Below are positions 1 to 64,000 of a stretch of DNA of 64,000 nucleotides, piece after piece. This DNA is from a virus. Its lineage: Duplodnaviria; Caudoviricetes. The DNA is taken from IMG/VR virus record IMGVR_UViG_3300025133_000020. The stretch is one strand, 5' to 3'. The translations under genes and the position numbers were made by a program. How positions within the stretch are numbered: the first letter of the stretch is position 1; every line of letters starts with the position of its first letter. The notes under the pieces were generated by a model, which saw nothing but the letters and a program-made list of their open reading frames with translations, ran no database searches and had not been told where the DNA came from.

Positions 1-465
1 TTCTGCTTCTGCCATTTCTTCAACTTCGGTTGCGGCTACAGCTTCTGCTCTTTCTTGTATCTCAGCCATTTCCTCATTGTGGTATTCTTGTCCACCGCAC
101 ATACAAGGGTTTGAACCACATGCGTCACATTTCCATTCACCTTCTGGTTGGCACATACAAGGGTCTTGACCACAGTTTCCACATCCATAATGATTTTCTT
201 CGTGGTGGTATTCTTCCTTATAACTTGGTTTAGGGTTAATGCTGAACAGGTTATCCAAGTTGATACTTGGTAGGTTAAGGTTGATTTCAAATCCACCCCC
301 CATTTGTTCTTGAATCATTTCGTGAGCCTTAATTTCAGCGATAAGCATGAGGGCATCCCCAAACACATCTTTTTGGTCTTCGGGCATGTTTTCGAAGAAA
401 CCACCAGGTCCCAATAAAATCTTACCGTACTCGTCTAATTGTTGTTTTTTTTGTTCTATATCCAT
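1..465 (-). CDS. Acidic protein with two tandem CxxCxxxPCxC metal-binding motifs (3' end runs off the window; not in the ORF track)
   Basis: Manual translation from ATG at 465: MDIEQKKQQLDEYGKILLGPGGFFENMPEDQK...HYGCGNCGQDPCMCQPEGEWKCDACGSNPCMCGGQEYHNEEM..., open to position 1. Confidence 0.75.
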   Translation of the reverse strand, partial: MDIEQKKQQLDEYGKILLGPGGFFENMPEDQKDVFGDALMLIAEIKAHEMIQEQMGGGFEINLNLPSINLDNLFSINPKPSYKEEYHHEENHYGCGNCGQDPCMCQPEGEWKCDACGSNPCMCGGQEYHNEEMAEIQERAEAVAATEVEEMAEAE

Positions 466-493
466 AGTTTTTTAGGTTTAATAATAATAAATA

Positions 494-955
494 TCAGTCT
501 ACGGTGCGAACTATGAAATTATTTTGGAAATTTTTTCTTGGTATCAGGTACCCTTTGGTGTTACTTCCTTGGTCTCCAGAGTGTTCCGAGATAAAGAAGG
601 TGTTTTCGGCTATCAATTCTTTTAGTTTATCGGTTTTGATGTACCATATTTCGTCAAGATATTTGTAATACATAACGAACCAATCGGCTTCTGTGACAGT
701 AATTCCAGAGTCTTTACCTCTTGAGTGGAATTCTATGAACATATTACCAGTGTCGGTATTGAAGTGTTTGGTACAGAATACATCGGTTTTGACTTCGTAT
801 GTTACTTGTTTACCATCCTTCTCCATCAGGATATCGTATCTATAGTCTTTATTATCTGATATGAAGTTAATACCAAAGTTTTTCAGGTCATCCACTATTG
901 TTTGTTCACCATCCTCACCTATTTGAATATCTTCTTGGAAATTGTAGTTAGCCAT
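494..955 (-). CDS. PD-(D/E)XK restriction-endonuclease-like protein
   Basis: YDILMEKDGKQVTYEVKTD (D...ExK), FIEFHSRGKDSGITVTEADW, GYLIP motifs typical of this small phage nuclease family. Confidence 0.6.
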   Translation of the reverse strand: MANYNFQEDIQIGEDGEQTIVDDLKNFGINFISDNKDYRYDILMEKDGKQVTYEVKTDVFCTKHFNTDTGNMFIEFHSRGKDSGITVTEADWFVMYYKYLDEIWYIKTDKLKELIAENTFFISEHSGDQGSNTKGYLIPRKNFQNNFIVRTVD

Positions 956-959
956 ATAT

Positions 960-967
960 CAAATATA
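960..967 (-). promoter_or_regulatory. Bacteroidota sigmaA-type -7 element TATATTTG
   Basis: Matches TAnnTTTG; 4 nt upstream of ATG at 955. Confidence 0.7.
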
Positions 968-1005
968 GGTATAATCTTTTAGTTTGTCAAGTGATATTTA
1001 ATAGT

Positions 1006-1482
1006 ATGAAGAAGCGAGTTATAATGACCGAGGGTCAATTAGAGATGATACAACTACTTGAGGGTGTCGATTACAATATTGAGTCATTTCAAAAGGCTTT
1101 TGATAGGATTGATGTTGAGATTAAGAGATTATGGAATGAGATATCTTTCATATCTATAGCGGATTTAGCTGGGAAAACGGAAGTATTCGAAGACTACCAC
1201 ACCAAATTACAGGGTTTTGATGAACAGTTTTCTAATTTAGATAACCAAAAGGAGGTGTTATTGGATAAGATTGAGGCTGAGAAGGGTTATGAATCTATGA
1301 GTTTGGTTGACAGTCAGATTGATAGAATGGGTGATGGTGTTAGAAGTCGTCAGACCAGTCTTGAGTACTTTGTATATGGGTTCACGAAGAGTGTTTTCCC
1401 TCAAAGTGACTATGATTCGACCATTTGTGACCTTGCCAGTAATGTTATCAAATCGTTCCCTGAACCTAGAGAAATAGGTTAA
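1006..1482 (+). CDS. Hypothetical protein, candidate internal head protein (start MKKRVIMTEGQL)
   Basis: ORF track 991..1482; ATG at 1006 follows late-type motif TATTTAAT at 995..1002. Confidence 0.6.
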   Translation: MKKRVIMTEGQLEMIQLLEGVDYNIESFQKAFDRIDVEIKRLWNEISFISIADLAGKTEVFEDYHTKLQGFDEQFSNLDNQKEVLLDKIEAEKGYESMSLVDSQIDRMGDGVRSRQTSLEYFVYGFTKSVFPQSDYDSTICDLASNVIKSFPEPREIG

Positions 1483-1508
1483 AGTTTGCAATTCTTGATT
1501 AAATTCCC

Positions 1509-1516
1509 TATATTTG
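1509..1516 (+). promoter_or_regulatory. Bacteroidota -7 element TATATTTG
   Basis: TAnnTTTG 4 nt before ATG 1521; TTTG/TTG -33-like element near 1485. Confidence 0.7.
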
Positions 1517-1520
1517 TAAT

Positions 1521-2066
1521 ATGAATAGGTTTTTAATATCATTATTCGTTACGTTAAGTCTAACATTGGGTTCATGTAATCTAATAGGTGATTTCAACGA
1601 CCTTAACGATACGGACGAGTTCACATTTACTGGTTCTTGGGTATTGCGTAGTGGTGATTTGTACATTGAGCGCCATTTCTCACATGAAGTAACTGAGTAT
1701 GACCACTTTGCTGATGGTGATAATAGCAGTTTAAGGGTTGGTGGTGCCACTTACCCTATTGAAACCTTAGTTAGAGACCATACCACATGGACATTTTTCC
1801 CTAACGGCACTATAATTGACGAATTCTGGTTGAATAATGATTCCATACATCCGTATGCGTTGACACAATTTGATTGGAACGATGTTAGCGTGATTGAATA
1901 TCCCGTTGGTACCACACAACTTGGTGGTTCTGCAAGACCTATAACGATGTTAAATTGGGATGGAAGTATTATGAAGGTAATTACACAGGAAACGTTAGCC
2001 TCTATTGATGGTTGGAATGTTACCTACTGGTCTATCTTACGATTTGAGAAGGTCGCTTCTTGGTAG
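1521..2066 (+). CDS. Lipoprotein (lipocalin-like beta protein)
   Basis: Signal peptide MNRFLISLFVTLSLTLGS-C with lipobox, acidic residues after Cys, FTGSWVL strand motif. Confidence 0.7.
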   Translation: MNRFLISLFVTLSLTLGSCNLIGDFNDLNDTDEFTFTGSWVLRSGDLYIERHFSHEVTEYDHFADGDNSSLRVGGATYPIETLVRDHTTWTFFPNGTIIDEFWLNNDSIHPYALTQFDWNDVSVIEYPVGTTQLGGSARPITMLNWDGSIMKVITQETLASIDGWNVTYWSILRFEKVASW

Positions 2067-2337
2067 GTCGTAGTTTTTTCTTACTACCTTTAGTTTCCGT
2101 TAAATAATCAGACATGACCTCAGTTATGATAGCATCATCAACGTTGAAAATATCCTTTAGGTGTTCGAACACTTGTTCTCTAATCCTAATCCTACCATAA
2201 TCAGACACATACATGACATACCCCATATCCAGAACAACACCTCTTTTGAACTTTCGGTTCTTTCGGTCTTTAATCTTATCGATGCTGAACGATTCGTATA
2301 GATATTCCTTAATAAATTGAGTCAATTGCGAATCCAT
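2032..2337 (-). CDS. Hypothetical protein (start MDSQLTQFIKEYLYES)
   Basis: ORF track 2032..2352; ATG at 2337 lies 3 nt after late motif TATTTATT (2341..2348, minus). Confidence 0.55.
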   Translation of the reverse strand: MDSQLTQFIKEYLYESFSIDKIKDRKNRKFKRGVVLDMGYVMYVSDYGRIRIREQVFEHLKDIFNVDDAIITEVMSDYLTETKGSKKKLRPTKKRPSQIVR

Positions 2338-2351
2338 ACAAATAAATATCA

Positions 2352-2744
2352 ATGACCATGGACGAAAAGACCCATATTAACTTCATGGGTATCATGGCTG
2401 AAATGACCGTAATGTATTATGACCATACATTCTGCGCTCATATGTTAAGCAAAAGAGGCTCTCAAGGGTCTTTTGAGGTGTTCTGCGGCAATATCGTGAG
2501 ATATCTGGGTAATGCACCCAATTCACATATTGTAAGCTCTGAGGGCGAAAGTGGGACTCTTATAGTTTGGTTAATGACGGAGCTTGAGGTGGAATACGGG
2601 TTGAATGAAGGGATGGCGGCAGAAATAGTGGTAGGTTTTTTCACCGAACGCTTTTACCGTGATATTTATAATGGACAAAGTATGGTAAATGATTACCTTT
2701 TCCCTAACGGGTATTATAATAGAAGAAACCAAGTTAATTTATAG
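2352..2744 (+). CDS. Hypothetical protein
   Basis: 130 aa ORF abutting thioredoxin. Confidence 0.6.
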   Translation: MTMDEKTHINFMGIMAEMTVMYYDHTFCAHMLSKRGSQGSFEVFCGNIVRYLGNAPNSHIVSSEGESGTLIVWLMTELEVEYGLNEGMAAEIVVGFFTERFYRDIYNGQSMVNDYLFPNGYYNRRNQVNL

Positions 2745-2746
2745 TT

Positions 2747-3049
2747 ATGACAGTAACAGACGCAAACATAGAAGAAACCATCAAGGATGGTATAGTATTA
2801 TTAGACTTTTGGGCTGAATGGTGTGGTCCTTGCCGAATATTGGCACCGATTATATCAGAGATTGAAACTGATAACCCCAACGTAAAGGTTGGTAAGGTAG
2901 ATGTAACCACAGAATCCAGAGCAGCCGCTAAGTTCGGTATAAGAGGAATACCAAAATTGGTATACATGAAGGACGGCAAAGTGGTTCATGAGGCTGTTGG
3001 TGTTCAACCAAAAGGTGTCATCCAAGCAAAATTAAATGAAATTGCTTAA
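2747..3049 (+). CDS. trxA: Thioredoxin
   Basis: LLDFWAEWCGPCR active site, cis-Pro motif GIRGIP. Confidence 0.97.
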   Translation: MTVTDANIEETIKDGIVLLDFWAEWCGPCRILAPIISEIETDNPNVKVGKVDVTTESRAAAKFGIRGIPKLVYMKDGKVVHEAVGVQPKGVIQAKLNEIA

Positions 3050-3059
3050 CTGGGCGTGA

Positions 3060-3067
3060 TATTTATA
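3060..3067 (+). promoter_or_regulatory. Putative phage late promoter TATTTATA
   Basis: Recurrent motif upstream of structural and head-type genes on both strands. Confidence 0.65.
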
Positions 3068-3072
3068 GATGT

Positions 3073-3417
3073 ATGAGTAAGAAAATCATCATAAAGGAAT
3101 CACAGCTTGGTATGGTCTTGACCTATCTAAACGAAGGTGGGTTATATTCTGGTACTGTAGATAAAATCAAACACGACTTAGATTTGAATTACGAGCCACA
3201 GGTGGTCACCAACCGTAAGGGTGGTGAGTATCATGAGGGGGCTGGATTTCGTATCAAAGCGGATAATGAGTTAATCGATGGTAAGGCTTTATTAAGTTAC
3301 TTATTACAGAAGTATGATGATGTTGGAGAAGAGTTCCTAAAGCAGCTTATAAGAGATTGGGCTGATGGGAATATAGAGAACGGGATGTTAACTAAAAACA
3401 TGTCGATGCAGAAATGA
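3073..3417 (+). CDS. Hypothetical protein, candidate internal head protein
   Basis: N-terminus MSKKIIIKESQL...LNEG; late motif upstream. Confidence 0.6.
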   Translation: MSKKIIIKESQLGMVLTYLNEGGLYSGTVDKIKHDLDLNYEPQVVTNRKGGEYHEGAGFRIKADNELIDGKALLSYLLQKYDDVGEEFLKQLIRDWADGNIENGMLTKNMSMQK

Positions 3418-3424
3418 GATAGAG

Positions 3425-3739
3425 ATGAAAGACAAGATAAGGGATATACTGAGGGAAGTTAACGGCAGTGTGGATACCTATCTAGAAGAGAAATTCGAGA
3501 CCAAGATTTTAGAGTCGGTTTCCACCAAGAACAAGAAGAGGGCTGAAGCTTGGCTCACTTACAATCAAGTAATTTTAGAGTTAAAGAACAACGTCAAGGA
3601 CAGTCTTAGAGTCCGAGAGTTACAATACCGATTGACCGATTCCGAGAACCCCAATAAAGTTTGTTTAGATGTACTAGCTGACATTAAGAAGAATAGCCCC
3701 GAATTAGAGCGACTATACTACAAGATAATGAACTTTTAG
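3425..3739 (+). CDS. Hypothetical protein, paralog of 3805..4146
   Basis: ELQYRLTDSENPNKVCLDVL motif shared with the next ORF. Confidence 0.65.
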   Translation: MKDKIRDILREVNGSVDTYLEEKFETKILESVSTKNKKRAEAWLTYNQVILELKNNVKDSLRVRELQYRLTDSENPNKVCLDVLADIKKNSPELERLYYKIMNF

Positions 3740-3804
3740 TAGTCGTTCGACTCATCACATCGCTATTTATAGAGGTATAACAATTCTATTAAAAACACTG
3801 TGCC

Positions 3805-4146
3805 ATGAGGCTAAATGAATTTACAATAGACAACGGTTCTAATGACAATAACAGGTATTTAAACACTACCTACAGACGTTTCCTGATTAATGAAGTAAAT
3901 CCACTTCAAGACGAAAGTAAAATCGAAAGATGGGAAGTATATAACATGATATCAGACGACCTAATAAAGCATGGGTATCTAACTGAATTCGATGAGCTTA
4001 AATATAGATTAAGTGGGCGTGAAAACCCAAATCGGGCAGTGTTGGATATACTGAGCAATATTGAGCGTACTACATTACTTACGACCCTTTATCGTATTGT
4101 TGAGTCCTACGTAGATGAAGATTTTAAGGCTGATTTCGGCTTTTAA
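3805..4146 (+). CDS. Hypothetical protein, paralog of 3425..3739
   Basis: ELKYRLSGRENPNRAVLDIL; late motif TATTTATA at 3764..3771. Confidence 0.65.
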   Translation: MRLNEFTIDNGSNDNNRYLNTTYRRFLINEVNPLQDESKIERWEVYNMISDDLIKHGYLTEFDELKYRLSGRENPNRAVLDILSNIERTTLLTTLYRIVESYVDEDFKADFGF

Positions 4147-4170
4147 TTTGTTTTAGTCAGGAAAAAATGG

Positions 4171-4178
4171 TATATTTG
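4171..4178 (+). promoter_or_regulatory. Bacteroidota -7 element TATATTTG
   Basis: 4 nt before ATG 4183. Confidence 0.7.
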
Positions 4179-4182
4179 GTAA

Positions 4183-5604
4183 ATGGGTAATAAATCCACC
4201 GACAAACGTATCGAGTATCTTATCAAAGAGTTCAATGTTTTTGACATTGATGACGAAGATGAGGTGTTGGGTGAATACGGAGAAGAAGGTTTCGAGAGTA
4301 TTATACAGGTGCAAGACCCTTTGGATGATACTATCATAGCCTATCATTCAGAGAAGTACCGTAACGAACGCTCAACCAAGATGACCAAAAAGGTTTCTGT
4401 TGAGGTTACCTTACTTGGTCGTATGATTGCGGCTGACCCCACCAATAACAAGATGTTCGTGCAGTGGATGCTTAAGGTATTCACCAATATGCTAAAGAAC
4501 GGTAGTGATAATGATGCCATTCGTTTCGCCTGTGAGGATTTGGTTATAGCCAAAGAGTATCTTGAGGTATTCGAAACCAATAAGCGTAAACGGAACTTCA
4601 CCAAGTATTGCAAAGCCAATTTCAATCTTAATCATATCAGGGATTATACTAACATTAACCAGTATAATAACCTATCCGAATTATTTGATGCCGTTGACCC
4701 ATTCGTTGAGAAGGACGTATCTGGTCTTAAACGAGCCATGCAACGATTTGTTGATATGCGTGAGGCTAAGATAACGTTCAAAGACCGACATTTCATGGTG
4801 TATACGCCTTTAACTAAAGAGGCTGCTACGGTATTTCATAAGTTCACCAAGTGGTGTACAGCAATACCATCACAGACCAACTTTAGGCAGTATACCACAC
4901 ACAATAGACCTGATGGTAAACCATCTAAACTGTATGTTATCATACCGACAGACTTATTTGAAGATGTTGACTCCGAATTGTATCAGATACATTTTGAGAC
5001 CAGTCAGTTCATGGATAAATCGGATAGACCAGTAAAATCTCTGGACATATTCCATAAAAGCGAATCACTCAAGGAGTACATTATGAGCGAGTTGAGGGAA
5101 TTGATAGGAATGAGTAGTGGTACCAAAAGTAATACGTATATGAGTTGGTTATACAGGTTTGATATGGGGTACTTACTATTCGAACTTATGGATTACGACC
5201 TGACCAGCTTAAGAGTTAAGGATAAACCCATAGTGAGAATACCCAATACTATCGCCAATTATAATAGGTTGACCAGATTAGCATTAACTGGTTGTAAAAT
5301 CCTATCAGTAGACCCCAGTATTGGTGATTTAGAGAATTTGGAGCTATTGAGTTTGAATAGAAATAGTATATCAAAATTACCAGACACTATAGGTAAGTTG
5401 AAGAATTTAAGGTACCTATCATTAGGTGGAAACCCTATATTCGACTTACCAGAATCAATAAAAGAATTAGACAAATCCAAAGGTGGTAGCCTTGATTGGG
5501 TTAGTGTGGGAAATTCTTTATTAGCTGAGGACTTTAAAACATATTTACCTAATGTAAAGGTAATAGATAACGCAAAATATGAATACTACGATGATGGATT
5601 ATAG
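4183..5604 (+). CDS. Phage domain (WCT...YQxHFExxQFMD) fused to C-terminal leucine-rich repeats
   Basis: About four 23-aa LRRs of LxxLxLxxNxIxxLPxxIgxL type (LELLSLNRNSISKLPDTIGKLKNLRYLSLGGNPIFDLPESI). Confidence 0.8.
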   Translation: MGNKSTDKRIEYLIKEFNVFDIDDEDEVLGEYGEEGFESIIQVQDPLDDTIIAYHSEKYRNERSTKMTKKVSVEVTLLGRMIAADPTNNKMFVQWMLKVFTNMLKNGSDNDAIRFACEDLVIAKEYLEVFETNKRKRNFTKYCKANFNLNHIRDYTNINQYNNLSELFDAVDPFVEKDVSGLKRAMQRFVDMREAKITFKDRHFMVYTPLTKEAATVFHKFTKWCTAIPSQTNFRQYTTHNRPDGKPSKLYVIIPTDLFEDVDSELYQIHFETSQFMDKSDRPVKSLDIFHKSESLKEYIMSELRELIGMSSGTKSNTYMSWLYRFDMGYLLFELMDYDLTSLRVKDKPIVRIPNTIANYNRLTRLALTGCKILSVDPSIGDLENLELLSLNRNSISKLPDTIGKLKNLRYLSLGGNPIFDLPESIKELDKSKGGSLDWVSVGNSLLAEDFKTYLPNVKVIDNAKYEYYDDGL

Positions 5605-5749
5605 ATTAGTGAGTAGCGATGGTGAGACCATTAAAACAATTAGATGTAGACATATACGTGAAGCTACGGTTAGGTTTGCTGAGATGAAAAACCTAAAGGT
5701 CAGAGACCTGCTTAAAATCTTTTCTATAGAATGTGAGGGAAAAAACTGA
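5594..5749 (+). CDS. Small hypothetical protein (51 aa, not in ORF track)
   Basis: Manual translation MDYRLVSSDGETIKTIRCRHIREATVRFAEMKNLKVRDLLKIFSIECEGKN; overlaps the upstream stop. Confidence 0.5.
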   Translation: MDYRLVSSDGETIKTIRCRHIREATVRFAEMKNLKVRDLLKIFSIECEGKN

Positions 5750-5814
5750 CTTTTGCTTGTCTGCTTTATATTTATTTAAAGAAAAATAATTTTAAGCTTA
5801 AAAATTTTCCAGAC

Positions 5815-6021
5815 ATGTCAGATAAGAAAGTAAAAGTAGTTAGACTTAACGAAGAAAAAATAGTCGATATCATTGATAAATTGGCTACAGAAGAAGTAAA
5901 CAAGAGATTAGCAGAACACGCTAAAAGTGAGAAAGCTAAGTTAATTGAGGGTAAAATTCAAACCCTAACAGAGGAACTTAAGACGCTAAAAGGGGTCGAA
6001 GAGGTCAAAGTAAGTAAGTAA
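5815..6021 (+). CDS. Small coiled-coil protein, candidate head protein
   Basis: KVVRLNEEKI motif; late motif TATTTATT at 5769..5776. Confidence 0.6.
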   Translation: MSDKKVKVVRLNEEKIVDIIDKLATEEVNKRLAEHAKSEKAKLIEGKIQTLTEELKTLKGVEEVKVSK

Positions 6022-6037
6022 TTTACTAAACAATATT

Positions 6038-6066
6038 GAAAAGCCGAGGTGTTACCTTGGCTTTTC
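6038..6066 (+). terminator. Intrinsic terminator hairpin
   Basis: gaaaagccgaggt-gtt-accttggcttttc stem with one G-U pair. Confidence 0.75.
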
Positions 6067-6107
6067 GTGTTTTAAAATGCCTGGTTGTTTTACCTATAAA
6101 TTAAGAG

Positions 6108-6115
6108 TATATTTG
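6108..6115 (+). promoter_or_regulatory. Bacteroidota -7 element TATATTTG
   Basis: Followed by A-rich leader acaacaacaaacaa and ATG 6139. Confidence 0.7.
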
Positions 6116-6138
6116 CGGTAACAACAACAAACAATTGA

Positions 6139-6936
6139 ATGACAGACGAGAGAATTATACTCCCTGTTGGTAAAGCTTACCAACGAGTTATCCGTGAACA
6201 AAAGGAAGAAGAAGAAAAAGCTTCGGGAGTAACCCCAATCTGGGAAGGTATCGATAGAGATATATCCAACGCTATTGTCAAACCGATAGAGCGTAGTTTA
6301 GCCAAAGAAATAATTGAAGAGTACGAGTGGTTAGGTTGTATGCCTGCCGTTGCTTATTACTATTTTGGTATCTTCTACGATGGTGTATGTGCTGGTGTAA
6401 CCGTTTTCAGTAAGGATTACATTGAAAACCTAGGGCACTGGGATAAATACCATTACACAGGTAGAATGTTATTGCTTAGTAGAGGGGTTTGTGTCCATTG
6501 GGCGCATCCCCACTCTGGCTCAAAACTAATAATGGAGAGTATAAAGCAATTACCACCAGAATATGACGTTATAACGGTAACGACTGACCAAGCTGCTGGT
6601 GAGATAGGTACAATATACCAAGCTTGCAACTTCACTTACATAGGTAGTATGCGAGAATCCAACCCCAACATAAAGAATACGAAGCCCAAAGGTAGGTTTG
6701 GTGTTAGAATCGTAACTGATAAGTACCCGAACGGTAAAATCTATGGCGCCAGAGCCATGAGAAGTAAAGTAGGTAGTCAGAAGAAAGAAGACATACTGGC
6801 AATGTTCCCAGATGCGGTCTTCGTACCTCAATATAATAAACATAGGTATTTCTACTATCGTGGTAGCAAATCCAATCGTAAATTCCTTAAGAAGCAGATA
6901 GCACATATGATAAAACCTTACCCAAAACGGAGTTAA
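6139..6936 (+). CDS. mom: Mom-like (GNAT-fold) DNA modification protein
   Basis: AKEIIEEYEWLG, FGIFYDGVCAGVTVF, LSRGVCVHW, TDQAAGEIGTIYQACNFTYIG and KHRYFY match Mu Mom family motifs. Confidence 0.7.
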   Translation: MTDERIILPVGKAYQRVIREQKEEEEKASGVTPIWEGIDRDISNAIVKPIERSLAKEIIEEYEWLGCMPAVAYYYFGIFYDGVCAGVTVFSKDYIENLGHWDKYHYTGRMLLLSRGVCVHWAHPHSGSKLIMESIKQLPPEYDVITVTTDQAAGEIGTIYQACNFTYIGSMRESNPNIKNTKPKGRFGVRIVTDKYPNGKIYGARAMRSKVGSQKKEDILAMFPDAVFVPQYNKHRYFYYRGSKSNRKFLKKQIAHMIKPYPKRS

Positions 6937-6962
6937 GGTTTGCTTTTTAACTAAAAAACCCT

Positions 6963-6970
6963 TATATTTG
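6963..6970 (+). promoter_or_regulatory. Bacteroidota -7 element TATATTTG
   Basis: 4 nt before ATG 6975. Confidence 0.7.
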
Positions 6971-6974
6971 TAAG

Positions 6975-7709
6975 ATGGACAAGAAATTAATAGCAATATT
7001 AGCAACAATAGGTGTGGTAGTGGTTATCATATTTTACCTCACCATGGACAATAGAAAGTGTATGGTCAAGCTTGAGAAAAATGTTGAGCGTATAGATAGT
7101 GTGATTACTGCGGGAGTAGCACCAGTTAACTTCGATTACGTATTATCACGCTTCAGATTATATAATTACGAAACTGATACCAGTACCGTTAATACGTTCC
7201 TACGTGTAGTGGACTATTTTGGTTTGAATGAGAATGATGAGGTGTTGGAGTGGTTAGTAGGTCAATTATGTCTTGAGAGTGGGGCTAGGCAGTTTTATAT
7301 GTCAGACCATAGAAAACATGGTCAAGTGGTCAGAGGTTCTTCGGGTGAGGTAGGTATCACACAGATAATGCCAGCAACCGCCATTGGTTACCTTAGAAAC
7401 CATGTTAGTGACCCAGAGGAACTATATGCGTTAGGTGCCACGGACTTCTCGTTTGTAGATACACCTAAGAAGCGTAGAACTAACGTTATCAAGTGGTTAT
7501 CCAACCCAACCAATAATATAATATTGTGGGGATTGATGACCAGAGATAATCTTCAAGAGCATGGAATATTAAAGGGTCTGGTAGCCTATAATGCAGGTGT
7601 TGGTGGTATGAAACGCTTTGTTAAGCGTAAACAACCGCACGAGCATTCGTATATTCGACATATCAAAGATACGTTGGTAGATATAAGCGAAATGTTGGGA
7701 GAGGCTTAG
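6975..7709 (+). CDS. Membrane-anchored lytic transglycosylase (SLT family)
   Basis: N-terminal TM helix; catalytic LES, GITQIMPATA, and AYNAG motifs. Confidence 0.85.
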   Translation: MDKKLIAILATIGVVVVIIFYLTMDNRKCMVKLEKNVERIDSVITAGVAPVNFDYVLSRFRLYNYETDTSTVNTFLRVVDYFGLNENDEVLEWLVGQLCLESGARQFYMSDHRKHGQVVRGSSGEVGITQIMPATAIGYLRNHVSDPEELYALGATDFSFVDTPKKRRTNVIKWLSNPTNNIILWGLMTRDNLQEHGILKGLVAYNAGVGGMKRFVKRKQPHEHSYIRHIKDTLVDISEMLGEA

Positions 7710-8617
7710 TGCCCTCTTTCGAAAGCGTGTAAACCGTCACCAACTCTATTGGCTCCAGCACGTTCCCAGAACGCTCTATTGTGTTCGTTAGTTGGAACAT
7801 AAAGCCTATTCATTGTAGGTACAGTTCTGAATAACAATGGAATGGCATCACGTATGACCTTTATAGGTCGTTCCTTCTCATCACCACCAATATTAAGGAT
7901 GGTAGCCTCATCGTCTGAAGGGGAACCAGATACATTACTGATTTCTATACCCCCTAACGGTCTTTCTCCGTCATAGATGAAGTATACCGTACTCTTAGGC
8001 GTTTCATCGGCTACAGATATCCTAGAAACGGCTTCATGAATCTTTCTACGTATCATTGGGAACGCAGCTTCGTCAATACCAGCAGCATCCATCTTACTAT
8101 AATACTCTGGATTACCCATTAAATGGTCTTTAGCTATTTCACTAGCTTTACTTTTATCACCAGTATGTTCCTTTTCGTCTTCAGTACCAGCTTTTAGTTC
8201 ACCTTTAATCTTATCCACGTCCATGCCGTGGTGTTTTGCCACATCGTCAATTGATAGGTTGTCAGCTTTACCGCCTTTGATTTTGTCTTCGTTCATCGTC
8301 TTTGGTTCTCTAATTAATGTATCTTGAAATCGATAATCTTTATTTCTACCCTTGTTCGGTACGAATCCGAAACGTTTATAGAAAGAGATTAGCCTACCTT
8401 TCGAGCTACCATATGAGCTTGACGCTGTTAACGTCACTATCATATTATTTTTATCCGCATAATCTATGATATCATCCATTATCTTAGTACCATAACCCTC
8501 TTCCTTTACACCATCTTTTAGGATTATTGAGTGTAATCTCAGGTGGTCACCCTTTTCTGAAATGAATAACTCATCCAAAACTTCATCGTACTTAGAGTTT
8601 AATATGTCCTCTATCAT
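7706..8617 (-). CDS. GNAT acetyltransferase + DUF5661-like + second GNAT-like domain
   Basis: GYGTKIMDDII...LISFYKRFGF; GTEDEKEHT...IAKDHL..NPEYYSKM; NRAFWERAG; ATG 8617 follows TATTTATA (8621..8628 minus). Confidence 0.7.
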   Translation of the reverse strand: MIEDILNSKYDEVLDELFISEKGDHLRLHSIILKDGVKEEGYGTKIMDDIIDYADKNNMIVTLTASSSYGSSKGRLISFYKRFGFVPNKGRNKDYRFQDTLIREPKTMNEDKIKGGKADNLSIDDVAKHHGMDVDKIKGELKAGTEDEKEHTGDKSKASEIAKDHLMGNPEYYSKMDAAGIDEAAFPMIRRKIHEAVSRISVADETPKSTVYFIYDGERPLGGIEISNVSGSPSDDEATILNIGGDEKERPIKVIRDAIPLLFRTVPTMNRLYVPTNEHNRAFWERAGANRVGDGLHAFERGH

Positions 8618-8678
8618 ATCTATAAATATAAAAGGGTCGGACAAAAGCCCAACCCTCATAATACATGTTATATTAAGC

Positions 8679-11174
8679 TCACTTCTTAATGAACACTTTC
8701 TCTTCTTTCTTGTTGTACGATACGTTTACTACATCACCCTCTTTAATATTCTTAAGTAGGATTTCATCAGCTATCAGATTACCGACATGAACTTGAATTG
8801 CTCTGGCTAATGGTCTGGCACCATATTCTTCATGGTACCCTTCTTTGGATATGAAATCTATAGCGGATTTATCCAACTTAATCTCATAACCCCTTTCACT
8901 CATTCTATCCTTAAGGTGACCCAACTCTATATGAATAATCTTGTTGATATCTTCAGGTTTTAGTTGGTTGAATATGATGCAGTCGTCTATACGGTTAAGG
9001 AACTCAGGAGCAAACTCCTTTTTAAGCGCCTTTTCGATGATTCCTCTGGACTTAGCATCCTTGTTGATTTGAGTTGCATCTGTTTGGTATCCTAGACCAC
9101 CACCATAAGAATTAAGTTGTTTAACACCTATATTTGAAGTAAGGATAATAAGACAATTCTTGAAATCTACCTTTCTACCCAGACCATCAGTCAATTGACC
9201 TTCATCCAGTAACTGTAATAAAATGTTGAATACGTCAGTATGCGCTTTCTCAATTTCATCGAATAAGATTACAGAATAAGGTTTTCTACGAACCTTTTCG
9301 GTCAGTTGACCACCCTGTTCGTACCCAACATATCCTGGAGGCGAACCTACTAATCGTGTTACTGTGAACTTCTCCATGTATTCACTCATATCCATTCTAA
9401 TGACCGCATCTGAGTCTCCGAACAGTTGTTCAGCCAGTTGTTTTGCCAGTTCAGTTTTACCTACACCAGTAGGACCCAAGAAGATAAATGAACCGATTGG
9501 TTTATTCTCATCCTTGATACCTAAACGATTACGTTTGATAGCTTGGGTTACCGTATCGATAGCATTATCTTGTCCTATGATTGCTTTCTTAAGTACTTTG
9601 TGCATACCCACCAATCGTTTATTCTCTTGGCTAGACACTTTACTAACTGGGATACCAGTCATATTAGATACCACGTCACAAATATCAGTTACACCTACCT
9701 TAGTCCTCTTAGTATCCAACGATGTTTCCCATTCATCGGTAGCTTTATTCAACTCTTTGTCTACTTTAGCGGCTTCGTCTCTCAACTTCGCGGCTTCTTC
9801 GTAACGTTGTTTGTTGACAACTACTTCCTTTTCCCCTTCAATTTTAGCCCTAACCTCTTCAAGGGCTTTGATGCGCTCTGGTTTCTCTTGGGTTAAGTTT
9901 GTTGCTGCTCCAGCCTCATCCATAACATCGATAGCCTTATCAGGCATAGCTCTGTCAGAGATATATCTATCCGACATCTTAACGCATTCCTCAATAGCTT
10001 CTTCAGTATAACTTACTTTATGATGCTCTTCGTATTTGTCTTTAATGTTGGTCAGGATTGTAATAGTTTCTTCCAGTGAAGGTTCTTCAACCAATACTTG
10101 TTGGAATCTACGTGTTAGGGCGCCATCCTTTTCTATATTCTCTCTGAACTCATCAAGTGTTGTTGCACCTATGATTTGTAATTCACCGTTCGCTAACGCA
10201 GGTTTGAATATGTTGGACGCATCCAATGAACCGCTTGCATTTCCAGCCCCTACCATCGTATGTAATTCGTCAATGAATAGGATAACATTAGGGTTAGCTT
10301 TCAACTCATCCATCATTGCTTTGACCCTTTCTTCGAATTGCCCTCTATATTTGGTTCCAGCGACTAATGATGCTAAATTCAACGAATATATACGTTTCTT
10401 AGCTATCACTCTTGGGGCTTTCTTCTCCTGTATCATCATAGCTAATCCCTCAACTATTGCCGTCTTACCAACTCCTGGTTCTCCGATTAGAACAGGGTTA
10501 TTTTTCTTACGTCTTGATAGAATCATTGAAACTCGTTTGATTTCCTTTTCTCTACCCACAACTTGGTCTACCTCACCTTGTTTTACCGCCTCTGATATAT
10601 CTCTACAGTATTGGTCTAAGTTTGGCGTTGTGTTTGTGTTTTTTGGTACACCCAAGCTACCTCTACTTGGTCTTTTAGGTCTTCTGTTTCCAGAACCTTC
10701 GTAATCATCTCCTTCTTCTGACTCTTCAAATCTACTCATTATAATAATTGCTTCTTTATATTCATTGTAATCTACTCCAAAATGTTTCATTATTCTTGTA
10801 ACATCATTCTTTCTCTTCAATATAGTTAGAAATAAGTGTGCCGTGTCAATAGTATTCTCATTTAACTGCACCGACTCTTTCTCCAACGTTCTGAATACTT
10901 CTTGCACATCATCGGTATACCCTATCCTCTTAGGTTCATAAGGTCTTGGAGTGATATCTTTGTTATATATCTCTTCGAAGAGGGTGTCATATAGACTGTT
11001 GGTATCAATCTTCATATGTTCTAACACCCTGAAAGCCCTATTTTTACCATCCAATAACGCACTCATTACTATATGACCTAGATTTACATCATAGCCATTA
11101 TGTTCCCTAACGCTTTCCTTAGCGTCATTTACAATTGCCTTTAGTTTAGGTTCTACTTCCCGTTCTCTATCCAT
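8679..11174 (-). CDS. clpC: ClpC-type AAA+ chaperone/unfoldase
   Basis: Clp N domain, Walker A GEPGVGKT and GPTGVGKT, FIDELH, UVR-like middle helix (QRYEEAAKLRD), GSPPGYVGY, GARPL. Confidence 0.95.
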   Translation of the reverse strand: MDREREVEPKLKAIVNDAKESVREHNGYDVNLGHIVMSALLDGKNRAFRVLEHMKIDTNSLYDTLFEEIYNKDITPRPYEPKRIGYTDDVQEVFRTLEKESVQLNENTIDTAHLFLTILKRKNDVTRIMKHFGVDYNEYKEAIIIMSRFEESEEGDDYEGSGNRRPKRPSRGSLGVPKNTNTTPNLDQYCRDISEAVKQGEVDQVVGREKEIKRVSMILSRRKKNNPVLIGEPGVGKTAIVEGLAMMIQEKKAPRVIAKKRIYSLNLASLVAGTKYRGQFEERVKAMMDELKANPNVILFIDELHTMVGAGNASGSLDASNIFKPALANGELQIIGATTLDEFRENIEKDGALTRRFQQVLVEEPSLEETITILTNIKDKYEEHHKVSYTEEAIEECVKMSDRYISDRAMPDKAIDVMDEAGAATNLTQEKPERIKALEEVRAKIEGEKEVVVNKQRYEEAAKLRDEAAKVDKELNKATDEWETSLDTKRTKVGVTDICDVVSNMTGIPVSKVSSQENKRLVGMHKVLKKAIIGQDNAIDTVTQAIKRNRLGIKDENKPIGSFIFLGPTGVGKTELAKQLAEQLFGDSDAVIRMDMSEYMEKFTVTRLVGSPPGYVGYEQGGQLTEKVRRKPYSVILFDEIEKAHTDVFNILLQLLDEGQLTDGLGRKVDFKNCLIILTSNIGVKQLNSYGGGLGYQTDATQINKDAKSRGIIEKALKKEFAPEFLNRIDDCIIFNQLKPEDINKIIHIELGHLKDRMSERGYEIKLDKSAIDFISKEGYHEEYGARPLARAIQVHVGNLIADEILLKNIKEGDVVNVSYNKKEEKVFIKK

Positions 11175-11194
11175 AGTTCTTTTCGTGGTTGAAA

Positions 11195-11257
11195 CAAATA
11201 TACTTCATAATAAATGAAAAATCAACTTGTTATTCTTAAATAAATATAGTATATTTG
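11195..11257. promoter_or_regulatory. Divergent pair of Bacteroidota -7 elements (minus 11195..11202 for clpC; plus 11250..11257 for KTSC gene)
   Basis: Two TATATTTG copies facing outward. Confidence 0.65.
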
Positions 11258-11317
11258 TTTCAAACTGGGTAATTAAAGTCTCGGTTACAACTTAAATCAA
11301 CAAAAACATACAAAAAC

Positions 11318-11764
11318 ATGTTATTACAAAAGAAAGAAACTAACGGAAAAACCAAAGCACTCTACAAATCGAGTAACATTCTAGCATCAACTTACTCTCC
11401 AGTAAGTAATATTCTAGAGATTATCTTCACAAATGGTACCAAGTATGCCTATAAGGATGTACGTGCTACTGATTATATGCGTTTCGAGACTGCTGACAGT
11501 CAAGGAAAAGTATTGAATACTAACATCAAAGGTAAATATGAATTTGATAAATTGGAAGATGAGACCAATCTCACCAAAATCAAAGATGCGGCTACTAAAG
11601 CTGATACTGATGGTGAAGCTTCACTATTCAGAGAATGTGCCGCTAGACTAACTTCTGGACTTACCAAGTTTGAAGGTAAGTATGACCTTAAATTCGTCCT
11701 AACGGTTCGAAAGCTAGCCCAACAAACTCTTGATGCGGTGGGTTATGAAGAACCTAGTGAGTGA
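11318..11764 (+). CDS. KTSC domain protein
   Basis: KSSNILASTYSPVSNILEIIFTNGTKYAYKDV...SQGKVLNTNIKGKY. Confidence 0.85.
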   Translation: MLLQKKETNGKTKALYKSSNILASTYSPVSNILEIIFTNGTKYAYKDVRATDYMRFETADSQGKVLNTNIKGKYEFDKLEDETNLTKIKDAATKADTDGEASLFRECAARLTSGLTKFEGKYDLKFVLTVRKLAQQTLDAVGYEEPSE

Positions 11765-12504
11765 GACCAAAAGTAGCTTACATACAACAACAGAATGGTA
11801 ATTGGTTGAATGAAACCTGTTTCGCAGCCGCATGGGGTTTTGGTAGAATGGGTTATATCATTCAACCATTTGAATTAGCTAATGCTGGGGGTTTAGATAT
11901 TCAATCTGACGATGTGGTGCATGGTGGAATAAATGGTGTTACCACAGCTTTGGCTGGTTTAGGTATTGCAAAACCAGTGGCATTAAACCCAGTAAAACAT
12001 CTACCAAGTTATTTAGTTCGTGAAGTCAACATTATGACTTTAGGTGAATTAAGGGTTAACTGCTTCGATTCAACAGCTACACTTCCAATGTACATAAAAC
12101 CGTTACGCATAAACAAAGACTTTGACGCTTTTTGTGTAACTAAAGAATGGGACTTAAATTACCTCAAGAGTTTAGATGATTCATACGAAATATTAGGTTC
12201 AGAAGTAGTTACGTTTGTATCTGAATATAGATGCTTTGTTAATCGAGGTAAGTTAGTTGGTGCCAAGCACTATACTGGTGACTTCAGGGTAAGCCCATAT
12301 TGGAGTACTGTAGAAAGGGCTATTACAGACTTCAAGAATCCACCAGTGAGTTATACATTGGATTTCGGGATTACAGACCTTGGTAGTACACAATTGATTG
12401 AGATAAACGATGGTTTTGGGTTAGGTTCATATGGGCTTAACCCTATCACCTATTGTAAGTTCATCAGAGATTGGTGGAGTGATAGAACAAATTTGAATGA
12501 TTAA
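11761..12504 (+). CDS. ATP-grasp domain protein (DUF4343/R2K-like)
   Basis: YIKP, SEVVTFVSEYRCFV, YTLDFG, LIEINDGFGLGSYG motifs. Confidence 0.85.
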   Translation: MRPKVAYIQQQNGNWLNETCFAAAWGFGRMGYIIQPFELANAGGLDIQSDDVVHGGINGVTTALAGLGIAKPVALNPVKHLPSYLVREVNIMTLGELRVNCFDSTATLPMYIKPLRINKDFDAFCVTKEWDLNYLKSLDDSYEILGSEVVTFVSEYRCFVNRGKLVGAKHYTGDFRVSPYWSTVERAITDFKNPPVSYTLDFGITDLGSTQLIEINDGFGLGSYGLNPITYCKFIRDWWSDRTNLND

Positions 12505-13036
12505 AGAACCCACCATAAAGGAAGAGGTTAATGAGCTTCTACAACGTTATGAGTATGAGATTAACGATTCGAATACTATGCGTAGTATCATTAATAACCT
12601 TTCGATGTATTTCGAGGCTAAACTACCAAGAGATAAGTTTACATTCACTGATGTAACTACCGATGAAATCAGACATAACAACACCTATAAGATTATGGTT
12701 AAAACGCCATGGGCTAATGCTAGAATGAGTGGGGAGATGGAGTTACATTCGTTTCTGGAATTCGTTACCGACTTAGAGTACGAAAGAGCGCTTAGTCTAA
12801 AGTACGTATCACATGTCATGGAATTATCCATGTACGTGAGTGAGATGCTGAAACATAGGGGTAAGACTTGGGACGACCTGAATACGGTGTTCAAACGAAA
12901 TGATTGTGAGACATGGATAGGTGGTGGCGCAAGCAATCTGACCATGAGAGATTTAACAACTATAGAGTATGAACTGGATATCAGTTTAGTTCGTAGATTT
13001 AACGATAAAGAATTAGGGATTAAACCAATGAAATAA
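12497..13036 (+). CDS. Hypothetical protein, possible C-terminal HTH
   Basis: C-terminal GKTWDDL...NLTMRDLTTIEYELDISL resembles XRE-type HTH. Confidence 0.5.
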   Translation: MIKEPTIKEEVNELLQRYEYEINDSNTMRSIINNLSMYFEAKLPRDKFTFTDVTTDEIRHNNTYKIMVKTPWANARMSGEMELHSFLEFVTDLEYERALSLKYVSHVMELSMYVSEMLKHRGKTWDDLNTVFKRNDCETWIGGGASNLTMRDLTTIEYELDISLVRRFNDKELGIKPMK

Positions 13037-13428
13037 TGGAAGAAATTAACGTATATACCTTTGCTCATAAAGTAGTTAAGGACTGTAAGATGGACTTTGA
13101 TGGTATCTATGAGGAAGGTGACGAACTAACCTCAGAAGAACGAGATTGGATTGAAAGTGATGATGGGATATTGGCTGTGTTTCAAACACTGCCTAACCTA
13201 CGCTTTAGTGATACCTTTCCTTATGAGTATGTTGGTGAGAAAACATATGTAGGTAGGAAAGGGTATGAAACCAATGTTTACGTGATTAAACGTAAGAGGG
13301 ATAACAAACACTTTAAATATGATGTCTATGGTGATGATATTAACAATTATGACCTCATAGAAACACACCAGATTGTCACCAAAGTGTGGGAATTCGAGAA
13401 AACTGGTGAATTCGAAAATAGAGACTAA
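13036..13428 (+). CDS. Hypothetical protein
   Basis: ORF coupled to neighbours. Confidence 0.6.
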   Translation: MEEINVYTFAHKVVKDCKMDFDGIYEEGDELTSEERDWIESDDGILAVFQTLPNLRFSDTFPYEYVGEKTYVGRKGYETNVYVIKRKRDNKHFKYDVYGDDINNYDLIETHQIVTKVWEFEKTGEFENRD

Positions 13429-13431
13429 AGG

Positions 13432-13581
13432 GTGAATAAGGTTGAACCAATATCATTGGAGTTATCTGACCACATGAAGCAGATTATAGCTATGTGGGGC
13501 ACAGAAGAGGAACGATATCGATGGATGTTAGAGCAATGTAGAGTACCAAGAAAATACTTAGGAAGTAACAAAAATAAATAG
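13432..13581 (+). CDS. Small hypothetical protein (49 aa, not in ORF track)
   Basis: GTG start, MNKVEPISLELSDHMKQIIAMWG...RVPRKYLGSNKNK; fills the gap between ORFs. Confidence 0.5.
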   Translation: MNKVEPISLELSDHMKQIIAMWGTEEERYRWMLEQCRVPRKYLGSNKNK

Positions 13582-13584
13582 AAA

Positions 13585-13929
13585 ATGGAAGAATTAAACG
13601 GTAGAGCAGAAATGGAAATGCGTAATGCTGGTAAGGATATCATGGCTAAAGCTAAAGCTAAAAAGGAAGCGGAAGCTAAGGAGAATAAGACATTCGTAAG
13701 TCCAGATATTGGTCTTACAGAACCACCAACCTTTTATTTAAACCCTAAGATGCATGCGATATGGTTCGCAATGTATGTTTGGGATAATACGATAACCCCT
13801 GCGGATTTACAACCAGAGGAACCAAATGATAGAAGTTTGGTGGCTGGGGTGAAATATTGGGAATTAAAGAAATCGTATGAAGCTTTTATAGATAAAAATA
13901 ACACCTTAACAACAGAAGACAATGAGTAA
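13585..13929 (+). CDS. Hypothetical protein
   Basis: ORF track, operon context. Confidence 0.6.
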   Translation: MEELNGRAEMEMRNAGKDIMAKAKAKKEAEAKENKTFVSPDIGLTEPPTFYLNPKMHAIWFAMYVWDNTITPADLQPEEPNDRSLVAGVKYWELKKSYEAFIDKNNTLTTEDNE

Positions 13930-14065
13930 ATTTAAAGAATTCACAAACAAAGTAGCATTAAAATTCGCCAATACCTTTTCAGGTCCTAGGCTAACTGCTG
14001 CAATAACCGTATTAGTAATCTTTGCGGTTCTAGGTATAGTAATACTGGTTAGGTCATTAATATAA
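13922..14065 (+). CDS. Small membrane protein (47 aa, not in ORF track)
   Basis: MSKFKEFTNKVALKFANTFSGPRLTAAITVLVIFAVLGIVILVRSLI; one TM helix. Confidence 0.6.
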   Translation: MSKFKEFTNKVALKFANTFSGPRLTAAITVLVIFAVLGIVILVRSLI

Positions 14066-14070
14066 TTGCG

Positions 14071-14595
14071 ATGGGTAATTCATTAGACAAACAATATCAA
14101 ACCTTACTCCAAGACATCTTGGATAACGGGCACAACAAAGGGGATAGAACTGGTACTGGTACCAAGTCGGTATTCCCAAGAATGATTACACATAACATGG
14201 CTGAGGGTTTCCCTCTTTTAACAACCAAGAAGATGTACCATAAAGGTATCTTCACTGAGCTATTATGGCTCCTACGTGGTGATACCAACATTAAGTGGTT
14301 AATTGAGAATAACTGCAACATCTGGGTAGGAGACGCTTATAAGAAGTATTGCAAAGAGTGGGGTGGGGAAAATAAATATAGCGTTACTGGAACAATGACT
14401 TTGGAAGATGGTACTATTGGTGGTACGAGTAGGAAATTTGATAAAGAAGAGTTCACTGAAAAGATTAAAACCGATGACGCATTCGCTGAGAAGTGGGGAG
14501 ATTTAGGGAAGATATATGGCGCTCAGTGGCGCAACTGGAATGGTAAATCTAATGACGAACTTTATGAGGATTATTTAAAACGTGTGGGTAAATAA
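14071..14595 (+). CDS. thyA: Thymidylate synthase, N-terminal fragment
   Basis: DRTGTGT, FPLLTTKK, ELLWLLRG, NIW, DLGKIYGAQWRNW; stop after an 18-aa tail. Confidence 0.92.
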   Translation: MGNSLDKQYQTLLQDILDNGHNKGDRTGTGTKSVFPRMITHNMAEGFPLLTTKKMYHKGIFTELLWLLRGDTNIKWLIENNCNIWVGDAYKKYCKEWGGENKYSVTGTMTLEDGTIGGTSRKFDKEEFTEKIKTDDAFAEKWGDLGKIYGAQWRNWNGKSNDELYEDYLKRVGK

Positions 14596-14615
14596 TGTTT
14601 CCCCATTTATTACCA

Positions 14616-14623
14616 TATTTATA
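14616..14623 (+). promoter_or_regulatory. Late-type promoter TATTTATA for the HNH gene and thyA C-fragment
   Basis: Lies in the 47 nt between the thyA-N stop and HNH ATG 14643. Confidence 0.6.
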
Positions 14624-14642
14624 TATGATAAACAATGGAAAT

Positions 14643-15335
14643 ATGGACTATAGAAAAATTCACGACCAAATAATTGATAGGGCTGCAATTAGAGACGTAA
14701 ACGGTTATACCGAAAAGCATCATATCACACCAAAATGTATGGGTGGTGATGATAAACCAGATAATTTAGTTAAATTATACGCAAGGGAACACTTTTTAAT
14801 ACATTGGCTACTTCACGAAATGTATCCACAAAACACAGATTTAAAATATGCGTTTTGGTCTATGTGTCGTTCATCCAATAATCAAGAGCGATATGTCCCA
14901 TCATCAAGGGTATATGAATACGCTAAACATCAGATGTTAGAAGTATGGCAAAAGTTTAAGCCATCGGATAAACAGATAACTTCCATTAAAAAACGTTTAA
15001 CAGGAACCAAATGGTTTCATAAACCTGATGGTAGTCATTTAAGGGCGTTCCCAAATGATAATAGAATTAAAGAAGAAGGTTGGCTGATTGGTAGGTTTGG
15101 TGGTAAGAAATTGTCACATAAAGCTAATAAAAGTAAACTTGAAAAATATCAGGGTAAAAAATCAGCAAAAACATCAAATAAAAGGTGTTCGATAAACGGT
15201 GTTGAGTTTGAATCAGCTAAAGCCGCTTCCGAGGCTATTGATATGAATGAATATTCCCTTAGATGGATACTACAGGGTAATGGGAAATCACAAAAACATA
15301 AAGAAAAATATAAAAATTGGTATTATATAACTTAG
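14643..15335 (+). mobile_element. mobE: MobE-like HNH homing endonuclease inserted in thyA
   Basis: MDYRKIHDQIIDRA...EKHHITPKCMGGDDKPDNLVKLYAREHFLIHWLL...AFWSMC closely follows the T4/Aeh1 MobE N-terminal pattern. Confidence 0.8.
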
Positions 15336-15339
15336 AGAC

Positions 15340-16083
15340 ATGAAACATACACACGAAGACGGTACACCATTCAATAAAGAAGAATTCCTACATATGCTAG
15401 AAATAGATAAAGAATTTAAGGGTGAGTTTGGTACTAAAGGTGTTGACCAAATAGCCAAATCATTAAACACACTTATCAACAATCCCGACTGTAGACGTAT
15501 CTTGGTTAACGCTTGGAATGTGGGTGAGATTAAGAATATGACCTTACCACCATGCCACTTCGGATTCCAATTATGGACAAGAGAGTTATCAGCCTATGAA
15601 CGGGAGAACCACTTTGCTTATGTGATGAATGATATGACCAACCAAGAACGATGTGAATTACATCCAAATCACCGTGATGAAGATGTACATGAGAAGATGG
15701 ATGTGGAAGGTGTACCTAGACGAGCAATATCGTTAACATGGCAACAACGTTCGTGCGATTTCCCACTAGGTATACCGTTCAATGTAGCATCTTATGGCGC
15801 TCTACTTATGATATTTGGTGAGTTAGTTAATATGGTTCCAGAAACCCTAACAGGGATGTTAGGTGATTGCCACATTTATCGTAACCAAATAGAGGGTGTT
15901 AATGAGCAAATTAGTAGAGACTCGTTTGACTTACCTAAACTAACGATTAGTACAGAATTATGGAATCCAGAGAACGTACTTGGTACTAATTGGGACGAAA
16001 TCATAAAGGGTATTGAGATAGATGATTTTATATTAACCAATTACGAATCCCACCCACTAATTAAATATCCACTATCTAATTAA
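15340..16083 (+). CDS. thyA: Thymidylate synthase, C-terminal catalytic fragment
   Basis: VDQI, NPDCRRILVNAWN, LPPCH (catalytic Cys), QRSCDFPLGIPFN, GDCHIY, IKYPLSN. Confidence 0.92.
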   Translation: MKHTHEDGTPFNKEEFLHMLEIDKEFKGEFGTKGVDQIAKSLNTLINNPDCRRILVNAWNVGEIKNMTLPPCHFGFQLWTRELSAYERENHFAYVMNDMTNQERCELHPNHRDEDVHEKMDVEGVPRRAISLTWQQRSCDFPLGIPFNVASYGALLMIFGELVNMVPETLTGMLGDCHIYRNQIEGVNEQISRDSFDLPKLTISTELWNPENVLGTNWDEIIKGIEIDDFILTNYESHPLIKYPLSN

Positions 16084-16132
16084 TTTAGGTCTACCCTTTA
16101 ACTTTTAGGTGTAGGGTTATATTTAAGTTATA

Positions 16133-16858
16133 ATGATAGGAATTTACAGAATAAAGAATATTAGTAACGATAAATGTTATTACGGTTCTTCGAAAAATAT
16201 TGAGGTCAGGTGGCGAAACCATATAAACAAACTCAACAAGGGTAGCCATGAAAACGTACTACTACAAAGGGCTTGGGATAAGTACGGTGAGGGGAGTTTT
16301 ATATTTGAAGTCATCCAAGAGTGTGGGTTAAATGTGTTATTGGTAACCGAACAAAAATACTTAAACTCGAACCCAGCGTATAATATCGGGTTATGTGCTA
16401 GTGGGGGTGACAATATTACTAATCACCCTAATAAAGCGTTAGTGATTGCTAATATTAAACGTGGTTCGGCTAAATATCTTAATAGTTTAACACCAGAAGA
16501 ACGAAAAGAAAAATTCGGTAATACGGGGCACACAAATAACAACTGGCAAGGTGGTAAAACTTTTTGTAAATGTGGTAATAAGATAAATAGTGGTACAATT
16601 GAATGTATTGATTGTGTAGATAGGAGTGGTAGTAATAATTCATTTTTCGGTAAAAAACATACTAGAGAGACTAAAGATATAATAGCTAAATCTAGGAAGG
16701 GTAAATACCATGGGACACAAAATAACCCTATAATAGTAGATGATATAGAGTATAGGTCTGCTGGGGAAGCCTCCAAATTATTAAACATTCCAATGGTAAC
16801 TATTAGATGGAGAGTAAGGAGTGATAGTAATAAATTTAAGGATTATAAATATAAATAA
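16133..16858 (+). mobile_element. Free-standing GIY-YIG homing endonuclease with NUMOD3 repeats
   Basis: GIYRIKN...YYGSS...RW..H, EQKYL, FFGKKHTRETK; late motif TATTTAAG 16120..16127. Confidence 0.9.
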
Positions 16859-16859
16859 T

Positions 16860-16979
16860 ATGGAGTTAATACCATTAGATAGTAACCATAGGATGATACG
16901 AGTAGGCTTCGGAAAGAACAAGGGTATCTGGTTCTTTAGGCTTGACTTATGGTTCTTTGGGGTTAGATTTAAGAAATGA
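16860..16979 (+). CDS. Small hypothetical protein (39 aa, not in ORF track)
   Basis: MELIPLDSNHRMIRVGFGKNKGIWFFRLDLWFFGVRFKK; coupled to both neighbours. Confidence 0.5.
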   Translation: MELIPLDSNHRMIRVGFGKNKGIWFFRLDLWFFGVRFKK

Positions 16980-17260
16980 ATTATACAAACCCAAGCAACC
17001 CAGATTACGAAGAAAAGCCATCAGATTGGCTTAACGCTGCAATGATATTCAGCAGAGGCTTCTTAGTGGTATTACAAGAAGGTGGTGGTATCGTTATAGA
17101 TATGACACCAGAGATTAAAACTACTATGCCAGAAGGATTCCCCAGAGATGTGGATAAGTTATTGATATGCAAAGTGGACGATAAGATTCAAGTGAGGGAA
17201 TGTACTGATGATATTGCAGAAGGAACTCACGTAATGGTATTAAACGACAACCCAAACTAA
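16976..17260 (+). CDS. Hypothetical protein
   Basis: ORF track, coupled to folA. Confidence 0.6.
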   Translation: MNYTNPSNPDYEEKPSDWLNAAMIFSRGFLVVLQEGGGIVIDMTPEIKTTMPEGFPRDVDKLLICKVDDKIQVRECTDDIAEGTHVMVLNDNPN

Positions 17261-17649
17261 TGAAAGCTGTGATTGCCGTTAATAATTTAGGTTTCATCGG
17301 ATTAGATGATGAGTTACCATGGAAGAATTCCAAGGACTTTAAACACTTCAAGAAAATGACCATGGGTGGAGTCCTATTGGTGGGTTATAACACCTATCAG
17401 AAGCTTCCACCTCTCAAAGGTCGCACAATGCTATTGGATGATAGAGAAACTTTAATTGAAGATATAACTGACGTTGCGGATATTGACGATGTTTGGTGTA
17501 TTGGTGGTAAGAAGACTTATGAGAAGTATGTACCATGGTTCAAGGAGATTCACATATCACACATCGATGATAATACAATAGGGGATACAACGTTTCCTAA
17601 CCTAATTGGTCTTGACCCTCTTTGCGAGATTTTCAATTATCGTTTCTAA
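17260..17649 (+). CDS. folA: Dihydrofolate reductase
   Basis: IAVNNLGFIG...LPW...DFKHFK, VGYNTY, PPLKGR, CIGGKKTY, GDTTFP. Confidence 0.93.
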   Translation: MKAVIAVNNLGFIGLDDELPWKNSKDFKHFKKMTMGGVLLVGYNTYQKLPPLKGRTMLLDDRETLIEDITDVADIDDVWCIGGKKTYEKYVPWFKEIHISHIDDNTIGDTTFPNLIGLDPLCEIFNYRF

Positions 17650-17674
17650 GCTATTTATTAGAAACAGTTTTACT

Positions 17675-18169
17675 ATGAAGAAGAAAGATACAAATTTATA
17701 CTATGATTATCTAGGGGATAAACTTAAACCATTCGTTGAAGCCGAGTTTAACAGAAAGAATCGTTTCATAATAACCTACCCAAAAGAGTTAGGATTAGAT
17801 GAGTGGGTAACCTACAGCTCAACACCAATCGAATTACAACTACCAAACGAAACCATGTTAAGTGGTATCCATGACCCTCTAGCACCAGAAGTAACAGTTT
17901 ATTCTGATTTGGTGATTGAGGTTCAAGACCCAGTTTCACCTTCCAGCGCTCAAAAAGTCATGAAATTCATGAAGGACGAGTGGAAAAGTAAGGAACCAAG
18001 ACGGTTAGTTTATCTGTACAAAAATTTAGCCCCAACTGGTGAGGTTACCAGAACAAGTGAAGTCTTGGCATTCATCAAAAGTGTGGATTTCGGTAGCTTA
18101 GATTACGATAGTGATGAGTTGCTTAGAATCAAACTAACCTTGGGTGTAGACCATGTAAGGTTGGTATAA
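17675..18169 (+). CDS. Tail tube (gp19)-like paralog
   Basis: NRFIITYPKELGLDEW, QDPVSPSSAQKVM, LAPTG, VDFGSLDYDSDELLRIKLTL resemble T4-like tube proteins; late motif TATTTATT at 17652. Confidence 0.6.
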   Translation: MKKKDTNLYYDYLGDKLKPFVEAEFNRKNRFIITYPKELGLDEWVTYSSTPIELQLPNETMLSGIHDPLAPEVTVYSDLVIEVQDPVSPSSAQKVMKFMKDEWKSKEPRRLVYLYKNLAPTGEVTRTSEVLAFIKSVDFGSLDYDSDELLRIKLTLGVDHVRLV

Positions 18170-18235
18170 CCTATAACATATTAATCTTATTGGTGGTAGT
18201 ATTAGACTTTTTTGGTTAATAGTCTATATTTATAA

Positions 18236-18535
18236 GTGATAATAGACTATAAATCAATGGGATTACACGGAAATAGACCAGGTATTATAATGGATGGGAG
18301 TACAATAACTCCCGCCCAATTTTCGGCATTTACGTTTTATAACGTATATGTGGGTACGAGTGCGGCTACCGCAACAATAAACGGAACGTTAATGAATCTA
18401 GCTGCGTCTAGTGATATATCGGTGGTAGTGAGAACTTTTTCTTATGGTTCGGGTGATATTTATTTACTAGGAGATAAAAGAAACGTATCATACGGTTCAC
18501 AAATTATAGGTGGTTCATTTACAGGTAGTCAATAA
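18236..18535 (+). CDS. Small beta-rich putative virion protein (likely start ATG 18257)
   Basis: Late promoter TATTTATA 18227..18234; Gly/Thr/Ser-rich strands. Confidence 0.55.
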   Translation: MIIDYKSMGLHGNRPGIIMDGSTITPAQFSAFTFYNVYVGTSAATATINGTLMNLAASSDISVVVRTFSYGSGDIYLLGDKRNVSYGSQIIGGSFTGSQ

Positions 18536-18549
18536 AAAGATAGAAACAG

Positions 18550-19350
18550 ATGACAAATAAGAGCAAAATTACAGTTAAGCCTTTAGGTCTGAAAGGACGT
18601 GAAGTCAATGAGAGAATAATTGAATTGATGGGGCAAACTCTAATCAAAGAGAACGTTGACCGTTCCACATTTGAGTTAACCAAGAAAGGACCTGACGGTA
18701 AAGTGTACGGTATTGTACGTGAAAACCACGAGTGGTACATTAAAATTGCTGAAGATGAAGCAGTCCTTACAAAGGAAAGTTTCAATTATATCGGTGGATT
18801 ACAAAACAAGAAGTCATTTGCGTTTCCATCATACGCTAAAGCTATTAAGCAACTTAACCAAAAGTTCAAGTCTTTGAACGAGAGTTTGGGTATTAAAACA
18901 AACATCAACGTATTCCTTAATGATAATCTATTAGAGAGCGATGCAGACAAGTTCGTAACCGACAAAAAAGGTGAAGAATTGGATGATGATAAGCCTAAAG
19001 AGGAAGGTGGTGATAATCTAGTAGGAAAGAACGATTGGAAGAAAGTTAAGGTTGAAATGACTGAGGAAGAAGCTCGTATCGATTCTATGATTTCTGGTGA
19101 AGATTTCACTGAAGAGGTTGTTGAGGAATCCATGTTGGGTGCCGCTTCATTTTTCCAAGGTGATGATATCGTTCTGAATGATACAATCAGTATCAGTCAC
19201 GGTGTAGATGTAATGGATGATGCCATTGCAAACGCTACTGGTGAGAAGAAAGAGACTGCTATGGCTGAAGCTACGGACATTCTTAAAGGTCTAAGCAAAG
19301 AAGAGGTAATTTCCATTCTGGAAAACGTTACTGGTAAAAAAAAAAGTTAA
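18550..19350 (+). CDS. Acidic head-region protein, 5' part of a candidate frameshift fusion
   Basis: DGKVYGIVRENHEWYIK domain; ends GGT AAA AAA AAA AGT TAA. Confidence 0.8.
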   Translation: MTNKSKITVKPLGLKGREVNERIIELMGQTLIKENVDRSTFELTKKGPDGKVYGIVRENHEWYIKIAEDEAVLTKESFNYIGGLQNKKSFAFPSYAKAIKQLNQKFKSLNESLGIKTNINVFLNDNLLESDADKFVTDKKGEELDDDKPKEEGGDNLVGKNDWKKVKVEMTEEEARIDSMISGEDFTEEVVEESMLGAASFFQGDDIVLNDTISISHGVDVMDDAIANATGEKKETAMAEATDILKGLSKEEVISILENVTGKKKS

Positions 19351-20558
19351 AAGAAACTAAGTACACCTTAAAGGTGGACAACCCTAATCCAGCACCCGCA
19401 CCTGCTCCAGAGCTTGGTGGTGATGCTGATTTTGGTGGTGATGCTGATTTTGGTGGTGATGAAGGTGGTTTCGGTGATGAAGGTGGCGATAAACCATTTG
19501 ATGAGGAACCATTTGATGCTGGCGTTGACGCTGACGAAACTGAAGACCCTAAGAACTATATCCAACAATTATCTGGTAAGTTAGGGCAATCCCTTAGAGC
19601 ATACGAGAAAGAAGTTGGTGAACCTGACTTTGAATTGGAGAAATTCGCAATTAACTCCGTACTATCCGCAACCAATACTGGTGAGATGGATACAGAAGAC
19701 CAAAAAGATATTATTTCAAAGGTTAAGACCAGTGGTCTGGATAACGACCTTGAGGGTGACCTTGATGTTGAACCAGAAGGAGAACCAGCACCTGAGCCTG
19801 AACCAGATATGCCACCAGAACCAGAAGGTGAGGAACTTGGTGTTGAAGAGGCTCTTAACGAATTCGGTGGAGGACCACCTGAAGATAGGGAATATGATGC
19901 AATGCAGGCTTATCATGACAGTAAAGGACAACCACAGGGTGGTAAAAGTAACTACCACGTTAGTGTAGACAAAAAGGGGAACTTCAAAGTAGGGGAACCT
20001 GAAAAGAGATTCCCAAGCGGTAAAATTGTTAATGGTGAGAGAGTTTCAGATAAGTGGGGTAAAACCGAGCAAGTGTCAGAAGAAATCAGTATATTTGAAG
20101 ATAGGATTAGAGGTGTATTGAATGAGAATTTAAAATACCCTACACGGGAAGTGAGAACTGATAGGAAATATTTAGGTGCTACCATATGGGGTGACAGTGG
20201 TGCCATTTCATTGGATATTTACTCTCATAGTCATAATCCCTATGGTGGTAGTGGATGGAAGAAGATACAAAGCGGTGGTGGTATAAGTATTGGAGATTTC
20301 ACCAAAGATTATATCGCAAGACAGGTGGCTGAGAGATACAAGAACCCAGAAAGTTTTGATGCAGAGATAGATGAGTTATTAATGAAAGTTGATACCAGTT
20401 ATAAACAAATGATGCAAGATATGAATCCAGAGATAGCAGAACCAGAAGTGCAACCTAAGAGAAAAGAGGAACAAGCACCTAAAAGGATTAAAGAAAGGGA
20501 TTTACCTTTTAGAAAACCAGTAAGAGAAACTAAGACTAAACCAAAGGCTACAGTATGA
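19338..20558 (+). CDS. Acidic Gly/Pro-rich head-region protein, -1 frame continuation of 18550..19350
   Basis: Frame opens at the A10 run (KKKLKETKYTLKVDNP...); ORF track uses GTG 19374; PFDEEPFDAGV..DE.EDPK.YIQQLSGKLGQSLR domain. Confidence 0.7.
   Translation, partial: KKKLKETKYTLKVDNPNPAPAPAPELGGDADFGGDADFGGDEGGFGDEGGDKPFDEEPFDAGVDADETEDPKNYIQQLSGKLGQSLRAYEKEVGEPDFELEKFAINSVLSATNTGEMDTEDQKDIISKVKTSGLDNDLEGDLDVEPEGEPAPEPEPDMPPEPEGEELGVEEALNEFGGGPPEDREYDAMQAYHDSKGQPQGGKSNYHVSVDKKGNFKVGEPEKRFPSGKIVNGERVSDKWGKTEQVSEEISIFEDRIRGVLNENLKYPTREVRTDRKYLGATIWGDSGAISLDIYSHSHNPYGGSGWKKIQSGGGISIGDFTKDYIARQVAERYKNPESFDAEIDELLMKVDTSYKQMMQDMNPEIAEPEVQPKRKEEQAPKRIKERDLPFRKPVRETKTKPKATV
19416..19461 (+). repeat. 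18-nt coding tandem repeat (GGDADF)
   Basis: ggtggtgatgctgatttt x2 plus partial. Confidence 0.85.
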
Positions 20559-20968
20559 AGTTAATATTCATTCGATATATCGGTGAAGACTTCAATGGGA
20601 AGCATATATACGAGTTTATCTTTACGGATAACATCGAAGGTGTTGATGGTGAAGGTTGGGATGCTTATCCAGCAAGTGGTAACCCTGAACCACCTGAAAA
20701 AGGTTATATCAGTAAGGTTGGTAGGTTCGAAACTGACGAATTCAAGCTGGTGTTGATTCAGAACAGTGATACATTTGCTGTATGGGACGCTGTGGACGGT
20801 GTTGTGGCGCTTGCGTGGGAAGATATCACTGAAGGATATGATGAGTACCCAGATAATAGAATAAAGTTCTTCTATGGGGCTAATTTGGATACTGTTACTG
20901 ACTTATTGTACAGTAGGGATATAATTATAGAATGGAAATACGATAGTAAAAATGAGCTACAAGGATAA
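20555..20968 (+). CDS. Hypothetical protein of the head operon
   Basis: ORF coupled with neighbours. Confidence 0.7.
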   Translation: MKLIFIRYIGEDFNGKHIYEFIFTDNIEGVDGEGWDAYPASGNPEPPEKGYISKVGRFETDEFKLVLIQNSDTFAVWDAVDGVVALAWEDITEGYDEYPDNRIKFFYGANLDTVTDLLYSRDIIIEWKYDSKNELQG

Positions 20969-21374
20969 AATATTAAATTTGATTAAAGAAGATAGTGAAA
21001 TGATGAATTTCTCTACCACAACTGATGATTTGGATGCTACTGTAGATGCGGTAAAGAAGTCTACTGATTCAGGTGACGAAACTACGATTAGTGTAAGTGA
21101 CGATGACGATGTTAATGAAGCTGTCGATGGTATCAAAACGGCAGATGATGCTGAAGCAAACGCAGATGATTATGAGGAACTACAGAACCTTAAGAACCAA
21201 GCGTCTGAAGATGAAAATGACGCACCAACTCAAGATGCACCAAAGGATGTGAATGAGGTTATGGGTAGAATGAGTAAGGAGAAGTTGGAGAAGTTGGTTG
21301 AGCAGAATAAAAAGATAGGTAAAGCCTACAAAAAGATAATCAAGGTTTCCGAAATAAGAAGTAAGAATGGATAA
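20952..21374 (+). CDS. Acidic hypothetical protein of the head operon
   Basis: LIKED and MSKEKLEKLVE motifs. Confidence 0.7.
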   Translation: MSYKDKILNLIKEDSEMMNFSTTTDDLDATVDAVKKSTDSGDETTISVSDDDDVNEAVDGIKTADDAEANADDYEELQNLKNQASEDENDAPTQDAPKDVNEVMGRMSKEKLEKLVEQNKKIGKAYKKIIKVSEIRSKNG

Positions 21375-22671
21375 GACCGAACAACTACGTAAGAAAGCTC
21401 AAATGTTAGCCGTAAGGAAGACTATACTCCATGAGGGGTTCGGTTACCCTCAAGGTATGAAAGAACGAATGGATAGTTCAATCGAAGAGCGAATCAAGAA
21501 TAGACAAACAGCTATTGGTGAGCACCCTGCGCTACCTTCTGGTGGTGTGAGAGGTTTTGACCAAAAACTATTACTTGACCGTTTCTTGGAAACCGTTAAT
21601 CGTTATAAGGACGCTTTCGATGTCAACGAGATTGACACAGTTAAGGCGGTGGAAGGGGCGCAGCAATTATTATTGGATTGTATGGAAGCTGAGGCACCAC
21701 ACAGAAAGAAATTAGAGGAACTTGCAGTAGAGATGGTTAAAGAAGATTTTAACCTTAGTGATGAAGCTATGATATTCGAAGCAAGTCTGGTTGATAAGGT
21801 TGAATTAGGTTCCAAGACCACTAATGTTGGTTCTGATGAAGAATACCAAATGGAATTCGAAAATCACGCTGATATTGAGAACGCTGAACTTGAAGTAATG
21901 AACCGTAGATTCATCAATTGTATGATACAAGGTGCGGCTATGAAATGTAATCACATGTTTAACCTTGCCAATGATGAGTTACAGAAGTTAGAGGCTACAT
22001 TACCAACCAAATATAAGAAGTTAATGTCCTCTGCTGAGTACCTATATTTCGTGGTACCAGATAATGTAATTGAAGCCGCTAAACCAGATGATGTAGCATC
22101 AAGTGTTGGTGGTATGGTAGATGTGGATTATGATGAAGATGAGACTCCAGTTATTACGGCTGAAGCTAAGACGTTACCAGTACTGATACACGAACTGGTT
22201 AAGGGTGTTATGGAAGTAGTAGCCCTACACGGATTCAGCGAGAATGAAGAGTTGAATGATTATGTTGTAAGTCAAGCTGACTTCTTAGCGGCAGAACCAT
22301 CTGATATGAGAATGGGTCCTGCAATATGGGGTAAGTTCATGGATGCAATCGAACCTGCTGACAGTAACTTAAAACATCACGTATTCTATAACCTTGTTAA
22401 GAAGCCTACGAACGAATTCAACGAGTGTATGAAGGAAATACTTGCTGGTACCAAAGAAGGTAAACGTATAGTAGCTGAAATCATCGAAGGTGTTAAATCC
22501 AGAATGGAAGTAGATGACCTTACCGAGGAAGAGAATATCACAAAGGAGCAAGATTATAGCGCCTCTATAGATAGAAGTAAAGCTGAATTAGGTGACTTTA
22601 AAGAAAGGCTTAAGGATAGTGACTTCAACCAAATGTTCAGAGACATAATCGGTGACGATACCGACCTGTAA
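21367..22671 (+). CDS. Hypothetical protein preceding terminase
   Basis: 434 aa ORF; LIHELVKGVME and DMRMGPAIW motifs. Confidence 0.75.
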   Translation: MDKTEQLRKKAQMLAVRKTILHEGFGYPQGMKERMDSSIEERIKNRQTAIGEHPALPSGGVRGFDQKLLLDRFLETVNRYKDAFDVNEIDTVKAVEGAQQLLLDCMEAEAPHRKKLEELAVEMVKEDFNLSDEAMIFEASLVDKVELGSKTTNVGSDEEYQMEFENHADIENAELEVMNRRFINCMIQGAAMKCNHMFNLANDELQKLEATLPTKYKKLMSSAEYLYFVVPDNVIEAAKPDDVASSVGGMVDVDYDEDETPVITAEAKTLPVLIHELVKGVMEVVALHGFSENEELNDYVVSQADFLAAEPSDMRMGPAIWGKFMDAIEPADSNLKHHVFYNLVKKPTNEFNECMKEILAGTKEGKRIVAEIIEGVKSRMEVDDLTEEENITKEQDYSASIDRSKAELGDFKERLKDSDFNQMFRDIIGDDTDL

Positions 22672-22736
22672 TACCCCAAAAATAGACATTTCGTACTTGT
22701 TAACATATTTATCTATGATAAAACATAGACAGATAC

Positions 22737-24551
22737 ATGTTAACAGCAGACGAAATATTAGCAGAATATGCTAAATGCCTTTTAGACCCGAAATACGCAA
22801 TTGAGACCTTTTTCGAAACGTATGACCTTACGCAAGAAGGGTTCGTACCGTTTAACCTATTCCCCAAACAAAGAAATATTATCGATGCTTATCGAAGCAA
22901 TCGATTCAACTTGGTAACCAAGCCCAGACAGGCTGGTATATCTACCGTAACACAAGCATATGCGGCAACCCTAATCGGGTTTGCTGACCCAAAGAACCCT
23001 GAGACCATTCTGGTTGTGGCTAACAAACTGAAGTTGGCTAAGAAGTTCACCAAAGGTATTAAAGACTTCGTTAAACAACTACCTAGATGGGTATGGGGTG
23101 AGGAATACTACGGTACTCCAGAGAAGGAAAAGAAAGACATCTTTGAGAAGGAATCGCAAGATGAGATGGAATTGGTCAATGGTTGTAAAATCGTTGCTGT
23201 TGCGACATCTGAGGATGCTTTGCGTGGGTACACACCTACACTATTGATTATGGATGAGGCTGCGTTCATCGAAAGAGGTGACGAACTATTCGCTGCTGCC
23301 CTTACCTCACTTGGTACTGGTGGAAAGGCGACCCTTATTTCAACACCAAACGGACAAGACCCATTATACTACGAAACATACGAACAATCAATGAAGGGTG
23401 AGAACGACTTCAAGATTAGTGAGATGCGTTGGTACGAGGATTTACGATACAATAAAGACCTTAGATGGTGGAAGTGGGTTGATAAGGAGGAAACTGAGAA
23501 GAAGTGGCTTGAAGAATACAAGTTTACCTTTGATTCCTACAAGGACAAGCTTAAACGTGGTTATAAACCTACATCTTCATGGTATGAAGAGATGTGTCGT
23601 TCAATGAATAACAATAAGCGTAAGATTGCCCAAGAGCTTGACGTATCATTCCTTGGTTCTGGAGGTAACGTGATTGAAGATAAGTACATACAACACCACG
23701 AATTACACAACGTGTGTGAACCTAAATGGAAAGCTGGTAGAGGTAACGAGATTTGGATATGGGAACGACCCATTGAAGGTCATGAATATCTACTGGCTTC
23801 TGATGTTTCCAGAGGCGATGGTGAGGATTTTTCAACATTCACCGTAATCGATGTTACAACCATGGAACAAGTGGTTGAATATGTGGGTAAAATACCACCT
23901 GACAAGTTAGCCGAACTACTGGAAGAGTATGGTTACCTATATAACGCACTGATAGTGGTGGATATTACTGGTGGTATGGGTGTTACAACGACCCTTAAGT
24001 TGAAGGAAATGAAGTACCCTAACCTTTACTACGAACAACGTGGTGAGAAATTACTTAAGAAGCGACAAGATGAGAATAAAATCAAACGTAAGTTAGAAAC
24101 TCCTGGTTATCAAGTAGGTTCAGATAGGGTTGCATTGGTGAGTAACTTCGAAAGAATGGTTCGATTGAACTGTGATGAAGGTATCAATAAGGGTATTAAG
24201 GTAAGGTCTACCAGATTGATTGCTGAGTTCCATACATTCATATACAAGAATGGACGTGCTGACCACCAAGATGGTAAGCATGATGACCTTATTATGGCAT
24301 TGGGTATCGGTTTATACATATTGGAATTCTCCTTCAAGAAGTTGAAGTCGTTGAAATCCAAGACCAAGACTATGCTTAGTAGCTGGGTTGTAAATCACGG
24401 TGACGAAGTTCAACCACACATTGAGTATGGTAGTGGGTTTGTGGCTAAAAATAAGAAGGGTCAACCTAAACCAAAGTTTGATGCTGCAACAGCTAGGAAT
24501 ATGCAAGACCCAACTGGTAGATATTTATGGCTTTTCAGTGGTAGTAAGTAA
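22737..24551 (+). CDS. terL: Terminase large subunit (gp17-like)
   Basis: KPRQAGIST Walker A, RG..TLLIMDEAAF Walker B, ISTPNG, ASDVSRGDGEDFS nuclease, HDDLIMA. Confidence 0.96.
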   Translation: MLTADEILAEYAKCLLDPKYAIETFFETYDLTQEGFVPFNLFPKQRNIIDAYRSNRFNLVTKPRQAGISTVTQAYAATLIGFADPKNPETILVVANKLKLAKKFTKGIKDFVKQLPRWVWGEEYYGTPEKEKKDIFEKESQDEMELVNGCKIVAVATSEDALRGYTPTLLIMDEAAFIERGDELFAAALTSLGTGGKATLISTPNGQDPLYYETYEQSMKGENDFKISEMRWYEDLRYNKDLRWWKWVDKEETEKKWLEEYKFTFDSYKDKLKRGYKPTSSWYEEMCRSMNNNKRKIAQELDVSFLGSGGNVIEDKYIQHHELHNVCEPKWKAGRGNEIWIWERPIEGHEYLLASDVSRGDGEDFSTFTVIDVTTMEQVVEYVGKIPPDKLAELLEEYGYLYNALIVVDITGGMGVTTTLKLKEMKYPNLYYEQRGEKLLKKRQDENKIKRKLETPGYQVGSDRVALVSNFERMVRLNCDEGINKGIKVRSTRLIAEFHTFIYKNGRADHQDGKHDDLIMALGIGLYILEFSFKKLKSLKSKTKTMLSSWVVNHGDEVQPHIEYGSGFVAKNKKGQPKPKFDAATARNMQDPTGRYLWLFSGSK

Positions 24552-24572
24552 TATTTAATATAAAACGCCATA

Positions 24573-24785
24573 ATGGGACAAAAAAAGACATTCGTTAGAA
24601 AGAATTACGGGACACTTTATAAGTGGTCAGTTAGGACAGGACCTCAAGGTAAGAATAAGACCAGAAGAGAGAGGATTAATCCTATTGGGGATGTTGCGTG
24701 TGATGTAGGATACGTGTATAATCAACAGATTGTTAACGGACAGTTAGAACGATTACTATATGTAGAATGTGGATACGTCCAATAA
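24573..24785 (+). CDS. Small basic hypothetical protein
   Basis: ORF between terL and portal. Confidence 0.55.
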   Translation: MGQKKTFVRKNYGTLYKWSVRTGPQGKNKTRRERINPIGDVACDVGYVYNQQIVNGQLERLLYVECGYVQ

Positions 24786-24833
24786 GGGTTTATTTTTTAA
24801 GTAAAGACAGTATAATTATAGAAAAAGAAGCGA

Positions 24834-26936
24834 ATGGCTAATAAACAGCAACCGAATTTAACGGTATTTCAAAGATTGAACAAGATTTTAACTCCAGACG
24901 GGGTTAATCCTAATATAGAGCTTAGTAATAAGTATTCAATGGGTAGTGATATCCTGTTGAAAACCACAGACAAGAAGGAGTACCAGCAGCAAGCGTTACA
25001 GGCGAAGCAAAGTAAGTACTTAAGTAGTATGTGGGGTAAGGTTGAGGATAACCTATTCCAACAATCTATTCAGTATGAAATGACCCGTATCGGGGCTTAC
25101 TCCGATTTCGAAAATATGGAATTCTACCCAGAGCTTGCGGCAACGCTTGATATTCTGATGGAAGAGTCCACAACAGTAAACGATAAAGGTAGAGTACTTA
25201 ACATCTATTCGGATAGTCCAAGAATCAGAGGTATTCTGGAAGACCTATTCTTCAATAGATTGGATATTCACACTACGTTACCTATGTGGGTGCGTAATAC
25301 GTGTAAATACGGGGATAACTTCGTATACCTTAACACAAACGACAAATACGGTATCACTGGTGCCAAACAAATGCCTAACTTCGAGATGGAGCGTAGAGAA
25401 GGTGGTGTATATGACACTATCAGCGCCCAACTGAATAGTACAGAGAGAAAGGAGAAGGATAGAAGTGATGAAGGTAAGGAAGAACGTGTACGTTTCTTCT
25501 GGAGAGGTAGAGATATGGAATTTGAATCATGGCAAGTAGCCCACTTTAGGTTACTTGGTGATGATAGGAGATTACCTTACGGAACTAGTGTTCTAGAAAA
25601 GTCTAGAAGAATCTGGAAGCAACTATTGTTATCAGAGGATGCGATGCTTGTGTATCGTGTAACTAGAGCGCCAGAGCGTAGGGTATATAAGATTTACGTT
25701 GGTAACATCGATGATGAAGATGTGCAACCATACGTTAACGAAATCGCTAACCGATTTAAGAGGGCTAACGTAATTGACCCAGCAACTGGTCAAGTAGACC
25801 TTAGATACAACCAATTGGCTAATGACCAAGACTTTTTCATCCCAGTTAGAGATGAGAATGCACCTAACCCAATCGATACACTTCCTGGCGCTCAAAACTT
25901 AGACCAGATTGCGGATATCGAATACCTACAACGTAAACTGTTTACAGCATTACGGGTACCTAAGTCATTCTTAGGGTTTGAGGAAGCACAAGGTGATGGT
26001 AAGAACTTAGCATTAATGGATGTTAGATTTGCTAGAACGATTAATAGAATACAACAAGCCTTATTACAAGAGCTTAACAAGATTGCTATCATTCACTTGG
26101 TGTTATTAGGGTTCGAAGATGACCTTAATAGTTTCACCATTACAATGAATAACCCATCAACTCAGGCAGAGATGCTTAGAGTGGAGCATTTACAGTCTAA
26201 ATTCACAGCTATTCAAGCTGCTGTTACTGATGCTGGAAATGGATTTGGTATTATGTCAATGACTAAAGCTAAGAGAGATATTCTTGGGTGGAGTGATGCG
26301 GAAATCAGACAAGACCTTCTGGAACAAAGAATGGAGAAAGCTGCTGCGGCAGAATTGGAGAATACTGCACAGGTTATTAAGAATACTGGATTCTTCGATA
26401 AGGTAGATTTACTGTATGGGGATATTACTAAAGCCAGAGATGGTGGAGCGAGTGAAGAAGGTGGTGATGAAGGTGGACCTGCTGGTGGCGGTGGTGGATT
26501 CGGTGGAGGTGGTGTCGGTGGTGAAGACATAGACTTCGGTGAAGAAGGTGGTGATGAAGAAGCCGATTTTGGTGAAGAAGGTGGTGGAGATGACTTCGGT
26601 GGCGAAGATTTAGGTGGTGACGCAGGTGGCGAAGATTTAGGTGGTGACGCAGGTGGTGACGCAGGTGGTGACCTAGGTGAGGTCATGAAAATTGGTCAAA
26701 GGATATTAGCTGAAGAGAAGTTAATCATAACTGATAAGCTAACTAAAAGGAAAAAGCGACATAACGAGAAGTACATGAATAGGTTGATGGAGAACATCAG
26801 CAACCCAGAGAGTGATGCTGATGTTGTAAACGCTAATAGGGTAACCCTAAATGATAAGAGTATGCGTATCAATCAGAATGTTGATGATATGGTAAAGGAT
26901 ATATCGGATAGGATAGACGAAGTGGATAAGGATTAA
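24834..26936 (+). CDS. gp20: Portal protein (gp20-like) with long acidic C-terminal tail
   Basis: LLLSEDAMLVYRVTRAPERRVYKIYVGN, DFFIP, IDTLPGAQNL..IADIEYLQRKLFTALRVPKS. Confidence 0.95.
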   Translation: MANKQQPNLTVFQRLNKILTPDGVNPNIELSNKYSMGSDILLKTTDKKEYQQQALQAKQSKYLSSMWGKVEDNLFQQSIQYEMTRIGAYSDFENMEFYPELAATLDILMEESTTVNDKGRVLNIYSDSPRIRGILEDLFFNRLDIHTTLPMWVRNTCKYGDNFVYLNTNDKYGITGAKQMPNFEMERREGGVYDTISAQLNSTERKEKDRSDEGKEERVRFFWRGRDMEFESWQVAHFRLLGDDRRLPYGTSVLEKSRRIWKQLLLSEDAMLVYRVTRAPERRVYKIYVGNIDDEDVQPYVNEIANRFKRANVIDPATGQVDLRYNQLANDQDFFIPVRDENAPNPIDTLPGAQNLDQIADIEYLQRKLFTALRVPKSFLGFEEAQGDGKNLALMDVRFARTINRIQQALLQELNKIAIIHLVLLGFEDDLNSFTITMNNPSTQAEMLRVEHLQSKFTAIQAAVTDAGNGFGIMSMTKAKRDILGWSDAEIRQDLLEQRMEKAAAAELENTAQVIKNTGFFDKVDLLYGDITKARDGGASEEGGDEGGPAGGGGGFGGGGVGGEDIDFGEEGGDEEADFGEEGGGDDFGGEDLGGDAGGEDLGGDAGGDAGGDLGEVMKIGQRILAEEKLIITDKLTKRKKRHNEKYMNRLMENISNPESDADVVNANRVTLNDKSMRINQNVDDMVKDISDRIDEVDKD
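26598..26672 (+). repeat. 27-nt and 12-nt coding tandem repeats (GGEDLGGDA) in the portal tail
   Basis: ggtggcgaagatttaggtggtgacgca x2, then ggtggtgacgca and ggtggtgac. Confidence 0.85.
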
Positions 26937-26984
26937 TCGGTTTTTTACCCATTTTTCAACTATTTAAAATTAAAGAGGGTTACT

Positions 26985-27755
26985 ATGCAAAAGAATTTCG
27001 GTGAATTAAAACACATAATCAAAGAATTTGTAGCTGATGGTATAGCTAAAAATAAAGATGTTAATAAGCAATTGTTAAATGATTTTATAACACTTCTTAA
27101 AGAGAATGAAATCTTAAAGAAAGAGTTTACGGTCTACAACAATATCGAAAGTAAGGTTTCTAAATCAGAAGCTTACATTTCAGAATACATCAAAGAGAAT
27201 ATCAAACTGGTTGAGGGTTACACCAAGAAGCAGATTAATGAGGCTAACGCATTGTTGGCTGAAATGGTGTCCACAATTAACGTAGAGTACCCAGATAGCC
27301 CGTTATCACAATTACATGAGTCTATTCACACTTTGATGGTTAACAAAACCTCATTGGGTAATATTGACGCTAGGGTTGATGCTAATACAATAGTTACAGA
27401 GCATATCAAAACCAACACCCCAAAGGAAGAAGTAAGTGAAACCATAGTACCTAATAGTTGGGTATCTAATATTTTAACCGAACGTTTCAACAAAAAATAC
27501 GCAGACCTTGATGAGGACACTAAGAAAGTGTTAAATAGTATTGTCACTTCAGACGCAGATACCCGTGAAGGTATTTTTGTTGGGTTGGTAAGAGAATGTG
27601 TTGATTTAGTTGACGCTAATCTTAAAGAGTCGGAAGCTGGTATTAAAGCTAAGTTACTATCTACAAAGGATAAGCTACTTAGACTTGAATACCATACTGA
27701 CACGTTTGTTAGTGAAGTTGGACAATTGCTAGACCTAAAAAGTACTTTAAACTAA
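26985..27755 (+). CDS. Helical hypothetical protein of the head operon
   Basis: MQKNFGELK start; position between portal and protease. Confidence 0.75.
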   Translation: MQKNFGELKHIIKEFVADGIAKNKDVNKQLLNDFITLLKENEILKKEFTVYNNIESKVSKSEAYISEYIKENIKLVEGYTKKQINEANALLAEMVSTINVEYPDSPLSQLHESIHTLMVNKTSLGNIDARVDANTIVTEHIKTNTPKEEVSETIVPNSWVSNILTERFNKKYADLDEDTKKVLNSIVTSDADTREGIFVGLVRECVDLVDANLKESEAGIKAKLLSTKDKLLRLEYHTDTFVSEVGQLLDLKSTLN

Positions 27756-27760
27756 TCAAC

Positions 27761-28162
27761 ATGAAAACACGTTTCAATTCAAACAACATATTAATCGAAC
27801 CAATTAAATTGACCAGTAAAGAATTAATCAATGAAACGAACTTCGATGACTGGGTGAGTTTACCTGATTATTTATGTGATGGTCTTACCTGTAAAAGGAT
27901 AAAGACACCAAAGACGTATGATGGGTTCCTATTACGATATTCTGCTGGTTCTAGGACTGTACCTCACATTAATACCGAGGAATACGAAATTCTTAACGTC
28001 AGAAGTGGGTCGATAACCAACTTGATAACCGATGAAACCTACGAAGAAGGTGATACAATGGTTATAAACAAGAACGAAGTACATGAGATATATTGCGAAT
28101 CTGAAGCTTACATATATTTCGTAACTACCAAGAAACAGAGCGAGTTAACTCTACTTACTTAA
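27761..28162 (+). CDS. Cupin-fold protein
   Basis: PHINTEEYEILNVRSGSI...GDTMVINKNEVHEI (cupin H...E...H pattern). Confidence 0.65.
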   Translation: MKTRFNSNNILIEPIKLTSKELINETNFDDWVSLPDYLCDGLTCKRIKTPKTYDGFLLRYSAGSRTVPHINTEEYEILNVRSGSITNLITDETYEEGDTMVINKNEVHEIYCESEAYIYFVTTKKQSELTLLT

Positions 28163-28203
28163 AGTAATTGACTAAGTGACTTTTTTTCCGTATATTAGTA
28201 TAC

Positions 28204-28629
28204 ATGAAGAAAAAAGGTAAGAAGATAGTGAATGACGATAGTACAGAATTTGCCATATCCTATGGCACAGTAGATTATACAGACAATAAATCAGTATACA
28301 TAGATATAACCTCATGGGTTGAGCCATTGGTTGTTGATAACCCCAAAGGTATGATAAGTCTAATGAAAAAGACCATACGTACATCCCTGTACGAGCACTT
28401 ACCTAATACAGAATTCAATAATAATCAATATATTGCTGATTTAGATTTAAGAGAATCTGGTATAGCGTTGGATAAACGTAGTTTTATGTCATGCAACGTA
28501 ACACTATATACAGACCACGAACTATCAGAATCCACAGGAGACATCACTTCAACGATAGATGTTATCTTAGAAGCTCTTAAAACTAACTTCAAAGAGTTGT
28601 TCCTGTTCAACAAGCGTAAGAAAGAATAA
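28204..28629 (+). CDS. Hypothetical protein
   Basis: YGTVDYTDNKSVYI, DLDLRESGI..KRSFM motifs. Confidence 0.7.
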   Translation: MKKKGKKIVNDDSTEFAISYGTVDYTDNKSVYIDITSWVEPLVVDNPKGMISLMKKTIRTSLYEHLPNTEFNNNQYIADLDLRESGIALDKRSFMSCNVTLYTDHELSESTGDITSTIDVILEALKTNFKELFLFNKRKKE

Positions 28630-28647
28630 CTTTACCCACATTCCACA

Positions 28648-28655
28648 TATTTATA
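28648..28655 (+). promoter_or_regulatory. Late promoter TATTTATA
   Basis: 12 nt upstream of the prohead protease. Confidence 0.65.
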
Positions 28656-28667
28656 GTAAAAGTAAGT

Positions 28668-29366
28668 ATGCTGGAATTAAGAACATTACGGGCTAGAGAG
28701 ACGGGAACTGGTTACCTCATCGAACACGATGCTGGGTACATATCTCCCAACGAAGAGAGAAATCAACCATTTATTAATGAGGTTAAAAAGTTAGGTAGCG
28801 GTAGCGCTATTATAACTGAGCCATTAATTGTTGTAGCAGTATTACAGAAGTACGGTATCGAGAACCGTAACGGTAGAGTATACCCTGAAGCTATATTAAG
28901 AGCGCAAGCAATCGAATACGAGAAGCTTGTAGCCGACAATCGTGCGTTAGGAGAACTTGACCACCCAGAATCATCAATTATCGCAGCCAAAGACGTTTCA
29001 CACAATATCACTAAGATATGGTGGGAAGGTTCTACGCTTATGGGCGAACTTGATATTGTCATGTCACCTGGATTTGTCAATTACGGTATCATATCATGTG
29101 AAGGTGATAAGGTAGCCAATTACTTAAGACGTGGAATTAAAATCGGTGTATCTTCCAGAGGCGTTGGTTCCGTTGAGGAAATTAACGGGATTCAAATGGT
29201 TCAAGAAGATTTCGAATTAATTTGTTGGGATGTTGTTACAAACCCATCAACTCCAGGTTCTTGGATATTCAAAAACGATAGAGAAGCGGGAGCCTTTAAA
29301 GAAGGTGTTAAAGAGAAGATGCCGTCCAACCTTAACTCAGGTTTGGATTCGTTTCTATTGGGTTAA
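28668..29366 (+). CDS. gp21: Prohead core protease (gp21-like)
   Basis: NRNGRVYP, ALGELDHP, GVSSRGVGS (catalytic His/Ser), WDVVTNPS. Confidence 0.95.
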   Translation: MLELRTLRARETGTGYLIEHDAGYISPNEERNQPFINEVKKLGSGSAIITEPLIVVAVLQKYGIENRNGRVYPEAILRAQAIEYEKLVADNRALGELDHPESSIIAAKDVSHNITKIWWEGSTLMGELDIVMSPGFVNYGIISCEGDKVANYLRRGIKIGVSSRGVGSVEEINGIQMVQEDFELICWDVVTNPSTPGSWIFKNDREAGAFKEGVKEKMPSNLNSGLDSFLLG

Positions 29367-29410
29367 TCCATAAATTATCAGTAAAAGTAGACTTTCGATA
29401 AACGCTAACA

Positions 29411-29473
29411 TATTTATTAACAGGTGAATATACGAAGCTTTTTGAACTTTTGGTTCCACTGGCTATATTTATT
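29411..29473 (+). promoter_or_regulatory. Tandem late promoters TATTTATT (29411..29418, 29466..29473)
   Basis: Two copies upstream of the scaffold-MCP pair. Confidence 0.65.
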
Positions 29474-29513
29474 AAGTAGAAAATAAAAAATTCTGAAAAA
29501 TCCAGACTATAAA

Positions 29514-31163
29514 ATGGAAGAAAAAAATAAGAACAAAGAAACTATGAGTGAAGCATTGAGTGATATTGATTTAATCAAAAATGCTTTAACGGAAAACTCT
29601 AAAGAAATACTTCGACACATTGCTGTGGAAGAAATTGACGGGGTGGTTAAGAAGTCTATTAATGAAGATTTCGAAGAAGAAGACATCGATGATGTTGAAT
29701 CAGTGCCAGTTGATGGCGAAGGCGACCTTGATGGTGGCGATGATTCAGTTGAAGTTGATGTTGACGCTGACCCAGAAGGTGGGGACGACATCGCAATAGA
29801 TGCGGAACCTGCGGGTATAGAAGGTGGAGACGAGTTACCAGTTGGTGGCGAGTTAGACATGGACAGCGAAGTGGATTTAACATCTGCATCAGATAACGAA
29901 GTTCTAGCTGTATACAAGGAATTGTCAATGAGCGATGAAATTGAAGTTGTCGGAGATGAAGTACACATGAACATTACAGAACCAGGAAAGTACATTATCA
30001 AACCTGAAGGTGGGGCGCCAGACGCAGGCATCGGAGAACCAGAACTAGACGCACCAGAAATGGATGCAATGGCAATGGGAATCGGAGAACCTGAAATCGG
30101 TGGTGAAGAACCAATCGCGGAACCAGAAATTGGTATCGAAGAACCAATTGGTATCGAAGAACCAATTGGTGGTGAAGAAGAGGTTGAAGAAGAGGGTGCT
30201 GAATGTGGTGATTGTAAAGATGACATTGTGTATGAAGTCGAATTAACGGAGAGCGAAGGTGCTCACTATGAACACGCGAAAGAATCTACGCCACCTAATT
30301 CAGGTGACATTGATTCCCAAACTTCTAAAGAATTGCCAGCAGACCTAACAGGGGATAACCTTGAAGGTGGATTTGGTGAAGCAGAAGCAAAGAACGGTTC
30401 AGGTGATGCTCACGCAGAACACGTTATGGGAGCAGAAGGAAAAACTGACCCAACAGCTAAAACAAATGCAACAGCATTACCAGCAGAAGAAAAAACTGAA
30501 GCAGGTAGTGGTAGTGGCTCAGATGGTGCTCATGGCGACCATGTAATGGCTGAAGGAGAAGACGAGGATTGTGACGAAGACGTAATTGACGAAGAAGTCG
30601 AAGTCGTTGAAGAAAAAATCCAAGTAGGTAAAGGACGTAACGTTACGAACAACAAGACTTCTATTGAAGGAGCTGGAGCCGTAGCAAACAACGTTAAAGC
30701 ACCTAATGTGACTGCACCTAATGATGGTGGAGTTAAAAAAGAATCCACAGAATACGATAAAATGGTATTAGAAGCAAACAAGCTGAAAGAACAAAACGAA
30801 GCCTTCGTTAAGAAGTTAGTTGAGTACAAGAAGATGTTAGCTGAGACCGTAGTATTCAACTCTAATTTAACACAAGTAGTTAAACTATTCCTTGAGAACT
30901 CTACTACAAAACAAGAAAAGAAAGAGATTATCAAGAGGTTTGACGATGAGGTTAAATCATTGAAGGAAAGCAAGCAACTGTATAATAAGGTTGCAACTGA
31001 ACTAGCTTCAAAGAAAACTTCACTAAGTGAGAGCATGAAAGGAATTGACAAGACACCAACAACTGGTTCTTCAAGCCTTAATGAGCAAACAACTTATGTT
31101 GACAGAGAGACCGCACGTATCAACGAATTGATGGGTCGTGTCGCAAATATCGGAAGAAAATAA
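29514..31163 (+). CDS. Prohead scaffolding/core protein (gp22-like)
   Basis: Very acidic, C-terminal coiled coil, VFNSNL...TTKQEKKEIIKRFD; directly upstream of MCP. Confidence 0.8.
   Translation: MEEKNKNKETMSEALSDIDLIKNALTENSKEILRHIAVEEIDGVVKKSINEDFEEEDIDDVESVPVDGEGDLDGGDDSVEVDVDADPEGGDDIAIDAEPAGIEGGDELPVGGELDMDSEVDLTSASDNEVLAVYKELSMSDEIEVVGDEVHMNITEPGKYIIKPEGGAPDAGIGEPELDAPEMDAMAMGIGEPEIGGEEPIAEPEIGIEEPIGIEEPIGGEEEVEEEGAECGDCKDDIVYEVELTESEGAHYEHAKESTPPNSGDIDSQTSKELPADLTGDNLEGGFGEAEAKNGSGDAHAEHVMGAEGKTDPTAKTNATALPAEEKTEAGSGSGSDGAHGDHVMAEGEDEDCDEDVIDEEVEVVEEKIQVGKGRNVTNNKTSIEGAGAVANNVKAPNVTAPNDGGVKKESTEYDKMVLEANKLKEQNEAFVKKLVEYKKMLAETVVFNSNLTQVVKLFLENSTTKQEKKEIIKRFDDEVKSLKESKQLYNKVATELASKKTSLSESMKGIDKTPTTGSSSLNEQTTYVDRETARINELMGRVANIGRK
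30129..30170 (+). repeat. 18-nt coding tandem repeat (IGIEEP)
   Basis: attggtatcgaagaacca x2 plus attggt. Confidence 0.85.
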
Positions 31164-31193
31164 TTAAATAACTAGACAACTAAACTTAAAAAT

Positions 31194-33014
31194 ATGTCAC
31201 ATTTATTAAACACAGGTACAGTCGGAAATATCGGACTAAACCACATGAAAGATGTCCGTAAGAAAGTACAAGAAAAATGGGATTCTACTGGTTTCCTTGC
31301 TGGATTGGAAGGACACATCAAAGAGAACATGGCTCAATTGTATGAGAACCAAGCAGGTAGCTTGTTGACGGAATCAACGTCAGCGCAATCTTCAGGTTCT
31401 TTCGAGACCGTAGTATTCCCTATCGTAAGAAGGGTATTCTCAAAATTACTAGCTAACGACATCGTTAGTGTACAGGCGATGAACCTACCAATTGGTAAGT
31501 TATTCTTCTTCATTCCACAGACTTCTAGTCGTGTTGATGAAAGCGGATTCCCTGGAAACCCTTACTCAGCTACATCAGCATCTGATGTATACAGTCCACA
31601 TTATTCTGCCCATACTAGTATGGCGGCTGATGGACTACCTAACTGTGTTGGTTCGAACTGTGCTGTAACAGCACAAATGGCGAAAAACCTATACGATATC
31701 TTCTACAACGATGGTCTTTTTGATAACTCAAAAGGTGCATTGACTATTGTAGTTGGTACAGGTACAACTCAAGTTATGAGTTCTGATGGTGTTTTCTCAG
31801 CAGCAGGTTCTGGATTCCCAGTAGCTACTGACGGAACTATCCGTGAGCTACTATTGGCAGTTAACGGGTTCGATTCAAACGAAAAAGGTCGTTTGACAGG
31901 TCCTGATGGTAACCAAATGGATACTGAATCATTCCTTGCGTCATTGCACGTAATAAATGATACTGGTGCTCCAATTCTAGACCCAGACTTGAACGAAATT
32001 GTCGCTGACCAAAAGGAAATTCCGTTTAGAGTGGTAACACAAAGATACGGTAAAGGTCTTGTTGACTATGATGACATCTGTGATACTGCTGGTGTAGTGT
32101 ATTTAGGTCTTGACCTATCTCACCCAGTAGCGGGTAACGGAACATCAACATTTGATGGTTACGTTGGAGCATCTGGTTCAACAAGTGGTGTAACTGGTGG
32201 TTTCACTGCTGATACATCTTCATTCCTAGTATCATGGGCACAATACGCAAGTCTTGAGTTCGAAACTGAAATGGGAGAAGTAACCTTCACACTTGATGAG
32301 GTTGTAGTTTCTGTTGAAGAAAGAAAACTAAGAGCTACTTGGTCTCCTGAACTGGCACAAGATGTTAGTGCATTCCACAACATCGATGCTGAAGCGGAAT
32401 TGACTGCGTTACTTTCTGAGCAAATTGCTTCTGAAATTGACCGTGAAATTCTAAGAGACCTTAGAAAAGTAGGTGCATGGCAATCACGTTGGGATTACAT
32501 GGGATGGAGAAAAGCAAGTCAAGCATCTAATGCTTACACACAAAAAGACTGGAACCAAACGTTAATTACTAAGGTTAACCAAATCTCTGCTCAAATCCAC
32601 AAGTCAACTCTAAGAGGTGGAGCAAACTTCATCGTAGTATCTTCCGAGATATCTGCAATCTTTGATGACTTGGAGTACTTCCACGTATCTGACGCAAGTC
32701 CAGAGCAAGACCAATATAACATGGGTATCGAGAGAATCGGTAGCTTAGGAGGAAGGTACCAAGTGTACAGAGACCCTTACGCACCGTCTTGGTCAATGAT
32801 TATCGGTCACAAAGGTAAGTCTTTGTTAGACACAGGTTACATCTACGCACCATACGTGCCGATGCAATTGACGCCTACAATGTACAACCCGTTCAACTTC
32901 GCGCCAGTGAAGGGTATCATGACACGTTACGCTAAGAAGTCTGTTAATAACAGGTTCTACGGACACGTTCGTGTAGACGGAGTGGTAACATTCAACACTA
33001 ACGAATTGAGATAA
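31194..33014 (+). CDS. gp23: Major capsid protein (gp23-like)
   Basis: IVSVQAMNLPIGKLF, RKLRATWSPELAQD, AEAELTALLSEQIASEIDREI, GYIYAPYVP, GIMTRY; probable LTE/S cleavage near residue 60. Confidence 0.96.
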   Translation: MSHLLNTGTVGNIGLNHMKDVRKKVQEKWDSTGFLAGLEGHIKENMAQLYENQAGSLLTESTSAQSSGSFETVVFPIVRRVFSKLLANDIVSVQAMNLPIGKLFFFIPQTSSRVDESGFPGNPYSATSASDVYSPHYSAHTSMAADGLPNCVGSNCAVTAQMAKNLYDIFYNDGLFDNSKGALTIVVGTGTTQVMSSDGVFSAAGSGFPVATDGTIRELLLAVNGFDSNEKGRLTGPDGNQMDTESFLASLHVINDTGAPILDPDLNEIVADQKEIPFRVVTQRYGKGLVDYDDICDTAGVVYLGLDLSHPVAGNGTSTFDGYVGASGSTSGVTGGFTADTSSFLVSWAQYASLEFETEMGEVTFTLDEVVVSVEERKLRATWSPELAQDVSAFHNIDAEAELTALLSEQIASEIDREILRDLRKVGAWQSRWDYMGWRKASQASNAYTQKDWNQTLITKVNQISAQIHKSTLRGGANFIVVSSEISAIFDDLEYFHVSDASPEQDQYNMGIERIGSLGGRYQVYRDPYAPSWSMIIGHKGKSLLDTGYIYAPYVPMQLTPTMYNPFNFAPVKGIMTRYAKKSVNNRFYGHVRVDGVVTFNTNELR

Positions 33015-33028
33015 TCATTCGTTTATAT

Positions 33029-33063
33029 AAAAAAAAAGCCTTCTTTATGAAGGCTTTTTTTTT
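33029..33063. terminator. Bidirectional intrinsic terminator after MCP
   Basis: A9-gccttc-tttat-gaaggc-T9 between convergent genes. Confidence 0.9.
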
Positions 33064-33077
33064 GTCTTATACTTTTT

Positions 33078-33467
33078 CTATTGTCTGTCTAGATAAGCTT
33101 TAGCCATTTGTTTGGCTTCTGCTTCGTGTTTGGAATCGTTTCGTATAAACGCACCATACTCCATGGCAGATATAAAGGATTCTTCTAGGTCACTAAGTGG
33201 TACTTCTTCACCGATGAATTTCTCTATGTTGGCAGCTACATATTCCTCAACATCATCTTCGTATCCAGAACCTTCCCACCTTTCACAAAAGTATGCTTCT
33301 ACTTTACCATCATAATGTATGGTTACATTATTATCTCGATGAAGCCCACCTTCATCCAAATCGATGTCAAAAAACACATCTAAAAAGGTATCCTCTTCTC
33401 TAAATGTAATATTTTCAGCTATCTGATGCATTACATCGTAAATTAACGTCTTAAATTCTTCTTTCAT
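33078..33467 (-). CDS. Acidic hypothetical protein
   Basis: ORF track. Confidence 0.6.
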   Translation of the reverse strand: MKEEFKTLIYDVMHQIAENITFREEDTFLDVFFDIDLDEGGLHRDNNVTIHYDGKVEAYFCERWEGSGYEDDVEEYVAANIEKFIGEEVPLSDLEESFISAMEYGAFIRNDSKHEAEAKQMAKAYLDRQ

Positions 33468-33472
33468 TTTTC

Positions 33473-33919
33473 CTATAGTTTAAATCCGCATTCACACTTA
33501 TGGTGTTGGTTTTTCTTTTGGGGACAATCTTCAAAATGGGAACCTTTTAAGTCCGTCCATTCTGGTAGGTCTAATTCCTCAGCATTATCACCAATAATGT
33601 AACCTATCACCCACCAACCTCTACAACCACCGAATTTTTCATCGTAATTGGTTACAGTCATTAGGCTATGGACTAACGGGTCATCTGGTCGCCATTCGTT
33701 TGGTTCACTAGTTGAAATAGCCAAAGAATAAGTCTGGTCAAGGTTAAAGGCGTTAGCCACCCAATCAATACTCTCTAAGTCTTGTCTATTCTCTACTTCA
33801 TGTTCGGTTTCTTCGAATCCTGAAAAGTAGTTAGGGAATCGCCTTCTTATTGTGAATTTGCTCATGGTTCTTCTATCGTTAAAATTTCCAGTATTCTGAT
33901 TCGTTTGGCTAGATACCAT
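33473..33919 (-). CDS. Hypothetical protein (likely start MSKFTIRRR near 33865)
   Basis: ORF track; C-terminal Cys/His cluster. Confidence 0.55.
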   Translation of the reverse strand: MVSSQTNQNTGNFNDRRTMSKFTIRRRFPNYFSGFEETEHEVENRQDLESIDWVANAFNLDQTYSLAISTSEPNEWRPDDPLVHSLMTVTNYDEKFGGCRGWWVIGYIIGDNAEELDLPEWTDLKGSHFEDCPQKKNQHHKCECGFKL

Positions 33920-34176
33920 AGACCACCTTGATTATTTGGTCGTTGGAATTCCTCATAACCATCCATCTCTATTTTAACCCACACTCTACCTCTTTCGGAT
34001 AAATGGGGTGCCTCTGTCTTTGACGTGCAATGCCAGAATGGTCTTACCTTAAAACCCTTAGTCGGGTGAGATTCGGCTTCCATCCATTCGTTGAGTGGTA
34101 ACCTTAATTTCTTGTTGATGAATAATGGTGTTATATTACCATCCTTCAGTAGTCTTACGAGTTTGTATGCTATCAT
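33862..34176 (-). CDS. Hypothetical phage protein
   Basis: AYKL, PFWHC...APHLS, QGGLWYLA motifs. Confidence 0.65.
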   Translation of the reverse strand: MIAYKLVRLLKDGNITPLFINKKLRLPLNEWMEAESHPTKGFKVRPFWHCTSKTEAPHLSERGRVWVKIEMDGYEEFQRPNNQGGLWYLAKRIRILEILTIEEP

Positions 34177-34186
34177 TCTTGGTCTT

Positions 34187-34435
34187 TTAATATGCTACTT
34201 CTATATCTCTAAATCTAAGTTGTTTGTCTGGAAAATCATCTAATTCGAACCATCTGGAACCAATTGAGGTATCCCAATATTGCCAACCACTTTTACCACG
34301 ATATTGTTTATGGTATACATCTTTATTGATGGTTATACGTTTGCGCATCTTATAAACACGCTTGGTATTTATTTCAACTATCTCATAACCATTGGGTGTG
34401 ATATCACCTACTTCCGCTTCTTCTAAACTAGTCAT
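34187..34435 (-). CDS. Hypothetical protein
   Basis: ORF track, coupled. Confidence 0.55.
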   Translation of the reverse strand: MTSLEEAEVGDITPNGYEIVEINTKRVYKMRKRITINKDVYHKQYRGKSGWQYWDTSIGSRWFELDDFPDKQLRFRDIEVAY

Positions 34436-34875
34436 TATAATAATATATGTCCGATGAAAGCGCCTACATTGATTAGTACGCCTAAAATAAATTGAATTGT
34501 TCTTGATACTGGAGTCATGAATTTTGTCGTCTTGGCGACACTTGACGTGCTTTGAGCCATCCAGCGTTTTGGGTATAGTGTATTATCTAACTCGTTTCTG
34601 GTAAGATACATGGCACCATTATGCATGAAACTGAAACATAATGCCAGTCCTATTAGACTTGCAACGCACCAGTACCAAGCCATTCCAGTGAAAAAGAGTA
34701 AACTACAGCCCATTATAATGACTATTGCTCTCTGAATCGTGAAAATAACGTGCTCTTCTACCTTTGGTTTCCAGTCATAATATCGGGAACCAATTTTAAT
34801 ATGCCAATAAATACCTTCTCTCCAACCTTCAAAGGCTGCGTAAGCTATAAATAATGCTAATATGATTAGATTCAT
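34435..34875 (-). CDS. Multi-pass membrane protein
   Basis: Several hydrophobic segments; FSFMHNGAMY..RN motif. Confidence 0.65.
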   Translation of the reverse strand: MNLIILALFIAYAAFEGWREGIYWHIKIGSRYYDWKPKVEEHVIFTIQRAIVIIMGCSLLFFTGMAWYWCVASLIGLALCFSFMHNGAMYLTRNELDNTLYPKRWMAQSTSSVAKTTKFMTPVSRTIQFILGVLINVGAFIGHILL

Positions 34876-35211
34876 TTAATGAATTTTCAATTGCCATTTA
34901 CGTATCCACTTAACTATCTTGTTAAGGGTTTTGTTTTTAGGGTCTTCACCAACCAACATAATTAGCGGGTTGATGATTAGACCATTTGTTATGTACCACA
35001 AACCAGCAATTATTGGGTAGGCTGCGAGTGCTATGCTCGTATAGAATAACGCTGCGTTTGCTTCATAACTAATACTTGGTGCTTGCGAAATCCAAAATAC
35101 AATTGCCGCAATAACCGATAATACCATAATTCGACCTACTCTCGTGAACATCCACTTGATTGGTCTTGGCGTCTTATCTAAGAACGCTTTAAATTTTTCC
35201 CATTTAGTCAT
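34876..35211 (-). CDS. Membrane protein
   Basis: Two TM segments; late-type motif TATTTACT upstream near 35226. Confidence 0.65.
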   Translation of the reverse strand: MTKWEKFKAFLDKTPRPIKWMFTRVGRIMVLSVIAAIVFWISQAPSISYEANAALFYTSIALAAYPIIAGLWYITNGLIINPLIMLVGEDPKNKTLNKIVKWIRKWQLKIH

Positions 35212-35247
35212 ATCTACTGTTTATAAGTAAATATGAAGCTAAAGATG

Positions 35248-35451
35248 TTAATTACCTAACTCTTTATCTATCTCCTTCCGTAAATCCTTATCACTGATAA
35301 CCCCATACTTATTAGTTATCAACTTCCTAACAGCTTTACCCAATTCCGCATCATTAGGGTGCCTAGCCGTAAGCGACCTAACAAGATGGGTTGTCATGAA
35401 TAAGTCCTGAACATCAAATGGGTCTGGATTGGCTTTAACGTCTTGTGGCAT
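35248..35451 (-). CDS. Small hypothetical protein
   Basis: HPNDAELGKAVR motif. Confidence 0.55.
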   Translation of the reverse strand: MPQDVKANPDPFDVQDLFMTTHLVRSLTARHPNDAELGKAVRKLITNKYGVISDKDLRKEIDKELGN

Positions 35452-35617
35452 CTAATTTCTCTTTTAGTAATTCCTTCGCTTTCACTCTGGTCTTAGCCCT
35501 TACATAATCACCTTTCTCACCATTAAAATATGATGCCACCGAATTAACGGTCATAGCACCCCAATTTTTAGCATAAGTGTTATGATGATAAAGGAACCCA
35601 TAATCTTCTGTAGCCAT
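35435..35617 (-). CDS. Small hypothetical protein
   Basis: Preceded by -7 element TATCTTTG at 35637..35644. Confidence 0.55.
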   Translation of the reverse strand: MATEDYGFLYHHNTYAKNWGAMTVNSVASYFNGEKGDYVRAKTRVKAKELLKEKLDATRR

Positions 35618-35645
35618 TTTTTTTCACTTTAGGTCACAAAGATAC

Positions 35646-35677
35646 AAAAAAAAAGCCAGAAGTGCAACACTTCTGGC
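35646..35677 (-). terminator. Intrinsic terminator
   Basis: gccagaagtg-caa-cacttctggc perfect stem with U-tract on the minus strand. Confidence 0.9.
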
Positions 35678-35694
35678 GATTTTATTTAAACTAC

Positions 35695-36663
35695 TTACGT
35701 TTTAGACCCACAGTTAGGGCAGAATTTGTAGTTGGCTTTTGCTTTGCTTCCGCAATTGTAGCAGTACCTTCTCATATTCAAATCCTGACTAGTTATAGTC
35801 TTAGTAGATTCAGGTAATAGGTTGAACTCATAGGTTTTAAAAGGAGTCTCATTAAAGGTTAACGACACTTGCGTCATCCTTTGACTAGAATGAGAACCTT
35901 CCTCAACTCTACCAGTTTCAACCGTTTTCTTACTCCTAACTTTCAACCTTTTTAGTGGGTTGAAAGATGTGTTTGTGATTTTCGTATCCTTTCTCGCGTT
36001 AGGGTCGAAAAAATCCCTCTTCAATTCATCAGCACCCATACTTAGGGATGCGTCCATGTTCATATCACCTAATGAATCCATTGATGCTGATATGTTGGTT
36101 GCATTACTTACATCACCAGCTAAACCTCTAGGAGTATTATCTGAACCCATATACCCACTCGAACAAGTGGTACCATAAATGTTATATGGGTTAGGGGCTG
36201 TTGAAGGTGAATTCCAAGGGTGAATAGGTTCACACCAAGGTGTGCTTCTATAATCTTCGAATACGCTTCTAAAACCGTTACCGAAGTAAGATGGGGCTAC
36301 ATATTCCTTATGGAATGTAACCTTCAGGTCTCCATTACTCTCAATCGCCTTACGAACTTCAGACGAATTATTCACCTCATAGGTTTCAAATCGGAACTTC
36401 TTAGGAACATCGATATAACGGTCTAGGAATACTCTTTCTCCTGGTCTTAATATTAAACCACCTTGACCTATCTTCTTGCCGTTCAGCGAGATACGTGCGG
36501 ATATCTTTTCAGATGTTGGATTGAATAATTCAATTTGAAATTCAGTTCCGTTAGTTAAATAAAAGGTTGGTTTTCCGTCTTTAGAGTACGTCTTTAAACG
36601 GCTCTTGTTGATGGCTACATTTACGGTGGGTATAGCCCCCCCACATTGAGTTTTGTATGACAT
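35695..36663 (-). CDS. Hypothetical protein with C-terminal double zinc ribbon
   Basis: YCYNCGSKAKANYKFCPNCG; EFQIELFNPT, LILRPGERVFLDRY. Confidence 0.75.
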   Translation of the reverse strand: MSYKTQCGGAIPTVNVAINKSRLKTYSKDGKPTFYLTNGTEFQIELFNPTSEKISARISLNGKKIGQGGLILRPGERVFLDRYIDVPKKFRFETYEVNNSSEVRKAIESNGDLKVTFHKEYVAPSYFGNGFRSVFEDYRSTPWCEPIHPWNSPSTAPNPYNIYGTTCSSGYMGSDNTPRGLAGDVSNATNISASMDSLGDMNMDASLSMGADELKRDFFDPNARKDTKITNTSFNPLKRLKVRSKKTVETGRVEEGSHSSQRMTQVSLTFNETPFKTYEFNLLPESTKTITSQDLNMRRYCYNCGSKAKANYKFCPNCGSKT

Positions 36664-36775
36664 GTGTTTAAGTTTTAATACGTCTTGTTATATTAGCTCC
36701 CAATCAATTCGATTACCGTTTTAGATAACTCTGACGCCCAAATGACGTAAGACTGAGATATTGCTTAACTCTGTT

Positions 36776-36783
36776 TATAAATA
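36776..36783 (-). promoter_or_regulatory. Late promoter TATTTATA
   Basis: 112 nt upstream of ATG 36663. Confidence 0.55.
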
Positions 36784-36870
36784 TAGGGATAAACCCCGAA
36801 AAGGTCAATAGTTTATGGAAAAAAAATGTTTTTTGGTCATTATGTGATATTTATATCTATAGATATACCC

Positions 36871-37614
36871 ATGAAAAATAAGAAAAAAATTTTAACATTA
36901 GATGAGAGAGCACGTATGATTACGGAGGCTTTCAGTGAAACGGTTTTAATGATGGAAGGTGATAAAGCTTTTATGACCGAACAAGAACAATTGAATGAAA
37001 TTGATTTCGGTAGGCTGAAGCAAAAGTTATTAGATAAATTACCAGGAATTAAAGGTAATGCTGAACAAATATATGATGGCGTTAAAGCTAAAGTTGGTGA
37101 GCAAATAGGTGTAGCGAAAGAAGAAATAAACAAACCAGAGAATCAAGCCAAAGTTAAGGAAGTTTTAAATGGGTTGGGTGGTATGATGAGTAAAATAAAA
37201 AACGCTGGTAACGAGGTTTTAAGTGACCCTAAAAAATTGCAGGGATTAATTTCAACGCTTAATTTCAGTACCTACGCTGCTCTTATTACTGGAGTAGCTC
37301 AAATGGTTTTTGGTAGTAGTCTTGGTATAGGTGCCATACTTAGTGGTGGTGCAGCAATTGGTGGAATATTCTTCCTTAAGTTAGCCTTAGTATTGTTCAT
37401 TATTAAGACCATATTATCGGTTGTTAAAGGTGTTAGTACTGTTGGTGAAACCTTGAGTAATATTGGTTCATTTATTAAGACCATTCTAACCTTATTCGAC
37501 CCAGCAAAAAATCCTAGAAATCAAGCCCCTAGTGATGGTATGCCAGAAGAAAGTTATGTACACGAATCACTTAACGAATCTTTAGATAGATTGGTTGCGG
37601 TACACGGATACTAA
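36871..37614 (+). CDS. Late membrane-segment protein (start MKNKKKILTLDER)
   Basis: TATTTATA at 36848..36855; Gly-rich hydrophobic segments in the C-terminal half. Confidence 0.65.
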   Translation: MKNKKKILTLDERARMITEAFSETVLMMEGDKAFMTEQEQLNEIDFGRLKQKLLDKLPGIKGNAEQIYDGVKAKVGEQIGVAKEEINKPENQAKVKEVLNGLGGMMSKIKNAGNEVLSDPKKLQGLISTLNFSTYAALITGVAQMVFGSSLGIGAILSGGAAIGGIFFLKLALVLFIIKTILSVVKGVSTVGETLSNIGSFIKTILTLFDPAKNPRNQAPSDGMPEESYVHESLNESLDRLVAVHGY

Positions 37615-37868
37615 TACTCTTTAGCTAGTTTTTTAGCTTCAGTTTCACCCCCAATATGTCTGAAAATAATTGCGTCATAAGTGTCATTATGCTTGTCCAT
37701 TAACATAAAACGGATTCTGTGAGCGTTATATAATGCCTGCAATTCTTTGGTACCCAATTGGGTAACCATGGATGCCATTTTCTTCCCCTGAATCACGTCA
37801 TATAACGCCTGATTATTGCTCTGCGTTTCTAATTCGTAACGCAGGCTATTTGCTATCCTATCGCTCAT
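37611..37868 (-). CDS. Hypothetical protein
   Basis: ORF track, coupled to upstream gene. Confidence 0.55.
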   Translation of the reverse strand: MSDRIANSLRYELETQSNNQALYDVIQGKKMASMVTQLGTKELQALYNAHRIRFMLMDKHNDTYDAIIFRHIGGETEAKKLAKEY

Positions 37869-39283
37869 TGGCTATCTCTCAACTCACTTTGGGATAGAAC
37901 GCTGAAGTATAATACTTCCTTTAATGTGTTCACTTCCAAGTTGGTTGTAGCCTTAATATCGATGAAATATTCAGATGGAATAAGGCTAGCAGTATCTATC
38001 AAGAAGTAGTTATGGTTATTAGCCATTTCCACTGGTTGATAGTCTATTATTGTTAATTCATTTATACCTTCCTTCGCGTATAGGCGATATTGAACATCAT
38101 CCATTTTTTGCTCTTGGTTTACGGTATATGGTATCTTGGTTTGTACGATTACTTTTCGAATATCACCCCTCTTAATAACCTCACCTTTTTGGATTCCACC
38201 AGCTACAATTCCTACCTTCTTAGGTAGCCCAGCGCTGTCACCTACGTTGTACCAATCATCAGCCGATTTAAGGGCGAAATCAAGCGTTATATTAGGTCTG
38301 GAGACACCATTGATGGTTACACCTGACCAAACGTCATTAAACATCACACAATCAACCGCAGTGCTTGTTGTAGGTACATTAATATCGATGCTATAAACAC
38401 CCTTAGTTACCTGAGTTACAGCGCTTTGCGTGTAAGCTGAGTAAACAGCACCGTCTTGGTCTAAGACTTGAACCGTTGGTAAAGAGTCGAGATTAGTGGG
38501 CGTACCGCCCAAGTTAACGTATAGGTATAGCTTGTTAGCTTTGTCAAGGTAGAAATCATGTCTATCATCAGTGATATGGTCGGAATAAATAGTTTCAACA
38601 TATGGTTCATATATGCTCTGAGTGTGTCGTGTGAAGAACCCTACGTATTGATATTCGTAGGTTGGTAATTCTTCGTATTCTCTTTGAAACGCTAAAGCTA
38701 AACCATTATTGGTTGCACCAGTTATTAAATCATTAACGAATGATGTGATATCCATATCAATATTCTCATTCCCCAATGGGAAATTCTGAGTTTGGATGGT
38801 TATACCACTTGTGGCTCCTGTTACCACACCTTCTTCAGCCCACCCACTTAATGTGGTGGCTGAGTACCAGTTTGATGGTACCGCATTATAAGCTGGTTGC
38901 CCAGCAGTATAAGTACAGTCTGAATAATCATACCCGACACCCTCAACCCAATCTTGAGTTATAGGGAATAGGATAAGGTCGAATGAGGATGCTCTGGGTT
39001 TACCAGCACAATTCTTTTGACCTAATAATTCCTTATCCAAACAACCAGTATTAATCATACGTAACGTATGCGTCATCTTAGTTAAATCTGGGTAAGTACC
39101 ACCAGTGTATAGGGTCTGTAATCTTGAAACATCAAAATGGAATAAGTGTCTGGTATACTGTTGGTCATATGTACTTCCAGTACCGCCACCATAGTACAAT
39201 TCACTCACAGGATTTAGCCCAGTATTAGTGTAGCTATCCAGTATGATTGTGTTGTTTCTATCGAAGTAAGTTCTAACTACCAT
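37865..39283 (-). CDS. Virion structural protein (beta-rich, DNRLRE-like N-terminal region)
   Basis: NTGLNPVSELYYG, RHLFHFD, FFTRHT..YEPYVE, NKLYLYVN motifs; late motif upstream. Confidence 0.65.
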   Translation of the reverse strand: MVVRTYFDRNNTIILDSYTNTGLNPVSELYYGGGTGSTYDQQYTRHLFHFDVSRLQTLYTGGTYPDLTKMTHTLRMINTGCLDKELLGQKNCAGKPRASSFDLILFPITQDWVEGVGYDYSDCTYTAGQPAYNAVPSNWYSATTLSGWAEEGVVTGATSGITIQTQNFPLGNENIDMDITSFVNDLITGATNNGLALAFQREYEELPTYEYQYVGFFTRHTQSIYEPYVETIYSDHITDDRHDFYLDKANKLYLYVNLGGTPTNLDSLPTVQVLDQDGAVYSAYTQSAVTQVTKGVYSIDINVPTTSTAVDCVMFNDVWSGVTINGVSRPNITLDFALKSADDWYNVGDSAGLPKKVGIVAGGIQKGEVIKRGDIRKVIVQTKIPYTVNQEQKMDDVQYRLYAKEGINELTIIDYQPVEMANNHNYFLIDTASLIPSEYFIDIKATTNLEVNTLKEVLYFSVLSQSELRDSQ

Positions 39284-39316
39284 TTTGCTTTATAAGTAAA
39301 TATAAGGTCAAATCGA

Positions 39317-40300
39317 TTAATTCGTCTTAACATTTTTGGAAAGCATGGTCTCCACAGGATACTCCAAATACTCTTTGATGAAGTTCTCACCTCGAATGGC
39401 AGTAGGTTTAAGACCTGGAAATCTATGAACATGATTCATGAACGCCATTTCCAACTTTTTAAGATACTCTAATAATGTATCACCAAACACTAATGGATGG
39501 GCTTCTTCTAGAATCTTTATTAACTCTTCCTCAGCTATATAACCATCTTGGTCGGTTATTGTAAATCTAGGTGAACCTTCTTTGTGGGTTAATAGATTAA
39601 TTTTATTGGCGACAACGTTAGCCACACTACCATATTCTGGAGGTGTTCCTCTGTTCTCAGACTCTTTAATTTTTGCGTTAAACTTAAGTTGAACATACGC
39701 TGGATTAGTCTTATTGAATATCAGGTTATTGTCTAATACGTGTTGACCCGCACGTAAGAAAACTTCATTCTCTTTTAGTATAAGGTCAGCGTTATCCCTA
39801 CCTTGTAAAGCAATGTCGACTAAATCTGGAAATACCCCCTGCGCATCCACCAACGTATCAATATTTACGTTAGCTGTTACTGGCGATACACTTAACCCCG
39901 CTAACCCAGTTTCACTAATACTATCTTTTTTAAGTTTCAGTGGGCTAGAAATGATAGGACCCATATAGAATCTATCAGCGTATTTAGTCCCATTATCAAA
40001 CGTGAAAATGAACACCGCCTCACCAACCTTTGGTACCACATTAAGGTGACTGGGCATTAACGGAAAACAGTTTGTTAAGTCACTTTCTTGTACATCTTTA
40101 TCCCAATTAGCTCCAGGAACATTACAACGAATAATCGTGGGGTCAGCATTAAACCTCTCATCACTTTTACGCTTAATATTGTCATCAACATTAGGGGTTA
40201 CGGTACCAACTACTTTAACGACACCTATTTGTATACCCATGTCATTGAATTGCTTATTGAATTCGCTTGACTTACCATATGAAAACTTACCGTTATCCAT
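39317..40300 (-). CDS. Baseplate hub/spike protein (gp5-like)
   Basis: OB-fold-like CFPLMP...PKVGEAVFIF, LQGRDNADLIL, C-terminal VFGDTL...NHVH. Confidence 0.6.
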   Translation of the reverse strand: MDNGKFSYGKSSEFNKQFNDMGIQIGVVKVVGTVTPNVDDNIKRKSDERFNADPTIIRCNVPGANWDKDVQESDLTNCFPLMPSHLNVVPKVGEAVFIFTFDNGTKYADRFYMGPIISSPLKLKKDSISETGLAGLSVSPVTANVNIDTLVDAQGVFPDLVDIALQGRDNADLILKENEVFLRAGQHVLDNNLIFNKTNPAYVQLKFNAKIKESENRGTPPEYGSVANVVANKINLLTHKEGSPRFTITDQDGYIAEEELIKILEEAHPLVFGDTLLEYLKKLEMAFMNHVHRFPGLKPTAIRGENFIKEYLEYPVETMLSKNVKTN

Positions 40301-40457
40301 TTCTACTTGTTAATATTCGTTTGATTTTACCGTAACGAGCAGCAAGCTCATCCAGTTTATCACATTCCTTAAGCATCTTATCTTTAAGTGCTTGATATTC
40401 GTTCTCCAAAGACATTTGTTCCATCTTCAGGTCGTTTGTTGGTTTATCTTCTAACAT
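40293..40457 (-). CDS. Small coiled-coil protein (54 aa, not in ORF track)
   Basis: MLEDKPTNDLKMEQMSLENEYQALKDKMLKECDKLDELAARYGKIKRILTSRNG; coupled on both sides. Confidence 0.6.
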   Translation of the reverse strand: MLEDKPTNDLKMEQMSLENEYQALKDKMLKECDKLDELAARYGKIKRILTSRNG

Positions 40458-40462
40458 ATCTA

Positions 40463-40918
40463 TTATTGTGCTACTCCAGCGCTACTTACCATAACTGGGT
40501 TTGTTCCAACGCTGGTGACGGGCCACCCTGCATACCCAACACCGTTGGTTTGAACCAGAATACTTCCAGGGTCAATCACATTTGAAATCTTCATTTCCGT
40601 CTGTATTGCGTTAACAACTTCTTCCATTCTTATTACTTCCAATGCAGTCATAACATTATCACCACCTTGGAATATTTCACCCCCGACAGCATCTGCCTCA
40701 GAGAATCTTGATATAACTCTTGCGGATATATCTCGTGCTGAAAGTCCAGGACGCATCTTACTACCAATCATGATTAATGGTGGTGGTAATGTTACTGCTG
40801 GTGCTTTCATCATTGAGAATACACTTAATAAAATCTTAAGTATATTACTCATCGAACTGAATTTACCCTTACTTTTAGGGACTCCAATTTTTTGTGTACT
40901 TCTACATTCTTGTGCCAT
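40463..40918 (-). CDS. Putative virion protein
   Basis: RPGLSA..I..RVI, EEVVNAIQTE motifs; structural context. Confidence 0.6.
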   Translation of the reverse strand: MAQECRSTQKIGVPKSKGKFSSMSNILKILLSVFSMMKAPAVTLPPPLIMIGSKMRPGLSARDISARVISRFSEADAVGGEIFQGGDNVMTALEVIRMEEVVNAIQTEMKISNVIDPGSILVQTNGVGYAGWPVTSVGTNPVMVSSAGVAQ

Positions 40919-40924
40919 GGTTAT

Positions 40925-42361
40925 TTATATTTGACTATTTTCTCTTATCATTCGTATAACGTCTTGTGGAACACCCACAAGACTTAATATCATTGCTAAT
41001 TGCGATGAAGCTAATTCTTTCGCCATCTCTACAGCGTTGGCTGCGACTAATCTCATAATGTATTTAAGTACCTTATCCAATAGGGCTTTTATAATTAGGT
41101 CACGAATACGTTTTACTAAATTCTCCAGTAGGGTTTTATTCTTACTTAAGAAATCTACTGGGTCTAAGTAGTCATTGTTTTGACCATATACTACCATGTA
41201 GTTGATTAAAAACACTACTATAACTTTAGGGCTTAGAATTGAACTTACGATTGACTTAATTATTTTACCAAACATTAGACCAATGAAGCTAAGTTCAACT
41301 GAGTATTCATCCACAGGGTCACTAGCCCCTTGGTTAGCTGTTTCCAGTGCCATACTATTAATACTGGTACTTATTATCTCACGCTTATCAATCATGGATG
41401 GTGGTGGTATAACCGTTAACTCTTCTTTCATATCGGTAAGGTATTCGATAGGCATACTAACGTCCACGTCACCACATGTTTTAAGCTGTCTAACACCCTT
41501 TCTCCTGTTGGTTGCCGCTTCCTTTATGTTTTGTATTTGAGGGTTTGAGAATTCGAAAAATGAATTATCTATTACACTATCCTCATCAGCGTTTATTATA
41601 CAGCTTATGATGGAATCCAATTTACCTTCCATCTCTAATTCTGATTCTGATTTATTAACGTTTCCTTGAACCGCTATGGTACCGAATAAACTATCAATGA
41701 TATTAACTATCAGGTCTTCAGAAGCGAATAAACTAAGACTATCAACAAACTTGTTATTAAGGTCGGTAAGGTTACCTATATTGGGGTCTGGTCTGAATAC
41801 GATTGAGTTAGGTTCGGTCAACGCATTCTGACTAAAGGTGGCATCTAATAAGTTTTCACCAGTGTTCGGGTCAGACCATGTATGGGTAACCGTTTCATCC
41901 TGTATCGTATAGTATAGGTACGTGTTATAATCCGTAGATGTAAATGTAGATGGTATATCGTTGAACATCAGACCACCAGCTTGTGTAACTGGGTTTATTT
42001 TCATGATACTCAGGAAATCTATTTTCTTAACAGGTATCTCAATTCCGTTAGTAGTAAACCATGTTGGTAGACTTGGGTCAACCCCACAGGCTACAAGACT
42101 CTTTAATTCCACTTTTAAGGCGTCCTTAACGACTATCTCGGCTTCTGAGGTGGCATACACCAGAATATCGACCAAAGTGTCTCTAACCTCTTCGTAGCCC
42201 ACTAATGATTTAAGTAGGTCAACAAGGAAGTCCTGTACGTTACCATCGTTATTAATCGATGGTATCGAATTGTTTAGTTTTAGTTCTGGAAAATCATTGG
42301 TGAGTGTTCGTAATGCGCCAATACCTCCAAAAACCTTTTCTTTTTGGTCTACTATTGCCAT
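40925..42361 (-). CDS. Putative virion/baseplate-region protein
   Basis: 478 aa ORF in a late operon. Confidence 0.6.
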   Translation of the reverse strand: MAIVDQKEKVFGGIGALRTLTNDFPELKLNNSIPSINNDGNVQDFLVDLLKSLVGYEEVRDTLVDILVYATSEAEIVVKDALKVELKSLVACGVDPSLPTWFTTNGIEIPVKKIDFLSIMKINPVTQAGGLMFNDIPSTFTSTDYNTYLYYTIQDETVTHTWSDPNTGENLLDATFSQNALTEPNSIVFRPDPNIGNLTDLNNKFVDSLSLFASEDLIVNIIDSLFGTIAVQGNVNKSESELEMEGKLDSIISCIINADEDSVIDNSFFEFSNPQIQNIKEAATNRRKGVRQLKTCGDVDVSMPIEYLTDMKEELTVIPPPSMIDKREIISTSINSMALETANQGASDPVDEYSVELSFIGLMFGKIIKSIVSSILSPKVIVVFLINYMVVYGQNNDYLDPVDFLSKNKTLLENLVKRIRDLIIKALLDKVLKYIMRLVAANAVEMAKELASSQLAMILSLVGVPQDVIRMIRENSQI

Positions 42362-42756
42362 TAGTCCTCAGTATCCGCTTCTTTATCTTCAGCCTTAGCT
42401 TTCTCCATAATCATTTCTCGAATACTTGAGAGAGCTTCATTACTTACTTTACTGTCAGCAGGGTCATTCAACTCCGCTTTAAGGTCACCAGCATGTTTAA
42501 GGCTATCGTTTTGTAGTTTAGCCACTTCCATTTTAACCTTAACATTATCCGTCTTGGTTTTAAGGAAATCTATTTTAGCTTTAGCTACCTTAGCGTGGTC
42601 GTCCACATCTTCTGGTTCTGCCGCAGTTGTGATATTATTAATACCTTCTTGGGCTGACTTGATGTTACCACAGGCTTCGTTGTATACTTCTTGGAGAACC
42701 CCTTCAAGGCTCAATAGGTTGTTTACTTTAACTACTTGTTTTTTTCTTCTTGGCAA
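42361..42756 (-). CDS. Coiled-coil hypothetical protein (probable TTG start MPRRKKQ)
   Basis: ORF track 42361..42798; late motif TATTTATT 42787..42794. Confidence 0.6.
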   Translation of the reverse strand: MPRRKKQVVKVNNLLSLEGVLQEVYNEACGNIKSAQEGINNITTAAEPEDVDDHAKVAKAKIDFLKTKTDNVKVKMEVAKLQNDSLKHAGDLKAELNDPADSKVSNEALSSIREMIMEKAKAEDKEADTED

Positions 42757-42812
42757 AATTTCTAAGTTTTTAGTTTGTGTTATACTAATAAATATCAAAG
42801 AAATTACAATTT

Positions 42813-43556
42813 TTAGTATATCCCTTCGTCTAAGCCCTTTATTTTCAGTATATCGTATAACCCCTTGAAGCGTTTCATCGCCAGTCTAATATCTTTAGTT
42901 GTTAGACCAGTATGGTTTCTCATGGTCTCAAGGATTGCTATTTTATTGTATTTACTACCCGTACTCACATGGGAGAGAACTTCTTCCCAGTTATCCAAGA
43001 TATCAATCAATGCGTGACCGACCAGACGTTCATTCTCATTTAGTTTCTTCTTCCCAGTATTCTCACCCTCTTCCAATTCAACTTTAATCTCCTGTATCAG
43101 TTTCACCATGAATTTATCCACGGTGAAATCGTCATGGTTCTTAATCTCGTACTGGTAATCATCTTGGGTCTCCAGATATGAACTCACATCATCAAACGAT
43201 GCGTATTTCTTCATATTCTTATCTTCATTCTGGACTTGCCCCAGAACATACCGTTTTATAATCGTACCATAATAAGAATAAGCTTTTTTGTTTCTACCAC
43301 CGTCAAATTTATCTGCCTTCATCATTACGTCTCCCAGCGCATCCATGTGCTGTTGTTCGAATGTTAGACCTTTCCGATAGAGCTTGTACGTTTTAATGAT
43401 GTATTCCACCATTTTGTTCAGAGGCTCTCTGAGATGTGCGTTGTAAATACGAGTCCGTTCCATTTGGTCATCGCATGCAACATATAGTTTAACAGCTTCT
43501 TCTTGTTCAGGTCCGAAATAAGGGTCTTTTTTCCTTTTCCGTCCTCTCTTAGCCAT
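42813..43556 (-). CDS. Late sigma factor (T4 gp55-like)
   Basis: Region-2-like KADKFDGGRNKKAYSYYGTIIKRYVLGQVQNEDK parallels gp55-family FDxxK...AYFTQI...KEK. Confidence 0.6.
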   Translation of the reverse strand: MAKRGRKRKKDPYFGPEQEEAVKLYVACDDQMERTRIYNAHLREPLNKMVEYIIKTYKLYRKGLTFEQQHMDALGDVMMKADKFDGGRNKKAYSYYGTIIKRYVLGQVQNEDKNMKKYASFDDVSSYLETQDDYQYEIKNHDDFTVDKFMVKLIQEIKVELEEGENTGKKKLNENERLVGHALIDILDNWEEVLSHVSTGSKYNKIAILETMRNHTGLTTKDIRLAMKRFKGLYDILKIKGLDEGIY

Positions 43557-44380
43557 TAGTCAGTTGTTTTCTCGTATGTTATCTTTCTATCTTCACTCCA
43601 GAAATATTCTTTCTTAGCTTTCTGCATCCACCAACGCGATTCAACATCATCCATCTCTTTCCTATAGGTATGGAATAACGAACCTTCTCTTAGGTTAACA
43701 TGTTTGTATCCGATTCTTGGTATAACCATCGTCTTAATACCACTGTGAGTCATCCTTAATAGGAACTCATAAATGAAGGTCAATTTGATTGAAGGTTTGA
43801 AGCCACCAAAATCATCGACCACCTCTTTCTTCATCACAATACCATCAGTATTAAAGTTCTGATACCTTAGTAAAGCGTCCGTGTCTAAGATACCCATCTC
43901 ATCAGAGAATTGGTTAGCCCACACAGCTTCGTTGGTACCACCGATATAGTTCATCTTAGTCTTGTCCTTCACATCTATGGCAACATCTGCAATCATAGGC
44001 ATAAAGATACCCACCTCTGGATAAGCCTCAATATACGTTATCGCATTCTTGAACCAGATATTGGCGTATTCATCATCGTATTCCAAGATTGAGAACCATT
44101 CCGTTTCAACCGCTTCAATTCCGAAGTTAACTTGAGTACAGAAATCAGTTTCACCATCATTCTCTAATACCGTAACTGGAAAATCCTTTGTGAATTTCTT
44201 CTTCTTAAGTTCTTTAGCTACATCACTACCCTTTGGTGTTACAATTAGTACCGCATCAGGTTGAGTTTGTTGTCTCACAATACTCTCAAACGCTACATCG
44301 AACATTTCCCTTGTCTCATCAGTCAATTCATGTACTGGTAAGACAACTGTAATATTACTCTTTGTTTTCTCTTTACTCAT
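43556..44380 (-). CDS. GT-A (GT2-like) glycosyltransferase
   Basis: ITVVLPVH, NDGETDFCTQVNFG, EWFSILEYDDEY. Confidence 0.8.
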   Translation of the reverse strand: MSKEKTKSNITVVLPVHELTDETREMFDVAFESIVRQQTQPDAVLIVTPKGSDVAKELKKKKFTKDFPVTVLENDGETDFCTQVNFGIEAVETEWFSILEYDDEYANIWFKNAITYIEAYPEVGIFMPMIADVAIDVKDKTKMNYIGGTNEAVWANQFSDEMGILDTDALLRYQNFNTDGIVMKKEVVDDFGGFKPSIKLTFIYEFLLRMTHSGIKTMVIPRIGYKHVNLREGSLFHTYRKEMDDVESRWWMQKAKKEYFWSEDRKITYEKTTD

Positions 44381-44391
44381 TTTATTCGTTT

Positions 44392-45549
44392 TTAGTCATT
44401 AGCGGCTTGAGTAGCAGCTTTCTTATTATTTTCTTGTAGAGTAGAAATCTCCCCAATTCTATTCTCCACTAACTTACCATAAACCTCTTCAATCTTAAGT
44501 CTCTGAGCTTCAGGAGTATACACACCTTTACTGGTTTCCATATTTTCCAATATTTCAGAAGGTACGTTATCTTCTAACCACAACTTCAAATACGTTGCAA
44601 TCATCTCTGGCATCGCATGTTGCGTGTTAGTCCAAACACCGTTGTTCTTAATGGTTGGGTTGTTATCAGCATCTCTAGTTTCCATCCACTCTGGGATGAA
44701 TTCTGGCATCTTACCGATTACTGGTGTATCAGATTCGAACGCTTCCAATGGGAAGGTACCGAACCCAGCAGTATCATCAATCCATACCGCTAAACAAGAT
44801 GTACCTAACTCTTCAGCAAACGCTTTACGAGATAAACCTCTCATTTCTCGGAAGGTCACCCACTTATAAATTGGGTATTGCAGATAGAAAGCTTTGGCAA
44901 TCTTAGCCGCTTGTCCGTTATCCCTACATAAGATACTAACCATAGGCTTCTTAGGCTTATCGCTAGGCTTGAAGTATTCTGGAATACTCACAGGTACTAC
45001 CATCGTATTAAGTGATGGGAATAATGATTTAAGGTATTCACCTTGTCTAGCACTTGTAGTGATAGCATCGTTGAATCCAAACTCACTGTTCCACCTTTTA
45101 CCTAATGGTAACAATTCCAATAGGTATGATGGGCTTTGACTGAATACCACCTTCTTACATGGGAATGCTTTTACTTGTTCCATGATGTTGGCAAAAATCT
45201 CTGGGATAAGGATAAAGTCACTTGGCTTAATCTGTAGTTTTTGATTCTGGATTGAGATGTGGCTTAGTTCGCCATACTCTTCACCTAACCAATCAACCAG
45301 ACCCATAGACCCGTCTTCCCCACGTCTTAGTTTATAATCATCATGCTCGTGGATGATGTGAGCTTTATAGCCCAGTTCATTCAACACTTTAACGTGTTCG
45401 TAAATGTTAGCCACACCAGCAGTTGGGTTACCTTTGGTGTCTAGCGTAAAGAAGTAAAAATTACTTTCTTTGTTCTTAAGGTCCTTTAGAATGTCATCTA
45501 ATGATTGCCCTTGTGCGAATTCTTCTTTTGGTTGTTCTTGATTTTCCAT
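44392..45549 (-). CDS. GT-B (GT4-like) glycosyltransferase
   Basis: TAGVANIYEHVKVLNELG, AGFGTFPLEAFESDTPVIG. Confidence 0.8.
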   Translation of the reverse strand: MENQEQPKEEFAQGQSLDDILKDLKNKESNFYFFTLDTKGNPTAGVANIYEHVKVLNELGYKAHIIHEHDDYKLRRGEDGSMGLVDWLGEEYGELSHISIQNQKLQIKPSDFILIPEIFANIMEQVKAFPCKKVVFSQSPSYLLELLPLGKRWNSEFGFNDAITTSARQGEYLKSLFPSLNTMVVPVSIPEYFKPSDKPKKPMVSILCRDNGQAAKIAKAFYLQYPIYKWVTFREMRGLSRKAFAEELGTSCLAVWIDDTAGFGTFPLEAFESDTPVIGKMPEFIPEWMETRDADNNPTIKNNGVWTNTQHAMPEMIATYLKLWLEDNVPSEILENMETSKGVYTPEAQRLKIEEVYGKLVENRIGEISTLQENNKKAATQAAND

Positions 45550-45551
45550 AT

Positions 45552-45872
45552 TTAATCTTCAATATATTTAATTATTCCTAAGTCTTCCAATGTCTCGAAA
45601 GCCAATTTATAGCCGAAATACGTATCATCTAACATAGTTTCTACGTTATTAGCGACCTTTGCCTCAGACAATAATAAGATGTCCAATAACTTGTTAATCA
45701 TTTCGTATTTGGTTCCGTCCAGTGTTGCTGCCCGTTCAAATTCTCTGGTTACCACAACCGTATTTTTATCGTCAGTGGTGGTAGTCTCAGTCTCCGTTAG
45801 TTTACCTTCAATTGGTGGTATCGTTACCAAGGCGTTAACCTTATCAAAATCTACTATGTATCTATATTTCAT
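45552..45872 (-). CDS. Hypothetical protein
   Basis: YKLAFETLEDLGII C-terminal motif. Confidence 0.6.
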   Translation of the reverse strand: MKYRYIVDFDKVNALVTIPPIEGKLTETETTTTDDKNTVVVTREFERAATLDGTKYEMINKLLDILLLSEAKVANNVETMLDDTYFGYKLAFETLEDLGIIKYIED

Positions 45873-46462
45873 ATTTCTACGCTATTAAAAATTTTGTCGT
45901 GAACATCAGTAGTTTCAATAAAATCCATTAATGTTGGATAGGCAAAATCCGCTACCGTGTCATGATTATATGATGCGTCAATTTTAACGCTAACCTTACC
46001 TTCTGGCTTTGAGTTCATGGCTATTGGGTTTGCCGTTACCAGCACGTCCACATAATCCCACATATCTTCATACTCGTTGACGAATTTGATTTCAGGTATC
46101 TCGCATTCCAGTTTGGACAAAAAGAAAAGGGTCGCTGGTATCGCTCTACCCACAGCCCTACTAATTATCATAACCTCAACACCTTCCTCTTCGTCAACCA
46201 TATCCATATTGAATATGTTTAGCGTACTCATAATGTTATCGTGTAAATGGTCTGGATGACCAAACAGTTCTAATGATGATTCCTCATAGAACATTTGATA
46301 CATTTCCTGTTTCGAGTCAAACTCGAAATATCTTACCAAATCGAATTCTGTGACCGTACTAAATGAAATGTCGTGGGTTCTCCCTCTATACTTATCTAAC
46401 GTATAGGTCAGGTGACCCATGAAGTCTCTTATTACTTCGTCTAGTGTTATTCCTATCTTCAT
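45869..46462 (-). CDS. HAD-family 5'(3')-deoxyribonucleotidase-like protein
   Basis: IGITLDEVIRDF motif I variant, DVLVTANP, DASYN. Confidence 0.65.
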   Translation of the reverse strand: MKIGITLDEVIRDFMGHLTYTLDKYRGRTHDISFSTVTEFDLVRYFEFDSKQEMYQMFYEESSLELFGHPDHLHDNIMSTLNIFNMDMVDEEEGVEVMIISRAVGRAIPATLFFLSKLECEIPEIKFVNEYEDMWDYVDVLVTANPIAMNSKPEGKVSVKIDASYNHDTVADFAYPTLMDFIETTDVHDKIFNSVEI

Positions 46463-46498
46463 ATAACAAGAATAGGTAGGAAAACACCTAAAGTAAAG

Positions 46499-47395
46499 TT
46501 ACCAAGTAAATTTTTCTGAAAAAAAGTTTCTCACCCCTGAAAATAACCCTTCTTGCTTTATAATTCTAGGTTCAGGTGGTGTAGGTGGAGACCCTTCTGG
46601 AATAACCCTAATTTGAGGTCTAACAGGGGTTTTAACCTCTTTAGGTTTAATATCGGATAGGTCTGGAATCTCTTGCTTAGGGTAGTTATTCAATAACTTA
46701 CCGATAAGTGGGTTTCTTACGATGTCTGAATGTTTGAATTCGTAGAACCCAACTTCATCTAATTTACGGTGTCTGGCGAATAGGTCATATAACCCACTTT
46801 GTCTAACATCATTGTATCTATCTGATTGGTCTAAGTCACCAGAGATAATCATCTTACTGTTATACCCAATCCTACTTAAGATAGTTTTACATTGGCTTGG
46901 TGAAAGGTTTTGAGCCTCTTCGATAATGATAATTGAATTGTCCAAAGTCTTACCCCTGATGAAACCTAACGCTTGTATCCATAGGTAATCATTCTCTTCC
47001 AACTTCTTACGGTTAGCTTTACCCATAATCTTATCCACAATATCCAGAGATGAAGCCAAATATGGTTCCAATTTCTCTCGTATCGTTCCAGGAGTAAACC
47101 CAAGTTTCTCTTCTGCATCCACGGCTGGTTTTGATATGATTATTTTTTTATAGGAGTTACTACTATTCTGTAATAATTCAATAGCTCTGGCGATAGATAC
47201 GTATGACTTTCCAGTTCCAGCAGGTCCTGCCGCTACTATGATTTCCTTATCGGTTATTAATCTTGAGAATTCCTTCTGCGCTAGATTTTTACATTTTAGT
47301 CTGAATCTCGAAGGTAATAGTTTGTTTACTATTGACCCAAATTCGCTTTCCTTATACTCCACATTCCTTGCACTCTTTCCGTTTGTCTTAGCCAT
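46499..47395 (-). CDS. phoH: PhoH-like ATPase
   Basis: GPAGTGKS, LGFTPGTIREKLEPY, FIRGKTL, EEAQN, RIG, GDLDQSD, IVRNPLI. Confidence 0.95.
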   Translation of the reverse strand: MAKTNGKSARNVEYKESEFGSIVNKLLPSRFRLKCKNLAQKEFSRLITDKEIIVAAGPAGTGKSYVSIARAIELLQNSSNSYKKIIISKPAVDAEEKLGFTPGTIREKLEPYLASSLDIVDKIMGKANRKKLEENDYLWIQALGFIRGKTLDNSIIIIEEAQNLSPSQCKTILSRIGYNSKMIISGDLDQSDRYNDVRQSGLYDLFARHRKLDEVGFYEFKHSDIVRNPLIGKLLNNYPKQEIPDLSDIKPKEVKTPVRPQIRVIPEGSPPTPPEPRIIKQEGLFSGVRNFFSEKFTW

Positions 47396-47412
47396 TCATT
47401 ATAACTTTTTTC

Positions 47413-47420
47413 TATAAATA
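47413..47420 (-). promoter_or_regulatory. Late promoter TATTTATA
   Basis: 17 nt upstream of phoH. Confidence 0.6.
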
Positions 47421-47432
47421 TTCGTCAGAACC

Positions 47433-48365
47433 TTAAAGTCTGACGTTAGGGTACTTTTCATTAAACCAGTCAATGGTCTCCTTCAACCCATCATATAATG
47501 GTGTGAATTCGAAGTCAGGTACTAAACTCATTAATTTACTATTATCCGTAGGTTTTCTAAACTGCCCATCAGGATTCTCTTCCAACCATTTAACCTCACC
47601 CTCAAATTCCATTAACTCTACAATCATCATAACCACATCCTTTATCGACACCTCTTCCGATGTTGATAGGATTATTGGTTCCTCACCTTCATAATTATCC
47701 AATATCCACTCCGTTAGTTTAGCCACATCCTTGTTGTATATGAACTCTCTCAATGGTTTACCTGAACCCCACACCTCAAATGGTGTACCATCACGTTTAG
47801 CTAAGTAACATTTATGTATCAAAGCTGGAACCACATGAGAACTCTCTAAGTTGAAGTTATCATTGATTCCGTATACGTTGGTAGGTATAACACATTTATA
47901 GTTCAACCCGTATTGCTCCCTGTACGCACGTACCTGTACCTCTGCCATTCTCTTAGCGTATGCGTATGCATCGTTGGAGTAATGTGGAGGACCTAAATGA
48001 ATCTTATCCTCAGTAAGTGGGTATTCCACGTCATCTGGGAATATACACGTTGATAGGAATACCACCATGTTCTTAATCCCATGTATCCTTGCCGCTTCTA
48101 TGGTGTTGGTGTTAATCATGATATTATCATAGAAGAATTCACCCTTATGGGTCATATTGTAACCCACACCACCAACCTTGGCAGCACAATGTACTATTCT
48201 ATCTATTGGTTCTTCATCCACCATATTTAAAGCGTAGTTATACACTACAACATCAGCGAATTCCCACCTTCTTAAGTCACATTTGGATGTCACCTTTACA
48301 ATATCGTCACCTTTAAATTGTGACCCAATTAGTCCGTTAGAACCTGTTACTAATAATCTACCCAT
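47433..48365 (-). CDS. fcl: GDP-L-fucose synthase
   Basis: TGSNGLIG, HCAAKVGG, LSTCIFP, YAYAK, HVVPALIHK, WGSGKPLREF. Confidence 0.95.
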   Translation of the reverse strand: MGRLLVTGSNGLIGSQFKGDDIVKVTSKCDLRRWEFADVVVYNYALNMVDEEPIDRIVHCAAKVGGVGYNMTHKGEFFYDNIMINTNTIEAARIHGIKNMVVFLSTCIFPDDVEYPLTEDKIHLGPPHYSNDAYAYAKRMAEVQVRAYREQYGLNYKCVIPTNVYGINDNFNLESSHVVPALIHKCYLAKRDGTPFEVWGSGKPLREFIYNKDVAKLTEWILDNYEGEEPIILSTSEEVSIKDVVMMIVELMEFEGEVKWLEENPDGQFRKPTDNSKLMSLVPDFEFTPLYDGLKETIDWFNEKYPNVRL

Positions 48366-49332
48366 AATAGTCTATCCAATAATCAATCATCTCATCCAAC
48401 ATACTTTCAAAGTCGTATTCGTGTATCCAACCCAATTTTTCCTTGGCTTTAATAGAATCACCTTTAAGGTGAGTTAATTCTTCTGGTCGTAAGAATTTGG
48501 GGTCACATTCTAAGTAGTCGTTATAATCTAATCCTAATTTTTCGAATACATATACCACAAGGTCTAATACCGAATGGGATATACCCGTAGCACATACAAA
48601 ATCATCTGGCTCATCCTGTTGTAACATTAACCACATGGCTTTAACATAATCCTTAGCGTGTCCCCAATCTCTGGTAGCTTCTAGATTACCTAATGTTAAT
48701 TTGTCAGTCATACCCAGACTAATCTCAACCGCAATCTTCACAACCTTATTGGTTACGAAGTTTATACCACGCCTTGGTGATTCATGGTTGAATAAGATAC
48801 CGTTTGAAACGAACATTCCGTATGAGTTTCTGTAGTTCCTACAGATGTTATATGCGTACACCTTAGCGCACCCGTAAGGGCTTACTGGGTTAAGTGGTGT
48901 TCTTTCCCTCTGGAACCCATCAGCATCTATATTATTACCGAACATCTCACTTGATGAGGCTTGATACATCTTAGCGTCTGGACAAGCTATCCTGATAGCC
49001 TCTAAGAGGTTCAGAACACCTAATCCTGTGGCTTGTGCTGTATAAACTGGCTGGTCGAAGCTTATCCTAACGTGAGACTGCGCAGCCAAATTATAAATCT
49101 CATCTGGTTTGGCTTTGGCTAACACTTTGATTAATGATGCCATATCAGTCATATCACCATATTCCAAGTGTAGCTTATCCATAATGTGGTCAATCCTACT
49201 GGTTTGATTCTCAGATACAGAGTTTCGTTTAACGACTCCCCATACTTGGTATCCCTTCTCCAATAGTAATTCAGCCAGATAACTTCCGTCCTGACCATTT
49301 ATCCCCGTTATTAGTGCTACTTTTTTACTCAT
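48358..49332 (-). CDS. gmd: GDP-mannose 4,6-dehydratase
   Basis: ITGINGQDGSYLAE, YNLAAQSHV, YQASSSEMFG, SPYGCAK, LFNHESPRRG, RDWGHAKDY. Confidence 0.97.
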   Translation of the reverse strand: MSKKVALITGINGQDGSYLAELLLEKGYQVWGVVKRNSVSENQTSRIDHIMDKLHLEYGDMTDMASLIKVLAKAKPDEIYNLAAQSHVRISFDQPVYTAQATGLGVLNLLEAIRIACPDAKMYQASSSEMFGNNIDADGFQRERTPLNPVSPYGCAKVYAYNICRNYRNSYGMFVSNGILFNHESPRRGINFVTNKVVKIAVEISLGMTDKLTLGNLEATRDWGHAKDYVKAMWLMLQQDEPDDFVCATGISHSVLDLVVYVFEKLGLDYNDYLECDPKFLRPEELTHLKGDSIKAKEKLGWIHEYDFESMLDEMIDYWIDYYG

Positions 49333-49904
49333 TTAATCTTCAAATATGTTAGATAATTTTCCCCACCATTTCTACCCTCTGGGTTAGACCCATCATACGG
49401 TAAAATTTCAAACGATTCTACGTAATCTGGAATTTTACCAGCCTCATCCAACATCGAAATCGTTGGGGTTGCTGGCATACCGAAATGGTGTAGCTTGTCG
49501 GTAGGTACATTATCATCGAACATAACATGTTTAAACCCAACCTTGTATGCCCACTTAAGTCTTTTCTCTTGATTGATGTGGTCATCGAAATAAATTAAAT
49601 CGTTAGCCTTTGGTGAATACTTATCAATATCTCTTTGGATATCATAATTATGGTAACCTATTGACTTATCCCGCCAATTCAAGCCAGCGTAGTTAATTTC
49701 GTATGAATGTAGTTCACTATCAGGGTTCTGTTGTTTAAATAACCATAAACTGTTACCCGTAAAACTTCCAGATTCTATGATTAAACTTGGTTTCAACTTA
49801 TCACAAATCGCATATAGATGTTTTAATTTCCACACACAACTAGCCCCACCATTTACCCTTTTATCTGGTCTACTTTTTATTATTTCCTCTAACGTCTTAC
49901 CCAT
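49329..49904 (-). CDS. Class I SAM-dependent methyltransferase-like protein
   Basis: LIIESGSFTGNS motif I; IYFDDH. Confidence 0.65.
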   Translation of the reverse strand: MGKTLEEIIKSRPDKRVNGGASCVWKLKHLYAICDKLKPSLIIESGSFTGNSLWLFKQQNPDSELHSYEINYAGLNWRDKSIGYHNYDIQRDIDKYSPKANDLIYFDDHINQEKRLKWAYKVGFKHVMFDDNVPTDKLHHFGMPATPTISMLDEAGKIPDYVESFEILPYDGSNPEGRNGGENYLTYLKIK

Positions 49905-49905
49905 T

Positions 49906-50517
49906 TTAATCTAGCTTTATTTTTTCAAACACTTGAACATTTCTTTTATGGTTCACGTTAATTTCATTTGACGCCTTTCGTATCTTTTCCGTCATTTCTG
50001 GGTTAAATTTAAACCCACGTTTTGGGAATTCACTTCTCCAATCTTCTTGGTTCCTACATGCTATATGCCCATGACCGAATTGACCCATTCTAGCCGCAGA
50101 GAATACGATGAACTTATTCGACTTTTCACATAGGAAGTCGAATATATCATCATGATACTTTCTATCAATGTGTTCCATCACTTCCATACTGAATACCAAA
50201 TCGTATTCCCTGTTATTAATCTTCTCTGGGATATCGTCTTTAGTTATATCGAATTCGAATTGTATACAATCACGTTCTTCACTAAACATCCGACTATCCA
50301 TCTTCTCTGGCTCAATGGCATGTACCGTAGCAGCACCCTTTGATGAGAAGTAGTTAGAGTAGAACCCAAGACCACAACCAAACTCAAGTACGCTGGTAGG
50401 TTTTAGGTTATTCATTATCCACCCACAAATACCATTATTAAATGTATGTGCCCCGTTCATTCTTAAATGTGCATCTTTTGACCAATGCCCACCATCACTT
50501 CCTTTATTCGAATCCAT
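49906..50517 (-). CDS. SAM-dependent methyltransferase
   Basis: VLEFGCGLG, YDLVFSMEVMEHI, FSAA..GQFGHGHI. Confidence 0.85.
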   Translation of the reverse strand: MDSNKGSDGGHWSKDAHLRMNGAHTFNNGICGWIMNNLKPTSVLEFGCGLGFYSNYFSSKGAATVHAIEPEKMDSRMFSEERDCIQFEFDITKDDIPEKINNREYDLVFSMEVMEHIDRKYHDDIFDFLCEKSNKFIVFSAARMGQFGHGHIACRNQEDWRSEFPKRGFKFNPEMTEKIRKASNEINVNHKRNVQVFEKIKLD

Positions 50518-50522
50518 TTTGT

Positions 50523-51206
50523 TTATATTTTAAAAAACCCTTCATTATTTGCTTTATTGGTTGGTATGTTATTATGTGAGTGCCATATGGTTATAGGACC
50601 ATGACCCTCAGTATGTAGACCACCCCTAAAATTCCAAGATTTGGTTAAGACATACGGATTAATACCTAAACCTTCAACAGCATTGGAAAACCCACATTGG
50701 TCTTGCATCGTGACACATTTATCATTATATTTAGACCACTCTTTAAACAGTTCCCCAGTTAACTCACCTTTTTTGTAGAAGAACATCCCACAATTATAAA
50801 CAGGTTGTTTATCATTGATTGGGGTTATACTATCGTGTGATGTGGTTTTAAAAAATTGTTTTGAGTAATAAGCGGGGGCGTGACATATAGCCAAACCGAA
50901 CTTATCAGCCTTTTCGAAGCCGTAAGTTAAATCCCCATTAACCACGGTATCACTATCTAAATGGAGTGTGATATCGAATGGTGATAATACTAATGATTCC
51001 GTTCTTCTGTGCCACCCGAATCTCTTCTTAGATACGGATTTTATCACTACATCAAATAAAGCTTTCTTTGGGTGGTTGGGTGTTTCTGTTATCCACGCAA
51101 TTTTAATACCCTCATTATGCTTCCTAATAGATGCTACTGACCGTTCCAAATCATTAGGAAACTTGTTACCAAAACTATAATACACTACACCGTAATTATC
51201 TTTCAT
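50523..51206 (-). CDS. GT-A nucleotide-sugar transferase (GT8-like)
   Basis: SPFDITLHLDSDT (DxD), YNCGMFFY, DQCGF. Confidence 0.75.
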   Translation of the reverse strand: MKDNYGVVYYSFGNKFPNDLERSVASIRKHNEGIKIAWITETPNHPKKALFDVVIKSVSKKRFGWHRRTESLVLSPFDITLHLDSDTVVNGDLTYGFEKADKFGLAICHAPAYYSKQFFKTTSHDSITPINDKQPVYNCGMFFYKKGELTGELFKEWSKYNDKCVTMQDQCGFSNAVEGLGINPYVLTKSWNFRGGLHTEGHGPITIWHSHNNIPTNKANNEGFFKI

Positions 51207-51831
51207 ATCGTTTCAAATATTTATCAAAAATAACACCTTTATTAGTTTTCAACCACTCCACATTTTCTAAAATCTCACTATCAGTGAATATTCTAGAATG
51301 CTTAATATTTACATTACCTTTGGTTACGGAGTTACCATATCTGTTTATCGATTTTTGTTTATGCGTAGCCAAATTACTCATGAAGTTAGTTATATCGGAT
51401 TCTGGAACATCTAATTCTAGAAACTCATTACATTTGGTTAATTGACTCTCTAGGTCAGTTAGTAGGTCTTCATAATATATTACCAACTTATCACCCACAA
51501 ACCCTTCACAAAAATCGATAAGTTTAAGATATCCAACCTCAGTATTACTATTGTGGTCATCCTTAATTGTGAATTTACCACCCTTATGCCTAACTAGGAC
51601 ATCATTATAATCTCGTAATAAGAGTATTACCTTATTATTCTTGACGTTCTCGATATCCTTAGTATCGTGACGCTTAATCATGAAGATTTCTTTAGTCCTA
51701 TTTTCTAATAAAATTGATTTGTCGAAATCATTTGAGTTCAGGTATCCGATACTCCTTTTACCAGTTAAAACCTCTAACGCATATCTTAACCAAGTGTTCC
51801 CGCTTCTGGGGTATGATAATAAATAATTCAT
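51196..51831 (-). CDS. PAPS-dependent sulfotransferase
   Basis: 5'-PSB motif SYPRSGNTWLR, 3'-PB motif LLLRDYND, IYYEDL. Confidence 0.85.
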   Translation of the reverse strand: MNYLLSYPRSGNTWLRYALEVLTGKRSIGYLNSNDFDKSILLENRTKEIFMIKRHDTKDIENVKNNKVILLLRDYNDVLVRHKGGKFTIKDDHNSNTEVGYLKLIDFCEGFVGDKLVIYYEDLLTDLESQLTKCNEFLELDVPESDITNFMSNLATHKQKSINRYGNSVTKGNVNIKHSRIFTDSEILENVEWLKTNKGVIFDKYLKRYER

Positions 51832-52646
51832 CCTTTGTGTAAATATTTTTCGTATATCCAGTCTTCAGCTATCAAAAACTCCTTAGCTCTGTTGAAGTTA
51901 TCCTCAATCGCTGGTAACATGGACTTATAACCTTCTAAAGATAGAGATTCTAATTTATTAAGTAAAGTGTTCACATCATCAATTATTATCATCCCATCAG
52001 TATTAAAGAAGTCCCCTATGGATGGACACCCCCAGTATATAGGAACCGTACCAGTTACGAATGAATCCATCAACTTTTCCGTGAAGTAATAATCTGATTT
52101 TGAGTTCTCAATAACTACCGAAAAAGCGTAATCTTTGAGTGTGGTTAATTTATAGTTTACTGGGTTGTATCCTCTACCGTAAACATCTAATGGGATACCA
52201 TTATCCTTGGAGAGTTTAATCGTCTCATGTCTTAACTTATGACCCGTGGTTTGTCTCTTAGCTGATGCCACTATTGAAAGTAGCTTGCTCTTCTGGTAAA
52301 CCTTTTGGTCAGCCTCATTAATCCAACAACCACAATGAGGTGAGAATTTAATGTTATCTGAAATGGATAGTAAATTCTTATCGTAGGTTAAGACCGTATC
52401 GAACCTATGGTGGTTATCCTTCATCCATTCATAATTGCGTGGGAATATGGCTCTTGGTTCCATTAACCAACCTATCTTAACACCCTTAACGTTATCCACA
52501 CCATATAACGAATTATCAGTCATAAATGTAACATCACTTGGTTCATTATTACGATACCAATCGATATATTTTGATTCTTGAAAGTCGGTACTATACTTGG
52601 CGTGAGCGAAATTAGTATCTATGATTTTTAATCTATTCTTAACCAT
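51828..52646 (-). CDS. Alpha-1,3/4-fucosyltransferase (GT10)
   Basis: DYAFSVVIENSKSDYYFTEKLMDSFVTGTVPIYWG; start MVKNRLK at 52646. Confidence 0.85.
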   Translation of the reverse strand: MVKNRLKIIDTNFAHAKYSTDFQESKYIDWYRNNEPSDVTFMTDNSLYGVDNVKGVKIGWLMEPRAIFPRNYEWMKDNHHRFDTVLTYDKNLLSISDNIKFSPHCGCWINEADQKVYQKSKLLSIVASAKRQTTGHKLRHETIKLSKDNGIPLDVYGRGYNPVNYKLTTLKDYAFSVVIENSKSDYYFTEKLMDSFVTGTVPIYWGCPSIGDFFNTDGMIIIDDVNTLLNKLESLSLEGYKSMLPAIEDNFNRAKEFLIAEDWIYEKYLHKG

Positions 52647-53410
52647 TCTTCTGGAATCATATCTTTTGTTATTATACCACTCTTTGCAGGTCCGAACCAT
52701 TTCTTAGGCGCTACAACCTTCTTCTCATCTAGTTTGTTTAACCAAGCACCCCACCAAGAGAAACTTGAGTTACCTATGATGTTGTGATAACAAAGGGACA
52801 TTAGATACATGTCAATGTAATCTGGTTCACCTTCCATAAACACAAACTGGTCACCTATGAAGTTTTCCTTACACCACTCAATATCGTCCGAGAAAATCAA
52901 ATACTTATCAGCTTGCACCTTTTTCATTGCAGCCTCATAATATTGCATATTCAATACTGGGTGATGTTCTTGTAGGTTTAAGTAATCACCTCTTCTTACA
53001 TGAACTGAGCATGATACCACGTTTAGGTTGAATAGGTGCTCGTATTTGACGAATAATGAATGTAGGGTTTCATTTGGTAATGCGAAAAGATTTAATAGTT
53101 CACCCCGATGGTGTTTGAAATACTTCTCCGATTGGAAGTAACCCCATAGTAGGATATTGTCCACTTTTGGTAGGTCAGTATAGGCGAAGTTTGGTTCTGT
53201 GTATGTGGTAGTGGGTCTACCAGTAAGTTCTGTCACATCCTTAACCCCACTAAAGATGTTATTTCGGTAGCTAGTAATGTGTCCGTGACCCTGTGCGGCT
53301 CTATTAAAATCAAACCCAGCATCTACCCCTAAGTCCCAAGCCAAGGCTTGAGCAGCAGCAATTTGGAACATGTAATTACCTAAACCACCCTGTAAATACG
53401 TACTTATCAT
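52628..53410 (-). CDS. Alpha-1,2-fucosyltransferase (GT11)
   Basis: GGLGNYMFQIA, GYFQSEKYF, VHVRRGDY, FSDDIEWC, NSSFSWWGAWL. Confidence 0.93.
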   Translation of the reverse strand: MISTYLQGGLGNYMFQIAAAQALAWDLGVDAGFDFNRAAQGHGHITSYRNNIFSGVKDVTELTGRPTTTYTEPNFAYTDLPKVDNILLWGYFQSEKYFKHHRGELLNLFALPNETLHSLFVKYEHLFNLNVVSCSVHVRRGDYLNLQEHHPVLNMQYYEAAMKKVQADKYLIFSDDIEWCKENFIGDQFVFMEGEPDYIDMYLMSLCYHNIIGNSSFSWWGAWLNKLDEKKVVAPKKWFGPAKSGIITKDMIPEEWLRID

Positions 53411-53411
53411 T

Positions 53412-54014
53412 TCACTTTAATTGCCAGTTCTCCCACACGAATGGGTAATCATACGTTAGTTTATGGGTCTTTTGTAGTACCTCTCTTATCTTATCCCTAC
53501 GCTCAACACAATTAGGTATGAATCTATGGAATTGGACTTGTATGTTACCTAACTTAGTTTGTAACCCTTTGGTGATAATATCATCTAATAAGTCAAACTC
53601 ACCACCCTCAATATTAATCTTTATCAGGTCGATGAAGTCTATGTCGTTTTCATTGATGACATCAGCTAAACCCCTTAGTTGTATGGTAATAGGAACCTCA
53701 CCTACGAACATAGAAGATGCATCCTTATTCAGGAATATAGTGTCTTCAGCGTTCCTATCGGATAAACCAAACATATGTGGGATGATTTTATCGTTTTCAC
53801 TAAACCTATCCTCTATTTTTTTATGAAACGGTCTTACAGGTTCAAATATGTGAACCGTAGACTCATATTTGTTATAGATTTTGGCGGCAAAATCACCATT
53901 GTAACCACCAACATCAAATACTATTGAGTCAGCGTCTAAGTCGTATAACACTCTATGTGTGGTACCACCTTCGTCCTCAAACCATTTATTTAATATCTCT
54001 CTTGGGTTTCCCAT
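53412..54014 (-). CDS. FkbM-family methyltransferase
   Basis: VFDVGGYNG, IFEPV, IDLIKINIEGGEF, IQVQFH. Confidence 0.9.
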   Translation of the reverse strand: MGNPREILNKWFEDEGGTTHRVLYDLDADSIVFDVGGYNGDFAAKIYNKYESTVHIFEPVRPFHKKIEDRFSENDKIIPHMFGLSDRNAEDTIFLNKDASSMFVGEVPITIQLRGLADVINENDIDFIDLIKINIEGGEFDLLDDIITKGLQTKLGNIQVQFHRFIPNCVERRDKIREVLQKTHKLTYDYPFVWENWQLK

Positions 54015-54739
54015 TATCTAACTAACCTATCATACCTTTTCAAGGTTTTAGCGTATTGTGTGTACTTATGAACCTTTGGCATATGTAACTTATGGTCATT
54101 CAATGGGTTACCATCATTATAGACGTAATTTATTTCGGGTGAGTACAGATAATGTTCTTCACCCGCCATTTCCAGCATTGGGAACATGAACGATAGGTCG
54201 CCAGTCGTCTCCCAATAGTTACCGTCTGGGGTTTTTAAATCCTTACGTTTGATAGCTCTCCATAGGAACATCTTCCACGTTCTTAGGTGGCTAGCAACGA
54301 ATGACTTATTCCTAACATCATTGAAGTCTGATATTGCTGCTGAAAAACCAGCTCTACCATCCTTATATCTAAAGGAACCATTAGTAATCCAAATATCACC
54401 ACTGTTATAATTGTCTATCACTCGTTGGAACACATGTCTATCTGGCAACCAATCATCACCATCCACTTCCACTAAGATATCCTCATCATCAATACCTTCC
54501 ATATCTCTACATATCAGGTCATAATTACCACCTTGGTAGAGCTTTTTCTCGTTCCTAATCAGTATGAATCTATCGTCATCTTCGATGAATTCTTCAGCTA
54601 CGTCAGGCGCACCATCAGTAGATAAATCATCCGTTATATAACATACGAAATTTTCATATGATTGGGACATTATTGAACCTAGGGTTCGCTCTATTATATC
54701 ACTAGAATTGTATAACGTAACTGCTACTACTATTTTCAT
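54014..54739 (-). CDS. GT2 glycosyltransferase (start uncertain, 54739 or 54769)
   Basis: YNSSDIIERTLGSI, TDDLSTDG, VEVDGDDWL. Confidence 0.9.
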   Translation of the reverse strand: MKIVVAVTLYNSSDIIERTLGSIMSQSYENFVCYITDDLSTDGAPDVAEEFIEDDDRFILIRNEKKLYQGGNYDLICRDMEGIDDEDILVEVDGDDWLPDRHVFQRVIDNYNSGDIWITNGSFRYKDGRAGFSAAISDFNDVRNKSFVASHLRTWKMFLWRAIKRKDLKTPDGNYWETTGDLSFMFPMLEMAGEEHYLYSPEINYVYNDGNPLNDHKLHMPKVHKYTQYAKTLKRYDRLVR

Positions 54740-55712
54740 CTCTTTGTTCTTTATTTTCATATCGTTCATCTAAATCAGCCATCCTGTATTGTTCCGTAAG
54801 GTCCTCACCATCCGTAACCACAGTAGCCGTCATTTTAATAATGTAATAACCATTGAACTCAACAGTCTTATCATAAGCTAAATTATCGTAAATGTAAAGC
54901 TTATTGTTGTGAACCCCTATGTCGTTATAGGTGGTGAATGATACCTCATCGAAATCGATAACACTGGAAATCCTTGGGTTATCGTCAATCTTCAAAACAT
55001 TCTTAATGAATACATCACTACGCCTATCGTACTCTTTAGGGTATTTACTCACACAGAACTCCAATAACTTAACCTTATGGTCAATACTCCTTACGTTTAG
55101 TTTCTTGGTGTATTCTTCTAACTTGAATTTGGGTGGGTGCGTTCTACCAATCTTGAGCTTGAAGTTTGATTTTATCAAAGAGAAATACTTATCCGATGAT
55201 ATTTCACCCACAACCTTACTATTGGTAACGTCCTTATTGGGGTTACCATCAATACCTTCGTCAAGCTCGTTACCAGACTTATCACTTTCCCCTATTTGAT
55301 TCCCATCAAATGCTTCGTGAGCTTCTTTCGCTCTTGGTCTATTATCTATAACCATTTCCACAGCGAAATCATCGAATGCGTCCAATTGTACCTTTCTAAG
55401 TTCACTGGCTTTATTCACCGATGTGGTCGTATAGGTAATCTTACCATCAGAATCAATCTTATGTACGGTTCTGATATTAGCGCTTGCAGCTAACACTTTA
55501 TACATTCTCCATCGTAAGGTTTGGACTTCTTGCGTTACCCTACCTTGTAGAAGGTCATCCAACATGGTACCTTGATTAATACTTTGGAAATGAGCCATAT
55601 CTTCACCCATATAGCTTCCCTGTTGACCTAAAGATGACTTCTCCGTGTTATATAATGCCAACATCAAGTATGTGGCAATCCGTCTCCCAATATTCTTCAA
55701 CCATGAGAACAT
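54702..55712 (-). CDS. Hypothetical protein within the glycan cluster
   Basis: LLQGRVTQEVQTLRWRMYKV motif. Confidence 0.65.
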   Translation of the reverse strand: MFSWLKNIGRRIATYLMLALYNTEKSSLGQQGSYMGEDMAHFQSINQGTMLDDLLQGRVTQEVQTLRWRMYKVLAASANIRTVHKIDSDGKITYTTTSVNKASELRKVQLDAFDDFAVEMVIDNRPRAKEAHEAFDGNQIGESDKSGNELDEGIDGNPNKDVTNSKVVGEISSDKYFSLIKSNFKLKIGRTHPPKFKLEEYTKKLNVRSIDHKVKLLEFCVSKYPKEYDRRSDVFIKNVLKIDDNPRISSVIDFDEVSFTTYNDIGVHNNKLYIYDNLAYDKTVEFNGYYIIKMTATVVTDGEDLTEQYRMADLDERYENKEQRDENSSSSYVIQF

Positions 55713-57373
55713 TACCTCAATACATCTTCATACTCTTTCAGGACTTCTACTACTACGTTATCTGCTCTGAATTTATCTACGTCCTCTGGTACCTCATGGA
55801 ATTCCTTACCAATGATATTACCACCAGAATCAACATCATATATCCAACCACCCTTACCACATAACCAACCTTCAATAGTCGTTCTACCTAACAATATACC
55901 AGCAGTCTCATCACATTGTTTCACAATCTTCTCTACGTTTGGTGTTGCTGGATAGTACGTGATATGCTCATTATCCTTCAAAATACCCTCAAGATACGTA
56001 TCACTATTATTACCAACCAATATCAAGTGGTTACCCTCTGACTTGGTGGTCTCAACCAAGTCCTCAATAGCATTGCGCCTCAAGTAATCCATGGTACCAA
56101 CAAATACAACTCTCTTACTATCACTCTTCCTATCAAAATTGTAGTCAGTATTGAAGCGAGTATTGTCAATAGGGTTATACACAACATCAATCTTTTCCTC
56201 TGGAATATTGAAGCTGTTTACCAAATAGTCCTTAATCTCTGGTCTAATGGCTATGTATTTGATTATCCTATCAGATATCACAGGCTTCTCCAAGTCAATA
56301 ACTTCCGAATGAATGGAAGATATCGCTGGTATCTCTGGGTATAGTTCCAATAATCTACTAGCGATTGGTGTATGGTTCAAGTGCATGATATCGAAATCAG
56401 CCACCGCAACCTTGTATAACGTCTTAGGGTTTGATGCTACCATGCTACCATCTTGCGTAGGTAGTTGCCATAGACCATCACCCAATTTGAATGTTGGTGG
56501 TTCATTGATACTGAACAACTTAATACCCAACTTTTTAGCCTTCTGAGCCAATGGTTCTCCAATATTGGATACCACAGTCACGGAGTGCCCTTTCTTAATC
56601 AGGGATTTAGCTAATTCGAACACATAAAGTTCCGAACCAGTATAACCGTTGAAGTTAAGGCACCCGATTAATATTTTCAATCTGGTATGTTTATCAAATA
56701 CCCTATCGTTTTTGATTGGGAAATGTTTGGCGTATCTTTCGGTTACCATCACACGCTTCTCTTCCCACTTATCATCAGTTTGACCTATTGATTGGTGAGT
56801 GATTTTAATGTTGGTGTGAACACCTATTTTAAGCCCTTTCAGGTAATTATCCAAACAGAATGTAACATCGTAGAAGTGGAACCCGTCCACCTTCTTATCG
56901 AACTTCTTCTTTAACCTATCCCTACGGACGGAAAAGAAAACCCCATCGACCAGAACCACCGATTCTAATCGAGTACCAAGGTCATCACTATATTTGGACA
57001 TCCATGTTCTACCTTCGTGCGTGTGTGATACTCGACCATACATTTTACTTGGGTCATCCCACCAACGTCCAGAGTCAGTTATTAGCTTAGTTCCAGCCAC
57101 ACCAATAATACCATACTCTTCATTGGCGTTAAAGTGTTTAATCACTTTTTTACCCCACTGCTTGGTATCGATATTGATATCATCATGTAAGAACGTTATA
57201 ACGTCATTCTTAGCTTCTTTCAAAGCTTTGTTATATAATTCAGTCAGAGAATACTTACCCTTATTTTCATAATGAAGTATCTCTACGTTCTTATTTCCCA
57301 GACCACAGGTCTTTAACAGATGAGTTCTAAACTCGTCTGAAGGTTCTTTACTGGAACATACTATTGTAATCAT
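55712..57373 (-). CDS. Bifunctional glycosyltransferase (GT-A domain + GT4-like domain)
   Basis: FLHDDI, GVAG, VDGVF, FHFYD; then GSELYVFELAK and GRTTIEGWLCG. Confidence 0.85.
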   Translation of the reverse strand: MITIVCSSKEPSDEFRTHLLKTCGLGNKNVEILHYENKGKYSLTELYNKALKEAKNDVITFLHDDINIDTKQWGKKVIKHFNANEEYGIIGVAGTKLITDSGRWWDDPSKMYGRVSHTHEGRTWMSKYSDDLGTRLESVVLVDGVFFSVRRDRLKKKFDKKVDGFHFYDVTFCLDNYLKGLKIGVHTNIKITHQSIGQTDDKWEEKRVMVTERYAKHFPIKNDRVFDKHTRLKILIGCLNFNGYTGSELYVFELAKSLIKKGHSVTVVSNIGEPLAQKAKKLGIKLFSINEPPTFKLGDGLWQLPTQDGSMVASNPKTLYKVAVADFDIMHLNHTPIASRLLELYPEIPAISSIHSEVIDLEKPVISDRIIKYIAIRPEIKDYLVNSFNIPEEKIDVVYNPIDNTRFNTDYNFDRKSDSKRVVFVGTMDYLRRNAIEDLVETTKSEGNHLILVGNNSDTYLEGILKDNEHITYYPATPNVEKIVKQCDETAGILLGRTTIEGWLCGKGGWIYDVDSGGNIIGKEFHEVPEDVDKFRADNVVVEVLKEYEDVLR

Positions 57374-57380
57374 ATTTCTT

Positions 57381-57845
57381 TTATTTGTACCCCAAACGAG
57401 TTGCGGTATTACTCATTATATCACACACTTGGTCTGACATTTTAAAACGCTCTTTGTTTATTTCAATTGATTTGAAAATGTTACCATCAGTATGTCGCTC
57501 TGTGGCAGCTTTCCAATCAAAGAACATTTCCATTAAGTCGAATAGGTCAAAACCATTTAGACCATTTTCATAGTGTTCTGGGTGGTGACTATTATTCTCG
57601 TAATGGTGGTTTAGAGCTACTTTAAGCTCATTTAAGAACTCTTTATACTCATCACTACCATATGTACTATCTTTAAGCTTAGGTGTGTACTCATCGAATA
57701 ATTCCTTCTCTGGGGCTTCCAGTTTGGAGTTATCATGAAGGTTAGCTCGTCTCATCAATTCGATTGACGCTTCGCCTAATAATTCTGCCACCCTCTTAAT
57801 ATGGAGTAGTGTATCTTCCCTACTATCGTAACTCATCTTCCACAA
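57381..57845 (-). CDS. DUF5662-like HD-fold protein
   Basis: HDNSKL, HHYENNSHHPEHY, EMFFDW. Confidence 0.8.
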   Translation of the reverse strand: MWKMSYDSREDTLLHIKRVAELLGEASIELMRRANLHDNSKLEAPEKELFDEYTPKLKDSTYGSDEYKEFLNELKVALNHHYENNSHHPEHYENGLNGFDLFDLMEMFFDWKAATERHTDGNIFKSIEINKERFKMSDQVCDIMSNTATRLGYK

Positions 57846-58104
57846 ATTCGTCTAATAGACTTACTTTAACTCTAATAGGTAGGTTGGAACGTTCAATATC
57901 CTTTTCCCCAACTTTTTCATAACCGTAGGTGTTACCTACCATCTTATTATAAAAGTCAGATATATTTACCTTCTTTGGATAATCTCTACTCAATTCTCGA
58001 AATCTCCTTAATCTAGGTGTTTCTTCATCACCTTTTGGTATTCTCTGCAACCCAATAAATTCTAGTGCGTTATCCAGATATCCCATTAATACTACTTTTC
58101 TCAT
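57823..58104 (-). CDS. Hypothetical protein
   Basis: ORF track. Confidence 0.5.
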   Translation of the reverse strand: MRKVVLMGYLDNALEFIGLQRIPKGDEETPRLRRFRELSRDYPKKVNISDFYNKMVGNTYGYEKVGEKDIERSNLPIRVKVSLLDEFVEDELR

Positions 58105-58111
58105 AGCGTTC

Positions 58112-58810
58112 TTATTTAACTTTATTATTATTCTTATACTCTACTAATTTAGGTATTATTAAGTCTAAGTAAAGTTTAAATTCTAATTCATTCATCATAC
58201 CTTTAAACGAATTTATAGCGTATGACGCTAATACCACATTATTTTTAGTGTACCCTAACATGGGGTCTAATCGCTCAACACTTATACTATCAAATTGGTG
58301 GCATCCTTCGTTATGTTTAATCTCAACATTAGTATAATAACATTTATGATTTTGTTTAAGTAAAGTCTCGTATAAAAAGGTTTTAGGTAGGTTAAATTCT
58401 AACCCCATTCTTTCCGACTTCCTTTTCAAGCCTGACGTTTTATTCCTGAGATAAACTTCTAAGCTAGTTTTTAATAATTTGGATTTCTTTTTGTACCCAC
58501 GTTTCACCGAATCATAATTACTAAAACACCCTTTACAACATTTTTGGTAGCCATCGAAGGTGCTTCTATTTTTAGAGAATTCCGACAACTCTTTGCGTTG
58601 TTTACACTTAAAACATTTCTTTTTACCGTCTATAATTGATTTACATATATGTTTCCGTTTGGCTTCCCTAAATCGTTTGTTAGCTTTCACCCCACAATCA
58701 GAACAAACACATACCACTGGTTTTTTACTACCGTATGTTAAACCACTAACAACATAACCAAATTCTTCAGTTGTTTCCTTTTCTTGTATTATCCATTGCC
58801 CATAACTCAT
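58112..58810 (-). mobile_element. Free-standing HNH-like endonuclease with zinc fingers, downstream of dut
   Basis: CSDC, CFKC...CCKGC; CYYT...SVERLDPMLGYTKNNVV...NSFK; late motif TATTTACT 58825..58832. Confidence 0.75.
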
Positions 58811-58869
58811 ATCAAATCATTTGTAGTAAATATAGGTATAAAGCGAAAAAGGTTAAACCATTTTAATAA

Positions 58870-59490
58870 CTATCGGTGACCTGTTGAACCGAAGCCACCG
58901 TCACCTCTATCGGTTTCGGTATTTATTTCATCGACACGATTCAATTTTATTATATTGGATGCTGTCACCGTAGCAACAACTCCTTGCGCAATTCTATCAC
59001 CATTGTTGATAAGGAACGCTTCCCTACCATGATTGATAAGGATTACCTTTAATTCACCTCTATAATCAGCGTCTATCGTACCAGGAGTATTAAGTACGGT
59101 TACACCTTTTTTAGCGGCTAATCCACTTCTAGGTCTTACTTGAATTTCAAACCCAGTCGGGATTTCGAAAAACAAACCTGTAGGTATTACTTTGAACTCA
59201 CCTACTTCTATAATTTCTTCACCCACTAAGTTAGCACGTAGGTCAAAGCCAGAAGACCCAGCAGTTTCATACTGTGGGTCTGTGTTATCTGATTCGTTCT
59301 TAAATGGTACTGAAATCTTTTGTATCTCAGTTACCTGTGGTGCGTTGATTTGGTACCACTTTTCGAAATCGAATGGTTCTGGTTCCGATTCAACACCATC
59401 TTTAACTAAATCTTTAAAGTAGTCTGGAATGGAGGCATCCCCCATTCCGAACCACTTCTTAAAATAGTCTTTGTTTTCTTTATCAGGCAT
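58870..59490 (-). CDS. dut: Trimeric dUTPase with N-terminal extension
   Basis: GSSGFDL, RPRSGLA, GTIDADYRGE, GDRIAQ, RGDGGFGSTG. Confidence 0.97.
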   Translation of the reverse strand: MPDKENKDYFKKWFGMGDASIPDYFKDLVKDGVESEPEPFDFEKWYQINAPQVTEIQKISVPFKNESDNTDPQYETAGSSGFDLRANLVGEEIIEVGEFKVIPTGLFFEIPTGFEIQVRPRSGLAAKKGVTVLNTPGTIDADYRGELKVILINHGREAFLINNGDRIAQGVVATVTASNIIKLNRVDEINTETDRGDGGFGSTGHR

Positions 59491-60058
59491 ACTCCAATAA
59501 TCTTTTCTTCTCTTCCATTATTGCTAGGTCACTGGCTTGGCTCAGTATGATACCTAACGTGTTAGTATGGAACCTTGCTTGTTTATCATCGTCCGTTTTA
59601 TCGTAGTTGATAATAGCTTGGTATTCATCGTCCGTAAACCGAACACCGTTATCCACAGCATACTTTATTGAACGCTCACCCACGTGTAGCGCCACAAGGT
59701 CGTTAGCGAACTCATACATTTGCCCTAACTTATCTTTATGCCATTGTGATGTGTTCTCAAGGAACATAAACGTCTTACCAATCTGGAATAAGCATGCTAC
59801 CTTTACAACAGACGCTAATGGTTGTTGCATATCTTCTGGTAGTATTTCATTTAGCTTACAAGCGTAATACGTAGTTCTAAGCGTGTGGTCTATTAGACCA
59901 CCTTTGAACGCATTGTAAGAATCCAGTTTTGTTGTAGCGGGTGCAGCTATGATGTCGGCACCTAAGAAGTTCATTAACTCTTCGGTCATGAACTCATACT
60001 TTTCACCAGTATTAAAATACTTGGTGGCATTAGATTTGATTTTCTCTTCTGTTAACAT
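59483..60058 (-). CDS. HD-fold (YhaM-like) protein
   Basis: APA...AFKGGLIDHTL, HVGERS; -7 element TATATTTG at 60089..60096. Confidence 0.65.
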   Translation of the reverse strand: MLTEEKIKSNATKYFNTGEKYEFMTEELMNFLGADIIAAPATTKLDSYNAFKGGLIDHTLRTTYYACKLNEILPEDMQQPLASVVKVACLFQIGKTFMFLENTSQWHKDKLGQMYEFANDLVALHVGERSIKYAVDNGVRFTDDEYQAIINYDKTDDDKQARFHTNTLGIILSQASDLAIMEEKKRLLEYA

Positions 60059-60124
60059 GTTGTTTGTTTTGTTTGTTTGTTATTATAACAAATATACGCA
60101 TTTTATTTGGGAAAATCAACCCTA

Positions 60125-61399
60125 TTATGCAGGTTCTTTAATTGCTTCTACTACTTCTGTTAACTTAGTCATGTATAATTCTCGCCTTGTATCTGAGGTA
60201 CTATCAGTGCTGTATGTATCCTTAACAGTCTCATATAGATTATTAGCCAATAGCTCAACCTTTTCTGGGTTCTGAATTAGGAACTTGATGTGTTGGTACC
60301 ATTGTTTGTGGTTCTTGTTCGTATCCACCAATAAAGCGTTAGCCTCATCATTATACCCACCACCATATTCTCTAGCATTCGTTAGGTCAATAGTGTAAGG
60401 ACCGAAATCCTGAGCAATAATAGCCTTCTTATGGAAACCAGATTCAATCACCTTCAATTGGCTCTTAACCTTATTGAACATATTCGTGTACAACGGAGCT
60501 AATGAAATATCAAATAGGTTATAGTTGGATGCGTAGCTTGTGATAGGCTTCGTCCAAACCCTTCTATACGGTTCATTATCAACATTTTCATAGACACTAT
60601 TAACCTTAAACTTATGAAGGAAATCCTTATATTCTGGACTCACAATCTTGAAGTTATCCGTGAATATCTTTTCATACTCATACCATACACTCTCTTGCGG
60701 TTGTATAGGTCTCTGAGATTGCTGACCAGTTTTCTCATCGATTGTAGTCACATTACCTCTAAGGTCGTAACCACATAGCACGAATTGTACTTTGTCCAAT
60801 AACCCGTCAGATTTTACCTTTTGTACTACACCTTTCAATAATTTAAGGTCTTCCAAGTGGGAGCTACCACCCAACCATCCGATTCTTAGTCGTTTGGATT
60901 CAATTGGTTTTGGTGTGTATTGTTTTTCGTTGGGGTCGATAGCATTCGGGATAACATAGATGTTATCATTCATCCTATCCATCTCTTTAGCGAAGATGTC
61001 GGTAGTTGTGATAATATTTCTAGCGTGTTTAAGGTTGCTGGCAATCTTCTTATCCAACTTAGACTGAATTATCAGTTTATGTGCTGGATGATGTGTTCCT
61101 GGTGCCCAGTGGTCATCTACATCCATGAAACTAAGAATATTAAGCTCATCCAACCGTTCCAGTAATTTCTCCATCCCGTCATAATCACCTAACGTTCTAT
61201 GGTAATGAACTAAGTCAAACCCTTTTAACCATTCGTCTGATTTAAGGTCTGGTTCGTATTCAATTTCTACGTGAAAATCATCTGGATATTTTTTTTCCAG
61301 TGAAATATGGGGTTTAGTAGAGCGAAAATATGAGACGCCAGTGCGGTCAGATGGTACTACTAAAACTTTAATTTTTCTATTTAAGGGGTTTACTATCAT
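60125..61399 (-). CDS. GT-B glycosyltransferase whose 5' end appears to be supplied by the adjacent endonuclease element
   Basis: PSDRTGVSYFRS, DVDDHW, IPNAID, IGWLGGSSHLEDL, DISLAPL..FNKVKSQLKVIESG; start overlaps the endonuclease stop by 23 nt. Confidence 0.9.
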   Translation of the reverse strand: MIVNPLNRKIKVLVVPSDRTGVSYFRSTKPHISLEKKYPDDFHVEIEYEPDLKSDEWLKGFDLVHYHRTLGDYDGMEKLLERLDELNILSFMDVDDHWAPGTHHPAHKLIIQSKLDKKIASNLKHARNIITTTDIFAKEMDRMNDNIYVIPNAIDPNEKQYTPKPIESKRLRIGWLGGSSHLEDLKLLKGVVQKVKSDGLLDKVQFVLCGYDLRGNVTTIDEKTGQQSQRPIQPQESVWYEYEKIFTDNFKIVSPEYKDFLHKFKVNSVYENVDNEPYRRVWTKPITSYASNYNLFDISLAPLYTNMFNKVKSQLKVIESGFHKKAIIAQDFGPYTIDLTNAREYGGGYNDEANALLVDTNKNHKQWYQHIKFLIQNPEKVELLANNLYETVKDTYSTDSTSDTRRELYMTKLTEVVEAIKEPA

Positions 61400-62120
61400 A
61401 TCTATTTATTATTTCTTTTATTATCATTATACCGTTTTGCTTGTAATCGGTTTCCCATATTACTTCACAATGGTAACCATTTTTTTTTCCTAAGTAAAGC
61501 TTATCCTTATCGTATTCCCAAATTTCTTTAGCTGACTTATTTTTTTTCTTATTTACATAAGTCTCGGAATATTTGTTAGGGTTACAATGCCAATAATCAC
61601 CATTATATTCAATCAATAAGTTAAATTCAGGAATGTAAATATCAAAAATTTTACCTTCCACTATATGGTTACCATTGGCTTCAATATTGATACTACCCAA
61701 ATAATTAAGTATTTCATCCTCAGCTTTAGACCTATTATACCCCTTTATCTCCCCATTATTGATACGGCTCTTCATTAATTCACTCAACTTGAGTCGTGTG
61801 TTTTCCATCTTACCACTAGCCCATAGTTTAGTTTTCATATCACTAAACATTTTGCGATATTTAGGTTCTGACATGTGAGCACTATTAGTGTGACCACTTT
61901 TACTAATCGATATAGCTATTTTTGTTTTTTCAGTGTGTCGCTTATTATAAAATGGGTTACCCTCACCTATTTGTAACTTTAACGAACAAGGTTTACAGAT
62001 ATTCTTTTTCTTTAAATTACGTTTTAACGCCCATTCACTACTTGCTGAACACTCAATATCTGTATTACAACTATTACAAATCCAGTTACCATACCATCTA
62101 TTATTAACCTCTCTAATCAT
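61377..62120 (-). mobile_element. EDxHD/Vsr-like (DUF559-type) homing endonuclease with zinc finger and NUMOD3
   Basis: CNSC...CKPC; GEGNPFYNKRHT; SKAE, FDIYIP..NLLIEYNGDYWH, DKDK, GYHCEVIWETD. Confidence 0.85.
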
Positions 62121-62132
62121 AATACGTTTTTA

Positions 62133-62140
62133 ATTAAATA
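62133..62140 (-). promoter_or_regulatory. Late-type promoter TATTTAAT for the endonuclease and glycosyltransferase
   Basis: In the 41 nt between the stub stop and endonuclease ATG. Confidence 0.55.
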
Positions 62141-62161
62141 TGTGCCAACGTACTAAAAGTC

Positions 62162-62236
62162 TTAGTAACTTACTCCCGTTCTGTCGCTCGGTACGACCAG
62201 AACTTTAACTTTTCTTCCTAATGGGTTCTTTATCAT
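62162..62236 (-). pseudogene. Orphan 24-codon 5' stub of the glycosyltransferase (MIKNPLGRKVKVLVVPSDRTGVSY*)
   Basis: Manual translation; 21/24 aa identical to the N-terminus of 60125..61399. Confidence 0.9.
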
Positions 62237-62293
62237 GATATCAATTATGTGGTAAATCTAATGATACTGAAGTTATAAGTAAAGTTAATCCAT

Positions 62294-62314
62294 AAAAAAA
62301 GGGGCTTTCGCCCC
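62294..62314 (-). terminator. Intrinsic terminator
   Basis: Minus strand ggggc-gaaa-gcccc followed by U7. Confidence 0.9.
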
Positions 62315-62344
62315 ACTTTTAATACTTCGTTACCTATATTAACC

Positions 62345-63028
62345 TTATTTTTTAGGTATAATACCTTCCTTCATTAAGGTTGTTATGGTGTCTTTGATTG
62401 CTTGCTCTCTAATATTCTTGGTCATAATAGTCATCATCTCATCCCGTACCATATCCCTAATCATATTTTCAGACATTTTAACCGTCTTTGGTGCTTGCGC
62501 TGGAACCTGCTCGTTCAATTGTTGTCTTGATTGTAATGGTCTCCCTTTTGATGCTGGTTTTGCTGATGTGCCTGCGTAATCCATAAGGTCAGTTCTGACA
62601 TTCTTCATAGCATCCTCACTAAGAGGTACCACTGGGGCATCAGTAGACGTTGGGAATTGCTTCATAGCTTTCTTAACCGCATCTGGCATACCAGAGTTAT
62701 CAACTAATGCATCCGTAATCGGTCCTGCAATCGCTGGTTTAGGTGCTTGAGTTTGTGGTTGCATCATTTGTTGCTCTCTAATGTGAGGTGGCAACTCTTC
62801 CAAATAGTTAATATCTGGTGCTGGTTGATATTTTTGTTTAGCCCCTGCAACTGAGTCACCCATTGTTTGGGTTGAATTCGAATTACGTGGCGCTAATGGT
62901 TCGTTACGCATACCTGTACCAACATTCTTTGCTTTCTCAGCAGCAAATTGGTCAGCAGCAATCATTACATCACGGCTTTCACTTAGTTTAGTTAAAAATG
63001 ATAAAGGTACGTCTGTTAATTGTTCCAT
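62345..63028 (-). CDS. Pro/Gln-rich hypothetical protein
   Basis: SGMPDAVKKAM..FP motif; operon context. Confidence 0.7.
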   Translation of the reverse strand: MEQLTDVPLSFLTKLSESRDVMIAADQFAAEKAKNVGTGMRNEPLAPRNSNSTQTMGDSVAGAKQKYQPAPDINYLEELPPHIREQQMMQPQTQAPKPAIAGPITDALVDNSGMPDAVKKAMKQFPTSTDAPVVPLSEDAMKNVRTDLMDYAGTSAKPASKGRPLQSRQQLNEQVPAQAPKTVKMSENMIRDMVRDEMMTIMTKNIREQAIKDTITTLMKEGIIPKK

Positions 63029-63037
63029 ATTCTTGTA

Positions 63038-63454
63038 TTATCCATAATTGTTAAAGTCAGCAACTTTGATATCACCCGTCATCTTTTTATCCCCATTAGG
63101 GTTAAATCCTGACGACCTATCTCCTAACGCAAATAAGTCTGGTCTACCATTGGCTTTCATAACTGGTTCCCAATTAGTAATCCTATCCACTCTGAATAGT
63201 TTCCATCCTTGGACACCACCACCACTTGTTACACCTTTGGTTTGGAATGCTCTGATAACTTCGTTACCTAAACCACCTTCCTTTCCTCTCGTGTGACCGT
63301 GTGCGTATACTTCGATGATTCTCTCACCACCACCTGTATTATCGTCACCAGCATAGGTAATCTTAACCCTATAGTGTGATTCTATAGCTTCAAAGATAAC
63401 ATCCTTACTAACTCCCTCTAATATAAGGCTTTCATATAAAGAGTAAAGCTTCAT
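63038..63454 (-). CDS. WYL-like domain protein
   Basis: VKITY...ERIIEVYAHG...IRAFQ...WKLFRVDRI. Confidence 0.7.
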   Translation of the reverse strand: MKLYSLYESLILEGVSKDVIFEAIESHYRVKITYAGDDNTGGGERIIEVYAHGHTRGKEGGLGNEVIRAFQTKGVTSGGGVQGWKLFRVDRITNWEPVMKANGRPDLFALGDRSSGFNPNGDKKMTGDIKVADFNNYG

Positions 63455-63455
63455 A

Positions 63456-63800
63456 TTAAGATTGTGGGTCTACTGAAGGTGAATTTGGGTCTCCTTCGAT
63501 GTCTGGAGCCGTGTATGGTGACTCAGGACCGTAACCCCATTTTGATGTGTTATTAGCTATTGCAGCCAATCTACCAGAACCTGCGTAGTTTGGGTTACCG
63601 TTGATATCCATGTCGCCCCCACCATTGTAGGTATCCATGTATACACCAGTACCTTTACCCTTTACAGGGGTTTCTTGGTCGCTCAACGCTTTAGTGTGTG
63701 TCGCAGAATAGTTATTGGCATCAGCCTCACCATTGTATGCGTTCTTTGTGATGTTCTTTCTTCGTGCGTCATCAGCCGCTTGTCCTAATTTATTTGCCAT
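63456..63800 (-). CDS. Hypothetical (putative virion) protein
   Basis: HTKALSDQETPVKGKGTG, DINGN motifs. Confidence 0.65.
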   Translation of the reverse strand: MANKLGQAADDARRKNITKNAYNGEADANNYSATHTKALSDQETPVKGKGTGVYMDTYNGGGDMDINGNPNYAGSGRLAAIANNTSKWGYGPESPYTAPDIEGDPNSPSVDPQS

Positions 63801-63815
63801 GTCGTTTTTTTTTAT

Positions 63816-64000
63816 TTAAGTCTTATTCATGTACTCTATTAAATATAGTATATCAGTAATTTCCTTCTCATAGGATTCAGAATTTACTACATTGTTGGTT
63901 ATTTCCCTACCAGAAGTAGCCACTTTTGTCCCATCAGGTGTATCACCAATGTTCTTATTGTTAGTATCTTTAGCCGTACCAATCTTGTGGTTATTTCTAG
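63816..64000 (-). CDS. 3' end of a gene entering from beyond the window
   Basis: Open frame ...SYEKEITDILYLIEYMNKT* ending at 63816. Confidence 0.6.
   Translation of the reverse strand, partial: RNNHKIGTAKDTNNKNIGDTPDGTKVATSGREITNNVVNSESYEKEITDILYLIEYMNKT

Follow-up and report, generated by a model that had tools for sequence, protein, structure and literature searches.

A phage thymidylate synthase gene in two pieces: a probable mobile homing-endonuclease cassette with conserved terminal stubs

The thymidylate synthase (TS) gene of the marine phage described here is divided into two genes, thyA-N and thyA-C, by a free-standing MobE-like HNH endonuclease gene. We analysed this split in the window, i.e. 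the whole stretch of 64,000 nucleotides, together with related genes from phages and metagenomes. It is likely that a surface loop of TS has given way to a mobile homing-endonuclease cassette, which would leave a two-chain enzyme that docks through short terminal stubs and a unit that spreads by homing. The proposed cassette would comprise an 18-codon tail with its stop codon, a 47-nt spacer, the HNH gene, a 4-nt gap and an ATG with a 34-codon head. Since the cassette supplies a stop codon and a new ATG, TS would consist of two separately made chains, of 174 and 247 aa, which would reassemble non-covalently into the normal TS fold. At the break, the tail and the head most likely pack as an antiparallel hairpin of helices that keeps the two chains together, and the cassette would in this way bring its own remedy for the damage caused by its insertion. 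Via double-strand-break repair, the endonuclease would carry the whole unit with its stubs into co-infecting phages whose td allele is intact, and it may later be replaced or decay while the two-chain enzyme stays.

Organization of the split locus

The locus is arranged in the order thyA-N, a 47-nt spacer, the MobE-like HNH gene, a 4-nt gap (AGAC) and thyA-C (Table 1). Both halves are intact and lie in frame 1, with the coordinates and ORF layout given in the initial annotation, and thyA-C has the ATG of its own (15340) and the catalytic PCH that were claimed for it. On inspection of the ORF, the C-terminal end of thyA-N reads YGAQWRNW followed by NGKSNDELYEDYLKRVGK and the stop codon. The HNH ORF has an alternative ATG at 14595, which overlaps the thyA-N stop; homologue alignments begin at the 14643 start. 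Against the PF00303 profile, thyA-N spans positions 1-107 (E 1e-34) and thyA-C spans positions 105-264 of 266 (E 1e-44); thus, the two halves jointly make up one complete TS.

Table 1. Features of the split TS locus and its downstream neighbours
Feature	Positions	Strand	Description
thyA-N, N-terminal TS fragment	14071..14595	+	174 aa plus stop; PF00303 match
Left junction tract	14515..14538	+	Codes YGAQWRNW; codons rare for the genome
N-tail stub	14539..14595	+	18 extra residues (NGKSNDELYEDYLKRVGK) plus stop; part of the proposed cassette, replaces native loop
Spacer	14596..14642	+	47 nt, conserved
HNH ORF, MobE-like, free-standing	14643..15335	+	230 aa; phrog_655 match
thyA-C, C-terminal TS fragment	15340..16083	+	247 aa plus stop; PF00303 match, PCH Cys
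C-head stub	15340..15441	+	thyA-C residues 1-34 (MKHTHEDGTPFNKEEF...GTKG); part of the proposed cassette
Second homing endonuclease, GIY-YIG, free-standing	16133..16858	+	PF01541, PF22635, PF07460; phrog_314
Dihydrofolate reductase (DHFR) gene	17260..17649	+	PF00186, E 6e-21

The GIY-YIG gene adjoins the 3′ end of thyA-C as a neighbour outside the split, and its product has an I-TevI-like zinc finger and NUMOD3. This gene is missing in the syntenic L002, and L024 has a GIY-YIG gene at the equivalent place. The DHFR gene lies 1.2 kb downstream of the split TS, and the fused TS of L032 is likewise followed by DHFR (see below); DHFR recycles the dihydrofolate made by true TS. Contigs from two marine data sets cover the split region. 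Contig X1, which may share the assembly sample of the window, spans 14296-15453 and so takes in the end of thyA-N, the HNH gene and the start of thyA-C. Contigs that match only at 14190-14228 or 14501-14538 carry conserved TS motifs of other organisms and were left out as evidence. A megablast search against the phage collection returned no near-identical phage records.

The HNH ORF matches phrog_655, annotated as 'homing endonuclease', at E 1e-39. In tblastn, it shows ~32% identity over 90% of its length to T4-type mobE and to homing endonuclease genes beside nrdA in T4-like phages, with E values down to 2e-22. The ORFs that occupy this slot in L022, L024 and L026 share 69-74% identity with it. 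The HH...N...H motif is visible in the ORF, which has no Pfam match at E <=0.01. The encoded protein would cleave intact td alleles at a target site. The spacer upstream of this ORF is nearly identical in L022, L024 and L026, and it contains the late-promoter-like motif ATATTTAT at 14615-14622, which occurs 22 times in the window where 9 are expected. A conserved hairpin may form locally over the HNH start, since CAT at 14604-14606 pairs with the start codon at 14643-14645 as the outer stem; the consensus spacer hairpin has an energy of -12.5 kcal/mol, without covariation, and the RNA fold of 14560-14700 is no better than that of shuffled sequences (z 0.48). The spacer would thus place a late-type promoter inside a hairpin in which the start codon of the endonuclease gene is paired, an arrangement that may set the timing of HNH gene expression. 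T4 and Aeh1 provide the precedent for such endonuclease regulation (PMC2988022).

Within the left junction tract, GGC accounts for 4% of Gly codons, CGC for 2% of Arg and CAG for 22% of Gln, and this eight-codon stretch falls at the 0.04 percentile of all eight-codon windows in the long plus-strand ORFs of the window. Split alleles read YG[HA]GWRNW or YGFQWRNW at this place, and unsplit TS reads YGKQWRNW. The high DNA identity of the cassette begins at ~14500; the tract probably represents a cassette flank that was either co-converted or altered as the target site. The MobE-like character of the endonuclease, the late promoter in the 47-nt spacer and the atypical codons before the break had all been proposed in the initial annotation; the first and the last are borne out by the searches and codon counts above, and the spacer has the enriched late-promoter-like motif.

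A single-chain TS could in principle be restored from such a locus by RNA splicing, by split-intein protein splicing or by ribosomal bypass, and in T4, td indeed holds both a group I intron and an endonuclease. However, a permissive Rfam cmscan of 13500-17500 (E up to 10) found no group I intron or credible RNA family, and its three matches are at chance level with no intron family among them. The non-coding flanks of the endonuclease ORF are just 47 and 4 nt, and the stop codon, as well as the ATG with its conserved N-terminus, is retained throughout the family. Inteins are expected as blocks of ~130 aa or more, with Cys or Ser at the N junction and HN plus Cys, Ser or Thr at the C junction. 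The extra termini here are 18 and 34 aa, 52 aa in sum, the C junction reads ...GTKG followed by VDQI, and Pfam has no match to an intein domain at the split locus. Since the stubs are far too short and the junction residues are missing, an intein is rejected. In addition, a natural fused form (P0047, described below) retains both stubs within its predicted chain. Restoration of a single chain by any of these routes is extremely improbable, in line with the earlier claims that the locus has no group I core and no intein.

Catalytic residues and predicted assembly of the two chains

The best PDB matches of both halves are bona fide TS enzymes, that of thyA-N at E 4e-35. By alignment offsets to these TS structures, Arg26, Glu63, Trp85 and Tyr149 of thyA-N correspond to Arg21, Glu58, Trp80 and Tyr94 of E. 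coli TS. The corresponding set in thyA-C is Arg52/Arg53, Cys72, His73, Arg137, Ser138, Asp140, Asn148, His178 and Tyr180. Thus, the Cys of PCH, the dUMP-binding arginines, Asn (and not Asp) in PFN and the Tyr of IYG are all found in the window. Across the family, 116 N-fragments and 77 C-fragments, drawn from distinct clusters, show no variation at the key catalytic residues. The two-chain enzyme would convert dUMP to dTMP and yield dihydrofolate, for which the DHFR gene downstream is indirect evidence. TS is an obligate dimer; therefore, the two-chain enzyme is presumably an α2β2 assembly.

The same data bear on whether the halves are a decaying pseudogene, with dTMP supplied by another enzyme or by the host. 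A second thyA or thyX may lie outside the 64-kb window, in the rest of a contig of ~213 kb, which would fit this reading. However, the catalytic residues are invariant in all 116 N-fragments and 77 C-fragments, both ORFs are intact, a DHFR gene is kept nearby and the dN/dS of the stubs is low (0.03-0.17), and decay of the pair is very unlikely.

We predicted the complex of thyA-N with thyA-C, which gives a score of 0.88, against 0.01 for the best of three controls, although the TS structures already solved may help this prediction. The mark used for this score is reached by 51 of 78 solved complexes and by 2 of 108 mismatched pairs. At least 98% of contacts are shared between separate runs, and the partner has a pLDDT of at least 88. 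Because TS structures have been solved, the passing score may partly mirror likeness to known folds. The confident interface takes in residues 161-173 of the tail and residues 3-20 of the head. Direct contact between the tail and the head is suggested by the matching numbering, where the prediction gives interface residues rather than pairs. The halves are predicted to assemble as a two-chain TS, which would parallel the two pieces of the mobE-split nrdA of Aeh1. The initial annotation had read the locus in this way, and its two-chain reading gains support in silico from the invariant catalytic residues, the predicted docking, the nearby DHFR gene, the contiguous genes of relatives and the lack of an intron.

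Terminal stubs and movement of the cassette

The new termini at the break are shared by a large family. In metagenomes, they are found on over 100 distinct N-fragments and on 77 C-fragments, and the same layout (N fragment, ~48-nt spacer, ~230-aa HNH ORF, 4 nt and C fragment) recurs on contigs of 280-309 kb and on smaller ones. The split TS cassette is widespread in environmental phages and is not a one-off. The family consensus is NGKSxDELYEDYLKKV for the 18-aa tail and MKxTHEDGTPFTKEEF...GNKG for the 34-aa head. The tail is present in 116 of the 120 best N-fragment matches from metagenomes, and the head opens 77 of the 120 best C-fragment matches; the tail is missing from unsplit TS relatives. 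Both stubs are under purifying selection, as seen in the dN/dS range quoted above.

A profile HMM of the head matches the N-termini of C-fragments that are split at an upstream site, site A (E ~1e-12). The same HMM matches the native TS small-domain helix with E values of 1e-7 to 1e-3, while shuffled controls stay below 5 bits; by sequence likeness, the head is a diverged second copy of this helix. The tail shows a weak likeness to the native helix GDAYKxY(C/L)KK in a column-shuffle profile test (p=0.015), and the tail HMM has no significant match to that helix; an origin of the tail from the native helix is suggested tentatively. The two stubs probably act as a docking hairpin at the break.

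In relatives, TS is a single contiguous ORF of 423 aa (immuto phage), 382 aa (L002), 394 aa (L018) or 403 aa (P0002/L033). In an unsplit relative, the native loop that the cassette replaces has 19 codons and is bounded by the YGxQWRNW motif on one side and the DQI helix on the other. The body of thyA-C is 80-91% identical in nucleotides to the unsplit P0002 gene in conserved segments, and on the TS-body tree the TS body of the window clusters with unsplit P0002 and L002 (SH-aLRT 99 and 98). Among L022, L024 and L026, the cassette DNA is 85-100% identical, compared with 45-80% in the TS bodies. At the amino-acid level, the identities are 67-100% for the tails, 70-89% for the HNH proteins and 49-75% for the TS bodies. 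The marine data set X3 matches 14566-15452 at 96-99.6% identity and then runs into a different TS body, which places the right border of the cassette at ~15452. The split state requires at least ten changes on well-supported branches of the TS-body tree, a tree that comes from a quick search and could be blurred by recombination inside TS. The unbroken block of high identity, the X3 junction and the scattered split state argue that a unit containing the stubs moves, and the stubs appear to travel with the endonuclease as one cassette. Movement of this unit is compatible with any order of origin of its parts.

The content of the slot varies across the family. In L030, a GIY-YIG endonuclease occupies it instead of HNH, and L017 and L031 retain the split with a small unrelated ORF and no endonuclease. 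The endonuclease can thus be swapped or lost while the split persists. These alleles bear on a different history, in which the split came first and a two-gene TS with these termini offered the gap as a landing pad for successive endonucleases. The tails and heads of L017, L031 and L030 are identical to those of the HNH-bearing alleles, selection on the stubs is independent of the endonuclease, and gene 43, which is split in Aeromonas phages 25 and 44RR, offers a parallel (PMC2988022). However, the high-identity DNA is continuous across tail, spacer, HNH gene and head, X3 has the whole block in another TS background, and split alleles occur at scattered positions on the TS-body tree. We regard a split that preceded the endonuclease as unlikely.

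One relative, P0047 (L032:3001-4197), has a single-chain TS of 398 aa in which the tail and the head are joined in frame (...YLKKVKN-THEDGT...), with intact catalytic motifs and an adjoining DHFR gene. Such a form would be expected if the stubs derived from a single older insertion of 50 residues (a partial internal duplication) that an unsplit TS lineage already had when the endonuclease landed in the middle of it. The stubs would then be ordinary co-converted exon flanks and not an adaptor borne by the element. This origin is distinctly unlikely, since P0047 is the only fused form among about 240 listed proteins, and it lies inside a split clade on the TS-body tree, on a long branch with weak support. 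From this position, a secondary in-frame deletion of the endonuclease fits better. None of the 16 matches of the fused tail and head peptide in the 50%-identity representative library is a fused form either, in a search that gives no good count of fused forms because the family collapses into few representatives. Other orders of events would account equally well for the fused P0047 and for the split alleles that have no endonuclease.

Returning to the mobile cassette, its stubs allow a more specific reading, which we hold tentatively and consider possible rather than probable. The unit may be a homing element with a portable docking adaptor, i.e. a second copy of the helical hairpin of TS itself that is pre-cut in its loop and enters a new site along with the endonuclease. 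With this adaptor, the broken enzyme would re-zip without RNA or protein splicing. The element would have arisen at the upstream site A and moved, with its exon stubs, ~50 codons downstream.

Relation to known split genes

To our knowledge, a handful of enzymes split by free-standing endonucleases are known (nrdA in Aeh1, T4 topoisomerase and gene 43). The same host gene (td/thyA) is exploited by a homing endonuclease in T4, where td carries a group I intron with I-TevI. The damage to T4 td is mended at the RNA level by self-splicing, whereas the present gene has no intron and would be mended by protein assembly. The T4 mobA/gene 39-gene 60 cassette, reportedly the subject of work by Bonocora et al. 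in 2011, resembles the present unit, since the mobile unit is an endonuclease gene plus adjoining sequence and a contiguous enzyme gene is split in two. However, that cassette has a 50-nt translational bypass element, and the TS cassette has no bypass but brings a stop codon, a start codon and the two peptide stubs. The insertion of mobA in T4 is treated in PMC2988022.

In Aeh1, nrdA is split by mobE into a ribonucleotide reductase of the 'genes-in-pieces' kind (Friedrich et al. 2007, as cited in PMC2988022). Both cases have a free-standing MobE-type HNH gene inside an essential gene of nucleotide metabolism, without intron or intein, and in both two polypeptides must reassemble. In Aeh1, too, a late promoter precedes the endonuclease gene and an RNA hairpin covers the start of that gene, as the sequence suggests here. 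The differences are in the target, which is TS here, and in the termini, which here are conserved, selected peptides that appear to move with the element. Moreover, the Aeh1 case is from a single phage, whereas the TS case is a large family with endonuclease turnover and a putative two-chain activity. In Aeromonas phages 25 and 44RR, gene 43 is split into 43A and 43B (Petrov et al., as cited in PMC2988022), and the same split holds an endonuclease in one phage and non-endonuclease sequence in another, comparable to L017 and L031. The enzyme is a different one, and conserved duplicated-helix termini are unreported for gene 43 in that account. In fractured genes from environmental metagenomes, the two parts of an essential gene are likewise separated by a homing endonuclease gene (Dassa et al. 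2009, PMC2677866). There, the parts bear split inteins and trans-splicing ligates them, whereas the 18- and 34-aa stubs of TS are no inteins, and its two chains would be expected to remain separate. No description of a split or interrupted thymidylate synthase was found in the literature covered, a scope that excluded most subscription journals.

The TS locus goes beyond the known split enzymes as a large mobile family with conserved termini borne by the cassette and with turnover of the endonuclease. How the pieces of split enzymes meet is an acknowledged open question (PMC2988022), and the locus provides a richer natural series for it, with more than 100 distinct diverged N-fragments of a very well-understood enzyme. 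The series spans splits with HNH, with GIY-YIG or with no endonuclease, a second split site, a re-fused form and unsplit relatives with an empty site. It makes testable whether an assembly adaptor can be borne by a mobile element and which backbone breaks TS tolerates, and it bears on the life cycle of homing endonucleases (invasion, decay and loss) when loss leaves a scar in a protein. For annotation, such halves are routinely called two 'thymidylate synthase' genes or mistaken for pseudogenes. If the tentative reading of the stubs is true, selfish endonucleases would have, in addition to introns and inteins, a third general way of neutralising their own insertion into essential genes, namely a portable adaptor.

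The split thymidylate synthase locus

The thymidylate synthase (TS; td) gene of the window is divided between two reading frames with an HNH endonuclease gene between them, and the ORF list and raw sequence match exactly the layout proposed in the initial annotation. thyA-N covers positions 1–107 of the Pfam TS profile and thyA-C covers positions 105–264, and the top solved-structure matches of both halves are genuine TS enzymes. By alignment offsets, R26, E63, W85 and Y149 of thyA-N correspond to R21, E58, W80 and Y94 of the E. coli enzyme, and in thyA-C, R52/R53 match R126/R127 and C72/H73 match C146/H147, with the QRS-D, PFN and GD-H-Y motifs coming after them. A DHFR gene lies 1.2 kb downstream, which is consistent with the split gene encoding a true TS and not a hydroxymethylase.

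Locations of the split TS locus, the adjacent endonuclease gene and the site A splits of relatives
Feature	Location	Size	Basis or content
thyA-N	window 14071-14595	174 aa	ORF list and raw sequence
Spacer		47 nt	between thyA-N and HNH ORF
HNH ORF	window 14643-15335	230 aa	ORF list and raw sequence
Gap		4 nt	between HNH ORF and thyA-C
thyA-C	window 15340-16083	247 aa	ORF list and raw sequence
Free-standing GIY-YIG homing endonuclease	window 16133-16858		I-TevI-type zinc finger and NUMOD3
Site A split	L028:2947-4768		related HNH between TS halves
Site A split	L029:2806-4942		GIY-YIG enzyme between TS halves

At the break site, the closest unsplit relative, P0002 (L033:2501-3712; TS body 80–91% identical at the nucleotide level in conserved segments), reads ...IYGKQWRNW-N-[19-residue loop]-TGG-VDQI.... 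Since the alignment with P0002 ends at N157 in the N fragment and resumes at T32 in the C fragment, the native loop has been swapped for a cassette consisting of an 18-residue tail, the stop codon, the spacer, the HNH gene, 4 nt, an ATG and a 34-residue head; the tail and head are here called stubs. The same picture is seen against the unsplit genes of L002 and L003 (syntenic IMG/VR contigs), L018 and the nearest isolate, Flavobacterium phage immuto. In X1, a public marine data set, one contig lacks the 460 bases 13624-14083 (most of ORF 13585-13929 and ORF 13922-14065), and a variant TS body with 23 differences in 15536-15734 resembles the unsplit L002 type. Relatives of both kinds, split and unsplit, seem to be present together in a single sample.

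The initial annotation had also called the inserted ORF MobE-like, and this holds: it matches PHROG 655 'homing endonuclease' (E 1e-39) and is ~32% identical by tblastn to mobE-type genes adjoining nrdA in T4-like phages, while Pfam alone gives it no name. The same annotation had excluded an intron and an intein. Even with the Rfam E-value limit relaxed to 10, a group I intron is not found, and an intein is rejected, as the 18 + 34 extra residues at the break are far too short and lack intein junction residues.

Diversity and mobility of the cassette

Among the best 120 matches to the C fragment, 77 proteins of 200–300 aa share one 34-residue N-terminal head (consensus MK[YH]THEDGTPFTKEEFLQKLKTDKEFNxEFGNKG, then IDQI), and the tail NGKSDDELYEDYLKKVK ends 116 of the 120 best N-fragment matches. 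Contigs of 280–309 kb carry the identical order of N fragment, ~48-nt spacer, ~230-aa HNH, 4 nt and C fragment. The slot can also hold a GIY-YIG endonuclease in place of the HNH (L030), or nothing more than a small ORF, 78 or 89 aa long and outside any known family (L031, L017). In L024, the 4-nt gap separating the HNH gene from the C fragment gives way to an additional ORF of 91 aa (L024:3729-4004) that belongs to no known family. The gene can also be split at a second place, site A, within the small-domain insertion and ~50 codons upstream of the break in the window (site B); site A N fragments in L028 and L029 are 109–111 aa long. In P0047 (L032:3001-4197), a single-chain TS of 398 aa whose gene directly precedes DHFR, the tail continues in frame straight into the head (...YLKKVKN-THEDGT...); this protein represents either a scar that healed once the endonuclease was gone or a survivor of the state before insertion. 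Two other proteins are irregular, chimeric TS pieces: P0247 has a head-like segment, a native GDAYKNY segment and then a second helix, and P0256 carries the DQI...NAWNVGEL block three times with the tail at its end. Both reflect either recombination at the split sites or faulty sequence assembly.

Between L022, L024 and L026, nucleotide identity is 45–80% in the TS body versus 85–100% in the cassette; identity rises near the YGxxWRNW codons, stays high across the tail, spacer, HNH gene and head, and drops beyond the head. Amino-acid identities are 67–100% for tails and 70–89% for HNH proteins, against 49–75% for TS bodies. One X1 contig bridges the whole junction. In X3, a separate marine study, only 14566-15452 is matched (96–99.6% identity); since the contig beyond 15452 codes for a different TS body, the same cassette occupies a second td background there, and its right border falls shortly past the VDQI codons. 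In a quick-search tree of TS C-bodies, the window clusters with the unsplit P0002 and L002 (SH-aLRT 99 and 98), and on well-supported branches the split state has to change 10 times or more.

Atypical codons before the break, suspected at first reading, are borne out by a codon count: the eight codons at 14515-14538, including GGC, CGC and CAG, rank at the 0.04 percentile for typical codon use. This fits a flank that is foreign, co-converted or target-immunising. The residues after YG are H/A-G or F-Q across the split family versus K-Q in unsplit TS. A contig of a further data set, X4, matches this stretch (window 14501-14538) at 34 of 38 bases and codes for a TS of bacterial type that lacks the small domain (WDEWADENG just before the match). 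The match could be coincidental, as the motif is conserved; the left-junction codon choice resembles that of a bacterial-type TS gene such as this one.

Stub peptides and predicted assembly of the two chains

All catalytic residues checked are invariant in 116 N fragments and 77 C fragments, taken from distinct 90% clusters. Because the 51 stub codons give dN/dS of 0.03–0.17 with many synonymous differences, stub conservation reflects selection on the peptide and not recent spread alone. The stubs are also kept in split alleles without an endonuclease. By these evolutionary criteria, both halves and the stubs are functional. Taken jointly, a real split, a mobile cassette and a two-chain enzyme make up a reading that we regard as likely.

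Complex prediction for thyA-N with thyA-C scores 0.88, and the best of three controls 0.01; 51 of 78 solved complexes reach this mark, as do 2 of 108 mismatched pairs. Different runs share at least 98% of contacts, and partner pLDDT is 88 or higher. The pass probably owes something to likeness to a known fold, since TS structures are already solved; the interface at the break is the part not obtainable from them. Here the confident predicted interface, given as residue lists rather than as tail–head pairs, comprises tail residues 161, 164-165, 167-169 and 171-173 and head residues 3-4, 8, 10-11, 13, 16-17 and 20. These show helical-face spacing and run in opposite directions from the break, and the model suggests tail–head contact as an antiparallel helical hairpin. 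The fusion in P0047 shows that the tail end and head start can be joined directly. That the stubs act as adaptors docking the two chains has, in our estimate, slightly less than an even chance.

As to origin, the head HMM matches the N-termini of site A C fragments at E ~1e-12 and the native small-domain helix (TKEEFINKIKTDDEFAKKWGxLG), in unsplit TS and in N fragments, at E 1e-7 to 1e-3 (nominal database of 1e5 sequences; shuffled controls <5 bits). MAFFT wrongly aligns the heads to this native helix. The tail bears a weak likeness (p=0.015) to the native GDAYKNY(C/L)KK helix, with which site A N fragments terminate, and the tail HMM gives no match to the native helix. Site A and site B HNH proteins share 47–57% identity in the nuclease domain only, and the spacers of the two sites are alike. 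With moderate confidence, we propose that the site B cassette descended from a site A split and moved downstream in the gene with its flanking exon stubs. In effect, the stubs duplicate the small-domain hairpin, with the break falling in the loop of the duplicate.

Regulation, neighbouring endonucleases and known systems

The spacer is almost invariant from locus to locus, and its motif ATATTTAT occurs 22 times in the window versus 9 expected. A possible spacer hairpin, for which covariation support is absent, pairs its outer stem with the HNH start codon and places this promoter-like motif on the loop side. The arrangement is the same as in I-TevI and Aeh1 mobE, where the start is hidden in read-through transcripts and freed in late transcripts (PMC2988022); by analogy, the HNH gene would be regulated likewise.

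The GIY-YIG gene lies between thyA-C and the next gene and is missing from the syntenic L002. Since L024 also has a GIY-YIG gene at the equivalent place, the 3' end of td is a further hotspot for endonucleases. In three marine data sets, a contig links a match to the HNH 3' end (window 15301-15327, KYKNWYY region) with a match starting at 13697, the two separated by 40 other letters; this suggests a related endonuclease upstream of the 13585-13929 ORF homologue in another phage.

Free-standing endonucleases are known to split phage enzyme genes in Aeh1 nrdA, T4 39/60 and gene 43, and a review describes how such fragments reassemble as an open question (PMC2988022). A literature search of incomplete coverage found no earlier report of a split TS. 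Compared with the known cases, the target is new, the family is large with endonuclease turnover in a fixed slot, and the gene has a second split site and a natural re-fusion. The chief difference lies in the stub peptides, which are conserved, under selection and carried along by the element, and which appear to derive from the enzyme's own helix. These features make the split-TS cassette of interest for mobile-element and protein-assembly research.

Follow-up and report, generated by a model that had tools for sequence, protein, structure and literature searches.

Organization of the glycosyltransferase locus

The window, which is the whole 64,000-nt stretch of DNA analyzed and belongs to a large marine phage, carries near one another a short open reading frame (ORF) termed the stub, a homing endonuclease gene (HEG), and a complete glycosyltransferase (GT) gene, all on the minus strand (Table 1). 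The stub, read directly from the sequence, consists of 24 codons followed by TAA, and its product matches the start of the resident GT at 21 of 24 amino acids, the changes being K3V, G7N, and V10I. When the window was compared with itself in six frames, no other short duplication at the protein level scored as high as this pair (87.5% over 24 aa, E = 3 × 10−10), and no further duplications of the stub type were returned. The GT was matched to Pfam Glyco_transf_4 below the gathering score (E = 3 × 10−4) and to PHROG 7162 "glycosyltransferase" (E = 7 × 10−37), and no family match was obtained for the 227-aa gene upstream. No close cultured relative was found when the region was searched by megablast in a set of 50,697 phage records, and an exact 27-mer of the stub had no match in IMG/VR.

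Table 1. Features of the stub–HEG–GT locus in the window.
Feature	Position	Strand	Description
Upstream gene	62345..63028	minus	227 aa; syntenic in relatives, very divergent (26–39% aa identity)
Intrinsic terminator of upstream gene	62291..62314	minus	GC stem 62314..62301 plus T run; aligns with terminators upstream of empty alleles
Native GT promoter and leader	62237..62290	minus	TTTACTTATA motif (62283..62274, conserved) and CATAAT motif, both common to HEG-less relatives
Stub	62162..62236	minus	Native GT codons 1–24, then TAA; leftover of the recipient gene start
Cassette left end, 41-nt spacer	62121..62161	minus	Junction TAC TAA GAC TTTT...; promoter-like TTGGCA-18-TATTAT
HEG, free-standing homing endonuclease	61377..62120	minus	247 aa; CxxC...CxxC zinc finger, NUMOD3, helical linker, C-terminal VSR/EDxHD-type nuclease domain (predicted)
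HEG/GT overlap	61377..61399	minus	23 nt; HEG 3′ end including the stop codon over the resident GT start
GT, complete gene	60125..61399	minus	424 aa
Imported GT 5′ tract	61292..61399	minus	Codons 1–36, ~110 nt; 69% nt identity to L040 versus 81% for codons 37–170
Inferred endonuclease target region, resistant spelling	61316..61363	minus	Codons 13–28, LVVPSDRTGVSYFRST; location inferred, no cleavage data
Native GT body	60125..61291	minus	GT-B/GT4-like; dN/dS 0.06 versus L040

The endonuclease is free-standing and has a predicted Vsr-like fold

Pfam assigned no nuclease family to the HEG product, and a PDB sequence-profile search gave no nuclease-domain match and did not reach I-Bth0305I, which was found by fold search alone. 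In the AF2 model (pLDDT 80; residues 131–240 above 90), the C-terminal domain was matched by Foldseek to 3r3p, the catalytic domain of I-Bth0305I (TM 0.72 by target, 26% identity), and also to Vsr (1cw0/1vsr), and the zinc-finger/NUMOD3 region was matched to the DNA-binding domain of I-TevI. The tblastn matches of the HEG are phage genes annotated "VSR endonuclease." Residues D160, E171, D175, H178, and D204 were invariant in a six-member alignment (A1), with no residue-by-residue mapping onto 3r3p. The catalytic domain is thus predicted, by the model, to have a Vsr-like PD-(D/E)xK-derived fold of the EDxHD/I-Bth0305I type; cleavage itself is inferred.

The window HEG lacks an N-terminal helix-turn-helix (HTH) of ~55 aa that is present in most relatives, and for this reason it may possibly be inactive; the 255-aa HEG of L117/118 is apparently also without it. 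The closest HEG homologue shares 63% protein identity, with 70% over the partial remnant at L049. This GT lies directly downstream in 80 of 80 best HEG homologues, the set to which this count is limited. Neither an intron nor any other RNA family was detected between 60000 and 63100 by Rfam cmscan, in agreement with the absence of an intron core claimed in an earlier note made from the sequence alone. The HEG and GT reading frames differ, and only 41 nt separate the stub from the HEG. The HEG is a free-standing gene in its own ORF, in neither an intron nor an intein.

The resident GT carries a foreign 5′ end

The stub and the resident GT start differ at 16 of 36 nt in codons 13–24, distributed over 10 codons and synonymous without exception, including the serine switches AGC/TCT and AGT/TCA and an AGA/CGC change. 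Codons 1–12 differ at 8 of 36 nt, and among the nine residues conserved there a single one carries a silent change. At the site, serine and arginine codons of the AGY/AGR type are all spelled TCN/CGN in the resident copy.

Both copies were compared with the HEG-less (empty) alleles of related phages. Among ~150 loci, the stub was best matched by L040, the empty allele of the closest relative (83% in codons 13–24), and its overall identity to L040 (58/72 nt, 81%) is that of the gene body. Identity to L040 was 69% in resident codons 1–36 and 81% in the body (P = 0.009), and synonymous codon differences from L040 amounted to 19/24 in codons 13–36 and 46/107 in the body (P = 0.0015), the divergence of the tract being almost wholly at synonymous sites. 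L040 is the least similar allele to the resident tract (65%), and L076, from another lineage, is the most similar (83%); identity to L076 is only 81–83%, not significantly above that of the body (P = 0.10). These mosaic statistics rest on a tract of just 72–108 nt. The GT body is under purifying selection (dN/dS in Table 1). The stub is the native GT start, and resident codons 1–36 are foreign, deriving from another allele lineage.

The earlier note had described the stub, the 41-nt gap, the HEG, the overlap, and the codon differences, and rereading of the sequence upheld every detail. Its central claim, that an element inserted after codon 24 and restored the gene with a 5′ end of its own, different at synonymous positions, also held, and the alignment with orthologous loci that it proposed revealed empty alleles, of which that of L040 best matches the stub. 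Its extent for the diverged tract was corrected: the tract does not end with the duplication and reaches approximately codon 36, the behavior expected of a co-conversion tract. The description of the N-terminus as recoded held in part. The TCN/CGN spelling class occurs also in HEG-less L076-type alleles and is not exclusive to the element, so that the "recoding" represents a donor or resistant allele, not necessarily one changed in this genome.

Targeted recoding confined to the 12 duplicated codons was considered and rejected, as the diverged tract extends to ~codon 36. The HEG-less alleles L076 and L041 vary mostly in codons 13–24 (by eye, ~15 of 36 nt there and little in codons 1–12).

The HEG is sporadic among syntenic relatives

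Empty alleles were found at L040, L041, L051, L076, and ~55 other loci, and the HEG-less gene order UP138-UP227-GT-DN191-dUTPase is kept in most of L001–L025 and L040–L116. The stub and the terminator/promoter region upstream of it can be aligned with these alleles. On the GT tree, HEG presence needs at least 7–9 changes, and the sister of the window, L040, is HEG-less; the HEG is sporadic among otherwise syntenic phages.

The stub–HEG–GT layout recurs in at least eight related phage lineages; their junctions are homologous, and the stubs are specific to each lineage and often decaying. The stub/HEG junction of the window is homologous to those of L026, L054, L055, L056, L117, L123, L124, and L128, and a stub, a homologous junction, the HEG, and the GT occur together in L026–28, L054, L117/118, L119–121, and L128. 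The stubs of L055, L056, L123, and L124 are scrambled, and that of L026 carries a P to A change. L026 and L054 are 88–100% identical (mostly at least 93%) over ~600 nt comprising the 3′ half of the HEG and the 5′ end of the GT, as against ~72% in the flanks and 70% in the stubs; the HEG and the GT 5′ end were recently exchanged horizontally between them. Divergence between L018 and L091 and between L049 and L005 is limited to the site region, and the tract boundaries in L026/L054 and L018/L091 are sharp and lie 30–40 nt beyond the site. No near-identical HEG-less relative or donor of the window phage was found, and for the window insertion the choice between recent import and older inheritance with later conversion is therefore undecided.

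Inserts of 5–14 nt at the same GT codon are present in 40 of 57 HEG-bearing or HEG-remnant loci and in none of 59 HEG-less loci. Each opens with a stop (TGA, TAA, or TAG) and closes by repeating the GGY or AGY codon that precedes the insert. These mini-inserts and the stub ends alike fall between codons 23 and 25; the resident GT of the window is uninterrupted and has no bypass insert. Stop-codon reassignment or suppressor read-through is at odds with the use of all three stops at the insert start and with insert lengths that are not multiples of three in 14 of 24 types; apart from the inserts, neither the HEG nor the GT ORFs are interrupted under translation table 11. Nor does a pseudogene reading of the insert-bearing GTs fit, as no GT body has a second disruption and dN/dS is 0.06–0.19.

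Alternative explanations

An assembly chimera of two co-occurring strains would have to be considered for any sequence from a metagenome. Logan contigs from an independent sequencing run of a second sample and study (X2) cover 61114–62700 without a single difference and span both junctions, contigs of X3 carry 62126–62285, and the same architecture recurs in many independent assemblies. With identical DNA across both junctions in an independent run, a chimera is all but excluded. No HEG-less joint was seen in the contigs of four runs, which is not evidence of absence because contigs drop rare variants.

The most serious rival is vertical: the stub–HEG–GT arrangement would be ancestral to the GT clade, HEG-less relatives would have lost it through recombination between stub and resident copy, the synonymous differences would be long-term drift, and the window HEG would be a relic. 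In its favor, HEG divergence between lineages (56–63% aa) is close to GT divergence (58–65%), the junction is homologous throughout the clade-1 cassettes, and the window HEG is shortened at its N-terminus. Under this model, codons 25–36 of L040 should be of resident descent, but they form its most divergent part (22/36 nt identical, with 11 of 12 synonymous codons differing). Ten of the 14 nucleotide differences between stub and L040 are synonymous, which suggests that the stub was coding for most of that time. With recent exchange seen in L026 and L054 and at least seven independent losses required, this explanation is unlikely. Still less support remains for a local tandem duplication of the GT start upon arrival of an endonuclease upstream, followed by neutral drift without a donor allele or selection on spelling. 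Both copies do share the clade-specific N-terminal extension MIxNPLxRK, but all 16 differences in codons 13–24 are synonymous, conserved residues are kept in the stub, divergence continues beyond the duplication to codon 36, and other lineages show the same architecture with unrelated stubs. The earlier note would have accepted this model had the empty alleles matched neither copy; the stub matches L040 at the level of the gene body and the resident copy does not, and the model is very improbable.

Hardly any support remains for a rival in which the stub works as a first exon or segment and is linked to codon 25 through RNA or protein splicing or by a long-range bypass of the ribosome. The stub does form an intact ORF that keeps its native start and stops right after the conserved Tyr codon, and relatives have short hops, judged by sequence, at the same codon. 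Against this, no intron family was found and just 41 nt of sequence is not HEG, the resident GT has a complete and conserved N-terminus of its own, the gap to be crossed is 837 nt, and the stubs of relatives decay.

A probable cassette that replaces the gene end it displaces

The region is most likely a homing-endonuclease cassette that has inserted into the gene it targets and carries a donor-derived GT 5′ end; the target site and immunity are inferred, without cleavage data. In the proposed mechanism, the endonuclease would cut GT alleles that lack the HEG, within the part of the gene that is best conserved (..PSDRTGV[S/G]|[Y/K]FRS..), and a HEG-carrying genome would template repair of the break. 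The right end would invade the donor GT ~35 nt downstream of the break, the donor GT 5′ end and the HEG would be copied by synthesis, and the left end (to ~codon 24–25) would be joined at the left border of the cassette. Copying of the donor GT 5′ end together with the HEG would restore the GT gene without splicing. A stub, once present in the donor, may act as the left homology arm, and stubs would otherwise be neutral relics that decay. The native promoter is presumed to transcribe stub, HEG, and GT in that order, the GT starting within the last HEG codons.

The resident copy would have to escape cutting. In the window it is 16/36 nt off the stub-type site in codons 13–24, and codons 25–36, where the stub has already stopped, differ from the native-type L040 allele. 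In most related cassettes the site would instead be split by the 5–14 nt stop-plus-repeat insert, which would need ribosomal hopping. The protection from its own nuclease that the earlier note proposed is supported only indirectly, and its claim that the respelling hinders precise excision is untested. Coupling of GT translation to the element is also untested; yet the HEG and GT overlap at every junction read, namely those of the window, L018 (14 nt), L026, and L029 (47 nt).

Comparison with known mobile elements

The earlier note knew of no phage case of this kind, which did not hold. The MobA element of T4-like phages carries a diverged copy of its target, HomR, with 67–81% nt identity to the parental sequence (Manning & Atkins, 2022, bioRxiv 10.1101/2022.08.31.505936), and it is the closest phage precedent; mobA and the gene 60 bypass cassette are reported to be treated in Bonocora et al (2011, PNAS). 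Both are free-standing HEGs within a conserved region of the target gene, both bring their own diverged copy of the cut-site segment (in the window, codons 1–36 traveling with the HEG), and in both the downstream ORF starts out of frame within the HEG. Avoidance of self-cleavage by the altered site (inferred for the window), bypass-type inserts among relatives of the window element, and progressive endonuclease decay are further likenesses. The nuclease of the window is VSR/EDxHD-like and its target a GT, whereas MobA is an HNH enzyme with a topoisomerase target. The window keeps the parental segment as the 24-codon stub, which MobA deletes, and its target gene, instead of being divided into two functional subunits with CTE/NTE tails, has its N-terminus replaced in full. 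The window copy has no bypass, and the inserts of its relatives measure 5–14 nt, not 50 nt, leaving no room for an internal stem-loop or SD.

Intronless homing by T4 seg/mob genes (reviewed in PMC2988022) likewise involves a free-standing HEG that shares a promoter and a cut site in a neighboring conserved gene, with spread by double-strand-break repair, co-conversion of flanking markers, and a donor allele resistant through polymorphisms. The HEG there is intergenic and no gene fragment is duplicated, whereas the left junction of the window lies inside the target ORF. In fungal mitochondria, C-terminal duplications of atp6 and cob are flanked by GIY-YIG/LAGLIDADG ORFs (PMC6279837), and the Allomyces atp6 example is reportedly found in Paquin et al (1994). 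As in the window, the HEG moves with a copy of the adjacent target-gene end and the displaced native end stays as a pseudogene fragment, but these are 3′ ends, often in in-frame HEG fusions, with other nuclease families and in an organelle, not a phage; the window has a 5′ end with a restart. The I-Bth0305I/EDxHD family and the metagenome "fractured gene" endonucleases (PMC3239194, PMC2677866) share the catalytic-domain fold and comprise HEGs of phages and marine metagenomes. I-Bth0305I is intron-encoded and the fractured-gene endonucleases lie between split-intein halves, neither of which is used in the window. The nrdA gene of Aeromonas phage Aeh1 is split by mobE, again a HEG within a conserved ORF without intron or intein; both halves function and assemble in Aeh1, whereas the upstream fragment in the window is redundant.

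HEGs in essential or conserved ORFs are thought to depend on an intron, on an intein, or on splitting of the gene. The likely arrangement here would be a further phage route, in which the element supplies a replacement gene end and abandons the old one, as was known before from fungal mitochondria, where 3′ gene ends are concerned, and partly from the T4 MobA element.

Possible translational bypassing in relatives

By analogy with T4 mobA/gene 60, the mini-inserts resemble programmed ribosomal hops that would confer self-immunity, an inference from sequence alone. A bolder reading, which we favor by a narrow margin and only as a whole, is that programmed translational bypassing has a second natural family, of independent origin, in this GT/HEG system, whose inserts are carried by dozens of uncultivated phages. 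A hop from take-off to landing codon would rebuild the exact conserved protein while the insert breaks the element's own target site; the window element would be a variant that reaches the same immunity through synonymous respelling; and the window stub would supply the left arm of homology for a cassette able to home in the manner of an intron without splicing.

With ~57 alleles that carry the HEG and ~59 that lack it, a single site provides a natural experiment on nuclease self-avoidance, with respelling and mini-inserts as two alternative devices of inferred immunity. If the mini-inserts are decoded by hopping, T4 gene 60 would no longer be nearly isolated as a natural bacterial or phage bypass, graded gap lengths (5 to 14 nt) would become available for mechanistic work, and an origin of bypassing as self-immunity to an endonuclease would gain support. 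As a separate observation, GGG is usually found two codons upstream of the take-off codon in the insert-bearing relatives, which recalls the SD-like stimulator of prfB frameshifting.

Organization of the stub, endonuclease, and glycosyltransferase genes

The arrangement reported in the earlier note, in which a 24-codon stub and a homing endonuclease gene (HEG) precede a second start of the glycosyltransferase gene (GT) with differing codons, was confirmed, and both junctions were reproduced without difference in contigs from an independent run. The GT ATG sits 23 nt inside the HEG ORF on the minus strand. The stub and the start of the complete GT (the resident copy) are the strongest short protein-level repeat of the whole window, with 21/24 identical residues; they differ at 8/36 nt in codons 1-12 and at 16/36 nt in codons 13-24, where all differences are synonymous. 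An Rfam search of the locus gave no family match, and therefore no intron was found.

The stub-HEG-GT region is most probably explained by a cassette consisting of the HEG and a donor-derived GT 5' end. This supports the interpretation of the earlier note, with corrections, and leaves unsettled the timing of events, whether the shortened HEG is active, and any protective effect of the codon spelling.

Positions of features in the window and in related loci carrying the same GT gene (L handles)
Feature	Sequence	Position	Strand	Remark
Upstream gene	window	63028..62345	minus	227 aa
Intrinsic terminator, stem	window	62314..62301	minus	
Leader with TTTACTTATA motif	window	between terminator and stub	minus	
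TTTACTTATA motif	window	62274..62283		
Stub	window	62236..62162	minus	24-codon ORF, TAA stop
Spacer	window	between stub and HEG	minus	41 nt
HEG ORF	window	62120..61377	minus	247 aa
GT	window	61399..60125	minus	424 aa
Second endonuclease-like gene	window	58112..58810	minus	232 aa, several CxxC pairs
Mini-insert	L008	6058-6063		
Mini-insert	L026	4784-4791		
Mini-insert	L029	1638-1643		
Mini-insert	L050	3002-3006		
Mini-insert	L054	3064-3071		
Mini-insert	L091	395-408		
Mini-insert	L117-L163			
HEG 3'-end-only remnant	L008	5895-5960		upstream of GT
HEG 3'-end-only remnant	L049	1440-1790		upstream of GT
HEG 3'-end-only remnant	L050	2880-2935		upstream of GT
HEG 3'-end-only remnant	L091	205-354		upstream of GT
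HEG 1-nt deletion	L026	4140-4150		L027, L028, L125-127 alike
..CCTTTTGAC..TATTTATAAT.. element	L018	5205-5252		
..CCTTTTGAC..TATTTATAAT.. element	L029	625-655		
..CCTTTTGAC..TATTTATAAT.. element	L129, L133	upstream of HEG		
GT intein	L026	~5290-6380		
GT intein	L076	~1970-3000		

The TTTACTTATA motif occupied the same position in the related loci L008, L040, L050, L051, and L076, with one mismatch in L041. Its distance to the downstream GT start codon is about 40-50 nt, and a CATAAT motif is found about 12 nt upstream of that codon; together they might constitute a phage promoter. Shine-Dalgarno sequences were absent from the genes here.

The stub is the native gene start and the resident copy is foreign

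Scans of IMG/VR and metagenomes yielded about 115 loci of the same synteny, most of them without the HEG. In the HEG-less loci, the terminator of the upstream gene and the TTTACTTATA leader lead directly into GT, and these empty alleles align with the window stub plus its upstream region; the resident GT start in the window is preceded by HEG coding sequence.

The nearest relative by GT body was the HEG-less L040 (85% amino acid identity, sister on the tree). The stub (codons 1-24) matched L040 at 58/72 nt (81%). Identity of the resident GT to L040 was significantly lower in codons 1-36 than in codons 37-170 (69% versus 81% nt; Fisher p=0.009), and synonymously differing codons amounted to 19/24 in codons 13-36 versus 46/107 in codons 37-170 (p=0.0015), the dense differences ending near codon 37. 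Among all loci, stub codons 13-24 were best matched by L040 (83%), whereas resident codons 13-36 were best matched by the family of L076, another HEG-less lineage (83%), with L040 among the worst matches (65%). Therefore, the stub is the native, vertically inherited GT start, and the ~110 nt at the resident GT start form a tract of foreign origin that is continuous with the HEG.

The comparison with empty alleles proposed in the earlier note was thus run and supported it, as such alleles were found and the stub matches L040 best. The "recoding" described there is not confined to the duplicated codons but reaches 12 codons past the duplication. This extension is what a co-conversion tract of double-strand-break repair would give (mechanism reviewed in PMC2988022).

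The endonuclease is of the VSR/EDxHD type

The HEG product is a VSR/EDxHD-type homing endonuclease, because it contains a zinc finger (CxxC..CxxC) and a NUMOD3 motif that align with the I-TevI DNA-binding domain (1i3j, E=1e-4), its confidently modelled C-terminal domain matches the I-Bth0305I catalytic domain (3r3p, TM 0.72) as well as Vsr, and the phage genes it matched carry VSR or Hef-like homing endonuclease annotations. Compared with five relatives, it lacks an N-terminal helix-turn-helix of ~55 aa, and its start codon is an internal Met of those proteins; whether the shortened form is active remains open. Judged by HEG identity, L117/118 (63%) is the closest full-length relative; its HEG encodes 255 aa and appears to have the same short form. 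The GT appears to be GT-B/GT4-like.

Mini-inserts at the inferred target site

The stubs end after the Y/F codon following G-V-S/G. At exactly this position, many relatives carried short stop-containing inserts (mini-inserts). Among distinct loci, these were present in 40/57 that have a HEG or a remnant of one, compared with 0/59 that lack the HEG (Fisher p about 2e-16); a further locus had an extra in-frame codon of the ordinary kind, with no stop. The 24 distinct mini-inserts were 5 to 14 nt long, and every one opened with TGA, TAA, or TAG right after a GGY or AGY codon. A synonymous copy of this preceding codon ended 22 of them, and the remaining two paired AGT with GGC, as permitted by a G-U pair. 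Skipping the insert gave the invariant protein (..GVG|KFRS.. or ..GVS|YFRS..) in every case.

The GT bodies behind mini-inserts were intact, and their dN/dS values of 0.06-0.19 show purifying selection. A GGG glycine codon preceded the take-off codon by two codons in 33/41 insert-bearing versus 9/77 uninterrupted alleles, and GGA, GGG, and TCN, used freely in uninterrupted alleles, were never take-off codons. These intact bodies, dN/dS values, and codon biases suggest that the interrupted GT genes still function. On sequence evidence alone, the mini-inserts are inferred to be short programmed ribosomal hops, which at the DNA level would break the endonuclease's target and would mark codons 23-25 as its place of action. 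For the window, the inference would be that HEG-bearing genomes must alter the site. The GGGG(T) run, which precedes the take-off codon by 2 nt, resembles the SD-like element that stimulates +1 frameshifting in prfB.

The window was the only clade-1 cassette found without a mini-insert. Its resident site codons are TCT, CGC, TCA, CGC, and TCT, at positions where stub-type and L040/L041-type alleles have AGC, AGA, AGT, AGA, and AGC. Because the same spelling class also occurs in L049 (a HEG remnant locus), in part in L117, and in the HEG-less L076 family, the spelling is an allele class travelling with, or surviving, the element and need not have been made in the window genome; no data bear on whether it blocks cleavage.

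The cassette recurs and has moved between lineages

Stub, junction, HEG, and GT were found together in L026-28, L054, L117/118, L119-121, and L128, and visibly decayed stubs in L055, L056, L123, and L124. The post-stub sequence was homologous in all these loci (consensus TAY TTW RAY TTTTT), unlike the stubs, which were lineage-specific; the N-terminal extension of L026 has six residues in the stub versus thirteen in the resident copy. Across ~600 nt of the HEG 3' half and GT 5' end, L026 and L054 shared 88-100% identity (mostly at least 93%), compared with about 72% for the GT body and 70% for the stubs. This shows recent movement of the cassette between lineages, its right boundary lying 30-40 nt beyond the site. 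A right boundary of this kind was also observed between L018 and L091, and nearly all differences between L049 and its sister L005, which has no HEG, fell within a ~45-nt patch at the site (AGC/AGA/AGA/AGC to TCA/CGT/CGC/TCC). The HEG label required at least 7-9 changes on the GT tree, and GT lay immediately downstream in 80/80 best HEG homologues in IMG/VR.

A motif scan found no stub in more distant HEG clades (L018, L029, L129 onwards), where the upstream terminator is followed by the HEG, which overlaps the start of GT. These clades have a conserved ..CCTTTTGAC..TATTTATAAT.. element before the HEG, abutting the ATG, which is a sigma-70-like promoter and could possibly yield a leaderless mRNA. 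The bases ahead of it, GTG TCC TTT TGA, resemble the final codons of a stub.

In the L026 group, a deletion in the conserved GEGNPF motif leaves a G8 run in place of the GGGGAGGGG of relatives; the HEG is frameshifted and the endonuclease probably dead, with cassette, stub, and 8-nt insert persisting. The four HEG remnants represent stages of HEG loss, and the mini-insert was kept in 3/4 of these loci.

Relation to known systems

The literature searched contained no account of either this GT/HEG system or short hops linked to HEGs. The nearest described system is the T4 MobA element, which combines a HEG within its target ORF, an element-encoded diverged copy of the target segment (HomR), and a bypass (bioRxiv 10.1101/2022.08.31.505936); the 50-nt bypass of T4 gene 60 guards against MobA in the way proposed here for mini-inserts. 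Unlike MobA, the window's element involves another nuclease family and target gene, retains the parental segment as a stub, replaces the whole N-terminus without splitting the protein, and lacks a bypass. The leftover fragment has its closest analogue in fungal mitochondrial HEGs that come with duplicated 3' gene ends (PMC6279837).

Additional observations

The second endonuclease-like gene, downstream of a dUTPase gene, matched the PHROG "endonuclease VII"/HNH (E=2e-21). A tblastn search of the syntenic flanks of L001-L025 revealed no counterpart, and no duplicated gene fragment adjoins this gene.

A LAGLIDADG-type intein of about 350 aa (C...HN|S) occupies a second conserved GT motif (GWLGGS|SHL) in homologues from L026, L076, L077, L106, L108, L117-L122, and L128; in some phages, GT therefore hosts two different selfish elements.
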